A program made the translations under genes and the position numbers. This document shows, one piece after another, positions 1-64,000 of a stretch of 64,000 bases of DNA. The stretch spans positions 248,001-312,000 of IMG/VR virus record IMGVR_UViG_3300040801_002079, one strand, 5' to 3'. The notes beneath the pieces are model-generated. The model saw only the letters and a program-made list of their open reading frames with translations. It did no database searches and was not told the DNA's origin. The stretch's first letter is position 1. Every line of letters starts with the position of its first letter.

Positions 1-1414
1 CTTCTGGTGTAAGCTGTAAGTATTTGGTCTGTGCGAATCTAACAGAAAGTGAATCAATTCCTTCAGCATTGCCATAGTTGTTGAGTCTGTCAGAATCAAT
101 AGCAATCTCTCTATGATCAGAGAAGTTAGATGGGCTTGGCAATGCTATTCTGAATGAAGATGGGTCAACTACTATCTTCATATCCGCCAAGAATCGTTTA
201 AATTCACCATCAAGGGTTTCTTCTAGATGGGCTTGTAGCCTCTCGACATATTGGGAGAACTTGATTTCCTGCATATATGCAATGCCTACCCTGCCATCAT
301 TGCTTGGACTGCCGCCACCGTCTACCATATTGTTCATATAGGAATCTGGTATTCTCATTCCTCTCCATAGCTTGGAGAAGAAATATTGTAAATCATCAAG
401 TTGTCCAAGGCCCTGACCACCGGGAAGGGTTTCTACACGACCACCATTGCCATCTGCTGGAACAGAGAAGAAAAAGTCTTCTTGCATTGACTGTGGATCG
501 TAAATTGATTCAATCTGATCTTTACCACCACGCTGAGTTGGAATTTTCTTCTGGCGCATTTCATTTTTAACTTTACGCAAATGCGCTTCAATCTGGGTTC
601 CCCTCATCTTACCGGTGGGGATATAGAATACACGGCGTTCAGGAGCACGGGAAATTCTATAGATTAGAAGTGAATCTTCAAGTAGTTCCTTCTGTTTAAA
701 GGTTCGATATGCTGCCCTTAAAATAGACTCCCCAAATGGAGCCTCATTATTCATTTCATCAGACAGCGTGAATCTAACAACATCTTTATTATCAACAAAC
801 CCATAATCTCTGTTGTTTTTACTATTGTCACTATGGGGAGTTATATTAACAGGAAGTAAAAGTTGGTTACCATAGTTTGCAGTGGCATCATTGAAATTAA
901 GATTTATTTCCCATTTCTTAATATCATATATATCTTCAACACTTACTTCTGCTGCATTAACATGCTTGGGATGAACGTATATTAACTTTTTAAAAGCTCC
1001 GGAATTATTTCTAAGAAAGAAGCAATCGCCGTACTTAATAGTAGACCTTGCCACGCCAAACAATCGGCTGTTCCACTGCTGAACTCTACACCATGTTTTT
1101 AATGCGGATTTCAGTGTAACGATTTGCGAAGTTGACATCTTATAATGTTCATTATCAACATGTACATCTAATGGTAAATCTCTTTTACTCTTATTGCCTA
1201 CCATTTCCTCAGCAATAAGGTCTAATGCACGAGCAATATCTATATCAGCATCCATAGTGTCATATTCACTATATCGCTTAAGTCTGGTGTACGAACCTCT
1301 AACCAAACGGGTGTACCAGTTAATGCTGCCAAATCCAAGCATATCAGCATTGGATGTCATGTTGGCAGAGGCATATCCCGGAGTTATAATTTTATAGAAT
1401 TTTTTAACGCTCAT
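1..1414 (-). CDS. gp20: Portal vertex protein (T4 gp20-like), 3' end runs off the left edge; absent from the ORF track
   Basis: Manual translation from ATG at 1414: MSVKKFYKII...RYSEYDTMDADIDIARALDLIAEE...LEDSLLIYRISRAPERRVFYI...QEDFFF...VETLPGGQGLGQLDDLQYF...RIPDSY; these are gp20 portal motifs. Confidence 0.93.
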   Translation of the reverse strand, partial: MSVKKFYKIITPGYASANMTSNADMLGFGSINWYTRLVRGSYTRLKRYSEYDTMDADIDIARALDLIAEEMVGNKSKRDLPLDVHVDNEHYKMSTSQIVTLKSALKTWCRVQQWNSRLFGVARSTIKYGDCFFLRNNSGAFKKLIYVHPKHVNAAEVSVEDIYDIKKWEINLNFNDATANYGNQLLLPVNITPHSDNSKNNRDYGFVDNKDVVRFTLSDEMNNEAPFGESILRAAYRTFKQKELLEDSLLIYRISRAPERRVFYIPTGKMRGTQIEAHLRKVKNEMRQKKIPTQRGGKDQIESIYDPQSMQEDFFFSVPADGNGGRVETLPGGQGLGQLDDLQYFFSKLWRGMRIPDSYMNNMVDGGGSPSNDGRVGIAYMQEIKFSQYVERLQAHLEETLDGEFKRFLADMKIVVDPSSFRIALPSPSNFSDHREIAIDSDRLNNYGNAEGIDSLSVRFAQTKYLQLTPE

Positions 1415-1471
1415 TTAAATTTTCCATTAATATTCTTATTTATTGATAGTGGGGCATACTGTAACCATATA

Positions 1472-4447
1472 TTACCATCTTCCTGACATTATAGCGGTAG
1501 ATCGTAGAGAGTCAACCTCTGTGTACGCTGCTTCGTGTGACCGTTTTGCTGCGTCTCGGGCCTGCGCCAATATATCGCTTGCGGAATTTCGTTTTTCATT
1601 TTCAACACGGTCTTCGGCAATTTTATCCTTATTCATCTTCTGGTTTTCACGCTGGATGTCATTATTTTCTTCGAGTAGCTCTTCCACTGATTTACCAGAT
1701 TTGCCTTTGGTTTCATTAATTCTATTAGCTTCTTCCATTGCTTCGGCTTGCGCCTTTAACGCCTTTCCTGCACCATCCAATCCAAGTCTCTTATTAATCT
1801 CCTCGGTACTCATACCTTTAACTAGATGTCCCTGACCAACCTTATCAAGCTGTGCTTGTAAGCGATTTCGTCTAGCCTCATTGACCATTCGGATATTTTC
1901 AGCATCAAGTTCGTCTTGTGATGCCCTATCATCTCCCCATGGCTTAATAAAATCTATTGTTTTTCCTAATATATCTCCCGCACCAATAAACCAATCTTCA
2001 TCTTTCCACTTTTCATACATTGCAGTACCGGCTTGGGTTCCCAATTCCCATACCTGATAAGCCATTGCCGCAGCGCCAGCAACTTTAAGTAGATTTCCGC
2101 TGAAGGTTTTAAAACTCCCCGCTACACCGGATGTTGCATTGCGAATTCCAGTATCAAGCCCTTTTACTCCTACCTGTGCACCCGCAATAGTTTTATTAAA
2201 TGGATTCAATGAAAATGTCGAGAAGCGCCCTGTTACCTTAGTGAATGCCTTAGACAAAATACCGGCCTTAGCTGCCGTCTGACCTAGCCCCCCAACAGTT
2301 AATGCTTTCATTAATAGTGCATTTTGCAACATAGATGATGCCAAAGTGAAACCTGCTACGCCTATACCTGAAAAGGTCTGAACAAGAGAACTCTTAGTCA
2401 ACCCCTGAACAAATTCATTAATTTCTTTATACGCGAATTCGGTGCCCATACCGTATCCACCAGTCTGCTCATACCCCTCACTTTCCTTACCGGTCAATAA
2501 TTCGTTTGCCCCCGATAAAGTATCCATGGCTTGCTGTAACTGAGCATTAACAGTTCCTGATGTGATTTGATTCATTATTTCTTCTTTTGATATGCCCGTC
2601 TTATCTGCCAGATTATTCAAAGCTGCATTGACTTGCTCTGATCGATTTACATCAAACATCTCACCTGTAAATCCACCAAATAGTTGTAAAATTTCTTGGG
2701 CCTGAGCCTTTTCAGCTATTAGTCGGTTTGCTTCGGCTTCGTCCCCACGATCTTGTGCATTTTGAATCATCTGAGTATAACGCTCTTGGAACAAAGCAGG
2801 GCCTGCCTCCATTAGAGGGGCTATCGTCTCATTAAAAGTTTTCTTTTGTTCGGCAGTTAAATTGCTAGGATCAAATGCATATTTCTTTAATATTTCTTTT
2901 TGATCATCTGATAATTCAATGCCAAGAACCCTCTCATATTGTTCGGCTAGTTGTCCCGCACCCATCATGCTCTTATATTTTTCAACTATGGGTGCCCACT
3001 TTTTAGCATTTTCCATGTTCAAACGCTGCTGCATATTTTCGTTAGAAAGCCCCAAAATTTTATTCATCTTTATGCGACTTTTCATTTCATTAACTAGGAC
3101 TTTTTGAGTACTACTACCAAGCAATCTAAGATTATTTGCGAAACCCACAAACGCAGGGTCTTTTGACATATCGTTAAAGATTTCACCAAATTCTTGAATG
3201 GGAACATTGAGTGCGTTTGCAGCCTCCTTATAAAATCTCACCATTTCTTTTGTGTTCAAATCCGCAGCCATTCCCGTGAATTTTGCAGATTCTTTTATTC
3301 TCATACCAAAAGAAAACGCTTCGCCTCCTATTAATCCGAAAGCCTTGCCCGCATCAGCTATTTGGAGCATAGCCTCTTCGTTTGCAGCATCATATAGACT
3401 TCCATCCATGCTCATGGCTTCTTGTCTTAAGGTATCTCTATATCGCAACAACCCCTGAGATATTTCGTCCTGCGACATACCCATTCTAACTCCAGCCTCA
3501 TGGAAAGATTCTGAAATATTGGCCTGATAGCGGAACAAAATATCATCCATCATATTTTTAGCGCCATAAACACTAACACCAGCCATTGATTTCATTAATG
3601 TGCCCATCTTCATGGAATGCTGCTCAATGGTTCTCTGAATATTGGTTGTAACCATCTGGGTTGCTTCTGACATTACCTCCGCTGATCCCTCCATGGCAGA
3701 GGCGAGTTTACCCAATGCTTGCTGTTCTTTTGCGTATTGAGCCTTATCATCATCCGATGATTTATCAGTTACAACCGTAGGCCCTTTTGTGCGCATTTGC
3801 TTTAGAGTTTTTTGGGTTTCATCATCCAACAATCCCATTACATCAACGGCTCCAGCCGTTGCTTCCTGTAAATTAGTTATTTTGTTAAACAATTCACCGT
3901 ATTCAGCCGATGTTGACTTTGTATTATTTGCCAATTCATGGAGTTTTACATTATATTCTTCTAATAAATTAGTAGTGTCAGATAATTTGCTAAGATCGGT
4001 TCCGGGTTTTTCAATATACCCGATCATATGTTGAACCATTTTTCGATGTTCTTCTAACTGTTCATCCGCAAACTGGCGTGTATCCCCAACTATTTCCTCA
4101 AACCTATCTTTTTGTTTCTGAGAAAATGCTGCAAGGGGGTGAAATGCGGTATTAATAACCGAAGAAACCGACTCTCCCGCCTTTTTAAAAATGTTACGAT
4201 TTGCTCTTTCAAAACTCTCACTCATTTCCTTGACAGATCGATTTAATGCGGCAGCGGCTGGTATTTTACCTCCACCTTTTTGTAAGAGAGAATCATCACT
4301 AACAAGTTTACTTCCCCTACTGGGTGTATCAGCATAGGATGGTCCACCGGATTCGGTAGATAATTTGGCAGCTATATGTTTAGCTGCGGCTTCAGCAAAG
4401 TCTTTTCCGAATTTTTGAAATAATTGTTTAATTTCAGCGTCTAACAT
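1472..4447 (-). CDS. Probable tail tape measure protein (991 aa)
   Basis: Long helical Ala/Gly/Gln-rich protein with hydrophobic segments in the C-terminal third; late promoter upstream; no enzyme motifs. Confidence 0.6.
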   Translation of the reverse strand: MLDAEIKQLFQKFGKDFAEAAAKHIAAKLSTESGGPSYADTPSRGSKLVSDDSLLQKGGGKIPAAAALNRSVKEMSESFERANRNIFKKAGESVSSVINTAFHPLAAFSQKQKDRFEEIVGDTRQFADEQLEEHRKMVQHMIGYIEKPGTDLSKLSDTTNLLEEYNVKLHELANNTKSTSAEYGELFNKITNLQEATAGAVDVMGLLDDETQKTLKQMRTKGPTVVTDKSSDDDKAQYAKEQQALGKLASAMEGSAEVMSEATQMVTTNIQRTIEQHSMKMGTLMKSMAGVSVYGAKNMMDDILFRYQANISESFHEAGVRMGMSQDEISQGLLRYRDTLRQEAMSMDGSLYDAANEEAMLQIADAGKAFGLIGGEAFSFGMRIKESAKFTGMAADLNTKEMVRFYKEAANALNVPIQEFGEIFNDMSKDPAFVGFANNLRLLGSSTQKVLVNEMKSRIKMNKILGLSNENMQQRLNMENAKKWAPIVEKYKSMMGAGQLAEQYERVLGIELSDDQKEILKKYAFDPSNLTAEQKKTFNETIAPLMEAGPALFQERYTQMIQNAQDRGDEAEANRLIAEKAQAQEILQLFGGFTGEMFDVNRSEQVNAALNNLADKTGISKEEIMNQITSGTVNAQLQQAMDTLSGANELLTGKESEGYEQTGGYGMGTEFAYKEINEFVQGLTKSSLVQTFSGIGVAGFTLASSMLQNALLMKALTVGGLGQTAAKAGILSKAFTKVTGRFSTFSLNPFNKTIAGAQVGVKGLDTGIRNATSGVAGSFKTFSGNLLKVAGAAAMAYQVWELGTQAGTAMYEKWKDEDWFIGAGDILGKTIDFIKPWGDDRASQDELDAENIRMVNEARRNRLQAQLDKVGQGHLVKGMSTEEINKRLGLDGAGKALKAQAEAMEEANRINETKGKSGKSVEELLEENNDIQRENQKMNKDKIAEDRVENEKRNSASDILAQARDAAKRSHEAAYTEVDSLRSTAIMSGRW

Positions 4448-4540
4448 TTACAAAGAGTCTCCAGTATCAAATATTTATTAATTTTTCAACTTATTAATTT
4501 TACCCATACATATATACATATTCACCACATGAATAGGGGG

Positions 4541-4568
4541 TTGACATTTTGCAATTGATGTGTATAAT
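4541..4568 (+). promoter_or_regulatory. Host sigma70-type promoter for the late sigma factor gene
   Basis: TTGACA (4541-4546), 16-bp spacer, TATAAT (4563-4568); AAGGAG RBS before ATG 4628. Confidence 0.8.
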
Positions 4569-4627
4569 TGAACTATCTAATTTAACATTATCTAATAAAA
4601 CAATAATAAAAGGAGTGTTTATTAAAG

Positions 4628-5110
4628 ATGACTACAACTAAAAAGAAGAAAACTAAGAATTATTTGAATAATAAAGACATGCTGCATCAATGGAAACTAA
4701 GCTATGAAGCTGATGCAATGACAGATGTATTTGCCAACATGATCATGTTGCTTACCAAGAGATACTCATCCAAGGTTAGATTCAATGTTTGTGATACTTT
4801 CCGAGATGATATGGAATCATTTGCCCTGATGACCGTATCTAAAGTATGGAGAAGTTTTAATCCAGAGAAATCCAATAATCCATTCGCATATTTTACCCAA
4901 GTAATTAAGCGGGCATTTTATCAATATCAAAACATGGAACGCAGACAGCGTGATATTTCAAATGAACTATTAATAGAAGATGGTCAGTCCCCTTCCCATG
5001 CATACATGGTCGAATATGAATATCGGAATTTTGACCCGGACGATGCGGGTGGATCAATTAAAACCACGTATGGTGACGGATATTCTGAAGCTGATGAGAC
5101 CGAATCTTAA
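4628..5110 (+). CDS. gp55: Late-transcription sigma factor (T4 gp55-like)
   Basis: NYLNNKDML and FNPEKSNNPFAYFTQ motifs typical of gp55; matching NATAAATA promoters throughout the window. Confidence 0.9.
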   Translation: MTTTKKKKTKNYLNNKDMLHQWKLSYEADAMTDVFANMIMLLTKRYSSKVRFNVCDTFRDDMESFALMTVSKVWRSFNPEKSNNPFAYFTQVIKRAFYQYQNMERRQRDISNELLIEDGQSPSHAYMVEYEYRNFDPDDAGGSIKTTYGDGYSEADETES

Positions 5111-7308
5111 TTCATTGTAACCGTTGTTAGTCCACCCTTGAGGGTCGCCTTGAGGGTCTTATTAAACGATGACTTAATTTCATCACGATGAGTGATGACG
5201 TACATATTCAAATCCTCATCCTTGGCAATCTTTTTAATCATCTTGGATGCAAGTTTAATTCCAAGATTACTTAATCCGGTGTCAAGACATTCATCCAGAA
5301 TACAGAAATTAATTTTCTGATGACGAGCCTGTACAACATCTCTAAACGCAAAGGCAAGAGCAATATTAATTCTAGCCTTTTGTCCACCCGATAGATTGGA
5401 GAAACTGATGGGGTTATTAAACTGAGATATGGATATGGTCATGTCCTTTGTAAACTCAACCTTATGCAACATACCAATCGCGTCTAAATAATATCGCAAT
5501 TGTGTATTAAGAAGTGGTAGATTAATATTCAATAATTCTTGTCGTATATGACTATCCTTTCTGGTTAACAGCTTAAGTAAAAATTCCTGATGAGTTAATA
5601 GCTTCTTAAGTTCATCAATCTCATCATCTCTAGGCTCATCAATGTTTGCAAATGCTTTCTCAAGCCGTTCAACTGTTTCGGTGTGAGGATTAGGCTCTGC
5701 TGTTTTATCAGCCAGTGTTTTCTTAAGCTGATCAAGTCTAGACTGATCTGCATATAATGAATCCAGCGTTACCCCGTCCCTTTCCATCGAATCTGCTTCA
5801 GCATTCAGCACTCGTATATCCTCTTCCAATACATCAATTTCCTCTTGATGTTTTGTTAAATCAATTGTGGCATCCAGAGTGTACGGATTCTCTTGGCTTA
5901 TCAGCCTTTCGTAATCGGCTTGAGCGGCCTCAAATGCCCGCTTAGAATCTTCATATAATGATCTTGAATCAAAAATACAATCAACTGAATCAATATCCTT
6001 TAATAGTTTTTCATTATCATCATTAAGCTCAGTATTGGCATTTTCAATAGTCGTGTATTGTAACGCATATTGATTAAGCTCTGCTTCCTTCTCTTTAATT
6101 TTATCTTCATTCTCGTGATATGTCTGCTTACAGTATGGACATAATGCAGATTTTAACAATTTAACTTCCTCATTAAGGCCCTCAAGTGTCTCATAAATTT
6201 TAGATAATTCTGATTTATTGTCATTTATAGTTTTAACATTATTATCGTATTTTTCATTAAGCACATCCAGTTTATCCAATTGCTCAGATTGCTCGTTGAA
6301 ATCTATATCGTCATACTGCTTCAATAGGAGTTGTGACTTTTCTATATCGGACTTATGATCACTCTCCCATTTCTTTATATTAGTTTCAGTCTTTTTATAT
6401 TCGGCTAATTTAAACTTGAGCTTATCAATCTCCGCTTCCTTTTCAGATACCGCAGATCGGATAATGCCAATAGTTTTCTGATTCTTGATTTCCCCAGCAA
6501 AGTCTATTAATTCCAATTGCTTAATATCATCTTTGGCTTTCTTAATCTGTGCCGCATGGTCTTCATCCCACTTCTCAACCGAACCTTTTGCCAGTTCAAG
6601 CTGCTCAGCATAGCGCGATGTCTCTTCTTCTATTCGTTCATTAAGCTCAATTAATCGTGTGATGGAAGCCTTGGTTTCCTTTATCTTGGGTTTAAGATTA
6701 TTAGCCTTTTCCGTTAATTCTTTTTGTCCAAATATTTCTTCAAGAATTGATGTTTGGCTTGTTTTGTTTGTGCTTGTCGCTGGAAGGTTTAAGAACGGCT
6801 CAAAGCTTGCACTATAAACCACGATGCGTACAAAAATATCAAAAGGCATTCTAAGTATATCTTCAGCGATATACTCATCGACAGACCTTCCTGCGGGGGT
6901 TTTAATGTTATCAGGTTTGGTTAAATCCTTCACGTTTTCAGCGGATGAGAACCTAACCCCATTATTGCCCGAACCGCCAAGGTCTTTATTCTTACGCCAT
7001 CTTTCAACTTTGAAAAATGTTCCATTAACTTCAAAAATCACAGCAACATAAAGATTCTTCTTGTTTATGTTATTAATAATTTCATCCAGCTTCTTAAACT
7101 CAGAAACTGTCTTACCGTATAAAGCGAATGCTAAAGCGTTAAGGATGCTTGTTTTGCCTGCACCATTATTATCATGTTCACCATCGATAATAACATCAAG
7201 GTTTTCACCGATAATTAAGGTAGGTTCTTCTATCTCAAGAGGAATTACGGTCAAATTATCACCGTAAGACAGAAAGTTTCTTATATGTAATTCAATAAAG
7301 CGAATCAT
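5107..7308 (-). CDS. gp46: Recombination ATPase, gp46/Rad50/SbcC family
   Basis: Walker A NGAGKT, zinc hook CPYC, signature LSGGQ, Walker B ILDE, long coiled coil. Confidence 0.95.
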   Translation of the reverse strand: MIRFIELHIRNFLSYGDNLTVIPLEIEEPTLIIGENLDVIIDGEHDNNGAGKTSILNALAFALYGKTVSEFKKLDEIINNINKKNLYVAVIFEVNGTFFKVERWRKNKDLGGSGNNGVRFSSAENVKDLTKPDNIKTPAGRSVDEYIAEDILRMPFDIFVRIVVYSASFEPFLNLPATSTNKTSQTSILEEIFGQKELTEKANNLKPKIKETKASITRLIELNERIEEETSRYAEQLELAKGSVEKWDEDHAAQIKKAKDDIKQLELIDFAGEIKNQKTIGIIRSAVSEKEAEIDKLKFKLAEYKKTETNIKKWESDHKSDIEKSQLLLKQYDDIDFNEQSEQLDKLDVLNEKYDNNVKTINDNKSELSKIYETLEGLNEEVKLLKSALCPYCKQTYHENEDKIKEKEAELNQYALQYTTIENANTELNDDNEKLLKDIDSVDCIFDSRSLYEDSKRAFEAAQADYERLISQENPYTLDATIDLTKHQEEIDVLEEDIRVLNAEADSMERDGVTLDSLYADQSRLDQLKKTLADKTAEPNPHTETVERLEKAFANIDEPRDDEIDELKKLLTHQEFLLKLLTRKDSHIRQELLNINLPLLNTQLRYYLDAIGMLHKVEFTKDMTISISQFNNPISFSNLSGGQKARINIALAFAFRDVVQARHQKINFCILDECLDTGLSNLGIKLASKMIKKIAKDEDLNMYVITHRDEIKSSFNKTLKATLKGGLTTVTMN

Positions 7309-8333
7309 AATTTATCATACTCCGAGATAAGAAGATCATTTTCTATTTTATCGCTTTCAATGTTTTTTAACATTTTGCGAACCAGTGCGTTCGTGCTTTC
7401 ATTCTGAACATCTTCCTCAGTCAATTCACTATCAACAACCGTTACAGTCATAACTTCTTCTATAGTAAACTCTCTAAGTTGATGATCTGTAATCATTTTT
7501 TGCTTAAGTTCGCTATTTTCGCTAAAGGTTATATCGACATCTGCTACACATTTAACACGAGCATTATCTGAGAGAATATCGGGATTTTCATTTATTTCTG
7601 AAAGTTTTACTCGCATATATTTCGGACAATCTTCCCAATTAATATACTGAGTATCACCAGATTCATAATCATAAATTGCCATGCCACGATCATTATCGTT
7701 AGCGTCCCCAAAATCCATGGGGAAGGCGTTGCCAATATACGAAATGTTTTTAGAATGTTGTCGTTTATGAAAGTGTCCTGAAAATATTTTATCAGGAGCG
7801 GAGAATTTATCTGGATCAGGTCCCGATTCCTTTACAACGGTATCCCCTGTTAAAACAAATCCCTTAAACTCAAAATGCCCCATCCATATAGGAACATCGA
7901 AATACCCAGATAAGTCTGCATATTCATGCTCAAATAAAAACGGGGAGTACAATGTTGGAACGATAGTATCTTCACTGATAAGGGGTTCATCAACTAGCAC
8001 AAAATTTTCAAGGGATTTATATATGTATGAAGCAAATACCTCGCGGTTATCCCTGTAATACAAGTCATGGTTTCCAACAATAAAGTAAATGGGAATTCCG
8101 ACATCATTCAAAATAGATGCGCAATCCATGGCATATTTTGAAGTTAATGAATCGATAGCAGTTCTTTCTTCAAACCAGTCTCCGAGAAACACAATATGAT
8201 CAACATCATACTTAACGCACTGGTCTTTAAACCAGAGCGTGAAACTCTTACAATCTTCATTATGTATTTTACTATTATTTTTACGTCCAAAGTGGATGTC
8301 TGTGAACATTCCAGCACGTTTTAATTTTTGCAT
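7305..8333 (-). CDS. gp47: Recombination nuclease, gp47/Mre11/SbcD family
   Basis: Metallophosphoesterase motifs TDIHFG, GD, GNHD, GH, SGHFH; 4-bp overlap with gp46. Confidence 0.95.
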   Translation of the reverse strand: MQKLKRAGMFTDIHFGRKNNSKIHNEDCKSFTLWFKDQCVKYDVDHIVFLGDWFEERTAIDSLTSKYAMDCASILNDVGIPIYFIVGNHDLYYRDNREVFASYIYKSLENFVLVDEPLISEDTIVPTLYSPFLFEHEYADLSGYFDVPIWMGHFEFKGFVLTGDTVVKESGPDPDKFSAPDKIFSGHFHKRQHSKNISYIGNAFPMDFGDANDNDRGMAIYDYESGDTQYINWEDCPKYMRVKLSEINENPDILSDNARVKCVADVDITFSENSELKQKMITDHQLREFTIEEVMTVTVVDSELTEEDVQNESTNALVRKMLKNIESDKIENDLLISEYDKL

Positions 8334-8336
8334 AAA

Positions 8337-9980
8337 CTATTTAATCCATGTAAAGCTTTCCAACCACCATTTAGGTATAACGGTATTCTTTGTCTGGTTA
8401 TACAAGAATGTGAAGCTTTCGTCAAGTATGTATGTTATTCCCCAATCAGTGTGATCACGGCATACACGACCCGATCCCTGAATCATCTCCTTTAATGTCT
8501 GACGATTGTACCAATCCCTAGACATATCCATTCTGCGCTTAATCCATTCATCACCTAACGATGGAAATGGAACTTTGGCAAATATGGCAAACCTTCCCAG
8601 ATCATGCTTCAAGTCAAGCCCTTCGGTAATACTAGGGGATACCAGTACAGTCGGCTCTACTTCTGCACTCTCCATGTATGACTTAATAATGTCATCACGT
8701 TTGACAACCTGATCCTTATATGGGTTATGGTTCAATATCTTATGGCTATCGGTTGTTTGTAATTCTTCAATAATCCACTTTGAAAGTTTAAAGCTTCCGG
8801 TGTGTATAATGCCGGAATCACTCTTATGTTGATCAAGAATGCCCTTAATGGCATTAATCATATTGCGTCTGCCAGCATTTTTTTCGGGATCATCTCTATC
8901 CCATCCATAGCTCATACGGGCTGACGGCATATACATAACAGGTCTGCGATCAGGATCAAACTCTGATTTAAGCGATAGAAACGCCGCTTCATCTGGATTA
9001 ATCCGTAAGTCTCGACAGAATCCATCTTTATTTAAAATAGTGGAACTCATAAACAAAAACTTTTCGGCTTTCGGTTTAATTATCCCATGAAATGCCCTTC
9101 CACCAAATAACTCCTTTACCGTAAAATCTTTATCATTTTTAACCAATACGTAGTTATCCTCAATTTCTTCATTAGTACATAGAAGAACTTGATTGATATT
9201 GTCGGCATGTCGGGTATACCTGATGTAATTCTTAATGATTGCTTGATCATCAGCGGATAGTTTATCACTGGAAGCATAACTTTCAATTCGCTCTATTTCC
9301 CTTGAAAGAGACCCAATATAATGTTCCAGCTTAGGCCAATATGTCTCAGTCATCCATTGATGAGCTTGTGACATTGTTTTCGGTCTATATAGCTTGAGTT
9401 GGTTATTGCTGATTTTAGCGCAAGTTGTTTCAGAAATAGCGAAAGTGCTAAAATTAACCAGTTGCTGTTCGAGATTATGGCATTCGTCCATAACCATTAA
9501 CTTTCTACTAGGCATTCTTTTTTCTTCCAGATATGAAAAATAAAGAAGAGCCAGTGTGTAATTCAAAACCATATTAGGTGATGCATTAGCCCTACCAAAA
9601 GCAGCTTTGTAAGGACATGAACTACATGAGGGTTTAATAGATGAACCTACTTCACATGAGCAATCTTTTGGCTCACAACGATAGTTGCCCTTTCCGTACA
9701 TAGAAGCCAAAAGCTGTTTATCAAAAGAGGTTTCATACTGATTCTGAAGAATCTTTTGAGGTGTTAGAATGAATGAAGAACCCATCCCACTTTTGGATAA
9801 CCATGAACTTACCGTTAAACCAATAGGTGATTTACCACCACCCACAGGCATTTCAAGTAAAATGTATTTCTTTTCAGGAGGTAATTCTTGTATCCAATCA
9901 AACGTTTCTTGTTGGGAGATACGAGGACTGTATTTGGGCATTACCCTGTCCCATGATTTCATTATGTCGTTATCATTCAT
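8337..9980 (-). CDS. DinG/XPD-family SF2 helicase with probable Fe-S cluster
   Basis: Motif I EMPVGGGKS, DECH, EGLD, KVPFP, QGSGRVCR; Cys cluster C-x4-CxC-x9-CxxCPY. Confidence 0.88.
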   Translation of the reverse strand: MNDNDIMKSWDRVMPKYSPRISQQETFDWIQELPPEKKYILLEMPVGGGKSPIGLTVSSWLSKSGMGSSFILTPQKILQNQYETSFDKQLLASMYGKGNYRCEPKDCSCEVGSSIKPSCSSCPYKAAFGRANASPNMVLNYTLALLYFSYLEEKRMPSRKLMVMDECHNLEQQLVNFSTFAISETTCAKISNNQLKLYRPKTMSQAHQWMTETYWPKLEHYIGSLSREIERIESYASSDKLSADDQAIIKNYIRYTRHADNINQVLLCTNEEIEDNYVLVKNDKDFTVKELFGGRAFHGIIKPKAEKFLFMSSTILNKDGFCRDLRINPDEAAFLSLKSEFDPDRRPVMYMPSARMSYGWDRDDPEKNAGRRNMINAIKGILDQHKSDSGIIHTGSFKLSKWIIEELQTTDSHKILNHNPYKDQVVKRDDIIKSYMESAEVEPTVLVSPSITEGLDLKHDLGRFAIFAKVPFPSLGDEWIKRRMDMSRDWYNRQTLKEMIQGSGRVCRDHTDWGITYILDESFTFLYNQTKNTVIPKWWLESFTWIK

Positions 9981-10007
9981 TCATTTTTCCTTATTTCAGG
10001 TCATTTC

Positions 10008-10036
10008 ATTATACCACTTCTTTTCTCAGATAACAA
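10008..10036 (-). promoter_or_regulatory. Sigma70-type promoter for the helicase-gp47-gp46 operon
   Basis: Minus strand TTGTTA-17 bp-TATAAT with extended -10 (TGgTATAAT); AAGGA RBS before ATG 9980. Confidence 0.7.
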
Positions 10037-10592
10037 CCGCTGAAAGCGGGTTGTTGGTTCGAAGAACCGATTTTTCATTTCCATCTTAAAGGGACTCGTA
10101 CCTCGCCCTTTAAGATAATTATATGGGGTTTTATCGATTGAGTTACTTATATGAATTAATTATTTAAGCCCTTAGAGTTAATTATAAGGGGGTTTTACCC
10201 TATCTCCCTCCCCCATTTTTCGTAATTACATAATAATTACAAGAAAATTGATCCCAAAGCCAAACTTAGTGGTTTTAGTTCTATCCACCATCAGAACCGA
10301 AATGCACCTAGATTACAATCAGAACAAATCGACTTACCCCTTCTGGTAAACACAGAGGAATATGTTTTAATAGGTCAGGCTATATGATTCCAGTTTAATT
10401 CCGAAAACTATTGCAATCATGAACCCCTATATGGACCTTAAGTACCTTTTAGTGTATATCGCGTTTACAGATATACGGCCTCTTTCGACGTTCACGGATT
10501 AGCCGTGTCAGTGCAGCCCATTCAGAATTATCAAGTTGTAATGTAATCAGGTTAAAGTAAGTATCGTAGGTATTGTAAGTATCGTAACTATT
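10031..10592. other. Structured non-coding element (candidate replication origin or ncRNA)
   Basis: No credible ORF; about ten inverted repeats (e.g. 10083-10093/10106-10116, 10222-10228/10234-10240, 10454-10460/10470-10476), an AT-rich tract and 4x9-bp repeats. Confidence 0.55.
10557..10592. repeat. Four tandem imperfect 9-bp repeats
   Basis: GTAAGTATC GTAGGTATT GTAAGTATC GTAACTATT. Confidence 0.85.
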
Positions 10593-11339
10593 TTAATTAA
10601 GTAATGCTTCTTCTATTAATTCAAAATTATATTCTTTATCTTTAGCTAGTTTAACTATTATTTCATACATTATTTTTGCATCATTAATATCTTCAATTGG
10701 TTTAGGTATATTACTCATTGCGAATGCTTCTTCACATTCGTTGCGTAACACATTTACATACCAATCATCATGTAGGTTATCATTTTCCAATAATGAAAGC
10801 ATTATCTCATGCTTCTTAAACCTACCCCCTGAAGTTCCAGCACAATTTTTACAAGGAAGTTTTTTACCTTTAGTGTTAAATTGCTCTGGATAAGTAAGCT
10901 CACACGCTTTAACTTTCAGAGTTGATGGTGAAACTACCACACCATGATATTCGATGTCAAGCATTAATTTGGTTCTTAATAGTGTACTGAACGTAACAAG
11001 ATCAATAAGAGGACCAGCAGCGGATGAATAGCTATAACCCTCAATGCAGATTATGGTTTCCTCTGCATCATTATTCAGGTTTAAAGCAATGTCGCTAATG
11101 ATATGGTCAGTTATCTCATTATATAATTTAAGTTTTGCTAGTTCGCTTTGCGAATACGGTAAACTCGTATCAACACCATCAAAGAATTTATAATCAACAT
11201 ATTGATCCATGAGTTTGAACCATTTCTTCAAACTCCCAGTTTTCGTCTTTGCTAAAGCATTCGTAGTGTAAACGTAAAATCGACCATTTATACACACTGC
11301 CGTACATGACAGTGAGGGGTCTATCGTTATTATATTCAT
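10593..11339 (-). CDS. ruvC: RuvC-like Holliday junction resolvase
   Basis: IDPS (first Asp), IEGY (Glu), SPSTLK, K(K)HEIM, DINDA (final Asp). Confidence 0.8.
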   Translation of the reverse strand: MNIITIDPSLSCTAVCINGRFYVYTTNALAKTKTGSLKKWFKLMDQYVDYKFFDGVDTSLPYSQSELAKLKLYNEITDHIISDIALNLNNDAEETIICIEGYSYSSAAGPLIDLVTFSTLLRTKLMLDIEYHGVVVSPSTLKVKACELTYPEQFNTKGKKLPCKNCAGTSGGRFKKHEIMLSLLENDNLHDDWYVNVLRNECEEAFAMSNIPKPIEDINDAKIMYEIIVKLAKDKEYNFELIEEALLN

Positions 11340-11380
11340 AACCCAGTCACCTTATTGTGACCTTATTTATGAATAATTTT

Positions 11381-11758
11381 TCAGTAGTTAACTACTATAA
11401 CATTCAACCCATTATCTTTGGCATACTTAATCATGTGGGCAGTGCCACGAGATTTACCATCCCAGAATGCAATTAATGAATCGGCATAATCACCCATCTG
11501 CTCGTTGCGTATGGGTCCAGCGGCCTTTCCATGTTTATCCCATTCTGCTGGAAACAGCATTACACCAACATGATTTTCTTTAGCCCAGCGTTCACCTAAA
11601 CTATCGGCACCACGAGCACCACCTGATACAATCTCTATTTCATCAGCATGATTGCCATTCCATATAGCATTTCGAAAATTTTCTAATGTTTTTGATAGTT
11701 TCTCGTAGTCATTAAAGTCTCTGCCACCAGCAACTATTACTTTGTGAAAATTAAACAT
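11381..11758 (-). CDS. SLOG-family protein (DUF2493/YspA-like)
   Basis: VIVAGGRDF, SGGARGAD, AAGPIRNEQM, AFWDGKSRGT. Confidence 0.85.
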   Translation of the reverse strand: MFNFHKVIVAGGRDFNDYEKLSKTLENFRNAIWNGNHADEIEIVSGGARGADSLGERWAKENHVGVMLFPAEWDKHGKAAGPIRNEQMGDYADSLIAFWDGKSRGTAHMIKYAKDNGLNVIVVNY

Positions 11759-11767
11759 ATCCCTATT

Positions 11768-11998
11768 TTAATATATCGGGTTGGGTTTTTTCAACTCATT
11801 TTTTATATGTTCTGTTTGGAACTCGTTAACCAAGTCCTTTTCAAAGGGGGTCATTTCCATTAATTCAGCATATGGTATGGAACCCCTACCGAAGTAAGCC
11901 ATAGAGATGCAAGATTGAACGATTGCTCTAATCTCACCCCTCAACCTAGCAATTTCCTTATTAATTATTGTTTTGTCTTCTTGGTTGAGGGCACGGTA
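11768..11998 (-). CDS. gp51-like frame (76 codons), probably reached by -1 frameshift from the gp26-like gene
   Basis: Open -1 frame YRALNQEDKTIINKEIARLRGEIRAIVQSCISMAYFGRGSIPYAELMEMTPFEKDLVNEFQTEHIKNELKKPNPIY*; ELMEMTPFE resembles the gp51 motif; begins at a T7 run. Confidence 0.7.
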   Translation of the reverse strand, partial: YRALNQEDKTIINKEIARLRGEIRAIVQSCISMAYFGRGSIPYAELMEMTPFEKDLVNEFQTEHIKNELKKPNPIY

Positions 11999-12924
11999 AA
12001 AAAATGAATCGGATTTAACGGAATCTCCGTTTTACTCTCATATGAACACTTTTTACACTTAAACTCATATTCCTTGGATGTTCCCCAATCATTAGCAACT
12101 TGGATATATTCTTGCATCTCGTCAATGACTGGAGCCTCACATGCTAGCGCCCATTCACGAATATGCTCTTTATTTGTAACTCCATTAACCGATTTGATGA
12201 CAGACAACAGTGTGTCAATAATGAAATCAGCCATTTCCTCAGGAGTTTCAATTTTTGTCATATCGTACTGGAACAATGTTAACATTTCTTTAAATGTTGA
12301 AGGACGTAGCTCAATCTCTTCACCAGTGGCTACAGTAAATTTGTAGTCATCCAGATTTGGATCAAACGGCACAGTATCACGTAAGAACTTATTAAGGTTT
12401 ATTTGATAAGTTGGTTTAACATTTACAAGTTCTGTGTATGAAGATTCCTCACCTTCTCTTCTCTGATCAATGCGATGCTCATCGGTTGACGATTCTGGAA
12501 TTATTTCTTTATCATTTCCACACTTGGGGCAATTCCAGTAAATGTCCAACTCTGATCCGTAAGTTACCATTCTTAAGCAGACTAATAGGTAATCTACATC
12601 ATTGGATAACAAATCCATCGGTTTTTTAATTTGAGGCATACACCGCTGAAATACCTTTTCAATAGCTGAACCTTGAAATAGCATATCAGGTGAACGCATT
12701 GTAATCTCATCAACTGTTGTCATGGGATAAACTAATACTTCACCATTAACAACCTCCTCATCCAGTTCACCATTAGTATACGTAACACCTCCAGATGGAA
12801 GTCTAAATGTCTCCGGGGGCATCTTGTTGAAACGTGCCATTAATGGATTGGGTGGAGGAGCGTATGTTCTGGTAGCCTCTTCTGTTTCAGGCTTAACTTC
12901 GTTTACATGTTCGTTCATCATCAA
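11965..12924 (-). CDS. gp26: Baseplate hub assembly protein / tail chaperone (T4 gp26-like)
   Basis: LPSGG, PMTTVDE, DVDYLLVCLRMVTYG, two CxxC pairs, C-terminal FF. Confidence 0.8.
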   Translation of the reverse strand: MMMNEHVNEVKPETEEATRTYAPPPNPLMARFNKMPPETFRLPSGGVTYTNGELDEEVVNGEVLVYPMTTVDEITMRSPDMLFQGSAIEKVFQRCMPQIKKPMDLLSNDVDYLLVCLRMVTYGSELDIYWNCPKCGNDKEIIPESSTDEHRIDQRREGEESSYTELVNVKPTYQINLNKFLRDTVPFDPNLDDYKFTVATGEEIELRPSTFKEMLTLFQYDMTKIETPEEMADFIIDTLLSVIKSVNGVTNKEHIREWALACEAPVIDEMQEYIQVANDWGTSKEYEFKCKKCSYESKTEIPLNPIHFFTVPSTKKTKQ

Positions 12925-12949
12925 CCTCTAATAATTATCGTTGTATTCA

Positions 12950-13003
12950 TATTTATAAGTACAAAAAAATGGTGATTTTACCGTTAAGATATAATCATAA
13001 ATA
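12950..13003. promoter_or_regulatory. Back-to-back late promoters at the main strand switch
   Basis: Minus TATAAATA 12950-12957 (gp26-like) and plus CATAAATA 12996-13003 (baseplate cluster). Confidence 0.75.
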
Positions 13004-13045
13004 CATATACGCAATGATTTATATATTGTCAGGAGATAGATTATC

Positions 13046-13696
13046 ATGGGTATAATACGGGACGCTGCTTTTAATAGAGATGGTGGAATTATAGCGAATC
13101 AGCAACGATTTGTTCAGCAGCAACAAAGAGAGGACCATAGCTTGGGTGGTTCTCAAGAAGAAATTAGATTAATAGCCCGAGATGGTCAGGAAGGTCAACA
13201 CGGGGTAAGATTATTCGTCACACCCGAATTAAATGAAACACGTACTGTAAATTATCAAGAAATATCGGAAATGCGACAAGCCGGTGGAATATTGATCTAT
13301 ATTGGTACTCAGGCTAGGACTTATCAAATAACAGCCCGGATGGTCTCAAGATCACAAAGAGAGGCAGACTTAACATACAAATATACACACCTATTAAAAT
13401 CATGGACTGTCCCAAGAAAGGGCGGCGGAGTGTTTGACGATGAAAACGCACCCGAAGTTTTAAAACTATATGGTTATGGACAGGAGCGTCAAATAAGAGG
13501 GGTTCCTGTTGTTATAACATCGCTGAGCATTGATTTCCCGTCTGCTGTAACCTACGTAACAACTAGGGATGGAAAGGCCCATGTCCCCGTTATACAAACA
13601 TTCACAATATCATTGAAAGAAGCCAGAAGACCGGAAGAGTTACAGGATAATTTTGACCTCACTGCGTACAAACAGGGCACATTGAAAAATTGGTAA
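13046..13696 (+). CDS. Baseplate/tube initiator protein (gp48-like)
   Basis: First gene of the baseplate cluster; APEVLKLYGYG...GVPVVITSLSIDFP...ISLKE pattern of tube-fold initiators. Confidence 0.55.
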   Translation: MGIIRDAAFNRDGGIIANQQRFVQQQQREDHSLGGSQEEIRLIARDGQEGQHGVRLFVTPELNETRTVNYQEISEMRQAGGILIYIGTQARTYQITARMVSRSQREADLTYKYTHLLKSWTVPRKGGGVFDDENAPEVLKLYGYGQERQIRGVPVVITSLSIDFPSAVTYVTTRDGKAHVPVIQTFTISLKEARRPEELQDNFDLTAYKQGTLKNW

Positions 13697-13702
13697 ACGA
13701 TC

Positions 13703-14068
13703 ATGAGCATTAAAGAATATCCAAACAAATCATCAGCTTTAAAGCGTAAAAGCCGTTATGTTCAGGGCGGTACAACCGAATTAAAAAGAAAAAGATTGGG
13801 TTGGTGGGAAAGAGATATAGATATTCCCAAAGATGATATTACAGATATTGAATTAACAATAGGTGGCAAATATACTAATCGCCCCGATCTTGTGGCACAT
13901 GATTACTATAGAGATGCAACGTTAGCATGGATTGTGTTACAGTATAATGATATAGTTGACGTTAAGGATGAGTTTGTTACAGGCAAAACAATTACCATTC
14001 CATCAGCAGACAGAGTTTATTTTGAGATATTAACGAGTAGTGTCAAAGTTCAAGAATCGGTATTATAA
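13703..14068 (+). CDS. LysM-like baseplate wedge protein (gp53-like)
   Basis: RPDLVAHDYY...LAWIVLQYN...GKTITIP. Confidence 0.8.
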   Translation: MSIKEYPNKSSALKRKSRYVQGGTTELKRKRLGWWERDIDIPKDDITDIELTIGGKYTNRPDLVAHDYYRDATLAWIVLQYNDIVDVKDEFVTGKTITIPSADRVYFEILTSSVKVQESVL

Positions 14069-15904
14069 ATGTCAGAACCTAAAAACCCATTAGATCAATT
14101 TAGTACATATCAGGTACGCCACATCTTAGGAGCATATAAAAATACTCCTTCAGCGGAAAGTTATAATCTTGTAATAACTTCCGGTAAAAGTGGAACATCC
14201 ATAGCAGGGGGTGACGGTGTTGTTGTAGCTAATGAGTTTGTTGATAGCGTGTTTAGTGTGCCATCTGTAGTATGGAGATGGGGAAAGGTTGGAGAATATA
14301 GCGCAACCACCACTCATATGGATGGAGTTATAGAAATAGGTGATGCTACGGGAGGTAGGTTCCTTGACTGGTTTCGCACAAATGTTATAAAAACATTAGG
14401 CAAATCTACTGACCACTTAACGTTTGCTTTAAAAACTTATTTTATTGGGGTCAATCGAATAAATGAAACAAAGGATGTAATAACAGGTAATCCATTAATA
14501 TTCCATGTGCATCATATAAGGGATATCATGAATGTGAAAGGGGAGGGGACCCGAGTAAGACTTGATTTTAGTGCTGCATATAATGCAACAGGACAGAACC
14601 CAGCAGTCTGCAAGCCCTATCAGTTAACACTAACACACAAAAGCGGAAACCTAACCAATACTGACCCCGAAGAACCTAACGGTAGCTGCTCTATATCAGA
14701 CCGAGGATCGGAGGATGCTTCGTTTTTCGACCCCAGAAAAGAAAGACTTGATAAAAGTAAACCAATGAGGACACTAAAAGAGTTATTTGAAGCATTTGAA
14801 GCCGACCTTAATCAACAACCAGAAGCCCACAAAATGCAGGTTCAGAAATGGTTAAGTAAAATAAGAGATAATTATGTTCAAAAGATAACGCCACCCGAAC
14901 AAGAACGAGGTGAGAAATTACCCATTGAGTTCGAAGTGAAACTTGACCCCATATATTATGGATATAAGGTTGATAATAGAAACTTACCATTTGAGCAAAC
15001 AGAAGAACGCCCCGATGAAACCAAGGGGGTGACATCTGTACCATTTAGGCCCGGAGCACCACTAACAGAAATGATTGAAACTCTCATGAAGTATTCAATC
15101 AAAGTGGGTGAAGACGCAGCCTTGCCACAAAATGCAAAAACGTTCGCATCCAATATTAGCTATGTTGTAGATCGGGATGATAAAATCAAGATCAAGATCA
15201 AGATCAAACAAATAACAATACCCTACACCACTCAAGACTTTGGAGATACTGGACCAGACAAGGCATTAAAGCCATTAACATTTTCATTCAAATCTAGGAC
15301 CGGTGTCGATAATGATATAACATTTCTTAAAACTACAATATCAACTGATGCGGGAATTATACCCCTTGAAACCCCACAAACCGACAGTGCCAAAAAACCA
15401 TTAGTTATTTTTGGTAATAGAGAAACACAGACAGGGGAACGAATACCAACAAGCGCTCCGGGAGATAAATTCTTTGATTCAGGATTTAGTGGACTGCGTT
15501 TACCTATAATGCCATATTTAAATACTGGGTTGGAAAATGCAGAAGCGGCAAGTAACGTTGATATTATGAACTTTATAAAGCTAAACCAAAGAAGTGACCA
15601 TCAAATAGAAATAAGAGGAAATTCAAGCTTAATGTTTGATTTCCACCGATTACCCAGTGAAGCAGCGGAACTTGAAAATCCCGGAGAGGCCGAGTATTAT
15701 CAAATTCCAGAATCATATCCAATGTATCTGAAGATTGATATATTCTTAAGGGGAGATGCTGTTATTGGACTGGATAGAGACAGGGGCGTTCCTGAGCAAT
15801 ACTTTTATAAAAATCATTATGAAATTTCAGGAGTTATTAATAACTTAACAGACGGGGCATTTTATCAAACTATATTACTCAAGAAAACGGACGATATTAT
15901 ATAA
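14069..15904 (+). CDS. Probable baseplate hub protein (gp27-like)
   Basis: Between gp53-like and spike genes; N-terminal NPLDQFSTY, C-terminal IEIRGN and YEISGVINNLTDGAFYQTI. Confidence 0.55.
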   Translation: MSEPKNPLDQFSTYQVRHILGAYKNTPSAESYNLVITSGKSGTSIAGGDGVVVANEFVDSVFSVPSVVWRWGKVGEYSATTTHMDGVIEIGDATGGRFLDWFRTNVIKTLGKSTDHLTFALKTYFIGVNRINETKDVITGNPLIFHVHHIRDIMNVKGEGTRVRLDFSAAYNATGQNPAVCKPYQLTLTHKSGNLTNTDPEEPNGSCSISDRGSEDASFFDPRKERLDKSKPMRTLKELFEAFEADLNQQPEAHKMQVQKWLSKIRDNYVQKITPPEQERGEKLPIEFEVKLDPIYYGYKVDNRNLPFEQTEERPDETKGVTSVPFRPGAPLTEMIETLMKYSIKVGEDAALPQNAKTFASNISYVVDRDDKIKIKIKIKQITIPYTTQDFGDTGPDKALKPLTFSFKSRTGVDNDITFLKTTISTDAGIIPLETPQTDSAKKPLVIFGNRETQTGERIPTSAPGDKFFDSGFSGLRLPIMPYLNTGLENAEAASNVDIMNFIKLNQRSDHQIEIRGNSSLMFDFHRLPSEAAELENPGEAEYYQIPESYPMYLKIDIFLRGDAVIGLDRDRGVPEQYFYKNHYEISGVINNLTDGAFYQTILLKKTDDII

Positions 15905-17667
15905 TGGGCGCACTATCAAGAATCAGAGAAAAGTTAACACTTAATGGGGTGGGGGATAATCATACCACCGCTGGTTTCGGTATAACCATAGGCACGGTTG
16001 TTGATACGGATGATCCGCTACAGATGGGTCGGTTGAGGATTTACTGTCCTGATTTAAATGATGACCCTAAAAAGGTACAACATTTGCCATGGGCCGTTTA
16101 CGCCTCGCCTTTTGGAGGAAGCATTCGCAATGCATGTCATGCAAAGGGACACCCACACCCTGACATGGAAAATAAATCATCGGGTGTTACGCAATATGGT
16201 TTTTGGGCCATACCTGAAAAGGGTGCAAACGTATTGGTTACATGGATCAACGGCGATCCACGAAAGCGAGTTTGGTTGGGTTGCCTATATGAGCAGCAAG
16301 AAACGGGTGGACTATTTCATGGGGTGTATGATTGGGGAAGCGGAGACGGTAAACCCGATGGTCCGTTTTCAGCACCTGAACCAGACTTTGATGGTGATGA
16401 TACAAAAAATAAAATACAACCACTCTACGATAACCTAACTGAAGCATTTGATGGTGATAGAAAATCCGCCGAATGGAAGACTCGTGGAGCAGACTATGCT
16501 GGTGCAGTTAATGTTGATATCGATAAAAAGCACACCAATTCAGAACTTCAATCGGGTGAAGATGATTCATGGGTTAAAAGTAAGCTAGGAGCGGCAGGAT
16601 ATGATTGGACATCATTTAAAAACCTTGGATCATATTTAGCTTCAAAAGTTGTTGGGTTTATGTCACCCGGATTACACTCTATTTCATTTGATGATAGGCC
16701 CTTTAATTCTCGAATCAAATTGCGTACAACAGCAGGACATCAGATTATATTAGATGATACTAATGAACGCATATATGTTAATACATATGAGGGAAAATCA
16801 TGGATTGAATTGGATAGAAACGGCAACATTGATGTTTATTCCGATAAGCGCATATCAATGAGGGCTAAGAAAGACATTAACTTCTCGACGGATGAGTCAT
16901 TCAGAGTAAAGGCTAAGAAAGGAATATTCATGTATGCGGGAGATAAAGATGGGCAGACCCCGTTAGATTCAATCCCTCCCGATGGTCAAATTAGGTTCCA
17001 CTCAGAAAATGACACCCACTTTTTTACTGAAGGTGACTTCTTTCAAACAATTAATAAAAACTATGATTTCACACTGGATGGCAATTTCACAGGAGAGATT
17101 GGGGGTAAGTATAATCTACAGCTTAATACTAATACGTATAATGTATTAACGCCCAATAACAGTATAATGATTAATGGCTCGAAGATTGAATTTGATACAA
17201 TTAAACTTGTAATAGATGCCGGTAGCAAGATTCAATTACAAGGCGGGTCTTCAACCGTGCAGATTGCATCAGGTACAATTAAATTAGATGCTCCTAATAT
17301 AGGATTTAATGCGGCGGGTGGACATACGGTTACATCAATGGTGACAGGAATTAATGTAGCATTGGCTTGTTGCCCAACATCCCCCCTAATTCCAATTCCT
17401 CAAATTGTTTCCCCAGAGATGTTAAGTAACCCCAATGTTATCGTAGACGAAACTGAGATAGCTCCATGGACTAATAGAGTGCCCGATCATGAGCCGTGGC
17501 CTAGAGTTATGAAATTAGATGAAACGGTTAATAAGTCTGATGATGGGCATAAGAATAATGTTAGATGGAAAGACCAGTTTGATAATACATCCGATAAGGG
17601 TAGAAAAAATATTGGAATCATCGAAGGTGATGAAGAAACTACTCGCGGGGATTTTTGGAGAAGGTAA
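15904..17667 (+). CDS. Baseplate central spike (gp5/VgrG-like OB fold plus beta-helix)
   Basis: GTVVDTDDPLQMGRLRIYCP, PEKGANVLV, RTTAGHQIILDDT, beta-rich repeats, RVPDHEPW; no lysozyme motifs seen. Confidence 0.85.
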   Translation: MGALSRIREKLTLNGVGDNHTTAGFGITIGTVVDTDDPLQMGRLRIYCPDLNDDPKKVQHLPWAVYASPFGGSIRNACHAKGHPHPDMENKSSGVTQYGFWAIPEKGANVLVTWINGDPRKRVWLGCLYEQQETGGLFHGVYDWGSGDGKPDGPFSAPEPDFDGDDTKNKIQPLYDNLTEAFDGDRKSAEWKTRGADYAGAVNVDIDKKHTNSELQSGEDDSWVKSKLGAAGYDWTSFKNLGSYLASKVVGFMSPGLHSISFDDRPFNSRIKLRTTAGHQIILDDTNERIYVNTYEGKSWIELDRNGNIDVYSDKRISMRAKKDINFSTDESFRVKAKKGIFMYAGDKDGQTPLDSIPPDGQIRFHSENDTHFFTEGDFFQTINKNYDFTLDGNFTGEIGGKYNLQLNTNTYNVLTPNNSIMINGSKIEFDTIKLVIDAGSKIQLQGGSSTVQIASGTIKLDAPNIGFNAAGGHTVTSMVTGINVALACCPTSPLIPIPQIVSPEMLSNPNVIVDETEIAPWTNRVPDHEPWPRVMKLDETVNKSDDGHKNNVRWKDQFDNTSDKGRKNIGIIEGDEETTRGDFWRR

Positions 17668-17693
17668 TAAATATATACCAGAGGTTATTAATT

Positions 17694-18158
17694 ATGAAAA
17701 TTGAAGACATTTTAAATGAGGCTAGAAGTCGTGAAGAGGCATGGTGGATTGATGACGCACTGGAGTCTGCATGGGAAAATGATTACGTATTGTTTTACGA
17801 GGAAGTTCAGGGAATGGTGGAAGAACTTGCTGATATGTATCCCGATAATCCCAAAGCTAAGAAGGCACAGAATTATTTCATGAAACAATTCGCGGGCCTT
17901 GAAAATGCAAAAATAGCAGAGAATGAATATAATGAAAAGTTTATTCACTATGTTCTGGGGACCGATTATCGAAGTGGCGAAATGCCATTCTCTGAGGCGA
18001 TTAAGCGTTTAAGGGAATTTGAAAAATGGGTTGACGATGTTGATGTATATTATGAGCCTAGTGATATTGAGGATGCTGAATATGCTGAAGGACGATTTGA
18101 TTATAATGGACCCAATGACCCATATGCTGAAAGAGGCGTTAAACGATCTGACTTTTAA
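17694..18158 (+). CDS. Acidic hypothetical protein, probable head-internal protein
   Basis: Start moved to ATG 17694 (GAGG RBS, AATAAATA at 17666); N-terminus MKIEDILNE-A resembles a capsid-targeting/cleavage leader. Confidence 0.55.
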   Translation: MKIEDILNEARSREEAWWIDDALESAWENDYVLFYEEVQGMVEELADMYPDNPKAKKAQNYFMKQFAGLENAKIAENEYNEKFIHYVLGTDYRSGEMPFSEAIKRLREFEKWVDDVDVYYEPSDIEDAEYAEGRFDYNGPNDPYAERGVKRSDF

Positions 18159-18160
18159 TC

Positions 18161-18556
18161 ATGACTAAGAAGAACATATACAGAGGTATTTCCTTTATAC
18201 GGTATAAAGATAAAAAGACATTATCTTTATCAGATAAGGAACTGGTTAAACAAGATATACTTAACCACATTTATACGCGGATAAATGAGCGCATAATGAT
18301 GCCACGATTTGGGACACGAATATCTGATATGCCATTCGATCCACTGGATGATATCCTTTTAACATTCTTAGAAGATGATCTTTTAACTGTCATGGAATAT
18401 GATCCCCGCGTTGAGTTACAAAGAAGTGAAACATCGAACGGGATACAAATAACACCATTATATGATGAGAATATAGTGATAGCTACCGTACAGTTATTTT
18501 ATGTTGAGCTTGATTTGTCGGAATCAATTGATATTAGGCTAGATTTTAATACGTGA
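18161..18556 (+). CDS. gp25: Baseplate wedge protein gp25-like
   Basis: LVKQDILNHIYTRINERIMMPRFGT, YDPRV. Confidence 0.9.
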   Translation: MTKKNIYRGISFIRYKDKKTLSLSDKELVKQDILNHIYTRINERIMMPRFGTRISDMPFDPLDDILLTFLEDDLLTVMEYDPRVELQRSETSNGIQITPLYDENIVIATVQLFYVELDLSESIDIRLDFNT

Positions 18557-18599
18557 ATAAAGAAATAAATAGAAATATACGATTAGGGATTAAACTATT

Positions 18600-21512
18600 A
18601 TGCGAATTGTAAGTAGAGCGGAATCATGGGAAAGAGTATATGAGGCATTTGAGCAAGTAAATTTCTCTGCCTTTGATTTCGTAACGATCAAAGAATCCCT
18701 GATAGACTATTTGAAATTATACTTTGCGGAAGATTTTAATGATTGGATTGAATCTTCAGAACTCTTGCCCATCATTGAAGCATTTGCGTATGTGGGTGAA
18801 CTTCTAGCTTATCGTGTTGATCTTAATGCCCATGAAAATCTAATCACGGTTGCCCAAAGAAAAGAATCAATTTTACGCTTAGCAAAACTGCTGTCATATA
18901 ACGCATCACGAAATATACCATCCCGTGGATTAGTTAAGCTGACCACAATATCAACAACAGAGAGCGTTTTTGATTCAAACGGAACAAACTTAGCTAATGT
19001 TGACATTATATGGAATGATCCCAACAACCCAAACTGGAAAGAACAGTTTACATTAGTAATGAACCGAGTCTTACGGCAAGACTTTGGAACTGTTCTACCA
19101 TCAGATAGGGTTCAAGTCCAAGATGTATTATTTGAAGTCTATGAATTGAACAATAATCCAATTCAGAACAACACACTATCCTATAATATTAGCGTTTCCA
19201 ATGAAACATATCCCATGGAAATAGTGGCCTCCACGCTTAATTCATATGGGCCATTAGAAAAACGACCAGAAAAGGATATGCAATTATCGGTATTATATTT
19301 GTCGGATGGTCTAGGAGATTCATCAGATAATACGGGGTTCTTCTTTTTCACTAAACAGGGGTCCATGCAGCGAGTTTTAGCGGATTTTGATGGAGTTACC
19401 CCAAATCAAACATTCGATGTTAACACCATTAATACCAATGAAACGGACATATGGGTTAATAATATTGACCCAGATACTGAGGAAATATTGATCGATGACT
19501 CTGATATTCAGGCGACTGAGCGTGAAGGTGAATGGTATCCGGTTGATTTGGCTAGTGCACAAAATATCATCTTCAACACATCAGAAAACAGAAATAAGTA
19601 TGAAGTTGAAACACTTGATGACGATAAATTCCGTTTAATATTTGGAGATGGTAATTTTTCAAATATCCCATCGGGTAGATTTGAAATCTGGCACAGATCA
19701 TCCGCAAATAAATCACTATCTATACCTGAAAGTTCTATACAGAATATAGCAAATAACTTCACATATCTTGATAATAATAATAAAGAGCAAACACTATCTT
19801 TCAATGTAAGCCTATTATCCCCGATACAAAATTCTGCCCCATCGGAAGATATTGAACGCATAAGGCGAACTGCACCATCCGTATACTATACACAGGATAG
19901 AATGGTTAATGCGCAGGATTACAATGAATATATGCTTCAGGATAACTCAATACTGAAGCTACGAGGAATTAACCGCACATTTGCTGGTGACTCAAAATAC
20001 ATAACATGGCATGACCCAAGAGAATATTATGAAAATGTAAAACTATTCGGAAGTGATCTTGTGGTTTATTTTAACACGGTGGCAAATTCTTTTGATGTTG
20101 ATCAATCTGATTTACCACCAATCGACAATTCTTTAGACTCAGATGGAATTGTGAACGGGGAAGCAATGGAAGCCCTGATCTATAATTATATTCAGCCACT
20201 GCTAAGTACTGATTTATTCTTCACCACATTCGCAATAAACGGTGTTCATCCTCAAAACATTAGAAGAGAATTTACAGCCGATGAATTTTTAGCGATAAAA
20301 GAATCTCTGGCGCTGGTATCAGTTAACCCTCCAAATACAGTGTATATGGATTATAGTGAAGACTTGGATTTATGGTCAGTCTTTTCGTCAGAGCCTGTCT
20401 CATGGTGGATAGCGGCAGAGGCCGATAAGGATAATGGGTGGACCATACGATATAATGGGCAAAATATAATTGTTCACAGTGATGAAACCCGATTCTGGAT
20501 TTCAAATGATGAAGATAGGGTTATAACAACCGACACACTTAATACAAACCTTGACGAAATTATAGTTTTATCTGCAAACTTAAATTCAGATGGTGATATT
20601 TTAGGGTCGAATCGTCCGTTTAGTGTCATCCGTCAAGTGGTAATTGAACAAGGTGAATATATGGGGACTCAGAGTATTCACGATTTAGAGGTATTGCCAT
20701 CAGATGAAACATTTGACGGATTTCCTGATGATGTTGATTTAGCATATCTAATCGGAGATACAGATTATGTATACTTCAATAGAGAATCGGATGAATACCC
20801 ATGGGTGTTCCAACCGTATAGTATAGACACTGTTGCCGCTTTTGCCGAAGATCAGGCCAGTGGAGCGGGACTATGGAAAAGAGAGCGGGGCAGAGAAGAC
20901 CTAAACTTTTTATGGATGCATAGAACACCGCGCTATCATTTAATTGATCCAGCCCCTAGTAACATTATTGATATTTACATCATGTCCAGAGGATACTATT
21001 TGTCATTAAGGCAATGGTTGAATGGCTCCTTAGCTGAAGAACCCGAAGCCCCAACCCCATTTACACTAAGAGCAGATTATGGCTACATGCTTGAAAATAA
21101 AATGATATCCGATACTGTTGTGTTGCATCCCGGTAAGGTTAAGCCTATTATTGGACCACTTGCACACCCATCACTACAGGCAACTATAAAGGTAGTGCGC
21201 TCTCCAAATAGGAGTATTTCAGTTAATCAACTTAAGACTCGAATTGTAGATTTGGTTAAAGAGTTCTTCGATATTAATAAATGGGAATTTGGAGAAACAT
21301 TCTATTTTACTGAACTATCCGCGTTCATTCATTCTCGCTTACCCGTCGAGCTAGATTCTGTCGTATTTGTACCGGTAAATGATGCTAATGTTTTTGGTGA
21401 CCTTTATCAGGTGTTGGCAAAAGAAGATGAAATCATCCAACCAAATATAACAGTAGACGATGTTCAAATCATAGAATCCATCAATCCTCGAAGCATACAG
21501 CAAACCCTTTAA
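18600..21512 (+). CDS. gp6: Baseplate wedge protein gp6-like
   Basis: DFVTIKESL...DFNDWIESSE, AQRKESILRLAKLLSY, FGDG, EDIERIRRTAP...TQDRMVNAQDY. Confidence 0.88.
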   Translation: MRIVSRAESWERVYEAFEQVNFSAFDFVTIKESLIDYLKLYFAEDFNDWIESSELLPIIEAFAYVGELLAYRVDLNAHENLITVAQRKESILRLAKLLSYNASRNIPSRGLVKLTTISTTESVFDSNGTNLANVDIIWNDPNNPNWKEQFTLVMNRVLRQDFGTVLPSDRVQVQDVLFEVYELNNNPIQNNTLSYNISVSNETYPMEIVASTLNSYGPLEKRPEKDMQLSVLYLSDGLGDSSDNTGFFFFTKQGSMQRVLADFDGVTPNQTFDVNTINTNETDIWVNNIDPDTEEILIDDSDIQATEREGEWYPVDLASAQNIIFNTSENRNKYEVETLDDDKFRLIFGDGNFSNIPSGRFEIWHRSSANKSLSIPESSIQNIANNFTYLDNNNKEQTLSFNVSLLSPIQNSAPSEDIERIRRTAPSVYYTQDRMVNAQDYNEYMLQDNSILKLRGINRTFAGDSKYITWHDPREYYENVKLFGSDLVVYFNTVANSFDVDQSDLPPIDNSLDSDGIVNGEAMEALIYNYIQPLLSTDLFFTTFAINGVHPQNIRREFTADEFLAIKESLALVSVNPPNTVYMDYSEDLDLWSVFSSEPVSWWIAAEADKDNGWTIRYNGQNIIVHSDETRFWISNDEDRVITTDTLNTNLDEIIVLSANLNSDGDILGSNRPFSVIRQVVIEQGEYMGTQSIHDLEVLPSDETFDGFPDDVDLAYLIGDTDYVYFNRESDEYPWVFQPYSIDTVAAFAEDQASGAGLWKRERGREDLNFLWMHRTPRYHLIDPAPSNIIDIYIMSRGYYLSLRQWLNGSLAEEPEAPTPFTLRADYGYMLENKMISDTVVLHPGKVKPIIGPLAHPSLQATIKVVRSPNRSISVNQLKTRIVDLVKEFFDINKWEFGETFYFTELSAFIHSRLPVELDSVVFVPVNDANVFGDLYQVLAKEDEIIQPNITVDDVQIIESINPRSIQQTL

Positions 21513-21585
21513 AGTTGCGTTTTTCACTAACCGCAATTTTTAATAAATAATTTCATATTGGTATGTTAGCTTGTAGAGGAAATTC

Positions 21586-24500
21586 GTGAATAATTCGGAT
21601 TATAAAAAAAATAGGATAAACATTAATGAATTGCTACCGGACCTTATTTCAAATACTGAAATAAGTAAAAGTATTCAAGAAAATCTGTTTAATCGATTCC
21701 TATCTAAAGATGAATACCAGAGAGTTATAGGTGTTATAGGAACTCCCGACCCAAGAGACCCAACTTCATTTAGAATTCCAGAAAACAATGAATACCGAGA
21801 AAATTATCAGTTGCAGCCCGTTGCTCATGCAAAGGTTGGCTCAGTAGATTACCATTTGTCGTTTCATGATTTGATGAGACGATTGGAGTATTTGGGAGTA
21901 AATACTGAAAGATTTGATGAGTGGGGCAATTCGATGCAATTCAATTGGGTCCCACCAATTGACATTGATAAAATTATAAACTATCAAGATTATTTTTGGG
22001 TATCGGAAAATTTTGATGACGTACCACAATATATAACGGTTAAAAACTTGTGCACTTGGGCGCAAGCTCGTTCTATACAAGCAAAGAAGACTGTTATTTC
22101 TGTACAACAGCCCATTGACATCAACTCAATAAATGAAAATATAATCGAATTATCAGGAAATGTTGTTTCCAAGTATAGTCCGGGAGAACACTTAATAGTT
22201 TACAATAGTAATGAGAGTGAATATGTCGTTGTTACAATTAAAACCGTAGATTTTAATCTATCATCATCTAATACTGATATTATTGTTGACACTAGATTAT
22301 CATCTGATCTCAATACCGCAGCAAGAATCGAATTTCCCATAATTGGAGTTATATCCGCAGAAAAATCAATAATTTTAGAGGGGGATTTGACAAATATTTT
22401 CGCTCCGGAATATATATTCTCTTTAACTAAGTCTATTGGGACGGTAACAACATACCATACGGTTTCAAGCGCATCATATGATACACTGCAAAATCAAACA
22501 ACAGTTGTACTGAAAGAAAACCTTGAAGCCTTAAACTGGAAATATGCTTCAACCTTGCCTCAAATCTTAATGAATGATGAGGAGGCTAGAAGCAGATGTA
22601 ATGAAAATTATACTAGCACCTTGTTTACACAATGGAAAGACGAATACATTGGAAGGCTAATATGGTCACCTAATAAATTAATTATTCAATCTTCTGGATC
22701 GGGACGAACAGAGCTAGGGGAAGATTCTTTTTATGAAGAGAGTTTACTACTTGTAACGTCCGGGGTTAAGAGAGGGGATGTATTAAATATATTAGAAGGT
22801 AAAAGTGAAGGCCAGCATGAAATCATAAGCGTTAATCAAAATCCGGTAACGGGGAGCGTATTGGGGGTTGATCCAAGCGCATTCTTCTTTACAGAATATA
22901 ATGTATCATATCAGATTTATAGGGAACAAACCACGGCTCTAATAACACGATCCGAAGATGATGTACCATCATCTCCAGAAATATATGACCTATGGATAAA
23001 TTCAGATGATGGTAATTTATATCAGTGGACTGGAAGCACATGGAGATTGGTTGCAAACAACATTGATGTACTTGTCGCTTCTTTATATGGCAGACACCTA
23101 CTTGACTTCAATGAAGATGATGCGTGGGCCAAAGAAAATAAATGGATTCACAAAACACAGCTTAGTACATTTGAATCTGCCACACGAGCGCAAATTCCAA
23201 TAATTGAATACGAACCATATATTAAAAAATCAACAACGTCATATTCTAGCAAGGAATGGAAATATAGGGTTGATTCAACTAACGAATACTTTGAAACTGA
23301 TGCGTCACCCAGAATGTTTGAAATTCAGGACATTCGCATAACAGAGAGTGGTAATGAATTTTCATTCATGACGGATACAAAAATATTACTTCATGAAAAA
23401 TTTGGCAACTTGGTTGACGATATTCAAATTGGTGAAAGGATAGAATTTAATGACTTTTCAGAAAACATCAGCACAAAAATTGTTAAAGATGTTGAATTTT
23501 ATAGAGTGTTTCCGAAGTCCAGACACCAAACGGTAATAACATTAACAACCCCCGTAAATGATCCATTTGATCTACCTGTAGGGGCACACATTGGTCCACA
23601 GGAAACATCACTGGGTGATCCTTGGATTGGTATAGATGAAGGGCACTGGCTATTTGAAGGAGTTGTTAATATTCAGGCATCAAGTATTGAGCCTGAGCCA
23701 AACCCAATGCTTAACGAACTATTTGAAAGTAAGTATGTTCCGAAACAAACCGGCGCACGAACGCTTGATATACAATCATTAGATTTTGAAGACATTGAAT
23801 CATTAGAAGTTATAGAAGCACTGGAAACTATAGTACAGGGTGCATACAACTATGAAACAAATATTGGACCTGTATGGCAAACATTTTCTCTCCCGGATAG
23901 TATACAAATAACCGCTCCAAGGTTCGTATTTGACCCCACACTTCATACATTAGCACTATATGAAGATTATCAAGAGGGTGACATGCGTGTATACATAAAT
24001 GGTGTCAGACAGTATGGCAACTTCTTTGATATTAGATCAGAAATATATCCAGATTTTGTTGGTGGCATTCAGTTTGATGATGATACGGTTATTACTAACC
24101 TAGATGTTATACGAATTGAACTGGGCGAATATGCTAAGTATGAAATAGGAAAAAGGGCGGTCACTATTCCAACTGAAGCGGGACTAGAGCCATACAATTT
24201 AGTAGATGTTCGGGCAATGGAGCAAATAAAAACTGATACAAATCAGTACATTTATTTTAACGTTTACGATGTTGACACTCAGCCGAAAATATTTGCTAAT
24301 ACTATATTCAAGTATAATGAATCCGATGAATATTCCGTAAGCCCATATATTCTGGAGCGTGTTGTTGCCGATCCAGCCACCAAAACCTATGAATTTGTTA
24401 ACGAATTGTTCAACCATGAAACAGAAGAACTATATTGTTATTATGACGCAAAGTATGTTGGTAACGAACTTCAAAATCTATGGAAGAGAGGATTAAATAA

Positions 24501-27500
24501 CGAACAGTACGTACCTAAAAAAATAGATAACACTGATTACTGGAAGCTTCCAAATCAGATGTACTATAACCCACAGCATAGAAATAGAAGAGTTGTATCT
24601 TTTCAGGATGTATATAGACATTTTAGAAGTATAGCCCAGTCCCAAACCACTCCCGGAATATATTCAAATGTAACAAACCTATTTCATCTTGATGATAGGG
24701 TCAATTTCGGCTTGGGTGGAACAATAAAAGAACATAATGATAATTTTGATATCTTGATATCAACCATCTTTTTAAACAATGTAAATCCTATAAAACTCTA
24801 TCAGTTTGCGCATGATCAATATCGTTTAAACTTTAAATGGTTGGAAGAAAAATTTATCGATAGTTTTGAAATGCTAGTAAGTGATACTCAGTCCAACACG
24901 ACTGATACACTATCCGCCACTATTTCAGAATATTTAATAGATGCATTTGAAACGAATGATAAACTATCTCAATGGTTTGGGGATAGCTCCACATATAATG
25001 AAGCAACTGATACTGGAATAAAAAACTGGATTGCAACAACTCCATATTTTGGAATGAATTATCTGTACATGCCGTACATGAATATTGATGAAAGATATGG
25101 AATTTATGAATTGTTCCATCATGATGGTCACCGTAGACAAATAGAGTTATCAGCTTCACTGAAGGAGCAATTAAATAAACGTCTATTGGCTCTAGATATA
25201 GCGTCAGAACAAGTAGTTAATAATGATCTTGATCCATTTCCCTTCAGCATAGAGGGTCGTGCTGTAAAACGCGGAGATTATCTGGTTAGGACTGTCCTAC
25301 AGGATAAAACTCGTAAAGTATACAGAAGAAACTACAATAACGTATGGGAAGAATTTCCATATGAAAAGATATTAGCAGAAACATATCTGGATGTCGAGAA
25401 AAGGCTTTATGATAACTGCCCATCATATGATGAGCTTGTTTTCGATTTTTCAACGGTTGAGAATGACGTTGAATATTCTTCCACGCTTGAAAAGCAATTC
25501 GTTAAATACGGCAATTCCAGAGGTATAGATTATCTATACGCCAACGAAATATTTTACACTGGGACTGACCCATTCACTTGGAATTATTATTATACCCCAA
25601 TACCGTCACATCCCGTGACAGGAATAGAAAGTTCAGATGTTGCGGGTAGCTGGCAAGCATTATATGAGAAAGTTTATAATACCCCATACCCACACCTTGA
25701 ACCATGGAAATTGCAAGGATATAGGGATTTGCCGGATTGGTGGCTAAATCGTTATAAGGTAACAGATGGTACCAGAAGATGGTCATCCGAAATGTGGGAT
25801 AATGTTCTAGCTGGAAGAGTTCCCACTGGACGAACCCTTCCTGACGGTGAAATATCGGCTGGCGCAAGAAATGAAGTAAATTCTTATGATTACGTATCTG
25901 TAAATATCGACAATTTTCCAACACATGATGGATACGATTCGGATGAATTGCTTCCACCATATTGGAATTCCAGCAATTCCGAACTAAGTACAGTTAGGTC
26001 ATTATATGATCCAGATGCTAATGATTTCATACAATCACCCGATCTGGACTTTGATTGGGGACAAAATGGAACACAAGAATGGAAATGGAGTGCATCCGCT
26101 CAAAGAATTTATGATGAGTTAATAACAGCATTTAAATTGCAGCCATTAAAATTCACAGCAAGAACATACGGAATAGAAAAGGCTGAGATAAATTGCCTTC
26201 AAATTGATTCCTTAACAAAGTCTCCATACGCCGTTAGAAAAACTCTATTTCATGGAGATATAGACCCAGACACTAATAGTGTGATTACAATTAATGGTGC
26301 TGGGCAATGGTATTCACACTACAACAGAAGCCATAATTTTGATGGCGAATCATCAGAATATAGAACACTATGGAAAGATTGGGATATCCCCCTATCATAT
26401 GAATTTAATGCATTCATTGATACGCCCAGCTTCAGAATAGAAAATGCAAATTTCGACATAACAACCAAAGATTATAGCGTGGAAGTTAAAAAGACTCACG
26501 GTATAGATTTAAAATCAATCTTTGGGCTAAGGGCAAGAATATTATCAGTTCCTTCTAAGTATGCAAAGAACCGCGATTATGGTTTAGGGTGGACCGCAGA
26601 GTTCTTTAACACATCCCCTGATAATAATGATATAAATGTTTATGGAACAGAAAACTATGACTATAGGGTAAAATCGGATAATGAGACCCTGCGCTTATTT
26701 AGTTACCCAATATCTGGAGCAGATGTATCCAGACAAAGAGGTCTACAAGTAGCGAATTATAATCAACAAGCACTATTAAGCGACGAGACACTATATCCAT
26801 CAACCGTAACTCCATTTTTTGCTGACATTTTAATTGATGGAATAAAGCAAATTGAATTGGTTGTGCGTGGCACAGAAGTTAAAACTATATCGGATTTGCT
26901 GGATTCTCTTAATTTACAGCTTGGAACCAACGCTACTGCCACACTTGAACAGGGTAACATTTATATAAGAAGTGATACTACCGGGGCAAGTTCTTCCATT
27001 GAAATAACAGATAGAGGATTGTTTACAACATCACATCAATCATATAGTTCTTTACAGCCGCCAACAACAGAGCCTTTAGAATTTAATCGTGTATTTACAA
27101 TTAAAGGAAACTACACATCGGTATTTCCTGAAAAGAGCGAAGTTGTAATAACAGATTCTACTAATTATAACGGAACATATACCGTGTTTGGAACATTTTA
27201 TGATGTGCCAAATAATGAAACACATATTCACGTAGATGAATTTGTAACAATACCAGATACCACAGTTGATGGATTTATAGAACCTGCCGATGCACTAACT
27301 TTACCGGAAGAGTGGGTGACTGGAACAGAATTATTCTTAAATGGAAACTCCGATGCGCCTCCACCATTAGATAATACACTACCGTATTACATCATTCGAT
27401 TAAGCGATAGAGAATTTAAATTGGCTGAAACTGAAGTTCTAGCATATAAGGGGACAGCAATATCCGGAATCTCCGACAGTTTTATAAACACCATGATAGG

Positions 27501-30500
27501 CAGGCTACAGCGCACATTCCGAGCATTGAGCGGTCAAACGATTGATACGGTATGGCGGAGACACTATCCAGATAAACGAGTTGTCGAGTCTCACCCCAAT
27601 CTAGTCAGTATATCCGGCATACAAAACATGATTGATTTTGTAACGGGATATGAAGATTACTTATATGATCGCGGATTTGTATGTAAAAATCCAGATGGGG
27701 ATAATTATGACCTATCTACTGGAAGAACTAATGATTGGCAGTTTGAATTAGAGAAATTTATATCTAACCTTTATAGGCTAAGAAGTAGAAGACAAGAAGA
27801 GCCATTGGAATATAAAGTATCAGTTAATAGTGTGGACAATAACATAACACTATTGGATGGTGCATACTCAAGTTGGCAGAATGGTACGCGGGTTGTAATT
27901 GTGGAAGGAGATGATGAGGCCCAATTACCCCAACCATTTGATTCAACACTATCGAACGCATTCCCCTATTACATTATACGAAGCGCTCATGATAATATTT
28001 TCCAGTTAGCCTATACCCATTATGATGCAATGAGGGGCAATGCCATTGATATCATAGATGATGGAGTGGGGGATATAAGGCTTAAAGTCTTTAAGAGATT
28101 GACAAATGCTCCAGAATTAGAAATAAACCCACTAAAATCATCAATATGGGTTAAAAATGATCAGGGTGTTATGAATGATGTATTTCATGGCACAAACCTT
28201 GATGTTGTCACATCACAAGCTGTATTTGATAACAATAAAAGGGAAATGAACAGCAATGAAATAATTGTATTCAGACAGGATCATGAAAATAAAATAACAA
28301 TAACAAATGAATTACGCAATTATACAATAGATGCTAAGGTTCCCATCAACAAATATATGGCGGGAATGAATTTATATTATGATGGATATGAGCATATCAT
28401 AACATTTGAAGAATATTCAACCGACGACTCTTTGATATACGATCCATTCTTGGGCGTATCAACACTTAACTTCAGAATCGAATTTAACCGACAGAATGAT
28501 ACTACCTTTAGGCCAAATGTTGGTGGATACACATTACTTGATAATGAATTATTGCAAAATCTAGAGTCCTCTGTAAATGACGTTAGAATGATGTACGACA
28601 CACATAAGACACTGGAAACTAAGCAGTTAACAGAATATGTTCGCAAATCATTAGGATTCGATGAAAAGGATTATATGAATGACATTTCATTAAATCCTAA
28701 AACACAGTTCCTATTTTATAAAGGAATGATTCAGAATAAGGGTACAAATTTTGCCGTAGATGCATTCACAAATCAAACGCTATTTGAAACTGCCGAAATC
28801 GATGAATTCTGGGCGTATAAGCTTGGAGAATTTGGTGGAGCAAGAGAGCTTAGTTATCCTGAAATGATACTAACCCCCGATGATGTTGTTCGCAGAGAAC
28901 TAAGATTGGAGTTCTTATTGCCGGATGAAGGAAGTCTACATTCGTCATTTGTTCCGGTTAGAATAACTGATCCGGAAAGATGGTGGGACCAGCCAGATCA
29001 ACTACAAACAATAAAACCATATGACGGATTCTGGTTCAATATTGATGTTCTTGAGCAAATCGGAAATTCGGAATACAACATAGAATACATTAATGGTAAT
29101 TACATCTTAGATTTGGGTAAGATTGTTAACTCTGTAATTTTGACACATTACAATCCCGAAAGTGAACTCGTTGAACAACTGCAAGAGAATTTACATTTCG
29201 TCTATATGAGTAATAGGGCGATAAAGTTCATAAGAGATGCGGATGATGTTCCCGTTGCAGATTTGCCCCCAGACTCTGCGTTAAAATATCAAGACCTAAC
29301 TGTTAATGTGGTAACATATCACTATGATGCCATAAACCCAGCTAAAGTTATTGACAGAGACTATGACCTTGGTAATTATGATGATACGGGAATTGATGCT
29401 AAGGCCGCAAAAGTTATAACGGAAGTGCCGGTTTGGAATCCAGCCTTTGGACAATATTCACATATTGTAGATTTTGTTACTAATATAAAGAGTAGCGAAG
29501 ACCAAGCAAACTATACCAATTATCCAGACGGCACTTCCCCCGATTTAACACCATGGCTATTTGACATGGTTGGTACCGTATGGATGGACAATAGTATAGA
29601 GCATTATGTTCCATATTATGACAAAACTGCCATGCCTAATTTCGATAAAAGAATCTTCTTATGGGGCACATTGGCTGAATGGGGCGATATAGCACTATAT
29701 GAGTGGTCACAATCACTACTTCCACCAGAAGAATGGGACGGAGACGGTTCCCCTAGAACACTAATCTATAAAAATGATGCAGCAGACCCTGTAAATGATG
29801 ATCCCATTTGGGTTGAAAATCCAGACCCCGATGTGCATGAAGATTATATTGCAGGCTTGGTTACTCCAACCAATAGCACATCCTTAACTGGTGAAATAGA
29901 GGCATATATAAATGGTGAATATGATCAAACCCTAACTATAAACACCCCGGATGATTTTGTAACATATGCTCTAACTTTGCCGCAAGAGGTTCATGTTCAT
30001 TTGATGCATCGGGGGTATGTCCCAACAGAGGATGATCTAAGTGATAATCTATATAAGTATGATACGCCATACTGCAAAGAGACTAGGTATAATTCGGATA
30101 GTAATGAACCATATGATGTATATTATTTCTGGGTAAGAAACCGTGAAACAAAGAGAGAATTTCAGAATGGCAGCGTAACAGTAGTTGAAGCGGAAAAGAT
30201 ATCTAAGAATATGGATTCGCCGTATATGATTATTGAGGGATTGCGTAGCAATGAATTTGGTTATGGAATAATTTACGGCGCAACATTTGATCCATTTGAA
30301 TATGATGTTCCAAATAGATATACTCACGCAATAATAAAAGGACTAAGAGGAACTGTTAAGGGACATTCTCGCTATACGTTAAGGTTCACACGAGACTTTA
30401 ACTTGAGAGATGAGATAGATGATGATCTAAATCTAAAAAATGTCCACGAGGAATGGAAGTTATTTAGAGAAAAGCAGTTTTCCAAGATTGATATCGATTT

Positions 30501-31800
30501 ATGGGAAAAAATAATCGAATCTATGATAAATCATCCTGTATCTAATAAGGTTGTGGATGTGGATACAACAATTCCTACGCTCAATAGAATTCTATATGAT
30601 GACCTTTATCAAAAAGATACAAAATATGGATTAGGAACTGAACAGGTATTAACTGACGGCGAACTTGCCATACAGACGGTCACATCCATTCTGGATGATC
30701 CAGATAGGGAATTTATCGGCATAAACATCGATGAGTTTAGGCAGAATAATGGGTTTACAACGCAAACGGATATTGTAAACTCAATGTATGAAATTTATAA
30801 TTCATTCTCTGTTGTTGATGTCAATTATATATTTTTCCAAGTTTTACTAGATGCATTCAGCCTTAAGAAGGAATTTAAAGACATATTTAAAACCTCTTGG
30901 GTTGCATTGCAAATTACTCAAAATATTACGTCACCTGAGAATATTGAACTTGATATTGTTGAAGTTGAAGAAGGCGGGGATTGTTCGCTACCCATAAGTA
31001 ATATACCAGATGAAGAGATTTCACCACCTCTCCCATCCGCATCAATGACCCCGACTCCAACGGTTACGCCAACCATGACTCCAACGGTTACGCCCACAAC
31101 TACCGTTACCCCAACCGTTACCCCGACAAATACGGTTACACCAACAAATACTGTAACTCCAACTGTTACTGTTACACCAACACTAAGTGCTACAGTTACG
31201 CCTACTGTAACAGTCACTCCGACAAATACTGTAACTCCAACACAAACTGCTACGGTTACGCCAACTCCAACACAAACTGCTGCGGTTACCCCAACAGTGA
31301 CCCCAACAGTGACTCCCACAATAACCCCAACGGTTACACCGACTCAAACTGTTACACCTACGGTAACGGCTACGCAAACTGTTACACCAACCGTTACACC
31401 AACAAATACGGTTACACCAACTCAAACAGTGACTCCGACTCAGACTGTAACTCCAACAAACACGGTTACACCTACGGTTACACCAACACAAACTGTTACC
31501 CCGACAAATACGGTTACACCTACGGTAACGGCTACGCAAACAGTGACTCCGACCCAAACCGTTACACCTACTGTTACACCGACAAATACGGTTACACCAA
31601 CTCAAACCGTTACACCTACTATTACACCGACTCAAACAGTATCCCCAACGGTTACACCAACTCAAACCGTTACACCTACTGTTACACCGACAAATACGGT
31701 TACACCAACTCAAACCGTTACACCTACTGTTACACCGACAAATACGGTTACACCAACTCAAACCGTTACACCTACAATAACACCTACCCAATCTGGATAA
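21586..31800 (+). CDS. Giant virion structural protein (baseplate wedge gp7-like, 3404 aa) with a C-terminal Thr/Pro mucin-like tail
   Basis: Follows gp6; own late promoter; YQLQP, IDIDKIINYQDYFW, PHLEPW, YKGMIQNKGT, IFKTSW motifs of large jumbo-phage wedge proteins. Confidence 0.7.
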   Translation: MNNSDYKKNRININELLPDLISNTEISKSIQENLFNRFLSKDEYQRVIGVIGTPDPRDPTSFRIPENNEYRENYQLQPVAHAKVGSVDYHLSFHDLMRRLEYLGVNTERFDEWGNSMQFNWVPPIDIDKIINYQDYFWVSENFDDVPQYITVKNLCTWAQARSIQAKKTVISVQQPIDINSINENIIELSGNVVSKYSPGEHLIVYNSNESEYVVVTIKTVDFNLSSSNTDIIVDTRLSSDLNTAARIEFPIIGVISAEKSIILEGDLTNIFAPEYIFSLTKSIGTVTTYHTVSSASYDTLQNQTTVVLKENLEALNWKYASTLPQILMNDEEARSRCNENYTSTLFTQWKDEYIGRLIWSPNKLIIQSSGSGRTELGEDSFYEESLLLVTSGVKRGDVLNILEGKSEGQHEIISVNQNPVTGSVLGVDPSAFFFTEYNVSYQIYREQTTALITRSEDDVPSSPEIYDLWINSDDGNLYQWTGSTWRLVANNIDVLVASLYGRHLLDFNEDDAWAKENKWIHKTQLSTFESATRAQIPIIEYEPYIKKSTTSYSSKEWKYRVDSTNEYFETDASPRMFEIQDIRITESGNEFSFMTDTKILLHEKFGNLVDDIQIGERIEFNDFSENISTKIVKDVEFYRVFPKSRHQTVITLTTPVNDPFDLPVGAHIGPQETSLGDPWIGIDEGHWLFEGVVNIQASSIEPEPNPMLNELFESKYVPKQTGARTLDIQSLDFEDIESLEVIEALETIVQGAYNYETNIGPVWQTFSLPDSIQITAPRFVFDPTLHTLALYEDYQEGDMRVYINGVRQYGNFFDIRSEIYPDFVGGIQFDDDTVITNLDVIRIELGEYAKYEIGKRAVTIPTEAGLEPYNLVDVRAMEQIKTDTNQYIYFNVYDVDTQPKIFANTIFKYNESDEYSVSPYILERVVADPATKTYEFVNELFNHETEELYCYYDAKYVGNELQNLWKRGLNNEQYVPKKIDNTDYWKLPNQMYYNPQHRNRRVVSFQDVYRHFRSIAQSQTTPGIYSNVTNLFHLDDRVNFGLGGTIKEHNDNFDILISTIFLNNVNPIKLYQFAHDQYRLNFKWLEEKFIDSFEMLVSDTQSNTTDTLSATISEYLIDAFETNDKLSQWFGDSSTYNEATDTGIKNWIATTPYFGMNYLYMPYMNIDERYGIYELFHHDGHRRQIELSASLKEQLNKRLLALDIASEQVVNNDLDPFPFSIEGRAVKRGDYLVRTVLQDKTRKVYRRNYNNVWEEFPYEKILAETYLDVEKRLYDNCPSYDELVFDFSTVENDVEYSSTLEKQFVKYGNSRGIDYLYANEIFYTGTDPFTWNYYYTPIPSHPVTGIESSDVAGSWQALYEKVYNTPYPHLEPWKLQGYRDLPDWWLNRYKVTDGTRRWSSEMWDNVLAGRVPTGRTLPDGEISAGARNEVNSYDYVSVNIDNFPTHDGYDSDELLPPYWNSSNSELSTVRSLYDPDANDFIQSPDLDFDWGQNGTQEWKWSASAQRIYDELITAFKLQPLKFTARTYGIEKAEINCLQIDSLTKSPYAVRKTLFHGDIDPDTNSVITINGAGQWYSHYNRSHNFDGESSEYRTLWKDWDIPLSYEFNAFIDTPSFRIENANFDITTKDYSVEVKKTHGIDLKSIFGLRARILSVPSKYAKNRDYGLGWTAEFFNTSPDNNDINVYGTENYDYRVKSDNETLRLFSYPISGADVSRQRGLQVANYNQQALLSDETLYPSTVTPFFADILIDGIKQIELVVRGTEVKTISDLLDSLNLQLGTNATATLEQGNIYIRSDTTGASSSIEITDRGLFTTSHQSYSSLQPPTTEPLEFNRVFTIKGNYTSVFPEKSEVVITDSTNYNGTYTVFGTFYDVPNNETHIHVDEFVTIPDTTVDGFIEPADALTLPEEWVTGTELFLNGNSDAPPPLDNTLPYYIIRLSDREFKLAETEVLAYKGTAISGISDSFINTMIGRLQRTFRALSGQTIDTVWRRHYPDKRVVESHPNLVSISGIQNMIDFVTGYEDYLYDRGFVCKNPDGDNYDLSTGRTNDWQFELEKFISNLYRLRSRRQEEPLEYKVSVNSVDNNITLLDGAYSSWQNGTRVVIVEGDDEAQLPQPFDSTLSNAFPYYIIRSAHDNIFQLAYTHYDAMRGNAIDIIDDGVGDIRLKVFKRLTNAPELEINPLKSSIWVKNDQGVMNDVFHGTNLDVVTSQAVFDNNKREMNSNEIIVFRQDHENKITITNELRNYTIDAKVPINKYMAGMNLYYDGYEHIITFEEYSTDDSLIYDPFLGVSTLNFRIEFNRQNDTTFRPNVGGYTLLDNELLQNLESSVNDVRMMYDTHKTLETKQLTEYVRKSLGFDEKDYMNDISLNPKTQFLFYKGMIQNKGTNFAVDAFTNQTLFETAEIDEFWAYKLGEFGGARELSYPEMILTPDDVVRRELRLEFLLPDEGSLHSSFVPVRITDPERWWDQPDQLQTIKPYDGFWFNIDVLEQIGNSEYNIEYINGNYILDLGKIVNSVILTHYNPESELVEQLQENLHFVYMSNRAIKFIRDADDVPVADLPPDSALKYQDLTVNVVTYHYDAINPAKVIDRDYDLGNYDDTGIDAKAAKVITEVPVWNPAFGQYSHIVDFVTNIKSSEDQANYTNYPDGTSPDLTPWLFDMVGTVWMDNSIEHYVPYYDKTAMPNFDKRIFLWGTLAEWGDIALYEWSQSLLPPEEWDGDGSPRTLIYKNDAADPVNDDPIWVENPDPDVHEDYIAGLVTPTNSTSLTGEIEAYINGEYDQTLTINTPDDFVTYALTLPQEVHVHLMHRGYVPTEDDLSDNLYKYDTPYCKETRYNSDSNEPYDVYYFWVRNRETKREFQNGSVTVVEAEKISKNMDSPYMIIEGLRSNEFGYGIIYGATFDPFEYDVPNRYTHAIIKGLRGTVKGHSRYTLRFTRDFNLRDEIDDDLNLKNVHEEWKLFREKQFSKIDIDLWEKIIESMINHPVSNKVVDVDTTIPTLNRILYDDLYQKDTKYGLGTEQVLTDGELAIQTVTSILDDPDREFIGINIDEFRQNNGFTTQTDIVNSMYEIYNSFSVVDVNYIFFQVLLDAFSLKKEFKDIFKTSWVALQITQNITSPENIELDIVEVEEGGDCSLPISNIPDEEISPPLPSASMTPTPTVTPTMTPTVTPTTTVTPTVTPTNTVTPTNTVTPTVTVTPTLSATVTPTVTVTPTNTVTPTQTATVTPTPTQTAAVTPTVTPTVTPTITPTVTPTQTVTPTVTATQTVTPTVTPTNTVTPTQTVTPTQTVTPTNTVTPTVTPTQTVTPTNTVTPTVTATQTVTPTQTVTPTVTPTNTVTPTQTVTPTITPTQTVSPTVTPTQTVTPTVTPTNTVTPTQTVTPTVTPTNTVTPTQTVTPTITPTQSG
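31045..31797 (+). repeat. Coding tandem repeat (VTPT/VTPTQT/VTPTNT)n, about 250 codons
   Basis: Almost only T, P, V, Q, N, A; near-identical 48-bp units at 31573, 31681 and 31729. Confidence 0.97.
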
Positions 31801-31824
31801 TAAATACACATGAGGTAAGGTATA

Positions 31825-32610
31825 ATGTCTGACACATATTTAAATGAACATTTTAGGGACTTTTATCACGGAGATTACTTTTATAATTATGTCCTACAAT
31901 TCATGGCTATTTTTTCCGGCTTGCAAGTTTCTATAGGTAAAAGTGATTTTGACACCGAACAAGAAACCATATATGTTCCTATACGATATGGAACATCCGA
32001 TAAAACAGTTGAGTGGATAGTTTCTAGTCAAACTGACAATAAACCATTAAGACTGCCTGTTATGGCTGCAAAAATAGAAGCAGTTGAATTAGCACCAGAA
32101 TTAAGAAAGGGGATGCATCAGGAAGCTGCCAATACACACTTGCCCCGAGGGGCATCATTGCCGGATGGGATGAAAGTTATTCGACAAAAGCAGCCAAATC
32201 CATGTAGAATAACATTCAATTTATCAGTCTTTAGTAGCAACAATAAAAATCGGTTTGAAATAATGGAACAAATTCTTAGACTTTTTGATCCAGATATTCA
32301 GATATACACTTCAGACGATTTCAAAGATCATTATAAAATAAGTAAAGTCGAACTAACCAATATATCAATGGAAGAGGAGTATCCCATGGGCACCTCAAAC
32401 CCATTAATTATCGACAATTACCAGTTTATGACAGTGGCATACATTAGAGCACCCATTGACCTCAAAGAATCATTTGTTAAGTCAATTAGACTAAGATTGG
32501 ATGCAATCTCAAGTTTACCAGTATCGGATGCTGTGGTAGAATTAAATAACTTCGGTAATACTGGAGATATTTTATTTGATGTTGATGATATGGACATACC
32601 AAAAAATTAA
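31825..32610 (+). CDS. gp15: Tail terminator / sheath stabiliser (gp15-like)
   Basis: VPIRYG, LRLPVMA, P.P..ITFNLSVF, IMEQILRLFDP; precedes sheath. Confidence 0.8.
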   Translation: MSDTYLNEHFRDFYHGDYFYNYVLQFMAIFSGLQVSIGKSDFDTEQETIYVPIRYGTSDKTVEWIVSSQTDNKPLRLPVMAAKIEAVELAPELRKGMHQEAANTHLPRGASLPDGMKVIRQKQPNPCRITFNLSVFSSNNKNRFEIMEQILRLFDPDIQIYTSDDFKDHYKISKVELTNISMEEEYPMGTSNPLIIDNYQFMTVAYIRAPIDLKESFVKSIRLRLDAISSLPVSDAVVELNNFGNTGDILFDVDDMDIPKN

Positions 32611-32646
32611 TGATAAATAGTGTTATATTGCTAGGAGATTATTAAA

Positions 32647-32874
32647 ATGAGTGATCCAAAAGACTACTTAAGAAAAATGATAGACCACACTATTGATGGG
32701 GATATGGAAAGTGCTGAACAGGCATTCAAAGATTACTTAGTTCCCAAAACTAAAGAAGTAATGGGGATGGGGGCACCGGAGGCTCCAGTAGAAGAACCTG
32801 CACCTGAAGAGCCAGTAGCGGAAGAGCCAGTAGCGGAAGAACCTCCACCTGAAGAACCGCAACCAACTGAATAA
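32647..32874 (+). CDS. Small prohead core protein (gp67-like) with EEP repeats
   Basis: MIDHTIDGDMESAEQAFKDYL resembles gp67 N-terminus; acidic tail encoded by five 15-bp repeats (32791-32865). Confidence 0.5.
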   Translation: MSDPKDYLRKMIDHTIDGDMESAEQAFKDYLVPKTKEVMGMGAPEAPVEEPAPEEPVAEEPVAEEPPPEEPQPTE

Positions 32875-32908
32875 ATAAAGTTTTACACTCCCCTCTTTTG
32901 AGTGTATC

Positions 32909-32933
32909 GGGGGCAGCACTGCCCCCTTTTTTT
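32909..32933 (+). terminator. Rho-independent terminator
   Basis: GGGGGCAG-CA-CTGCCCCC followed by T7. Confidence 0.85.
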
Positions 32934-32963
32934 ACGAAAAACTAAAATATTAATTACACACTT

Positions 32964-32971
32964 CATAAATA
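32964..32971 (+). promoter_or_regulatory. Late promoter for tail sheath
   Basis: CATAAATA about 50 nt before ATG 33021. Confidence 0.75.
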
Positions 32972-33020
32972 GTTACTGAACATATAACTTAATTTTAGGT
33001 ATCTAAAGGAGTGATTAATT

Positions 33021-35168
33021 ATGCCTAGTTTAATAAGCCCTAATGTATCAGTTACGATCATTGATGAGAGCTTTTATATTCCCGGAAGAGCTACTACGGT
33101 TCCTCTTATCTTCATCGCAACTGCTGACAATAAAATGCAATCAGATGGTATTACACCAGCCATTGGTACATATGAATATGGTGTAGTAAGAGAAGTGACT
33201 TCTATTCGCCAGAGTGCTGAGCTTTACGGCGTACCTATATTCAAAGAAAGTGCAAGTGGTGAACCCCATCACGGCGATGCAAGAAATGAATATGGTCTTG
33301 ACGCTCTAAACAAATTCTTGGAAATCGGTAACCGAGCATATGTTGTTCGTGCAAATGTAAATTTGGATGATGATTATGACAGCGTTAAAGCTCTATGGAA
33401 CGGCAAAGTCACCGATTCAGCCGATTACCTAAACCAATTGGTTGGCGATTACATTGAAGAATACAATGTTGAAAATGGATTAATCCCTGCTGATTCAAAC
33501 TATAAAGAAACAGTAACTGCTACAGAGTTAAAGACTCTTGTTACCACAGCGTTTGAAGATACTTTAAATTCATATTCTTTCAGTAGCCGTGAATTTGAAG
33601 AAGGATTCATTCAGGATCACACAATTGATCACCCCGGATATCAGGAAGTACTTTTTGATACAGACCGAGGTTATTTGCAGAACACAGACGTTACGGGTGT
33701 AGAAAATGATAGCACTCTTTACGGAGCAGATGTTGAAGTTGTTTCGGGAGCAGGTACAGTTGTTTACAACCTATATTTCCAAGGCTCAACGATTCAAACA
33801 TTTGGCGCACTTTTAACCCAAATGAATTCAGTATTTGGAACTGAGGCTGTTGCTGAGCTAATTGCTGGCAACATTAGAGTAACCAGCACTCTAGACGGAG
33901 TTACATCATCAGTAGAAATTCTAGCTGATGGACCAAGTGGTTATCTGCCCCTATTTTCAAATCTAAGCCTATTTAAGCAGATCGATGATCCAGTTGCAGG
34001 CAAGGGCGTTAGTCCACTTATTGTCTACAATGATGCATATGACACCGCTGTTGGAACATATGACGGCATGGATGCACTAATAGATTCTTGGGTTTCCGGC
34101 TCACTCGTAGCAGACGAGTTCACTCCAGCCGAAGCTGAAGGTTTAGCTATTGCAGCAGCCTCTGATTATGACAATACTAAAGAGTTCAAAGATTACACCA
34201 CTCTGGGCGCTAATGATGCAGCAAGAAGAGCAGAAATTGTTGAAAGGCTACAGGAAGTCATTAATGACCCATATACTGGAGTCCGAGGTGAAAACTTTGA
34301 ATACAATATTGCAATGGCTCCCGGATACTTTGAAACTACGGATGAGCTTGTAAGATTGTCTCAAGATTTATACGAAGAAGTCTTTGTAATTGCCGATACA
34401 CCGTTTGATAAGCCACCAATTGGTCCGAACAGTATCGCAGTGTGGGCAGCAACCCCAGCAAAGACAAGTTCATATCATGTTGCATACTACTATGCACACG
34501 GTATATCTTCAAACTTGGATGGAGAAGACATTATGACATCAGCAGCATCAACCGCACTACGTGTTTATGCGTACAACGACCTAGTTGGTGAAATGTGGTT
34601 CGCTCCTGCTGGTACTACTCGTGGTACATGTCCTCACCTAACAAGTGTTGGTTATGTCAGTGGAGCACTAGGTGGGCCAACCACTTGGGTGGAGGATCAT
34701 CTTGATGATGGTTCCCGTGATTCACTATACGAAGAGCCTAAGAACATCAATCCAATTGCTTATAAGGCGGGAAGAGGAATCTTGGTTCTTGGACAGAAAA
34801 CTACATCACCCAATACATCAGCTTTGGATCGTGTTAACGTATCCCGCTTGGTTAAGTTTATCAAGAGAGAGTTAAGAAAAACACTGTTCCAGTACCTATT
34901 TGAACCAAATGATAGGTTTACCAGAGCAAATGTTAAGGCTACGACAGATAGCTTCCTAGTAAGCCTGATTGATCGTAGAGGATTGTATGATTTCGCCACT
35001 GTGTGTGATGAAACAAATAACACTCCTGACCGTATTGACAGAAATGAGCTATGGATTGACGTAGCTATCAAGCCTGTCAAGGCAGTTGAGTTCATTTATG
35101 TTCCAATCCGCGTAGTTGCTACCGGTGCAGACATTGGTGGAAGACAGGAATCCGGATTTGACGTATAA
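33021..35168 (+). CDS. gp18: Contractile tail sheath protein
   Basis: LISPNVSVTIIDES, WFAPAG..RG, INPI, GQKT, SALDRVNVSRL, LFEPND, CDETNNTPDRIDRNEL, KPVKAVEFIY. Confidence 0.97.
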   Translation: MPSLISPNVSVTIIDESFYIPGRATTVPLIFIATADNKMQSDGITPAIGTYEYGVVREVTSIRQSAELYGVPIFKESASGEPHHGDARNEYGLDALNKFLEIGNRAYVVRANVNLDDDYDSVKALWNGKVTDSADYLNQLVGDYIEEYNVENGLIPADSNYKETVTATELKTLVTTAFEDTLNSYSFSSREFEEGFIQDHTIDHPGYQEVLFDTDRGYLQNTDVTGVENDSTLYGADVEVVSGAGTVVYNLYFQGSTIQTFGALLTQMNSVFGTEAVAELIAGNIRVTSTLDGVTSSVEILADGPSGYLPLFSNLSLFKQIDDPVAGKGVSPLIVYNDAYDTAVGTYDGMDALIDSWVSGSLVADEFTPAEAEGLAIAAASDYDNTKEFKDYTTLGANDAARRAEIVERLQEVINDPYTGVRGENFEYNIAMAPGYFETTDELVRLSQDLYEEVFVIADTPFDKPPIGPNSIAVWAATPAKTSSYHVAYYYAHGISSNLDGEDIMTSAASTALRVYAYNDLVGEMWFAPAGTTRGTCPHLTSVGYVSGALGGPTTWVEDHLDDGSRDSLYEEPKNINPIAYKAGRGILVLGQKTTSPNTSALDRVNVSRLVKFIKRELRKTLFQYLFEPNDRFTRANVKATTDSFLVSLIDRRGLYDFATVCDETNNTPDRIDRNELWIDVAIKPVKAVEFIYVPIRVVATGADIGGRQESGFDV

Positions 35169-35182
35169 TCAAATCCACATGT

Positions 35183-35215
35183 AAAAAGAAAGCCCCGATT
35201 TTTCGGGGCTTTTTT
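35183..35215. terminator. Bidirectional rho-independent terminator
   Basis: A-tract, AAAGCCCCGA-TTTT-TCGGGGCTTT, T-tract, between convergent genes. Confidence 0.9.
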
Positions 35216-35238
35216 ATAACCTAAATATTATTTTTTAA

Positions 35239-35958
35239 TTAGAGTTTAATAACGTATTCGTAATAATTCTCTAGCCTGTCATCAAATTTCTTTTTATATT
35301 CCTTTTCAAACCGAGTTAAATCAACATCTATAGCTTCGGCTGCAATCTTTTTAAACTTCTTAAAGGTGCTTCCAAAATACTCATCCTTTAACTTATCTAA
35401 GCTGCGAACAAGAATCTGCTTCCTACCTTCATCTGCGGTATTTTCAATTTTCTCTTTGATATCAGCAGACACATCCTTATATTCTTGAATTCTGCGCTTC
35501 ATTGCTTCAATTACAATATTATACAGTTTTTCGAAGTTTTTATCATTATTGATTTCTTTGGCAGATTCGTATTCAGTTTTAAACTCAACCTCATCATTTT
35601 TATAGTTATCAATGAAGCTAACTAATTCATTTTTAATTTTATTATATACTTTCTTGCTGGCAATGAAATCATCAATATCTAAACGATCCGGGTAAGTTGA
35701 TGTGGAAACAACAATGGTGTGACCATCTTTTTGTGTATTCTTGGCGAGACGGACAAACTCTTTATCAGAATTCAATATGGTCATATACAGTTTTGTATAA
35801 GGTGATCGCTTAACCATTATTCCGATATTAAAATCTAAGCGAGAGTCGCTATAATCGATATGCGATTCATCCGCATTATTAATAACCTGATGAAGAACGA
35901 TATCTGCCTCATTCTGCGAATTGTTAATTTTTTCTATTAGAAATTCCCTAAAATTCAT
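35239..35958 (-). CDS. Hypothetical charged protein, probable head-internal protein
   Basis: GGAG RBS, minus-strand GATAAATA at 36028-36035; leader MNFREFLIE resembles T4 capsid-targeting sequence. Confidence 0.6.
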   Translation of the reverse strand: MNFREFLIEKINNSQNEADIVLHQVINNADESHIDYSDSRLDFNIGIMVKRSPYTKLYMTILNSDKEFVRLAKNTQKDGHTIVVSTSTYPDRLDIDDFIASKKVYNKIKNELVSFIDNYKNDEVEFKTEYESAKEINNDKNFEKLYNIVIEAMKRRIQEYKDVSADIKEKIENTADEGRKQILVRSLDKLKDEYFGSTFKKFKKIAAEAIDVDLTRFEKEYKKKFDDRLENYYEYVIKL

Positions 35959-35999
35959 AGTGTACTCCAGCTAAAAATTTAAAAATATTTTTCATTACC

Positions 36000-36007
36000 T
36001 ATAAATA
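36000..36007 (+). promoter_or_regulatory. Late promoter for tail tube
   Basis: TATAAATA, T4 late consensus. Confidence 0.8.
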
Positions 36008-36051
36008 TATGTAACGATTTACTACTGTATTTATCTTAAGGAGTTTTTACA

Positions 36052-36624
36052 ATGGGATTAATTAGCGATTTAGGTGTAGAAGGCGGTGGAATTCACCACC
36101 CACAACACAAAAACAGATGGGCATTAAACTTTCTTGGTCTGCCCGGAGATGCACACGAGCTAAGGTTACAGGCTATTACCGCTGATCGACCTAAATTAGA
36201 ATTTGAAAAGATTCAGCTTGACAGATATAATACACGAGCATACATTGCTGGTAAATATAACTGGCAAACAATCTCTGTGACATTTGAAGCAGACTTGGGT
36301 GGTCTTGTTGTTAGAGCTATTCAGGCTCAGTTAGAGCGTCAGCAGAGCATTATTGGTCCCGGCGCAGCCCCAAGGCTACCAGCAGCCCCTTATGGCGATA
36401 TTTACAAATTTGGTATTCATCTAGATATGCTTGATGGTGAATCATTAGTTCCTATGGAGCGTTGGTTCATTGAAGGATGCTATTTTGAAAACGTTGATTG
36501 GGGCGATTTGGATTATGCGGCAAGCGAAACAGTTAAAGTTGTTACTACAATCAGCTACGACCACGCAAGACAGTTAATTCAGTCTACATACCCATACTCC
36601 AAGGCAACAGGTGGCGCAGCTTAA
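36052..36624 (+). CDS. gp19: Tail tube protein
   Basis: P..KNRW...RPKLEFE...YIAGKYNWQTISVTF...W.IEGC....WGDLDYA...ISYD. Confidence 0.92.
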   Translation: MGLISDLGVEGGGIHHPQHKNRWALNFLGLPGDAHELRLQAITADRPKLEFEKIQLDRYNTRAYIAGKYNWQTISVTFEADLGGLVVRAIQAQLERQQSIIGPGAAPRLPAAPYGDIYKFGIHLDMLDGESLVPMERWFIEGCYFENVDWGDLDYAASETVKVVTTISYDHARQLIQSTYPYSKATGGAA

Positions 36625-36649
36625 TACTCCCGCCTAAAATTGGTATCAG

Positions 36650-36680
36650 AAAATGGCTTCTTAACGGAAGCCATTTTTTT
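36650..36680 (+). terminator. Rho-independent terminator after tail tube
   Basis: AAAATGGCTTC-TTAACG-GAAGCCATTTT plus further Ts. Confidence 0.88.
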
Positions 36681-36692
36681 ATAAATACTTTT

Positions 36693-37238
36693 ATGGCAAA
36701 TTTCATTAAAAGGGCGCAGACCGTACAAGAAGTGGGACTTAAGGATAATTCCAGTATAACCCGTGTGGATATGTATGTTCAGCAATTAAATTCAAAAAAT
36801 TCCAGTAAGGTAATGGAACTTTCTAGAGGTGATTTTGAAAAAAACACTGTAGAAGATAACGCCGCCTTTTTTACATCCGAAGATACAAACCCCCTAATCT
36901 CCGGGCTTAAAGCCTTAGATAGAGCATCGATGGTTATAGTAGGAAAACGGGCATGTAGCACATTTGCATTTTCTGATGATATGGTATGCTCAACTCCATA
37001 CTTTATTAAAAAGGCTGATCTTTCTGAGGCAAAAGATATAATTCTAAGAAACCTAAGTATGCGAGAGCCAGTATTAGCAGGAGTTCCAAAAAAACGACCC
37101 CTCGCTATAGCCTTTGATGAATTAGCAATGCGTATAACAAAAGATGTTAGATCAGGAAATTCAGTCTTTGATAAGTACATCGATGAAGTCATAATGAAAG
37201 GAACTGAAGCAATGAAGGAATGGATTTACAATGGCTAG
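36693..37238 (+). CDS. Hypothetical protein (181 aa)
   Basis: ORF in late cluster, TATAAATA directly upstream, overlaps next gene. Confidence 0.6.
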   Translation: MANFIKRAQTVQEVGLKDNSSITRVDMYVQQLNSKNSSKVMELSRGDFEKNTVEDNAAFFTSEDTNPLISGLKALDRASMVIVGKRACSTFAFSDDMVCSTPYFIKKADLSEAKDIILRNLSMREPVLAGVPKKRPLAIAFDELAMRITKDVRSGNSVFDKYIDEVIMKGTEAMKEWIYNG

Positions 37239-38190
37239 CCGTGAGTCCAGATTTGGAGTAGCTCTCTTTGGTGAGCATAGGCAAATATCAGATGATTTTG
37301 CAGGTATAGATGCTCCAAAGTTAAAATTTAACTTCACAATGAGTATAACATATTCTGATATGTTTTCAGCATATGGCGGAGATGATGATCCATATGAAAT
37401 AACATTCGCCATAAAACAAATAACCCGCCCAGCACCAAACGTCATATATGAAGATGTAAACTTTTATAATTTTATGACAAAGGTTGCAACGAGGGTAGAT
37501 TTTGGTGTCGTGACGGTAACACTATTTGATGATAGGACAAATAAAGCCCATGATTTATTTCAAAAATACATGGAAAGTATAAGTCCTGTGACAAATATAA
37601 CAAAAGAGTCGGCACCCGTTTTACAAAACTATGGACAATCAACCACAGCATTATTGGGTCCAATGGGAGATAATGGTGAGCATGGGCCTATCCATAATAT
37701 AAGGGTTAATCATTTAATTGATCACAATGGATCAAAAGTTATATATGATTTTTTAAATCCCAAAATACAGAATGTTGTATTAGATGAACTTGATATGACA
37801 CAATCTGATGTCAACACTGTTACGTTCACGTTCATTTATGATAGCTATAATGTAACAACAGAGCGGACATCATCTAATGGTTCAACGGAGTCTGTTGAAT
37901 ATTCCGAGGATAGATTATTAAACGGACCCGGAGGAGCAGTGGGTGGATTAGCTTCAAATTCTCCAATACCACTGGAAGATTTACCAAATGAAGGCATGAC
38001 ACAAACTGTATCGATAAGCGAACTGCCCAATACCCCAACATTATTACAACAGATCAGGGATCAAATAAACATAGATGGTATACCATCACAAGTGTTGGTC
38101 GAGCAATTACAGAAGATGGGCGTGGATACTGGAGGATTAGCTGGATCAGCCATAAGGTCCGTAATTAGACAAATAATAGGGAGCGGCTAA
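37231..38190 (+). CDS. Tail tube-like protein (gp19/gp54 paralogue)
   Basis: PKLKFNF, KQITRP, VNFYN, VTVTLFDD, NPKI...DELDM...TFTFIYD. Confidence 0.75.
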   Translation: MASRESRFGVALFGEHRQISDDFAGIDAPKLKFNFTMSITYSDMFSAYGGDDDPYEITFAIKQITRPAPNVIYEDVNFYNFMTKVATRVDFGVVTVTLFDDRTNKAHDLFQKYMESISPVTNITKESAPVLQNYGQSTTALLGPMGDNGEHGPIHNIRVNHLIDHNGSKVIYDFLNPKIQNVVLDELDMTQSDVNTVTFTFIYDSYNVTTERTSSNGSTESVEYSEDRLLNGPGGAVGGLASNSPIPLEDLPNEGMTQTVSISELPNTPTLLQQIRDQINIDGIPSQVLVEQLQKMGVDTGGLAGSAIRSVIRQIIGSG

Positions 38191-38651
38191 TGGGATGGAA
38201 ACAAAAATTATATGAACTTAACAATCCCCAGAAATATATTGGCGATCCTCGCAAGCTAGTCTACAAGTCCTCATGGGAAGAAGAAGCCTTTAAGGTGTGT
38301 GATAATAACCCTAATGTTATAGAATGGGGATACGAAATAGTTGATATACCATACGCTGTTCCGGGGAAAACCAATCCTAATGTTAAAAGAATAAAAAAGT
38401 ATTTTCCAGACCTTTATGTGGTATCAAAAACCTCTGATAATAAAATTAGAAAACAGATGATTGAGATTAAACCCGATAAACAAACAAAGCCGGGAAGATC
38501 AAGAAATCCAAAAACTCGTCTTTATGAAGAGTATGTGTTCACCATAAATCAATTAAAATGGGCCGCAGCAGAAGAATGGTGTAAAGCCCGTGGTATAGAA
38601 TTTGTAGTTGTGACTGAAAAATCGTTATTCGGAAATAGAAGTAAAAGATAA
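38190..38651 (+). CDS. gp4: Head completion nuclease (gp4-like, TnsA/PD-(D/E)xK fold)
   Basis: NPQKYIGD, YKSSWE, CDNNPNVIEWGYE, YFPD, IEIKP, KWAAA, F.VVTE. Confidence 0.92.
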   Translation: MGWKQKLYELNNPQKYIGDPRKLVYKSSWEEEAFKVCDNNPNVIEWGYEIVDIPYAVPGKTNPNVKRIKKYFPDLYVVSKTSDNKIRKQMIEIKPDKQTKPGRSRNPKTRLYEEYVFTINQLKWAAAEEWCKARGIEFVVVTEKSLFGNRSKR

Positions 38652-38659
38652 GTTTTTGT

Positions 38660-38667
38660 TATAAATA
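38660..38667 (+). promoter_or_regulatory. Late promoter
   Basis: TATAAATA upstream of ATG 38698. Confidence 0.78.
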
Positions 38668-38697
38668 GTTAAAGAACCATTATTATGGAGTTTTTAC

Positions 38698-40431
38698 ATG
38701 AAACACAAAGTTAATGAAACCGCAGCCGCTGGGTCAGTGGGTGCACATGCAATCGCCGTTGCACCATCTCGCGTGGGAGCGACTAAAAAGAGAGACTTTA
38801 AAAGCTTCCTAGTCAGCTTTTATGATGGACTTGGAAATAAACTGCGTATGCATCCCGTAAACCTTTATAAGCTAGAACCAAACAAAAAGGTTAAGGTTGT
38901 TTCATCTGTTAATGAAAACTTCAATTTAGACAGCGTATTAGCTCAACTCAGTAATTTTGAAAATAAAACCAATGCTACCGAAGAGGATGTAGTTTCATAC
39001 GGTGTTGAAGATGATAAGGGCAACCTAATGAAGGTTACCATTCTCAATACACAAGCAGAAGATTTCGAGGCGTACATATCCGCATATTTGTCAGAATTAA
39101 AAAACTTTGAAAATAGTGGCGTAGATTTAGAGGACATTTCACTCGCGGAACTTTTATATAAACTAAAAGACCTTTTCGATATAAGAGATGTTGAATTCCC
39201 CAACATTCCGGAAGATGTAGTATATAATGCGGATGAAGTCAGCGATAGTGTTGAAGATTTACAGCAAGCTGATGAATTCGGTGACGAAGACATGGGTGAG
39301 TTTGGTGACGAAGAATTTGGCGACGAAGATATGGGCGAATTCGGTGACGAGGGGTTTGACGAAGGCGAATTCGAAGGGGAAGATTTTGGTGACGAAGAGT
39401 TAGGTGACGAAGAATTTGGAGAAGAAGGCTTTGAAGATGATGAATCCGTAGAAGACTTTGAAGAGTTCGAAGATGAATCCGATACTCAGTCATTACTCAA
39501 TAGCATTATTGATATGCTAAAAACTCAGGCTGAAGAGCAAAAGGCACGTTATGAGGCTGATGCTGAAAGGTATAGAGCGGATCAGGCAGAATTTTCAGCT
39601 AGAGCGGCGGAAGCAAAGCTAGCAGATGCGGAAGAAATGATTGCAATGCAGGCAGAGAAGGATAAGCAGAAACAGCAAGAGAAGGAAGCTAAGAAACATG
39701 CTGATCTTGCCACTTATCGTTACAAGAGAAGCAGGGGCATGTTGGATGACGCTAATCCCACATTTGAAGGATTCGATGATGATAGCTTATTAATGGACGC
39801 AGTACTTAATGAGGAAGATATTGTAATTGATCCATCATTACTACGGCGTGAATATATGGTTGAACGCAGGAAGATAATGGATGCCATTAATAATGCAGAA
39901 AATGATGAAGAAAAGAAGGCCCTACAAAAGCAGCTTCAGCTTCTTCCTCGTAAGTATATGATAAAACGTCAAGAGGCCGAAGCAAGGGGAGAGCAGAAGG
40001 ACGCTCAGAGATTAGATAATAACAGGGAAGAAGAAGAGCAGAACAATCAAAATCGCCCACAAGACCCACGAGCGCAACAGCAACAGGCGCAAAGTGGTCA
40101 GTATATGGAAAGCTCTGAGTACATCATCGAAACAATATCAGAAGAAGAATATGAAAAGCTGGAAGAGGGTGCCAAACGTCAGTTCAAGCGTTACGGGAAT
40201 AAGTTTGTAAGAAAATTCCGTTGTTATGGTGGACCAAAAGATGGACGTATGGTATCTAAAGCGGCTGATTGTGGAATCAGGAAAGACCCGTTTAAGGTTC
40301 GTCAGGGCAAAAGAAGTGCCAGAAGAAAGAAGGGGCAGCGTGTTCGTAAGACCAGATTAACTAAAAGAAAGGCTCCTTCACAGAGAGTAACCCGTATGAA
40401 TAAAATATTACGAGGGGACAAGAAGGGATAA
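38698..40431 (+). CDS. Probable prohead core/internal protein with acidic repeat and basic C-terminus (577 aa)
   Basis: Late promoter at 38660; several (V/L)NE and LEE sites; (DEEFG)n tract; coiled coil; Arg/Lys-rich C-terminal domain. Confidence 0.55.
   Translation: MKHKVNETAAAGSVGAHAIAVAPSRVGATKKRDFKSFLVSFYDGLGNKLRMHPVNLYKLEPNKKVKVVSSVNENFNLDSVLAQLSNFENKTNATEEDVVSYGVEDDKGNLMKVTILNTQAEDFEAYISAYLSELKNFENSGVDLEDISLAELLYKLKDLFDIRDVEFPNIPEDVVYNADEVSDSVEDLQQADEFGDEDMGEFGDEEFGDEDMGEFGDEGFDEGEFEGEDFGDEELGDEEFGEEGFEDDESVEDFEEFEDESDTQSLLNSIIDMLKTQAEEQKARYEADAERYRADQAEFSARAAEAKLADAEEMIAMQAEKDKQKQQEKEAKKHADLATYRYKRSRGMLDDANPTFEGFDDDSLLMDAVLNEEDIVIDPSLLRREYMVERRKIMDAINNAENDEEKKALQKQLQLLPRKYMIKRQEAEARGEQKDAQRLDNNREEEEQNNQNRPQDPRAQQQQAQSGQYMESSEYIIETISEEEYEKLEEGAKRQFKRYGNKFVRKFRCYGGPKDGRMVSKAADCGIRKDPFKVRQGKRSARRKKGQRVRKTRLTKRKAPSQRVTRMNKILRGDKKG
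39271..39480 (+). repeat. Coding acidic pentapeptide repeats (GDEEF/GDEDM)
   Basis: Degenerate 15-bp units such as GGTGACGAAGAATTT. Confidence 0.85.
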
Positions 40432-40433
40432 GC

Positions 40434-40967
40434 ATGACAACATTTTCATCTATAAATGAACTTGAGGAATGGTTAAAAGAATCTGAACTTGACATTAAAG
40501 ATGTTGAGGTCAGGAGAATCATAAAAGAAGAAAATGAGCTAACCTCAGTTACCAGTGATACCATTACCATAACATCGACAGATAATGCTAACCAGACATG
40601 GGTGGCATCGGACAATATTAGTACATCAGTTTCAGTTCCTTCCGTATTTTCAACGGAAGATATAAAGGTTGAGGTTAAATCGTTATCTGAGCAACCCGCA
40701 TATAAAATTATGCCATTATCCGAAGGCGCTGATTCCGATAGTGAAAATGTATGGTTTGTTGATGATTATGAGTCGGTGGAAGGTGCATGTTCGACAAGTA
40801 AGATTCTATATAAGGGATCAACTCTACTCATGAATGTCTGCGAATCAGAGGGTGTATCCAAGGTTTCACTGATTTTAGAAATAGATGGAGAAATCAAACG
40901 AGTTCCATTTAAGCTTGAAAAGGCTTGCCAATCATGTGAGGATCATGATATGATTATTTCCTTATAA
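40434..40967 (+). CDS. Hypothetical protein (177 aa)
   Basis: ORF tightly packed in operon; no recognisable motif. Confidence 0.6.
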   Translation: MTTFSSINELEEWLKESELDIKDVEVRRIIKEENELTSVTSDTITITSTDNANQTWVASDNISTSVSVPSVFSTEDIKVEVKSLSEQPAYKIMPLSEGADSDSENVWFVDDYESVEGACSTSKILYKGSTLLMNVCESEGVSKVSLILEIDGEIKRVPFKLEKACQSCEDHDMIISL

Positions 40968-40978
40968 GGGAAATTATC

Positions 40979-41593
40979 ATGAAAAATCCGTTCTTAATCT
41001 TTGAGAATTTTATATCTCCACTTCAGTGTGAAGATATAATTATAGGCAATAACAACACCTTTCCTAATCTTGATAAACACAATAAGGTGCAGCCACTCTA
41101 TTCTCGCAATGGGCTGGCTGAGACGCGAATATTACCTCAAGTTAAAGCAGAAGTTATTCCACGAGTTGAAGAATATTACGATGTGGAGGTTAAAGGCATT
41201 ACCCCGTTTATGATGGAATGGTATGCCGCAGGATACGAAGGAACCAATAAACCTCGTTGCGAAAACTCCATATATCTAAATGGAAAATGGCAAAGATCAA
41301 ACAATAATGATTTTACTGCCGTTATTTTCTTAAACGATTATAATGATGAAACTCCATTTGATGATGAGTATGAAGTTTTTGGTGGACAATTAGAGTTTAT
41401 AACACACGGATTTAGCTTCAACCCCCAACGTGGAACATTGATTATATTCCCCGGTGCCCCTAATTTCATAAACAATACAGCAGAAGTTAAGGCAGGAGAA
41501 TTAACCCAAATACGATTCCATATTGCAACCCACGAACTTTTTGTGTATGATATGGAAAAATTCAAAGGCAACTTTGAAACATGGTTTAAATAA
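40979..41593 (+). CDS. 2OG-Fe(II) oxygenase-fold protein (P4H-like), metal ligands apparently lost
   Basis: FENFISP..C, FTAVIFLND, GGQLEF, PQRGTLIIFP; HxD position reads RCE and distal His reads N. Confidence 0.75.
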   Translation: MKNPFLIFENFISPLQCEDIIIGNNNTFPNLDKHNKVQPLYSRNGLAETRILPQVKAEVIPRVEEYYDVEVKGITPFMMEWYAAGYEGTNKPRCENSIYLNGKWQRSNNNDFTAVIFLNDYNDETPFDDEYEVFGGQLEFITHGFSFNPQRGTLIIFPGAPNFINNTAEVKAGELTQIRFHIATHELFVYDMEKFKGNFETWFK

Positions 41594-41604
41594 AGGAGAT
41601 TAAA

Positions 41605-41886
41605 ATGACCGATTTACTAGACACTGATTTTGTTCCATCCGATCCAGCAATTCGCAAACAGGTTCGAGACGCGATCTTTGAAGCTGCGGGATTGAAGCAG
41701 ATACAGAAGGATAAGGGTGACCAGATTAAAGACATCGTTGATATGCTTTATGATGATCACGGCATTCCAAAGAAGACCTCGCGTAAGGCAATCATGATTG
41801 CGTTCAAGGACAACTATCAGGAAACTACCGTTGAAAATAGTATGCTTGAAGTTTTCGTTGAAAATGTAGGAATTGTTAATAACTAA
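41605..41886 (+). CDS. dsDNA-binding protein (T4 DsbA-like)
   Basis: Small helical protein, DAIFEA...IKDIVD.L.DDHGIPKK..RKAI..AFK pattern. Confidence 0.6.
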   Translation: MTDLLDTDFVPSDPAIRKQVRDAIFEAAGLKQIQKDKGDQIKDIVDMLYDDHGIPKKTSRKAIMIAFKDNYQETTVENSMLEVFVENVGIVNN

Positions 41887-44505
41887 ATGTATATCTCATC
41901 GATGCTTTCTCCAGACTACACTAGTGTTGTAGTCTGGGAACGCAATGGCAATAAAAGAGAAAGAAAGACTTACGATCTTGACCTGTCCTTTTATATTCCA
42001 CATGAGGATGGGACGGATGAGGACATCTATGGCAATAAGCTTAAGAAGTTAACATTCGATACATTACGAGATTACAACAATGCTCGTAAAATGTATAAGG
42101 ATCGCGGTAAACAACTCTACGAGTCCGACATTTCTGTAGAGCAAAAGGTAATGTCCAAGCACTATTACGGTGCTGAAATGGGACCACTCAATATTACATT
42201 TTTTGATATTGAGGTCGATTATTGCAAAGATAGGGGGTTCTCCAGTGTGGAGCACCCCTACGCTCCCATTAGCTCTATAGCGTTATATCATTTACATACG
42301 CATAAGCGTGTCATTTTTGCTGTGCCCCCGCAATACAGTCCGTATGAGCCAACGGAAAAAGAATACACCATTGATGATATTAGTGAAAACGTTACATCAA
42401 AGGCTAAAATTGTTATATGTAAAAGCGAAAGAGAATTACTAGACGCATTTTTGCGTGAAATTCAAGACACTGATTTGATTTCGGGATGGAACTCTGATTA
42501 TTTCGATATTCCATATACGTATAAAAGAATTAGAGATGTTCTGGGTAAACGAAGTTTACCCCGCATGTGTTTCCCCGATAGTAAGTCTCCCACGATACGA
42601 CCCGTTGAGCGAGAAGTTACACAAGGATTCAAAGTCACGGAAGAGGTTGTTCGCCTATTCGGAAGAACCACGGTTGACTACAAATTAATATATGAAAAAT
42701 TTGAGCGTGAGAATAAAGCATCTTACGCATTGGCCTATATTGCGGAAGAAGAATTCCCCGATATGCGCAAACTGGAATACGAAGGATCACTATACGATCT
42801 TTATAGATCAGACTTTAGTTATTACCTAGAGTACAACATGATTGATACTGAGATTCTAGTAGAGTTAGAGGAAAAGAAAAAGTATATAGCGCTTACATTG
42901 CAGTCATCTCATATGGCTACAGGACAGGTGGCTCAAATCTATGGAACTATTAAGCTAGCAGAACTTGCTATTATCAATTATTGTCATTATGAATTGAACA
43001 AGCGAGTGCCAGATTCAAAGAACCACGATTACTTCTCTAAGTATGGCGGAGCCTTCGTACTGGACTGCCAAAGAGGGGAACATAAAATGGTGGGGTCAGT
43101 TGACGTTGAATCTCTGTATCCAACGGGTATCATGAGCGTCAATGCTAGTCCCGAAACCATCATAGGACAATTTGAAGATAATGAACTAGCATATGCTGCG
43201 ATAGCTGATGCAACCGGAGAAGAGTTATCGTTTGCATATGAAAACGGAGATGTTGCTGTAAAAACAACGGAAGAGTGGAGGCAACTCTTTAAGGATAAGA
43301 ATTATACACTGAGTGGATATGGAACCGTATTTGATCAGAATAATAAGGGTGTAATTCCCGCTGTTCTTGAATCATGGTTTGCAGAACGGCGACAGTATAA
43401 AGGTGAGCTTGCAAAATATAAAGATGAGCTTGAAGCGTTAGATAAAAGCGATCCAAAATATAATGAAGTTAAAGAGAAAACGGAATTTTATGATAGGTTA
43501 CAGTATATTAAAAAAATTCAGCTTAACTCACTATATGGATGCATGGGTAACAAATTTTTCAAATTCTTTGATATACGCTTAGCCGAAACAACAACCAAAA
43601 CAGGACGAGAAATCCTGATCCATATGGCGAAGCATATTGGAGAAACCCTTGATGGTGAGTATACATTCCCCACGGATTCTGTTGTATATGGCGATACCGA
43701 TAGCTGCTATTTTAAAACACACACTGATAACATAAATGATGCTAAACGAGTGTGTACGTACATTGAAAACTCTATTAATAAGAGTTTCCCTGTATTCATG
43801 AAAGAACGTTTCTTCTGTGACGATCAAAGAGCAAGCAGGGCAAGAGTTGAAAGTGAAATCATTTCTGATATTGGAATTTTTGTAAGTAAGAAGATATACT
43901 TACTACATCTGGTTCACAGTGATGGACAGGATGTTGACAAAATGAAGATTATGGGTCATGCTGTAAAGAAGACAAATATTACAAAGACCGTTAAAACTCA
44001 TTTAACTGAAATTTTAGAAAGTTATTTTAAAACTCATGATTGGGCTAAGTTTAATAAGGATATTGTCAAGTTTAAAAAGTTCTTAGAACACGATGCATCA
44101 ATTGAAGATATTGGGTTGCCCGGAAAGGTTAATAAGGTTGAACCTTATACAGAACAGTTCAACGCTGATCCAAACGCCCGCTTGCCCGGAAGACAGAGTG
44201 CTGCAATTTTTTGGAATATATGTCTGGATAAGTATGAAGATTTAGAATCACCAAAAATAACAAGCCAGATGGCAGTGCGAACATATTACTTAGATATGGA
44301 ATTTGGTAGATTTGGAAGTATCGCAGTTCCATCAGATTTGGTTACCATACCAGACTGGTTTAAGGAAAATTTTGTTCCAATTATTGATGTAGACAAACAG
44401 ATTAATAGGTTGGTTGATAAAACTCTTACCAATATATGCGAAGCTGTAGGAAAATTGGTTCCCACTGACAAGGCTGTATTGGCAGATGAACTATTGGTAT
44501 ATTAG
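41887..44505 (+). CDS. gp43: Family B DNA polymerase
   Basis: Exo FDIE, GWNSDYFDIPY, YNMID; pol DVESLYP, KIQLNSLYG, YGDTDS; uninterrupted. Confidence 0.97.
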   Translation: MYISSMLSPDYTSVVVWERNGNKRERKTYDLDLSFYIPHEDGTDEDIYGNKLKKLTFDTLRDYNNARKMYKDRGKQLYESDISVEQKVMSKHYYGAEMGPLNITFFDIEVDYCKDRGFSSVEHPYAPISSIALYHLHTHKRVIFAVPPQYSPYEPTEKEYTIDDISENVTSKAKIVICKSERELLDAFLREIQDTDLISGWNSDYFDIPYTYKRIRDVLGKRSLPRMCFPDSKSPTIRPVEREVTQGFKVTEEVVRLFGRTTVDYKLIYEKFERENKASYALAYIAEEEFPDMRKLEYEGSLYDLYRSDFSYYLEYNMIDTEILVELEEKKKYIALTLQSSHMATGQVAQIYGTIKLAELAIINYCHYELNKRVPDSKNHDYFSKYGGAFVLDCQRGEHKMVGSVDVESLYPTGIMSVNASPETIIGQFEDNELAYAAIADATGEELSFAYENGDVAVKTTEEWRQLFKDKNYTLSGYGTVFDQNNKGVIPAVLESWFAERRQYKGELAKYKDELEALDKSDPKYNEVKEKTEFYDRLQYIKKIQLNSLYGCMGNKFFKFFDIRLAETTTKTGREILIHMAKHIGETLDGEYTFPTDSVVYGDTDSCYFKTHTDNINDAKRVCTYIENSINKSFPVFMKERFFCDDQRASRARVESEIISDIGIFVSKKIYLLHLVHSDGQDVDKMKIMGHAVKKTNITKTVKTHLTEILESYFKTHDWAKFNKDIVKFKKFLEHDASIEDIGLPGKVNKVEPYTEQFNADPNARLPGRQSAAIFWNICLDKYEDLESPKITSQMAVRTYYLDMEFGRFGSIAVPSDLVTIPDWFKENFVPIIDVDKQINRLVDKTLTNICEAVGKLVPTDKAVLADELLVY

Positions 44506-44507
44506 AT

Positions 44508-45245
44508 ATGATTAAATTATCAGAAAAAACATTAAAGATTATTAATGACATTATAGATGTTGGGCAACTATTCAACATCGGTGTCTTCATTCTTGATAAG
44601 AATGGCATTAGAGCTAAAGCAGAAGAATCTTACATATTCTTAATGAAGCATCAACCACTTGATTTTTTGGAATTCGATTCTCTATGTATTAGTCGAGTTT
44701 CGGATTTTAAAACACGAATAAAGTTCATGGAAAGCACCAGTGGAAAGAGTGGGTTTGATATTTTCGCGGCAGAAACTAAGACCCTTGATTCTGGTGACAA
44801 TATTGTATTAAAGCTACGACTAATTTCTGATAGAACGAGTGTCGAAATAACGGGAGACAACGGAGCCAAGCACCAGCTTCCGAAACAGGTGAATGATGAA
44901 GATATGGTATCCTTTACTCTCAGTCATGATAGTATTGAAGTTCTCAGTAAATTACCCCGAGCAATTCAGAATAAAAATAAGGCTCTAAATATTAAAATGG
45001 TTAATGGGATTGTTGTCGCATCGTCACGCGATGTTCACCGTGATTACGTACAGCACATTATATCTGAATCTCCTGAATTTATGGGAGATTCAGAACCATT
45101 CGACTTCACATACAACTTAACTAATATTGTTCCAATGATCAGAGGCAGAATGAGTCTGGATGTAACATTAACCAAACGGGGAGTTATGCGTACAACATTA
45201 AATGATATTGATGTCGCTATATTCCCTGAAAAAATTGCAGACTAA
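44508..45245 (+). CDS. Probable sliding clamp (gp45/PCNA-like)
   Basis: 245 aa, directly after polymerase, starts MIKLSEKTLKII like gp45, alternating beta/alpha pattern. Confidence 0.55.
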   Translation: MIKLSEKTLKIINDIIDVGQLFNIGVFILDKNGIRAKAEESYIFLMKHQPLDFLEFDSLCISRVSDFKTRIKFMESTSGKSGFDIFAAETKTLDSGDNIVLKLRLISDRTSVEITGDNGAKHQLPKQVNDEDMVSFTLSHDSIEVLSKLPRAIQNKNKALNIKMVNGIVVASSRDVHRDYVQHIISESPEFMGDSEPFDFTYNLTNIVPMIRGRMSLDVTLTKRGVMRTTLNDIDVAIFPEKIAD

Positions 45246-45254
45246 GGAGACGGT

Positions 45255-45635
45255 ATGTTTAAATCAACCGAAAATAAGTTAAAAGAGTTACTTGCTGATT
45301 ATAAATCCACTTTGTTAGAAGATGCTGAATTTATGTCAAAACTTGGAAAGGCTGTTGAAACTGCTAGAGCAGTTGAAGTTTCCAAGATGCGTGAGCGTAA
45401 GCTCGAAGAGTTTACAGAAAAAGAGCTTGAAATGGAAAACTCAGCGGAACCATGGTGTGATATGATGGTGATAGGCGTTGATGATACGCGAGGAGTTGCC
45501 ATAAGAACCGGATGGAACACAGCCTTCATAAAATATCTAAAAGAAAATGGGTTTACCGGGGAAGATGAAGAGGCAATTGTGCAGCACTGGATCGGAAGGC
45601 TGGGTATAGAAACCATGCTGGACGATTATGACTAA
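45255..45635 (+). CDS. Hypothetical protein (126 aa)
   Basis: AAGGAG RBS; EPW...WNTAFIKYLKENGFTG.DEEAIVQHW. Confidence 0.7.
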   Translation: MFKSTENKLKELLADYKSTLLEDAEFMSKLGKAVETARAVEVSKMRERKLEEFTEKELEMENSAEPWCDMMVIGVDDTRGVAIRTGWNTAFIKYLKENGFTGEDEEAIVQHWIGRLGIETMLDDYD

Positions 45636-46653
45636 ACTGAAAAACCTAATAATTGATGGTAATGCAGTCCTCTATAAGTATTTTTTTGGATACAAAAAAT
45701 ACGACATAGATGACATTATTGCTGTCGCCCATGTAAACACTCTATACAAAATACAATATTTGGCAAACCGATATAAGGTTGACAACATTGTTGTAGTATT
45801 TGATTGTTTTAATAAGGGATGGAGAAAGGTATATACTAGTAATTTAAATCCCGAAAAGGTAACACATAGACCTTATAAAGCGGGCAGAAGAGAAAATCTC
45901 TCTCCGAGCGACGAAAAGAAATTAAAAGAGTTTGATGCAAGCATCCACAGATATGTGGATTTCTTTAAAACTCAAACTTCTGTGCTATGCTTGCAAGGCA
46001 ATTCACTAGAGGGTGATGATTTAATTGCGGGATATGTACGCCGCTTTCCCAATGATGATCACATTATCTACAGTTCTGATAAAGACTTTATGCAGCTAAT
46101 CAACAGCATTACTGGAACAGTAACTCTTGTTGAAAGTCAGAATGACACTGAGCGTAGTTTAGAAGACTGGAATAATGATCCTGAGTTGTTTCTTTTTGAA
46201 AAATGTTTCAGGGGGGAACCAAGGGGCGGGGATAATGTGCAAAACGCTTATCCCCGGCTTCTCAAGAAAAAAATATTCGCGGCTTATGAGGATGATTATT
46301 TAAAAAATAATATTTTTAACAACACATTTGTTGTAACTGAACTAGATGATGATGATAATGTTATTGAGTATAATTATAGAACCGGAGATTTATTTAAAGA
46401 AAATAAATTATTAATGGGTTTGAATCATCAACCTGATTACATCAAGGGATTAATTGATGTGACGATAGATGAAGGAATAAAGGATATTGGTAAATTCAAT
46501 TATGTTCAGTTTTTAAGATTTTGTAAACAGCATGGCATGGATGCAGCGATAAAAGAAAAGGAAAAATTTATCGATGTTCTATCAAGACCTTATCGATTAT
46601 CATCGTCTGGGTCATTATCCGGTGCAGCATCCCCCCAGAAGCCCTCAGATTGA
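45628..46653 (+). CDS. rnh: RNase H / 5'-3' flap exonuclease (T4 rnh-like)
   Basis: IIDGN, VVFD, WRK, YKAGR, EGDDLIA, SSDKDFMQL, GE..GDNV. Confidence 0.9.
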   Translation: MTKLKNLIIDGNAVLYKYFFGYKKYDIDDIIAVAHVNTLYKIQYLANRYKVDNIVVVFDCFNKGWRKVYTSNLNPEKVTHRPYKAGRRENLSPSDEKKLKEFDASIHRYVDFFKTQTSVLCLQGNSLEGDDLIAGYVRRFPNDDHIIYSSDKDFMQLINSITGTVTLVESQNDTERSLEDWNNDPELFLFEKCFRGEPRGGDNVQNAYPRLLKKKIFAAYEDDYLKNNIFNNTFVVTELDDDDNVIEYNYRTGDLFKENKLLMGLNHQPDYIKGLIDVTIDEGIKDIGKFNYVQFLRFCKQHGMDAAIKEKEKFIDVLSRPYRLSSSGSLSGAASPQKPSD

Positions 46654-47198
46654 TTCTGAGCGGGCTGGGGACCATACGGCGCATCATCTTCCGTTTGATA
46701 TGGTCCATACGGTCTGTGAGGCGTAGGTGGCGCATACGGCTTATGTGGAGTGTATGGATTATGTGGCTTGTGGGGGTTATATGGATTATGCGGCGTATTG
46801 GGCTGAATTCCCGGAGTAGGGAATGGATTGTCAGGATGGGTAACATCATACGGCAAACCTCTTTCCCATTTTCTTCCCGTTGCAACATATAGTCCAAAAA
46901 TGCCAGTAGACAATCCTATAATGGTTGTTACAAATGTAGATTGAGCCGCCGTGGGACCGCCAACAATATCAATCACTGAACATGCCATTACTTTGGCTTC
47001 TTCTAGACTGAGGCCCCGTTCCATGAGCACACCAAGCACTCCTGCATCACATTGTTCGTTGATATAGGTGGGAATCGACTTGTACCATAGATACAAATTG
47101 AAAACTAATGTTGCATACAGAATTAGTATAACTCTTGGTATTATTCTCCAAGCATCTACGCTTTCTGCGATGACTAGCGAGATACGTCTAAAATCCAT
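46590..47198 (-). CDS. Two-TM membrane protein with Pro/His/Tyr-repeat tail
   Basis: DAWRIIPRVILILYATLVFNLYLWY and PTAAQSTFVTTIIGLSTGIFGLYV hydrophobic segments; start placed at ATG 47198 because the promoter lies at 47207-47214. Confidence 0.7.
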   Translation of the reverse strand: MDFRRISLVIAESVDAWRIIPRVILILYATLVFNLYLWYKSIPTYINEQCDAGVLGVLMERGLSLEEAKVMACSVIDIVGGPTAAQSTFVTTIIGLSTGIFGLYVATGRKWERGLPYDVTHPDNPFPTPGIQPNTPHNPYNPHKPHNPYTPHKPYAPPTPHRPYGPYQTEDDAPYGPQPAQNQSEGFWGDAAPDNDPDDDNR

Positions 47199-47200
47199 AG

Positions 47201-47214
47201 TATAAATATTTATA
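47201..47214. promoter_or_regulatory. Overlapping divergent late promoters
   Basis: Perfect palindrome TATAAATATTTATA gives TATAAATA on both strands between divergent genes. Confidence 0.8.
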
Positions 47215-47230
47215 TAAAAAGGCAATTATT

Positions 47231-47947
47231 ATGGCACGACCAAGAAAAAGCTTACCCTTTGAAAAAGCAAGGGAAATTGTGAGAGCGGAAAGAATTGAGT
47301 CCGTGGCACAATATAAAAAATGGCATGACCTTAATAAACCTGCGGGATTACCCCGAAGGCCAGATCGTGCATACCATAGAGATTTTATTTCATGGAATGA
47401 TTTTCTTGGAAATGATAACCCCTTTCCTATTGTCAGAAGGACGTTCAGACCCTTTAATGAGGCACGAGCTTTCGCCCAGTCGTTAAATATATCTACACGT
47501 AAGCAATGGTTTGATATGTGCGATTCTGGGGAAAAGCCAGATGATATACCCCGAAGACCGGATTTATATTATAGAAACACACACGAATGGATTTCATGGG
47601 GCAACTTTTTGGGTGTTACAATAACATCCAGAGCGGAAACCGTAGTTAAAACTAACACAATATTCTTTATAATTTATAACCCTAAAGCGGAAAAGGATTA
47701 CTTTAGATGCGGAATAACAAATGGCGGTGCAAGTTCACTCAATGATTACCTTAGAAAAATTAATGGGCGCACAGTTTGTGCGTACTTTGTTCCAGATACG
47801 TTTAAACCAGATTCGTTCTTAGGTGATTTTAATATAGAAGAGCATTATGAATATAAGGGATACTACAGAATACCAAGCAATGAATTGACACAAGTTATGG
47901 CAAAATTATCAATTAAGTATCATAGGGTTGGTTCTCGAACAGCTTAA
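47231..47947 (+). CDS. Protein with two integrase-repeat-like units and possible GIY-YIG-like C-terminus
   Basis: Repeat F..AR......I.S..Q...W....KP..(L/I)PRRPD..Y....ISW..FLG twice; then FFIIY...RCGIT. Confidence 0.6.
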   Translation: MARPRKSLPFEKAREIVRAERIESVAQYKKWHDLNKPAGLPRRPDRAYHRDFISWNDFLGNDNPFPIVRRTFRPFNEARAFAQSLNISTRKQWFDMCDSGEKPDDIPRRPDLYYRNTHEWISWGNFLGVTITSRAETVVKTNTIFFIIYNPKAEKDYFRCGITNGGASSLNDYLRKINGRTVCAYFVPDTFKPDSFLGDFNIEEHYEYKGYYRIPSNELTQVMAKLSIKYHRVGSRTA

Positions 47948-48341
47948 AGCATTCTTTAACGATGGGAACATGTAATGTTCTACCACTTTCTAAGTATTCT
48001 TCCAATGTCATCCATTTAGTCTCTCCAGTTTCAAAGCACGGATCATCATAATCGGAATCGCTCATTGTTGACACTTCTGCGATGTAAATGTGATGGGTGG
48101 ACAGAAACTTACCGCATTTCTTAACCCACTTAATATTCTGCTCCTTTAAACCCAGTTCCTCATTTGCCTCACGCACCGCAGCCTGAAAAGGGTTTTCACC
48201 GGGATCAACTCTACCTTTTGCAATCTGAAAAACTTTACCCCCATATTTCTCATCTGATGGCATCATAAACATCATATGAACCTGATCATCATCAGACCTG
48301 AAAAATGGTATAAGTCCTGCTCTTTCCTGTTTTTTACTCAT
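47913..48341 (-). CDS. Nudix hydrolase
   Basis: Nudix box GRVDPGENPFQAAVREANEELGL. Confidence 0.93.
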   Translation of the reverse strand: MSKKQERAGLIPFFRSDDDQVHMMFMMPSDEKYGGKVFQIAKGRVDPGENPFQAAVREANEELGLKEQNIKWVKKCGKFLSTHHIYIAEVSTMSDSDYDDPCFETGETKWMTLEEYLESGRTLHVPIVKECFKLFENQPYDT

Positions 48342-48363
48342 AGTGACACATCATTTTTTTGAA

Positions 48364-48371
48364 TATAAATA
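48364..48371 (+). promoter_or_regulatory. Late promoter ahead of the 48412-55623 gene run
   Basis: TATAAATA; an opposing AATAAATA at 48388-48395 would serve the Nudix gene. Confidence 0.7.
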
Positions 48372-48411
48372 TATTACAAGATAACAATATTTATTAAACA
48401 AGGAGTTTGTT

Positions 48412-48777
48412 ATGGAAACGAGATTTATTAAGAAGCTTGACTTAAATCGAAACGGAGTTGGCATTGAAGTCACGGTTGTTAACGCAATTGATGTGGGAAC
48501 AGACGAGGATGGCAAAACACAGTATGAAATCTGGTTCATTAAAAATGATGAACTTGATCCAATCGACAAGCAGCGTTTGCTTGAAGTGTTGCAGAAGAGT
48601 GCTCGTGTTAATGATTTTCAGCCTCTCTACGAGACCTTAGCTGACGTAACGTTAGGAAACGGTCAAAATGCGTTGGATTATTTCCATCAGTATGTTAAGG
48701 TTCTATATCCTAGTGGTGTCATTCAGCGTCCGAAGCTGGGTAGAACTGCTATGACAAATAGACCTAACTTTGTATAA
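48412..48777 (+). CDS. Hypothetical protein (121 aa)
   Basis: AAGGAG RBS; LDPIDKQRL...TLGNGQNALDYFHQYVKV. Confidence 0.75.
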   Translation: METRFIKKLDLNRNGVGIEVTVVNAIDVGTDEDGKTQYEIWFIKNDELDPIDKQRLLEVLQKSARVNDFQPLYETLADVTLGNGQNALDYFHQYVKVLYPSGVIQRPKLGRTAMTNRPNFV

Positions 48778-48835
48778 AAATCCTAGCTAGGCTCACCCCT
48801 AGCTAGGTAGTATTTCAAATAATAAGGAGAAAGAT

Positions 48836-50209
48836 ATGGAAAACACCATATTCGTGCAAATTGCAAGTTACAAAGACCCCGAACTAATACCCACCTTAAA
48901 TGATTTAATTGAAAACGCGAAATATCCTGAGAATATCCATGTAGGAATCTCATGGCAACATGATGATAATGAGTCCCTAGAAGATTTCATGGACGCAGGA
49001 TTTGATGTACTGGGCTTCAAAGAGGACTTTTCTGACATTGAAGATTATCAGAAGATTACAGCGTTTGTTAATATGTCCAAGGGTGGAACCAAGCTCTCTG
49101 TTTTAGATATTGATTATATGAATACTAACGGGGCTTGCTGGGCAAGACATAAAATTCAGCAAATGTATTCCGGTGAAAAGTATACTTTGCAGCTTGATTC
49201 ACATCATCGCTTTGTAGAAGGTTGGGATGAATTGGCTGTAAATATGCTTGAGAGTCTACGTTCTGATGAATGTCCCAAGCCTTTATTGACCGCATATATA
49301 CCATCTTTTGATCCTGAAAATGATCCAGCATCAAGAATTCATGTACCATGGAAAATGGATTTTGATAGATTCATTCCAGAAGGTGCTGTATTTTTCAGAC
49401 CATCATCCATAGATGATTGGGAAGAAAGAGATCGGCCCATGCCTGCACGTTTTTTCTCCGCGCACTTTACATTTGCTGACGGGAAGTTTGCTGAAGAGGT
49501 CCAGCATGATCCCAATTATTTTTTCCATGGAGAGGAAATATCATTAGCTGTAAGGGCGTTTACGCATGGGTACGATCTCTTTCATCCTCATCGTGTTATT
49601 GCATGGCATGAGTACACCCGAAAGGGACGAACCAAAGTATGGGATGATCACACTACCCCTGAAAAAAATAAGGGTAAAGTCGAGCTTGACTGGGTTGAGA
49701 GAAACAATCTATGCCATAAGCGAAACCGAATATTGTTTGGAATGGATGGAGAAGACCCGAATCAAATTGATTTTGGAAAGTATGGTTTCGGCAATGTTAG
49801 AACTTTACGAGAGTATGAAGAATATGCTGGTATCAGTTTTGAACACAGAGGAGTCCAGCAGGAAACTCTTGATAAAATGGAACCACCGAACAATCTTCCG
49901 TATGAAACAGAAGAAGAATGGAAAGACACATTCTGTCGATCAAATGACGTAAGAATTTTATTCCACCGAGATGAATTGGGTGAGATAAAGGATGATTACG
50001 ATTTCTTCTATGTCGGCGCACACGATGAAGACTATGACGAAATTTATCGGGAAGATTTAACTGAGGCCAAAATCAAGCAATACCTGCAAAACGAATGGTT
50101 TGATTTTAGACTAATATTTTTAGCAAATCGTATACCTAAAACTTTCACTGTTTGGCCTCACAGCAAATCTGATGGATGGGGTGAACGTATTGTAAAAGAT
50201 GTGGAGTAA
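48836..50209 (+). CDS. GT60-family (Gnt1/Gnt2-like) polypeptide N-acetylglucosaminyltransferase
   Basis: IFVQIASYKDPEL, GACWARH, LQLDSHHRF..GWD, FHGEEISLAVRAFTHGYDLFHP, WHEY.R: GT60/PF11397 motifs. Confidence 0.85.
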   Translation: MENTIFVQIASYKDPELIPTLNDLIENAKYPENIHVGISWQHDDNESLEDFMDAGFDVLGFKEDFSDIEDYQKITAFVNMSKGGTKLSVLDIDYMNTNGACWARHKIQQMYSGEKYTLQLDSHHRFVEGWDELAVNMLESLRSDECPKPLLTAYIPSFDPENDPASRIHVPWKMDFDRFIPEGAVFFRPSSIDDWEERDRPMPARFFSAHFTFADGKFAEEVQHDPNYFFHGEEISLAVRAFTHGYDLFHPHRVIAWHEYTRKGRTKVWDDHTTPEKNKGKVELDWVERNNLCHKRNRILFGMDGEDPNQIDFGKYGFGNVRTLREYEEYAGISFEHRGVQQETLDKMEPPNNLPYETEEEWKDTFCRSNDVRILFHRDELGEIKDDYDFFYVGAHDEDYDEIYREDLTEAKIKQYLQNEWFDFRLIFLANRIPKTFTVWPHSKSDGWGERIVKDVE

Positions 50210-50212
50210 ATT

Positions 50213-52525
50213 ATGTCTGACGGTATTATTTTATCAGCATATGGCTCCCATAATGCTACAATCTCCATGTACCACAACGGTGAATACCACGTTGTAGAAT
50301 TAGAGCGGTGGTTAAATAAGAAGAACTCCGGGTTAGCAGGGTATCTTCCAGCAAAGTATCCACAAAAGGTATTTGATGATGTTATGGAATACCTGTTCGA
50401 AAGAGCAGGTACCCGTAAAGTCGATCTTTTCCTATCCAATTATTTCACTAAGATTGATTTCACTGGATACGATATAAAGGAATTCAGAAGATTTGATCAT
50501 CACCAGTCTCACGCCGCTGGAGCATATTATCAGTCTGATTTTGAAAAGTCTTTAATTTTCACCTATGATGGTGGAGGAAACGGATCATTCTTTAACGTAT
50601 ATATTTCTGAAAGTAGAGATACCGGCCCAAAATTGATTGATAGGTTCGATCTTGATCTGGGCTTCCCTTACATGGTTCTAGCCGACCACTTATCTGATAT
50701 CAGAAAAGAACCTCTAAACATTGGAAATTTGGTTTATGCTGGAAAGTTAATGGGGCTTTGTGCTTATGGTACCGTTCGAGATGAATGGATGCCCCACTTC
50801 ATGAATTTCTATAAAAGGTTCCGGTATGGCGGAGATGCATTTAAGGGCGGTGCTGAAGTGCGAATTTCAGCAACAAACGAACTGTTCAGTGCAATAGGTG
50901 TTAATGATGTTGATTTCGAACTGGAAACCACGCGGTTTGACGGCGAATTTTCATGGGATATTGCGGCAACGTCACAGGCAGCGTTCGAGGAAGTATTCCT
51001 TGAATTAGCAATGCCTTACATTAACAAGTATAGCCCGGAAGAATATCCCATATGCCTTTCAGGTGGATGCGCTCTTAATGTTCTACTCAATGCCCGATTA
51101 TTAAAGATGGTGGGTAAAAACAATATTTTTGTGCCACCAAATACAAATGATTGCGGCATAGCCGTTGGTGGATTGCTAGATTACATAAAGCCGCGTGAAG
51201 TTGTGGATTTGACGTATTCTGGATTGCCCATAATGGACGAAAGAGAGTACACTGCACTAATAGAAGATAATCCTGTAAAGGCTATAGATGAAATCACCTT
51301 AGATGACTTATCAACCCTACTAGCTGAGAATTATATTGTAGGAGTGGTCAGGGGAAATTCTGAGCATGGTCCTAGAGCGCTGGGTAATCGTAGTATATTG
51401 TGTAATCCAGTGGGTGACATGAAGGATGTCCTTAATAAGAAGGTGAAAGACCGTGAATGGTATCGCCCATTTGCCCCACTGGTAAGATATGAGGATGTAT
51501 CCACATATTTTGATTTCGATTCAGAAAGTCGCCACATGACGTTTGTTGCAGATGTTAGGGATACTGAGAAGTTTCCTGCCATCACGCACGTTGACGGCAC
51601 CGGACGGTTGCAGACAGTTACCCGCGAACAAAATGAGTTCATATATGATTTAATAACACAGTTTAAAGAAAAGGCTGGGCATGGTGTTATTCTCAATACA
51701 TCCTTTAATGTTAACGGTAAACCAATTCTTACCAGACTAAGTGATGCCTTTAAGATTTTAATGGATACCGAATTGGATTGTGTATATTATGATGGAAAAA
51801 TAATTTTCAAAAGTAATAGAGAAAATGAATTTAATAATCTTTTAAGGTATGAGCCGGTGTCCATGGATCACACAAACTTCACCGTGTATGTTGACGCTTT
51901 TACAAACAGTGAAGATGAATTCAAAGCACTTCTGCCAAAGTTGGATGAGCTTCAGATGCGCTATAAAAAATTAATGATAGTTCTTAATGAACGTCATATG
52001 CATTTATTTACAGTTAAATCAGATGCCACTATAATACCCAGAGGGCAGAGGCAAATGTTTTATAGGGACATGATTGGTGGCGCAGGCTTTCCAAATAAAG
52101 AAGTTGATTTCATTAAGCCTCTGTGGTTTAAGGACATAATTGAAAACAACGCTTTGCAGTCAGATTATCACATTGTTGTCGATTTAACCTTTGAAAAATC
52201 CTTTGAAAATTTCAAAGAGTTTATGACTAAATATATGGGCGAAGCAGATGTCGCAAATAGTATCATTACTGACACTGAAGACTTTTCAACAATAACAGTG
52301 AAAGAGTTCTTATCTAAGCGCAGTAATTACGTAGAAACCAATGATAGATATCCTAGATTCGGGTTATATGCCGGATATTCAGAACTAATGTCTTGGTTTT
52401 TAAGAACATACGAAGGAAACCTACGCTACCATATGCTAAATGGGCGAGGAGAATCCAGTAGAGACTATTTAGCGATTCAATATTTAGAAAACGAAGGTAA
52501 ATTTTTAATTTTGGAACAACAATGA
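50213..52525 (+). CDS. O-carbamoyltransferase (CmcH/NodU family) with extra C-terminal domain
   Basis: SHNA, ELER, HHQSHAA, DGGG, GKLMGL, SGGCALNV, NDCG, EHGPRALGNRS, REWYRPFAP, HVDGTGRLQTV, LNTSFN. Confidence 0.93.
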   Translation: MSDGIILSAYGSHNATISMYHNGEYHVVELERWLNKKNSGLAGYLPAKYPQKVFDDVMEYLFERAGTRKVDLFLSNYFTKIDFTGYDIKEFRRFDHHQSHAAGAYYQSDFEKSLIFTYDGGGNGSFFNVYISESRDTGPKLIDRFDLDLGFPYMVLADHLSDIRKEPLNIGNLVYAGKLMGLCAYGTVRDEWMPHFMNFYKRFRYGGDAFKGGAEVRISATNELFSAIGVNDVDFELETTRFDGEFSWDIAATSQAAFEEVFLELAMPYINKYSPEEYPICLSGGCALNVLLNARLLKMVGKNNIFVPPNTNDCGIAVGGLLDYIKPREVVDLTYSGLPIMDEREYTALIEDNPVKAIDEITLDDLSTLLAENYIVGVVRGNSEHGPRALGNRSILCNPVGDMKDVLNKKVKDREWYRPFAPLVRYEDVSTYFDFDSESRHMTFVADVRDTEKFPAITHVDGTGRLQTVTREQNEFIYDLITQFKEKAGHGVILNTSFNVNGKPILTRLSDAFKILMDTELDCVYYDGKIIFKSNRENEFNNLLRYEPVSMDHTNFTVYVDAFTNSEDEFKALLPKLDELQMRYKKLMIVLNERHMHLFTVKSDATIIPRGQRQMFYRDMIGGAGFPNKEVDFIKPLWFKDIIENNALQSDYHIVVDLTFEKSFENFKEFMTKYMGEADVANSIITDTEDFSTITVKEFLSKRSNYVETNDRYPRFGLYAGYSELMSWFLRTYEGNLRYHMLNGRGESSRDYLAIQYLENEGKFLILEQQ

Positions 52526-53415
52526 GTGCACATTTTGTAACTTGCATATATAATGGATTAAATCAAAGTGAACTGTGTGGCAGGCTAAATCGTGAACGCC
52601 CGTATAAGTATTCACTTTCAACCATAGCAAAAACCAATAATAAGATTATATGTTATACTTCCCCGGATGAACTGAGTGGAATGCGATCAGATTTTCCAAG
52701 GGAGCGGTTTCCTAATATCGAATTACTCCCATGGAGCCTATATGCAATGACATTCCATAAGCGGGTAAATTCTGTACGCAACAAGGACGCACATATATAC
52801 AGGGAGTCCCCAGACTGGAGAGATCGCTGTGTTGAAATTATGTGGGGCAAATTCTTATTCATAAAAGATTCAATTGTAAACAATCAAGAATCTGAATATG
52901 TATACTGGATTGATGCGGGCATTTCACATCCGGGAATAATTCATAGCAGGTTTAACCCACACTATGATCATAATATTGGGTTTGTTCGGGATTTGGATAA
53001 ATCAACCTACCCCACCACATTTAAAAACGACTTGATATTTGACGAACAGTTTATGGATAGCCTGATTAACTATACGGGTCCCGATAAGATATTGAACGTT
53101 GCTGCAAAGGGGCCACAGCATCCCAGATTAAGCTACGATAATAAATTCATTGGTTCAGTTATAGGTGGAATCTTTGGTGGTCACAGGGATTTAATGGAAA
53201 AATATTGCAATGAGGTTACAGCGCAGTTTGAAGAATATCTTTATAATAAGGAACAACTGTGCAAAGAAGAGCAGATTATGACCGAGATACTTTCAGAAGG
53301 AACTCTACCAATTAAGACATTCATATTTGATACATGGTACCATCCTGACTGGGAAGATCGATATAATGAGTCTCAGGTTAGTTTTTGCGACTTCTTTGAT
53401 GAGATTAGAAAATGA
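52522..53415 (+). CDS. HtrL/YibB-like glycosyltransferase
   Basis: HFVTCIY, IMWGKFLF, YVYWIDAG, IGGIFGG, KEEQIMT. Confidence 0.7.
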   Translation: MSAHFVTCIYNGLNQSELCGRLNRERPYKYSLSTIAKTNNKIICYTSPDELSGMRSDFPRERFPNIELLPWSLYAMTFHKRVNSVRNKDAHIYRESPDWRDRCVEIMWGKFLFIKDSIVNNQESEYVYWIDAGISHPGIIHSRFNPHYDHNIGFVRDLDKSTYPTTFKNDLIFDEQFMDSLINYTGPDKILNVAAKGPQHPRLSYDNKFIGSVIGGIFGGHRDLMEKYCNEVTAQFEEYLYNKEQLCKEEQIMTEILSEGTLPIKTFIFDTWYHPDWEDRYNESQVSFCDFFDEIRK

Positions 53416-55067
53416 AAAATCAACTAACATTAGTTACAGCATTATTTGACTTGGGCAGAGAGCATCTACCCGAGGGGTTCAGTAGGGGGTTTGATCATTA
53501 TCTGGAATGTTTTGAAAAGCTCTTACAGGTCGATTACCCGATGGTTATATTTGTTGATAAGGAATTAAATGATTGGGTAAATGAACGTAGACAGGGTAAA
53601 CAAACACATATTGTAAATAAATCAAGAGAAGATTTAGAGTCATTTCCTTTTTACACTGAAGTTCAAGAAATAAGAACAAGCCAAGACTGGATCAACAGGG
53701 CTGGGTGGATTCCAGATAGCCCGCAAGCTAAGCTCCCATTATATAATCCCGTTGTAATGAGTAAGCAGTTCTTTATGAATGATGCAACACTTATGAATAT
53801 TTTTAATACGAAATATTTCATGTGGATCGATGCTGGCATATCGAATACCATAGGTGATCCAAAGGGATACATTGATGAAGAATTTGGTGATAAGATATCC
53901 AAAGTATTCAGTAACAACAAGATGCATTATCTTTGCTTCCCCTATGAGCCTGCTGCTGAAGTTCATGGATTTGAAAAAGACGCAATGTTTCGCTATGCGG
54001 GACAGGAAACAAAACATGTAGCAAGAGGCGGTATATTCGGTGGCAGCATAGATGCTATTAACATAATAAACGAATCATATTATGCTGAGTTGTCAGAGAC
54101 TATACGATCAGGGTATATGGGAACAGAGGAGAGTATATTCACGATTCTCACATACAAGCACAAGCATCTATGCACTTGTCATATGATTGAGTCTGATGGA
54201 CTCGTGTATAGATTTTTGGAAAAGATAAAGAACATGAAAAAGGATTCATATAACTCATTATTGGCAGTATATGTATTAACCTTTAATTTACCTAAACAAT
54301 TTGCATTATGGGCTGAAAAATTTGAGAAGAACTTAGAAAATAATCTTAGGGATGAAACAGTACGCTATGTAATAAACAACTCCACTGACCCTAGCGTGGA
54401 AGCCGAATACAGCGAACTGTTTAAAAAGTATGGGTTTGAAGAACTTAAGTTTGATAATATTGGGATATGTGGAGCTAGACAGGTAGCAGCAGAACATTTC
54501 GAAGAAAATAATCACAAGTATATGATTTTCTTTGAAGATGATATGTTACTATGTGGATCAGAGGATGAAGGAAAATATTGTAAAAATGGATTCAGAAAAT
54601 ATTTTCCAGATATTATTAGCAAATCTATGTCGATAATGGAAAGTGAATCATTGGACTATTTCAAGCTTTGCTTCTCAGAATTTTACGGTGATAACCATGA
54701 TAACTGGGCATGGTACAATGTCCCACAGGAAAAAAAGGACAAGTGGTTTTTAACAAATAAAAACTCAAGTGACCCAAAGAAGGTTAGAATTCATTACACC
54801 AGTGCATTTAGAGGGGTACCATATGCTGTGGGCGAGTACCACTATTGCAATTGGCCCCTGCTATTTAACAGAGAAGGCAACAGAAAGATATTTCTGGATA
54901 CCAAGTTTGAACATAAGTTTGAACAAACATGGATGAGTTTTGTAATGGAACTTATTGTGGATAAAAAAATTAAACCCGGATGTTTGTTGGGCAGTGCCAT
55001 AACACATCATAGGGAGTTTCACTATAGTAAAGAAATTAGGCGAGAAAATGAACACTACACCAATTAA
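53412..55067 (+). CDS. HtrL/YibB-like glycosyltransferase fused to a GT-A (GT2-like) domain
   Basis: TLVTALFDLGR, YNPVVMSK.F, YFMWIDAG, RGGIFGG, GTEESIF; second half NIGICGAR, FFEDDM. Confidence 0.78.
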   Translation: MKNQLTLVTALFDLGREHLPEGFSRGFDHYLECFEKLLQVDYPMVIFVDKELNDWVNERRQGKQTHIVNKSREDLESFPFYTEVQEIRTSQDWINRAGWIPDSPQAKLPLYNPVVMSKQFFMNDATLMNIFNTKYFMWIDAGISNTIGDPKGYIDEEFGDKISKVFSNNKMHYLCFPYEPAAEVHGFEKDAMFRYAGQETKHVARGGIFGGSIDAINIINESYYAELSETIRSGYMGTEESIFTILTYKHKHLCTCHMIESDGLVYRFLEKIKNMKKDSYNSLLAVYVLTFNLPKQFALWAEKFEKNLENNLRDETVRYVINNSTDPSVEAEYSELFKKYGFEELKFDNIGICGARQVAAEHFEENNHKYMIFFEDDMLLCGSEDEGKYCKNGFRKYFPDIISKSMSIMESESLDYFKLCFSEFYGDNHDNWAWYNVPQEKKDKWFLTNKNSSDPKKVRIHYTSAFRGVPYAVGEYHYCNWPLLFNREGNRKIFLDTKFEHKFEQTWMSFVMELIVDKKIKPGCLLGSAITHHREFHYSKEIRRENEHYTN

Positions 55068-55623
55068 AAAGTATTTTATTATCAGTCTTCCCCGGACGGG
55101 AACAAAAAGCTTATGTAACATGGCTCACACGCTTGGGTTTAAATTTAAGCATGTTCCATCAGTTACGCTGCCTCGCCTACTCAATGAAAACGAAATACAG
55201 GTATTTGCTGATACGCCAATATTTACCCCCTCAACATTCACCGAACTTTGCAATAATGAAAATCATTATTTTATCTACATAAAGCGAGACATGGAAAGCT
55301 GGGTTGATTCTCTGGAGCGGGTTAATTTACATAATAACTATATGGCTCTCCATACAGGAAAAGTGCCAGAGAATTGTATGAACAAAATGGACCGGGAATG
55401 TCTAGAAGAGCTATTTAATAATCAAGATTATTCCACTGAGCTAGCTAAAGAGCGGTACAGATGGCACTATAATAAAGTGACTCACATTATTCCAGAGGAC
55501 AGGCTTCTTGTGTATAGCTTCGATATGGGATGGGAACCTCTAGCTGCGTTCATGGAAAAAGAGCCTCCCGTGGCAGATGTGCCACAAATCAACAAAAACA
55601 CAATGTTTGATCCTATTGTTTAG
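55048..55623 (+). CDS. Sulfotransferase-family P-loop protein
   Basis: SLPRTGTKSL (5'-PSB loop), DTP, RD.ESWVDS (3'-PB), PEDRLLV, GWEPL..F. Confidence 0.8.
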   Translation: MNTTPIKKYFIISLPRTGTKSLCNMAHTLGFKFKHVPSVTLPRLLNENEIQVFADTPIFTPSTFTELCNNENHYFIYIKRDMESWVDSLERVNLHNNYMALHTGKVPENCMNKMDRECLEELFNNQDYSTELAKERYRWHYNKVTHIIPEDRLLVYSFDMGWEPLAAFMEKEPPVADVPQINKNTMFDPIV

Positions 55624-56792
55624 ATTACACTAACATCAGAATCTGATGTGTTGCAAACAGATATAGTAAGTGTGTAAGTGATACTGATAGCCACATCCTT
55701 TGCTTTAGGAATTGGAGTAAAGATGATATGTGTCAGCAAACGCTCCCTTTCATTTTCGGGTATAATAGGATCATTTGCAACACCGGCAACCTGACCTGTT
55801 ATACTAGATACATTGCAATTCGCACAAACCCCATCAGTAACAATGTTACCAAAGTCGGCAGGAGCGCTGTCATTACATCCTATAACTACGGAAGAATTCG
55901 CGCCAGTGTCTTTACTCTGGAATGTGAGTAGCCCGTAAGATTGCTTACCAATAATGGTTGGATATGTCCCCCCGGAGTTATCTGTAATGAATACATATAC
56001 AAATTCATTAATGGGGTCTCCTCCTGAAAGCCAACTGCCGGTATTAATGCCTTCACAAATATCACCATAGGTAATCTGTCCTGTCGGTCCAGTGCCCGCA
56101 GATGGCGTTAAAAGTGTTGCACTATAAGACAAGCCATCTACTGTTAAATCTATCGTTAGGGTTGAGTTCAGGGGCACGGAAGATACATCGGAAGCCACCT
56201 TATCATTCACAAATATACTAGCATACCCCGGAGAAGAAACAGCGGGTAAGCCGGGACTATAAAGCCCAATTTCATCAAATGTGAAATCTTCGTCCCCTGT
56301 TGGTGAAAGAATGGACAAATCCTGACCATTCGGTTCATTTTCATTCAGAAATACCTTTATAACAACGTTCGATTTAATACCTGCTTCCTGAGAAGTTACT
56401 CCCGCTCCAATCGGATCAGATAGGGGATCACTTCCACCCCCGGTTCTAACAGTATTGGGTCCAGCAGAGCCTGTATCGATGCCTAAATCGGTATTAGCTT
56501 CATCCACTACCTCAGAATAGGTTTCATTATATAGACGAGACTCCCATCCATCTATTCTGCCATCGTTTGGGGGGTTAAAGATTAAATTATCACCAACATC
56601 TTTAAAGGTTCCACCGTTGCCGAAAGCCATTCGGTGAATGATTGAGTTTGGCTCATTAGCTAAAGCTCGTGCCAAAATTCGTGACATATTTTGTGGGTGT
56701 ATCGCGTTTGACTTATCAACGAGAACTTTATTATTGGTTTCATCACGAATAAGAACATTCGTTTCTATTTGTACATTCATACCGTCTTTCAT
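55620..56792 (-). CDS. Virion structural protein (baseplate/tail-collar-like)
   Basis: NAIHPQNMS..LA.AL, MAFGNGG, FDEIGLYS, LLTHIIF.PI.K; two TATAAATA upstream (56811, 56827). Confidence 0.65.
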   Translation of the reverse strand: MKDGMNVQIETNVLIRDETNNKVLVDKSNAIHPQNMSRILARALANEPNSIIHRMAFGNGGTFKDVGDNLIFNPPNDGRIDGWESRLYNETYSEVVDEANTDLGIDTGSAGPNTVRTGGGSDPLSDPIGAGVTSQEAGIKSNVVIKVFLNENEPNGQDLSILSPTGDEDFTFDEIGLYSPGLPAVSSPGYASIFVNDKVASDVSSVPLNSTLTIDLTVDGLSYSATLLTPSAGTGPTGQITYGDICEGINTGSWLSGGDPINEFVYVFITDNSGGTYPTIIGKQSYGLLTFQSKDTGANSSVVIGCNDSAPADFGNIVTDGVCANCNVSSITGQVAGVANDPIIPENERERLLTHIIFTPIPKAKDVAISITYTLTISVCNTSDSDVSVI

Positions 56793-56897
56793 TAAAGGCT
56801 CCTGAAATAATATTTATACCTAACTGTATTTATATAAAAAGATGCAGTGCGTAAATTCAGCTATAAATATATAAAAGAGTAATTTAAGGAGACTTTT

Positions 56898-57047
56898 ATG
56901 TTTTTTTCATTTATGCTAGGCGCATTAGTTATGTTGGTTTTTGGTGTATTCGCACCCAATACATTTACCAAAATGACCGGAATGGTTCGTTCACTTTGGG
57001 ATAAAGTTAAAGAAGAAGAACAAACGGACGATTTCTCGGGAAAATAG
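56898..57047 (+). CDS. 49-aa single-TM membrane protein (below ORF-track cutoff)
   Basis: TATAAATA 56862, TAAGGAGA RBS, MFFSFMLGALVMLVFGVFAPNTFTKMTGMVRSLWDKVKEEEQTDDFSGK*. Confidence 0.8.
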   Translation: MFFSFMLGALVMLVFGVFAPNTFTKMTGMVRSLWDKVKEEEQTDDFSGK

Positions 57048-57128
57048 AACGGGGCAATGATTTGCTTGCGGGGCTGTGTCCCGACAACGAAGATGAGTGT
57101 ATTGAGCGCTTAAAGCAACATTGCCCCG
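57038..57128 (+). other. Candidate -1 ribosomal frameshift signal
   Basis: G GGA AAA in frame just before TAG; 5 nt later stem CGGGGCAATG (57050-57059) / CATTGCCCCG (57119-57128). Confidence 0.72.
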
Positions 57129-57232
57129 ATTTAGATGAAAAATGTCTTGCAAGTTTATCCCAGATGGACTACTATCTTGTGGGAAGGGAAAACTATAATT
57201 TAACCCCTGAACAAACAGATAACAAGTCTTAA
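57044..57232 (+). CDS. -1 frame extension (62 codons) of the 49-aa membrane protein
   Basis: IERGNDLLAGLCPDNEDECIERLKQHCPDLDEKCLASLSQMDYYLVGRENYNLTPEQTDNKS*; fills the gap to the thyA RBS; no own RBS/start. Confidence 0.62.
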   Translation: MERGNDLLAGLCPDNEDECIERLKQHCPDLDEKCLASLSQMDYYLVGRENYNLTPEQTDNKS

Positions 57233-57245
57233 CTGGGAGAAAACT

Positions 57246-58112
57246 ATGACAATAAACCCGTTTGATGCTGAGTATCACCGACTCGGCAATAAAATCTTAT
57301 CAGATGGATTCTGGAAAGAAAATAAAAGAACCGGCACTAAATGTTTAACACTTCACGGCGAATCATGCACCTATGACCTTTCTACTGGATTTTTTCCAGC
57401 GCTAACCACAAAAAAATTATTCTTTAATGCCATGATTGGTGAATTATTGGGATTCATTCGTGCAGTTGATAATGCGGCTGACTTTAGGGCACTTGGGTGT
57501 CCCTTTTGGGATGCTAATGCTAATGAAACAGAGGCATGGCTCAATAACCCCAATAGAAAGGGAGAAGATGATCTAGGTCGAATCTACGGCGTTCAAGGCA
57601 GACATTGGATAAACCGACATGGCGAAGAGATAGATCAACTAAAACAGATCATCGATAAGCTCTCAATTGGTATAGATGATAGAAGATTAATTATGAATTA
57701 TTGGAATCCGGGAGAAATAAATGAACAGGCATTGCCCCCGTGCCACGATTTTTACCAATTCCATTTAAGGGGTACAACATTAGACCTATCTATGTATCAA
57801 AGATCAAACGATGTACCACTTGGTACACCAATGAATATAGCTAGCTCATCTTTGCTATTAATGTTGGTCGCCAGAATAACGGGCCATTTTCCCGGAAAGT
57901 TCACTCATATGATGGGGGATGTTCATATCTATGATAATCAAGTGGATTTATTTAAAGAGCAGATGTCTCGCGCACCATATTTTCCACCTAAGATGTGGAT
58001 AAGCCAAGATATAAAGTCATTGGAAGACTTGGAAACATGGGTGACATTTAATGATTTTACAATTGAGGAATACGAGCATCACCCAGTTATAAAGTTCCCG
58101 TTTGCTGCTTAA
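57246..58112 (+). CDS. thyA: Thymidylate synthase
   Basis: RTGT, LTTKK, DLGRIYGVQ, RRL, ALPPCH, YQRSND..LG.P.NIAS (dUMP-specifying Asn), GDVHIY.N. Confidence 0.96.
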   Translation: MTINPFDAEYHRLGNKILSDGFWKENKRTGTKCLTLHGESCTYDLSTGFFPALTTKKLFFNAMIGELLGFIRAVDNAADFRALGCPFWDANANETEAWLNNPNRKGEDDLGRIYGVQGRHWINRHGEEIDQLKQIIDKLSIGIDDRRLIMNYWNPGEINEQALPPCHDFYQFHLRGTTLDLSMYQRSNDVPLGTPMNIASSSLLLMLVARITGHFPGKFTHMMGDVHIYDNQVDLFKEQMSRAPYFPPKMWISQDIKSLEDLETWVTFNDFTIEEYEHHPVIKFPFAA

Positions 58113-58912
58113 GCCGTTATAGGTGGTGGCTCAAAATTAAAAGCAAATGCATGTAATGATTTTGCTGTATCGAAATGGACCGTAGCCTCATTTTCAGTTA
58201 TGTAATCAATTCCTGTTGGGGTTATTAATGTAGGCGGGCTAGTGGATGGATCGATACAATATATTACACAAAACTGAGTGCCAAGATTGTGTGGAATTGA
58301 ATGTGACACACTCTTAGTGTAATTTGTGTAAGTGTAATGTGTTTTCTTTGAAACAAGGTTATCGTTATTATCAAAGAAAACCATATTACCTCTTGTGGTG
58401 TCGGTAATATCAAATCCATTAAGGTTGTCAAATGTTAAATTAAATGTGCTACCCTCAAGAATTTGCTCAATATCAAACAATAATAGATCACCAGATAGAT
58501 ATCCAATAACGGACATATCATTAGCATTGGAGAAATTTGACATATCTATATCGGATAATTTGATGCTGGAAACATTAGCCACAATGTTTGCTAACTGATC
58601 AACAACATCAAATAAGCTATCATTTCCAGTTAGCCCACTTATTCCGGGAAGGTCATTAAATGGTACAGGATTAAAGGTTAAATCTTCGTTTAGCCAATTG
58701 GACCCCAGAGATGCTTTTAGGTTGGGGTCTTCTGAAACAGTGGTATTAAGGGCGACAAGCTTTTCACCGTCATTAAATCTTAAAACCTTATCGCTTATAC
58801 TAAATGTAAACTCGCCCGCATTCTCCGCATTAAATGAGGGGGCAGATGGGATTGAATCAATCACCAAGTTTACAATTTTACCGCCTTCTAATTTTACACC
58901 ACCAATTCTCAT
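58109..58912 (-). CDS. Probable tail fibre-associated structural protein
   Basis: TATAAATA at 58937-58944; C-terminal HSIPHNLG motif common in fibre proteins. Confidence 0.5.
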   Translation of the reverse strand: MRIGGVKLEGGKIVNLVIDSIPSAPSFNAENAGEFTFSISDKVLRFNDGEKLVALNTTVSEDPNLKASLGSNWLNEDLTFNPVPFNDLPGISGLTGNDSLFDVVDQLANIVANVSSIKLSDIDMSNFSNANDMSVIGYLSGDLLLFDIEQILEGSTFNLTFDNLNGFDITDTTRGNMVFFDNNDNLVSKKTHYTYTNYTKSVSHSIPHNLGTQFCVIYCIDPSTSPPTLITPTGIDYITENEATVHFDTAKSLHAFAFNFEPPPITA

Positions 58913-58945
58913 TTAAAAATTCCTCTTTAATATGTATATTTATAC

Positions 58946-61900
58946 TTATCGCGGAGCTAAACCGGTAATTGTTATGGTATCAATACCGTAATCGTTATTC
59001 CATATTGTTCCCGTGGTTCCCAACGTAACCTTTATTCTTACGCGAGTATTAACATGGTTAGCAGAACTCAAATCAACATTTCTGTAAGACCATATTTGTG
59101 CTCCGCCTGTGACAACCTTATCCGGATCGGACGGACCACCAAATTCTGGGCCAACATCAACCCATCCAGCGCCACCCTCATTTAGTTGAACCTGACAGGT
59201 TGCATTGTTATCATTACCGCGTTGGTTGGTATAGAACTCAATATAAAAATCACTGTATTGTGTGCTGTCCAGTGTTGTATTAAATTCCATAAAGAATTCA
59301 TCACCGCCCACTGTGGGGCTTGATGATTCTGTGTATACATATCCTTCTGGGCTTCCACCCTGACCCGATGTTGGCCCCACACCACTTGAAGCCGTATCGT
59401 TACTATCCCATTTCCACCGCCTATTTGCTCCTCCCGGAGTTGCTGTTGTTCCAAGTGGGTCTGTCCATGTAAATTCGGTAACATCACCCGTAGTCGATGA
59501 TGGGAATGAATATGGTCCATATACATCCTCAACTGGTGGACCAACAAGGGAATCATAATTTGTAATAGTTAATTCATCGTGATCACTGTTAACTATATGG
59601 AAAATTGGCGTAACTTTGGAATCGTAATCCGTTATTGTAATGGTATCATGATCTGATAAAATATCCACCGGATCAGCAGGAGTTCTATACAACATTATGG
59701 TATTACACTCATCAGCCAAGGCTGGTCCACTCCAATCATAATCCATACCAAATGTTGAATCATCATGGTTCCATCCACCCAATTGCGCCAAATGAATAAT
59801 TTTATAATATTGAGGAATATTAACTTGGCTAGTTGAATATTGATAATTTCTATCATATGTTTCATTTAGGGCTTTATCATGATACACCACTTCTGTAATA
59901 TAACCATTCAATAGTCCTCCATTAGGATCGGTTCCGATATATTTTAACCTAAAGTCGGCCTCTGGCTCCCCTGATGACGGATTAAGTGCAAATCGGAAAG
60001 ACGTATACCCGCTAGTTACATATTTGTTCCTATCAGCATCCACGCCATCTATGAATAGCGATATTATTCCATCTCCTTCATGCATGACCGTAATATTGAA
60101 CCACCTATAATATCCCATCGTTATATCAATGCCCGGAGATGTAAAATTGGTGTAAGTAATATCATTAGTTTCAAACTTGGTTCTTATTCCAAATGTTACA
60201 TCCTGTCCTATGCCATCACCTTCTGCATACACCTCAAATTCATCTCCACCATCTCCAAATTCGGAACTAAAGATTGGATGCTTCATACTTAGATCAAAAG
60301 TATTGGGACGTAGGTAGACCATTGCACTAAGTGTGAACTCTTCTGTTATTGTTCTGGTTATGGGATTAGTTAGAGTTATACTTCCGTTGGACCCAAAGCA
60401 CCCGAGCGATCCAACTTTGTGGAATCCAAAGTCGAGACTATGCTTAGGCTTGCTTGTACCAGCAGCGATTAAATCATTTGACCCGATTTGATCTGAAATT
60501 ACATCATCGCTATCCATTCTCCAGTAATGCGTGGGATTATCATACTTAACTAAGTATGGGTAATCATATTCTCTGGAAGATACAGTTGTATCCCATCCGG
60601 TAAACCCAGTCGGCGGGGTATATTTGAACTCAGCAGCGTTTGTTCTGAATATAGTTCTAGTCTGTCGTGGGCCAACTCCTGTCCCACTATACTCACCTGT
60701 AACGATGTAAATGTAATCTGACATGTCAAGCGCTGAAACGTCCGTTAATGTGAATAATGGATCAGTTCCAGTGGAAGGATCACCCTGTATCCAGTTTCCA
60801 TTTATTGAAATCCACATGCCTCTATTATCAATATCAACAGCTATTCCAAGTGTTCCAGTAAGCGGGGCATCAGATGTTGGGGTTGATATGCCATTAGTAT
60901 ACAACTCCCCTCTGGAATCATACATGTAATGAAATTCTGATTCTCCCAAATAGGTTAATGAGTTTTCAACAGCCAGCAGTCCATATGGAAGTGTATAGTC
61001 TACATAAGATACACCAACCCGGAATCCCGGAGTTTCCACATCACTCTTAGCTATATTAAAGAACAACTCAGCGTAATGTTTCCCACTATTATGTCCTATA
61101 TGGGATGAATATTCATAATCTGGGGTCGTACTAACTTGTGCAAGCATTGCTTGTCGCGCATATCCTCTAAAATCATTGGGTGTAAAGTAATGAGTGTACG
61201 GACTTTGGGTATACACTGGAGTAGCGTAAGCCTGATTAATGTCGGTTACCCAATTTGCATAGCGTGGAGATTTGAATGTGTATTCGGGCTGCGATCCGGG
61301 AAGACCACAATCAAATCGATATAACATATGGGCATCAAAGTTGTAGCCCTCATCAAAATCCATACTATATTTTGGAACATCATCTTCAATAAACCCAGAC
61401 CCAATTGTAAAGATGTATCTACCATCATCCGAAAGAACAAAGTTTGCACCAAACAGATCAGACATGTAACTTTGTATAGGCTCTATATATTTAATAAATT
61501 TATATTCTTGATCAGTATCATCCCAATCAAAAATATCTAGTTTACCGTGGGTTCCGCTTTGCGTGAAATTCTGAAACATCTGAGATGTTACTATCCTATT
61601 TCCATCCCTCGACATCGCCACAAACGTATCATCACTTTCGTCTACATCAAATTCCAGAACTGGATGACTTATCCTGATCCGCTGTACGAATTCCCAATTT
61701 CCCGGAGTTGTTTCTTTAAACACAATTGCACCAGATGCAAAGTATGAGAATGTATCATCCCTAATAGTTTGTCTTGATGCATAATTGAGTACTATAGTTG
61801 ATCCATCTGATGATGCGCCACAATACGAAGTATTATTCCATGGGGTTTTTCCTATATATGTACCATTTGAGGTTTTATATGCGCCAAAATCATCATATAT

Positions 61901-64000
61901 GGTGCTCTTTAATAGCTCCGGATGAGTTAAATCAAGAGAACCTTCATATTCCCATGTCGTGTTACCCACATTATATTTCCAAACTCTTGGAGCTTGCACC
62001 TCAACATTATCATGCATATTGAAAGTTCCGCTTGTCATTATTATGCGAGACCCATCGGGGACAACATAAAAATGTTGCTCAACCGATTCAGTTGCATAAG
62101 ATGACATAGCATCTTCTACAACAAGCGCCTCATCTAGATTCCAAACACTTCCATTTTGACGGAATATTTCATTATCTGCGACTACAACTGAGCCGTCATC
62201 GGAACATGTGATGCCCCTAGCTCTACGATTGCTTGGCTTAACACTAAGCTCCATCTCATCAATTTTTAAATATGTGCCATCAAGCTGATCTTCATATACA
62301 TGGATTTTATGTGGCAGGGGAGAGAAAGTGGTTCCCAAGCTTTCGTATGTGAAAATATATTGACCATTATTTGACATAACTATAGGGCTTGACCCTAATG
62401 TATCGCCATAAAAATAGGTGGTCCAATTATCAGACACATCCTTTTTCATTACCAACAATTTTTCATACGAGTTTTCGTTTACATATGCAGCATATACTGA
62501 TCCCTCAGATGATATAGCAAACTCATCCCCATCAACCATGAAAGTTTGCCCTATATTTTGATCGCCCTCTGTAGACCACGGGGTTTGTACATCTAGTTGG
62601 AACATAATTCCTGAATAATAATTTGATGCTGTATATCCACCAGCCCCGTATATTTTTGTACCACTACTATTCCACGCAGATGGATTTATCCGAGAATATA
62701 ATTCTATGGCATCAGAAGCTTGTGATATCGTATCTATCTCCCACGGGGTTGATAGCGTGTATTGCATTACAATTCCACCTTCAGCCTCTCTAATGGTAAA
62801 TAATTTTGTACCATCCGGCGAGAAGCTTAGAGAGCTAAAATCGTCTGAAGTGTTTATATACTCTCCAAGGGTCCCACTAACATATGATTTTGAATCATAC
62901 GATATAGTCGATAGCTCCCACGGAGTGCTGAGGGTGTATTGATAAATTGTGTCATTTCCAATTCCCGCATAGTATAATTTTGTACCATCCGGCTTAATAT
63001 AAAATCCACCTGAACCAGAGCTTTGGGCTGTAAAATCATAAGTTACTGAATTGTACGTTGCTGTTCTTAAATCCCATGGTGTTGTAAGATCGTATTCATA
63101 TATATCAGCAGCAGTATCAAGTAAGTACATTTTATCGCCTGACGCACTTAACGAAATGTTAATAGCCGATCCACCTTCGGTGAAGAAGAAGCAACCATCA
63201 GTTAAAAACATGGTGCTAACATCACCCGGAGTTGTCAAATCCCCCTGAAGCAATGTATTTCGGGCATTATTATAGTAAACGGATGAGTCATATCCATCGT
63301 ATGTTACATATATTTTACTTTCATCAGATGATACCCCTGCAAAATCTTTAACTGTTAAAGATGATACAGTAGAGCTTGTGCTATCTAATGATATACCATT
63401 TATATCCCATGCGGGAGATATATTGTATTTAAGTAAACTATTTCCCTCAAATGTGTACAGTGTATCTCCGCTAGAGTTAATATCAAGGCCAAGATATGGA
63501 GTATTTCCTGATAAATTTGTATAGTTTCCTGTAAATGTTAATGTTCTAATGTCTCCCGGAGTCCCTGCTTCATATTGAAAAACTGCGCCCGAATCTCCTG
63601 ATATGAAAAAGCGGCTTTGATCATCATTCCAGTAAAATCCATTCAAATCATCTTCAAATGCTGAATGATCAAATACCTCAGCGCCCAAATCAAATGAGTC
63701 AAAAGACCATGCAGAACTTATATCATATTGTAATCCCCGATTAGAACCACCAAAGTAGTAACAATTTGATCCATCGGGGCTAAAATGAATAACTAGTGGG
63801 TAAATTGGGTTATCAGCAGAATAATCATATAGATCGGAATCTAATGTAGCTCCAGTTAAATCCCAAGGAGTTGGCAATGTATAACTGCGGAAATAATATC
63901 CATTGGTAGATTCTGCTAGATATAATTTAGTACCATCAGGTTTAAAGTAAAAAGAAGTGCTAAGCGCCGAGCTTATCGCTGAAACGTCAAGTGATACACT
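58946..64000 (-). CDS. Large multi-domain adhesin / tail fibre, 5' end beyond the right edge
   Basis: Frame stays open from 63877 to 64000 (SVSLDVSAISS...FKPDGTKLY...); propeller repeats F.PDGTKLY/Y.LSTPWD, SPRY-like, LamG-like and MAM-like segments. Confidence 0.8.
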   Translation of the reverse strand, partial: SVSLDVSAISSALSTSFYFKPDGTKLYLAESTNGYYFRSYTLPTPWDLTGATLDSDLYDYSADNPIYPLVIHFSPDGSNCYYFGGSNRGLQYDISSAWSFDSFDLGAEVFDHSAFEDDLNGFYWNDDQSRFFISGDSGAVFQYEAGTPGDIRTLTFTGNYTNLSGNTPYLGLDINSSGDTLYTFEGNSLLKYNISPAWDINGISLDSTSSTVSSLTVKDFAGVSSDESKIYVTYDGYDSSVYYNNARNTLLQGDLTTPGDVSTMFLTDGCFFFTEGGSAINISLSASGDKMYLLDTAADIYEYDLTTPWDLRTATYNSVTYDFTAQSSGSGGFYIKPDGTKLYYAGIGNDTIYQYTLSTPWELSTISYDSKSYVSGTLGEYINTSDDFSSLSFSPDGTKLFTIREAEGGIVMQYTLSTPWEIDTISQASDAIELYSRINPSAWNSSGTKIYGAGGYTASNYYSGIMFQLDVQTPWSTEGDQNIGQTFMVDGDEFAISSEGSVYAAYVNENSYEKLLVMKKDVSDNWTTYFYGDTLGSSPIVMSNNGQYIFTYESLGTTFSPLPHKIHVYEDQLDGTYLKIDEMELSVKPSNRRARGITCSDDGSVVVADNEIFRQNGSVWNLDEALVVEDAMSSYATESVEQHFYVVPDGSRIIMTSGTFNMHDNVEVQAPRVWKYNVGNTTWEYEGSLDLTHPELLKSTIYDDFGAYKTSNGTYIGKTPWNNTSYCGASSDGSTIVLNYASRQTIRDDTFSYFASGAIVFKETTPGNWEFVQRIRISHPVLEFDVDESDDTFVAMSRDGNRIVTSQMFQNFTQSGTHGKLDIFDWDDTDQEYKFIKYIEPIQSYMSDLFGANFVLSDDGRYIFTIGSGFIEDDVPKYSMDFDEGYNFDAHMLYRFDCGLPGSQPEYTFKSPRYANWVTDINQAYATPVYTQSPYTHYFTPNDFRGYARQAMLAQVSTTPDYEYSSHIGHNSGKHYAELFFNIAKSDVETPGFRVGVSYVDYTLPYGLLAVENSLTYLGESEFHYMYDSRGELYTNGISTPTSDAPLTGTLGIAVDIDNRGMWISINGNWIQGDPSTGTDPLFTLTDVSALDMSDYIYIVTGEYSGTGVGPRQTRTIFRTNAAEFKYTPPTGFTGWDTTVSSREYDYPYLVKYDNPTHYWRMDSDDVISDQIGSNDLIAAGTSKPKHSLDFGFHKVGSLGCFGSNGSITLTNPITRTITEEFTLSAMVYLRPNTFDLSMKHPIFSSEFGDGGDEFEVYAEGDGIGQDVTFGIRTKFETNDITYTNFTSPGIDITMGYYRWFNITVMHEGDGIISLFIDGVDADRNKYVTSGYTSFRFALNPSSGEPEADFRLKYIGTDPNGGLLNGYITEVVYHDKALNETYDRNYQYSTSQVNIPQYYKIIHLAQLGGWNHDDSTFGMDYDWSGPALADECNTIMLYRTPADPVDILSDHDTITITDYDSKVTPIFHIVNSDHDELTITNYDSLVGPPVEDVYGPYSFPSSTTGDVTEFTWTDPLGTTATPGGANRRWKWDSNDTASSGVGPTSGQGGSPEGYVYTESSSPTVGGDEFFMEFNTTLDSTQYSDFYIEFYTNQRGNDNNATCQVQLNEGGAGWVDVGPEFGGPSDPDKVVTGGAQIWSYRNVDLSSANHVNTRVRIKVTLGTTGTIWNNDYGIDTITITGLAPR

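What the first reader, a model, noticed from the sequence alone, without database searches (positions are those of the whole stretch)
56862..57232. Hidden late membrane gene with a textbook -1 frameshift giving 49-aa and 111-aa products
Seen: late promoter, strong RBS, 49-codon TM protein ending TCG GGA AAA TAG. The heptamer G GGA AAA (57038-57044) fits X XXY YYZ in frame. Five nt later a 10-bp perfect stem (57050-57059/57119-57128, extended by TTGCT/AGCAA) encloses two small hairpins, like a three-way-junction stimulator. The -1 frame is closed upstream (TAA 57008), has no RBS or early ATG, and stays open 62 codons to the thyA RBS, encoding a duplicated motif LCPDNEDEC / HCPDLDEKC. Established: GGGAAAN heptamers drive -1 shifts in lambda G/GT-type genes. 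Inference: a fixed-ratio pair of membrane isoforms, the long one with a four-Cys (disulfide or metal) domain, possibly for lysis timing or superinfection exclusion. Phage frameshifts outside tail-chaperone and capsid/tail genes are uncommon.
Basis: partly seen in the sequence, partly recalled or inferred. Interest (0 to 1): 0.8.

Follow-up and report, generated by a model that had tools for sequence, protein, structure and literature searches.

The report
Conserved -1 frameshift in phage membrane gene
A small membrane-protein gene of an uncultured jumbo phage very probably uses a programmed backward ribosome slip to attach, in a fraction of molecules, a four-cysteine domain that other phages carry fused to thymidylate synthase; it is a new and well-supported example of recoding outside the usual phage tail and capsid genes.

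Summary

Comparative data support a programmed -1 frameshift.
- Eleven diverged lineages from independent metagenomes need the same -1 shift at the same Lys codon.
- Seven have a canonical heptamer of three kinds (G GGA AAA, C CCA AAA, T TTA AAA). The other four have A AAG.
- Ten have a 0-frame stop directly after the heptamer.
- Three have no start codon for the downstream domain.
- The linker is always a multiple of three in length.
- The stem shows compensatory changes.
- Four relatives encode the same protein as one unbroken ORF.
- One clade has its own ATG in a TAATG overlap, and there heptamer and stem are both absent.

Contigs from three runs of one sample show no indel.

Function is inferred. 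The Cys/QMDYYLVGRE domain has no known family. In distant relatives it is the N-terminus of ThyA, so a membrane-tethered ThyA partner is more likely than a lysis or exclusion role. No transframe protein has been observed.

The parts
56862..56869 (+). T4-type late-promoter-like motif TATAAATA
   Evidence: Read. An NATAAATA motif lies 31-39 nt (56 nt in L005) upstream of the ORF1 ATG in all 12 relatives that carry the transmembrane ORF. Promoter activity is inferred, not shown.
56886..56891 (+). Shine-Dalgarno AAGGAG, 6 nt before the ATG
   Evidence: GGAG-type sites occupy the same place in relatives.
56898..57047 (+). ORF1: 49-aa single-pass membrane protein, the 0-frame product. It has an N-terminal hydrophobic helix, an F-P-x-x-F motif, an R..W.K amphipathic stretch and an acidic tail, and ends GGA AAA TAG.
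   Evidence: Homologous ORF1s of 41-52 aa occur in all split relatives.
57038..57044 (+). Slippery heptamer G GGA AAA (X XXY YYZ in the ORF1 frame)
   Evidence: The homologous junctions are G GGA AAA in L005, L011 and L027, C CCA AAA in L017 and L022, T TTA AAA in L015, and A AAG in L006, L007, L023 and L028. In L005 and L015 the -1-frame stop lies directly 5' of the heptamer and the 0-frame stop directly 3', which confines the shift to the heptamer.
57045..57047 (+). 0-frame stop TAG directly after the heptamer ('shifty stop' position)
   Evidence: A stop (TAG, TAA or TGA) follows the Lys codon directly in 10 of 11 split lineages. In L011 it lies one codon later.
57050..57067 (+). 5' arm of the stimulator stem: core 57050-57059 CGGGGCAATG and extension 57062-57067 TTGCTT. 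It starts 5 nt after the heptamer.
   Evidence: The spacer is 4-7 nt in 10 of 11 split lineages.
57113..57128 (+). 3' arm of the stem: AAGCAA plus CATTGCCCCG. It lies on the codons of the conserved K-Q-H-C-P-D motif.
   Evidence: Covariation was tested. GC changes to AU at the third base of the Cys codon and GC to CG at the third base of the Pro codon, each matched in the 5' arm. 79% of cells are paired, against 34-47% when the partner is slid.
57044..57232 (+). -1 frame continuation: 62 codons IERGNDLLAG-LCPDNEDEC-IERLKQ-HCPDLDEKC-LASLSQMDYYLVGRENY..., with stop TAA at 57230-57232. Joined to ORF1 at the heptamer it gives the 111-aa product.
   Evidence: It is a conserved coding region: differences between the 11 lineages by codon position are 707/405/1294, and C19, C27, L30, L38 and QMDYYL.G are invariant across 16 sequences.
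57246..58112 (+). thyA (thymidylate synthase), 13 nt after the stop of the -1 ORF
   Evidence: Pfam PF00303, E = 2e-83. In L005 and L011 its ATG overlaps the end of the domain ORF. In L015, L018-L021, L024-L026, L002/L003 and P0015 the domain is in frame with ThyA.

Best explanation
This is a programmed -1 ribosomal frameshift cassette inside a small, probably late-transcribed, phage operon.

Ribosomes translate ORF1, an N-terminal membrane helix followed by a short cytoplasmic tail. Most terminate at TAG 57045 and release a 49-aa membrane protein. A fraction slips back one base on G GGA AAA, either as a tandem slip of the Gly and Lys tRNAs or as a P-site slip of tRNA-Lys on A AAA while the stop codon waits in the A site. 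The slip is helped by the adjacent stop and by a 10+6-bp stem that starts 5 nt downstream. Those ribosomes continue in the -1 frame for 62 codons and make a 111-aa protein: the same membrane anchor carrying a three-helix, four-Cys domain with the invariant QMDYYLVGRE motif on the cytoplasmic side.

What is shown: the sequence elements, their conservation and covariation in relatives, and the existence of natural single-ORF versions.

What is inferred:
- that shifting really occurs, and how efficiently;
- the N-out/C-in topology;
- the function.

Because the domain is the N-terminal extension of thymidylate synthase in distant relatives, and its ORF abuts thyA here, the most likely role is to dock or regulate ThyA (or its complex) at the inner membrane in a set ratio to the free anchor. 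Confidence is about 0.8 for the frameshift itself and about 0.3 for this functional reading.
For: 1. Same shift in relatives. The same -1 offset at the same Lys codon occurs in 11 lineages from independent samples and assemblers. Median nucleotide identity in the domain is 67%.

2. Heptamer pattern. It is kept while its letters change: GGG, CCC and TTT before A AAA, and A AAG in the rest. The background frequency is 1.55%. L027 (GGG) groups with L017 and L022 (CCC) on the tree.

3. Shift window. In L005 and L015 the overlap of the two frames is confined to the heptamer.

4. No independent start. L017 has no ATG, GTG or TTG in the -1 frame before the domain. L022 and L023 have one only inside it. 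The window and L011 have only a TTG.

5. Linker. It is 33 nt in 9 of 11 lineages, and 30 or 39 nt in the others, always a multiple of three. The peptide pattern [IV]-x-x-[GD]-N-x-x-L is kept upstream of any start, and the two other frames are closed.

6. Stem. It lies 4-7 nt after the heptamer, with duplex energy of -15 to -25 kcal/mol (z about -3 to -6) in 10 of 11 lineages. Compensatory changes sit at synonymous sites of the HCP codons. RNAalifold finds this stem on its own.

7. Natural controls. Four single-ORF orthologues are colinear with the predicted product (P0004, P0006, P0009, P0011). In the TAATG two-gene clade (L029, L030, L032), heptamer, adjacent Lys-stop and stem are all absent.

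8. No indel in contigs of three runs.

9. Published efficiencies. X_XXA_AAG and A_AAG are the best -1 motifs in E. coli, and G_GGA_AAA and A_AAA are usable with a stimulator (PMC4066793).

10. ThyA link. The domain is fused in frame to ThyA in at least five other lineages.
Against: - No protein, ribosome-profiling or reporter data exist. The host is unknown, and G_GGA_AAA is a weak motif in E. coli (PMC4066793).
- The window has a possible independent start: TTG at 57062 with GGGG 7 nt upstream. Several relatives have a GTG overlapping the stop (L005, L006, L007, L028) or an ATG in the linker (L007, L015, L027), so reinitiation could contribute there.
- The two-gene clade shows the domain can work unfused.
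- The link between stem and frameshift is imperfect. AT-rich L015 has almost no stem (-3.7 to -6 kcal/mol), and the single-ORF L010 keeps a complementary segment (-17 kcal/mol).
- The stem closes a loop of about 60 nt, which is longer than in classical stimulators.
- The read evidence is low depth (3-5x), consists of contigs only, and probably comes from the sample the window was assembled from.
- The functional model rests on gene fusion and adjacency only. The two-gene clade has no thyA at the locus.
Confidence: 0.78

Rival explanations
1. These are two separate genes joined by termination-reinitiation coupling. Ribosomes finish ORF1 at TAG, melt the stem that otherwise hides the downstream start, and restart at TTG 57062 (GTG or ATG in relatives). 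This would yield a free 56-aa Cys domain and no fusion protein.
For: - TTG 57062 has GGGG 7 nt upstream and lies within the stem.
- GTG overlaps the stop in L005, L006, L007 and L028, and an ATG lies in the linker of L007, L015 and L027.
- The L029/L030/L032 clade really is a two-gene TAATG arrangement with its own ATG.
- Free-standing domain proteins exist (P0012, P0013, P0021-P0025).
Against: - L017 has no start codon at all before the domain. L022 and L023 have one only inside it, and L011 only at the residue before the first Cys.
- The model does not explain why the four bases before the Lys codon form X XXA in 7 of 11 lineages with three different X.
- It does not explain why linker indels are multiples of three, or why the linker peptide is conserved upstream of the starts.
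- It does not explain why single-ORF orthologues are colinear with the shifted product.
- Where a true ATG exists (the TAATG clade), the stem is absent. This is the opposite of what a start-masking role predicts.
Confidence: 0.12
2. This is a sequencing or assembly indel in the GGGAAAA run, or a recent inactivating frameshift mutation (pseudogene) of a single 110-codon gene.
For: Homopolymer runs are typical sites of indel errors. Single-ORF orthologues exist. Depth in the available runs is only 3-5x.
Against: - The same frame break is present in 11 diverged lineages from different samples, platforms and assemblers.
- Contigs of three runs agree with the window, with no gap.
- The downstream frame is under purifying selection: differences by codon position are 707/405/1294, and a dozen residues are invariant.
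- The 0-frame stop is kept directly after the site in 10 of 11 lineages.
Confidence: 0.02
3. The conserved stem is not a frameshift stimulator. It would instead be a leader or processing element that controls thyA expression or mRNA stability, with the heptamer shifting only at background level.
For: - The 3' arm lies in an invariant coding motif.
- The single-ORF L010 keeps a complementary segment, and L015 lacks the stem.
- thyA follows directly.
- Some thymidylate synthases are known to bind their own mRNA (general knowledge, not tested here).
Against: - The stem ends more than 100 nt before the thyA ribosome-binding site.
- Its 5' edge sits 4-7 nt after the heptamer in 10 of 11 lineages, which is the spacing expected for -1 stimulators.
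- It is absent in L008, L009, L029 and L032, which have no heptamer, although L008 and L009 still have thyA downstream.
- The heptamer statistics are independent of the stem.
Confidence: 0.06

Closest known systems
Phage lambda G/GT tail-assembly-chaperone frameshift (G GGA AAG)
   Same: The heptamer is nearly identical. The -1 shift occurs near the end of a short upstream ORF, giving a C-terminally extended minor product in a fixed ratio. The frameshift is conserved in relatives whose sequences have diverged. (General knowledge, and PMC10885494.)
   Different: There is no sequence or positional relation: the gene does not lie between tail tube and tape measure, and it matches no PHROG or Pfam family. 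The product is a membrane protein, not a chaperone. Here a stop follows the heptamer directly and a covarying stem follows. As far as I recall, lambda has no downstream stimulatory structure.
IS911 / IS3-family transposase frameshift (A AAA AAG plus downstream structure; in IS911 a three-way junction, Rettberg et al. 1999 as cited in PMC4066793)
   Same: Both have a -1 slip on an A AAR Lys codon close to the upstream ORF's stop, stimulated by a structure a few nt downstream. The window's own fold is a three-way junction. A fusion protein is made alongside the short product.
   Different: This is not a transposase or a mobile element. Only the closing stem is conserved here; the inner hairpins are not. 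An upstream SD-like element is present in 9 of 11 relatives but not in the window.
E. coli copA / CopA(Z) and dnaX tau/gamma frameshifts
   Same: These are bacterial -1 frameshifts on C CCA AAG or A AAA AAG with a downstream RNA structure. They produce two products that share an N-terminus. C CCA AAA is the heptamer in L017 and L022. (General knowledge.)
   Different: In those cases the shift truncates the protein, because the -1 frame stops soon. Here it extends a 49-aa protein by 62 residues. There is no homology.
Alphavirus 6K/TF frameshift, stimulated by co-translational membrane insertion of an upstream transmembrane segment (bioRxiv 10.1101/790444; PMC8682741)
   Same: Both combine a small membrane protein, a slip site some tens of codons after a transmembrane helix, a downstream stem-loop, and two membrane isoforms. 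Here the helix ends about 20-30 residues before the slip site in all lineages (ORF1 is 41-52 aa).
   Different: That is a eukaryotic translocon system in an RNA virus. No force effect has been tested here, so the resemblance is only a lead.
Translationally coupled small-gene pairs (ATGA or TAATG overlaps)
   Same: The related clade L029/L030/L032 uses exactly this arrangement for the same two proteins.
   Different: The window has no start codon at the stop, and has a heptamer and stem instead.

Membership tests
-1 programmed ribosomal frameshift cassette | Slippery motif X XXY YYZ (or Z ZZN) in the upstream frame, within the overlap of the two ORFs | tested here: met
   G GGA AAA lies at 57038-57044 in the ORF1 frame. 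The overlap runs from 57011 to 57047.
-1 programmed ribosomal frameshift cassette | Conservation of the motif and of the frame relation in diverged homologues | tested here: met
   There are 11 split lineages: 7 with canonical heptamers of 3 kinds and 4 with A AAG. P is about 7e-11 against a 1.55% background.
-1 programmed ribosomal frameshift cassette | Stimulatory RNA structure 5-9 nt downstream, supported by covariation | tested here: met
   The stem is 57050-59/57119-28 with an extension; z = -5.1. The spacer is 4-7 nt and changes are compensatory. It is weak or absent in L015.
-1 programmed ribosomal frameshift cassette | The downstream ORF cannot be expressed on its own (no start or RBS) | tested here: inconclusive
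   This is true for L017, L022 and L023. The window has TTG 57062 with GGGG 7 nt upstream, and some relatives have GTG or ATG.
-1 programmed ribosomal frameshift cassette | Orthologues that encode the transframe product as one ORF | tested here: met
   P0004 (103 aa), P0006 (98 aa), P0009 (97 aa) and P0011 (104 aa) do so.
-1 programmed ribosomal frameshift cassette | Transframe protein detected, with efficiency above background | not testable with these tools
   Only DNA runs hold the sequence. There are no proteomic or ribosome-profiling data.
Lambda-type tail assembly chaperone G/GT | Homology to the chaperone family and position between the tail tube and tape measure genes | tested here: not met
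   No PHROG, Pfam or NCBIfam hit. The neighbours are a 390-aa protein of unknown function (phrog_11259) and thyA.
Holin/antiholin or superinfection-exclusion membrane protein | Homology to a known holin, antiholin or exclusion family, or adjacency to an endolysin or spanin | tested here: not met
   No family hit in Pfam, PHROGs or NCBIfam. No lysis gene lies among the neighbours from 53 to 64 kb.
Translationally coupled two-gene pair | Start codon of gene 2 overlapping or abutting the stop of gene 1 | tested here: not met
   The window reads AAA TAG AAC with no ATG, GTG or TTG until 57062. The feature is met in L029, L030 and L032 (TAATG).
Thymidylate synthase N-terminal accessory domain (unnamed family defined here) | The C-x6-C ... 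C-x6-C ... QMDYYLVG(R/K)E signature | tested here: met
   Alignment A3 of 16 sequences has C19, C27 and QMDYYL.G invariant. The HMM search finds only 14 clusters in 1.84 billion representatives, including the ThyA fusion P0015.

The most novel reading that the evidence does not exclude
The frameshift may be a dosing device that converts a set fraction of a small inner-membrane anchor into a docking site for thymidylate synthase, so that part of the phage's dTMP synthesis is tethered to the membrane late in infection. The shift may in addition be tuned by the pulling force of the N-terminal helix as it inserts into the membrane while the ribosome sits on the heptamer. That would be the first bacterial or phage counterpart of the alphavirus 6K/TF mechanism.
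Probability: 0.12. Interest if true: 0.85.

Novelty: new member of a known kind. Interest (0 to 1): 0.62.

Why it matters
Almost all annotated phage frameshifts are in tail-assembly chaperones: 2397 of 2476 in the SEA-PHAGES set (PMC10885494). This case would add a recoding event in a small non-structural membrane protein.

It comes with an unusually complete natural experiment. The same two-part protein exists as a single ORF, as a frameshift pair, and as a coupled gene pair. The heptamer, the adjacent stop and the stem appear together and are lost together.

It defines an unannotated four-Cys domain tied to thymidylate synthase by repeated gene fusion, which suggests an unknown layer of organisation or regulation of phage nucleotide synthesis.

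It also shows gene callers mis-starting the downstream ORF at GTG, TTG or ATG codons (P0001-P0003, P0007), so such cassettes are probably under-counted in metagenomes.

Tried and rejected
- Cultured phages. megablast of 56000-58200 and tblastn of both pieces against 50,697 phage records found nothing. tblastn of two ThyA-fused versions of the domain found nothing either, so no cultured phage carries it.
- Genomes. The genome-contig scan found no relative.
- Families. Pfam, PHROGs, NCBIfam, PDB sequence search, ESM Atlas and Foldseek gave no credible family for either piece.
- Structure. The AF2 model of the domain has only moderate confidence (pLDDT 65, three helices).
- XacN1, the nearest isolate by the 390-aa neighbour, has a different gene order at the locus and no thyA there.
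- Three-way junction. It was rejected as a conserved feature, because RNAalifold keeps only the closing stem.
- Transcriptional slippage. I consider it unlikely because the A run is only 4 nt (general knowledge). It could not be tested, since no RNA run is shown to hold the sequence.
- Tree. The tree of the concatenated pieces is poorly resolved (9 of 15 inner branches open), so the direction and number of changes between fused and frameshift forms cannot be stated.
- L009 (25-nt overlap, ATG inside ACA AAA TGG) could not be assigned to either mechanism.

Full report
**1. What is in the window**

The window is part of IMG/VR contig UViG_3300040801_002079, 316.8 kb. It is an uncultured jumbo myovirus-like phage. 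By the neighbouring 390-aa protein, its nearest isolates are Xanthomonas phage XacN1, Stenotrophomonas phage CM1 and Xoo-sp13, at 53-57% identity.

- TATAAATA lies at 56862-56869.
- AAGGAG lies at 56886-56891.
- ORF1 (56898-57047) encodes a 49-aa protein. Its first 19 residues are strongly hydrophobic, with basic residues only after the helix.
- The last codons are TCG GGA AAA TAG, so G GGA AAA (57038-57044) is a canonical heptamer in frame.
- The -1 frame is closed at 57008-57010 and then open to TAA at 57230-57232.
- The only candidate start in that frame is TTG at 57062.
- CGGGGCAATG (57050-57059) and CATTGCCCCG (57119-57128) are perfect complements.
- The 89-nt fold has -38.3 kcal/mol and z = -5.1.
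- thyA starts at 57246 (Pfam PF00303).

**2. Not an error**

Logan contigs of three runs of one microbial-mat sample cover 57038-57047 with no difference and no gap. Depth is low and the sample is probably the source of the contig, so this is weak evidence on its own. The relatives settle the matter.

**3. Relatives**

Protein searches with the -1 piece found a small family that occurs only in metagenomes. DNA was fetched for most members. All the close relatives share the gene order: a 390-aa gene on the other strand, then the small gene or genes, then usually thyA. Four architectures occur.

(a) Split, needing a -1 shift: 11 lineages.

| Lineage | Junction |
|---|---|
| window | TCG GGA AAA TAG |
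| L005 | GAG GGA AAA TAG |
| L027 | GAG GGA AAA TAA |
| L011-L013 | GAG GGA AAA TCG TAA |
| L017 | GAC CCA AAA TAA |
| L022 | AGC CCA AAA TAA |
| L015/L016 | GAT TTA AAA TAA |
| L006 | TCG GAA AAG TGA |
| L007 | ACG GAA AAG TAG |
| L023 | GTA AAG TAG |
| L028 | GCA AAG TGA |

(b) A single ORF of 97-104 aa, colinear with the predicted shifted product: P0004/L008, P0006/L010, P0009 and P0011.

(c) Two genes with a TAATG stop-start overlap and their own ATG: L029, L030 and L032, with P0021-P0025 as further proteins of that clade.

(d) No membrane part, with the domain fused in frame to the N-terminus of ThyA: L002/L003, L018-L021, L024-L026 and P0015.

L009, with a 25-nt overlap and an ATG inside ACA AAA TGG, is ambiguous.

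**4. Evidence that the shift is programmed**

- Heptamer. The Lys codon is always the shift point, and the four bases before it form X XXA in 7 of 11 lineages with X = G, C or T. In long ORFs of the same phages this happens at 1.55% of Lys codons. That gives P of about 7e-11, or about 4e-6 if only the three heptamer kinds count as independent. The other four lineages have A AAG, which is the most shift-prone tetramer in E. coli (PMC4066793).
- Shift window. In L005 and L015 the -1 frame opens directly at the heptamer and the 0 frame closes directly after it, so the shift can only happen there.
- Adjacent stop. A 0-frame stop follows the Lys codon directly in 10 of 11 lineages, as TAG, TAA or TGA. 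This requires the rare Ile codon ATA, or GTA/GTG, in the -1 frame.
- Starts. L017 has no possible start before the domain. L022 and L023 have one only inside it.
- Linker. The segment between the heptamer and the first Cys is 33 nt in nine lineages, and 30 or 39 nt in the other two. It keeps a peptide pattern, and the other two frames are closed.
- Coding. The downstream frame is clearly coding. Differences by codon position are 707/405/1294 at a median 67% nucleotide identity.

**5. The stem**

The 5' arm lies in the linker. The 3' arm lies on the codons of the conserved x-C-P motif.
- Keyed to those codons, the pairs change GC to AU at the third base of the Cys codon and GC to CG at the third base of the Pro codon. 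In L027, where H-C-P is A-C-P, the 5' arm changes to match.
- On the MAFFT alignment, 79% of cells pair, against 34-47% when the partner is slid. None of 500 shuffles reaches the covariation score.
- RNAalifold predicts exactly this 9-bp stem and nothing else. The two inner hairpins of the window are therefore not a conserved three-way junction.
- The spacer is 4-7 nt in 10 of 11 lineages.
- Duplex energies are -15 to -25 kcal/mol in the split lineages, except AT-rich L015.
- There is no significant duplex in L008, L009, L029 and L032. Single-ORF L010 keeps a complementary segment.

The heptamer, the adjacent stop and the stem thus occur together and are missing together, with two imperfect cases.

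**6. Mechanism proposed**

Most ribosomes terminate at TAG and make the 49-aa anchor. A fraction shifts -1 on G GGA AAA and makes the 111-aa anchor-plus-domain protein, with the junction ...FSGK/IERGND.... Efficiency is unknown. G GGA AAA is a modest motif in E. coli, and the host here is unknown. Reinitiation at TTG 57062 may add some free domain and cannot be excluded for the window.

**7. Function (inferred)**

- Neither piece matches any family or solved structure.
- The AF2 model of the domain is a three-helix unit. The two C-P-x5-C motifs lie at helix starts, and pLDDT is 65. Four Cys on the predicted cytoplasmic side suggest a metal site rather than disulfides.
- The domain is covalently fused to ThyA in several distant lineages. 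Its ORF abuts or overlaps thyA in the close ones. In L015 the -1 frame runs on into thyA without a stop.
- This points to an interaction with thymidylate synthase. The frameshift product would place that interaction at the membrane.
- Against a strict dependence on thyA, the two-gene clade has no thyA at the locus.
- Nothing supports a lysis or exclusion role.

**8. Promoter context**

NATAAATA lies 31-39 nt (56 nt in L005) before ORF1 in all relatives that carry the membrane ORF. The ThyA-fusion relatives instead have TTGACA...TATAAT-like sequences. This is consistent with late expression of the membrane form, but it is not tested.

**9. Verdict**

Direct proof of the transframe protein is still missing.

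Noticed in passing
L018-L021, L024-L026, L002/L003 (for example L018:1480-2484); protein P0015: In more distant relatives the Cys/QMDYYLVG domain has no membrane ORF in front of it. It is instead the in-frame N-terminal extension of thymidylate synthase (335-371 aa ORFs). These genes are preceded by TTGACA...TATAAT-like sequences rather than TATAAATA.
   Followed up: partly
L015:1483-2532 (also L016): In this AT-rich relative the -1 frame runs from the T TTA AAA heptamer through the Cys domain and on into thyA without a stop (349 codons). A shift there would give a membrane-anchored ThyA. An in-frame ATG at 1495 could also give a soluble Cys-ThyA.
   Followed up: partly
L029:384-694, L030, L032:2364-2677: A sister clade encodes the same two proteins as separate genes with a TAATG stop-start overlap. 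It has QMDYF instead of QMDYY and LCDE instead of LCPD. No thyA follows; a 262-266-aa gene on the other strand comes next.
   Followed up: partly
window 56811-56818 and 56827-56834 (minus strand): There are two reverse-complement copies of TATAAATA, 19 and 35 nt upstream of the divergent 390-aa gene (55620-56792, phrog_11259, called a structural protein in phages 7t3 and CBB). The 105-nt intergenic region therefore looks like a pair of divergent late promoters.
   Followed up: no
A4 columns 1-16; for example L011:2949-2964, L017:1479-1494, L022:189-204: An SD-like GGAG/GAGG lies about 11-17 nt upstream of the heptamer in 9 of 11 split relatives, recalling the dnaX upstream stimulator. It is absent in the window and in L007. 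It may simply reflect the Glu/Gly-rich tail.
   Followed up: no
window 48836-55623: Just upstream lies a run of sugar-modification genes: a glycosyltransferase (phrog_24687), a Nol-like carbamoyltransferase (phrog_1601), a 551-aa HtrL_YibB-family protein and a 191-aa sulfotransferase_4-family protein. The Pfam labels come from relatives' gene tables. The cluster is conserved in L008, L011 and L032.
   Followed up: no
window 56995-57032 (runs X1 and X3): A second contig type in the same sample matches these 38 nt with 5 differences. Its flanks are unrelated: AAGGAGAATAATTATGT before and AAATATGAAG... after. It is possibly another small gene sharing the WDKVKEEE-type tail.
   Followed up: no
window 58946-63877 (minus strand): A 1643-aa ORF with a TTG start in the mechanical ORF list. 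It is repeat-rich and probably a fibre or other virion protein. It was not examined.
   Followed up: no
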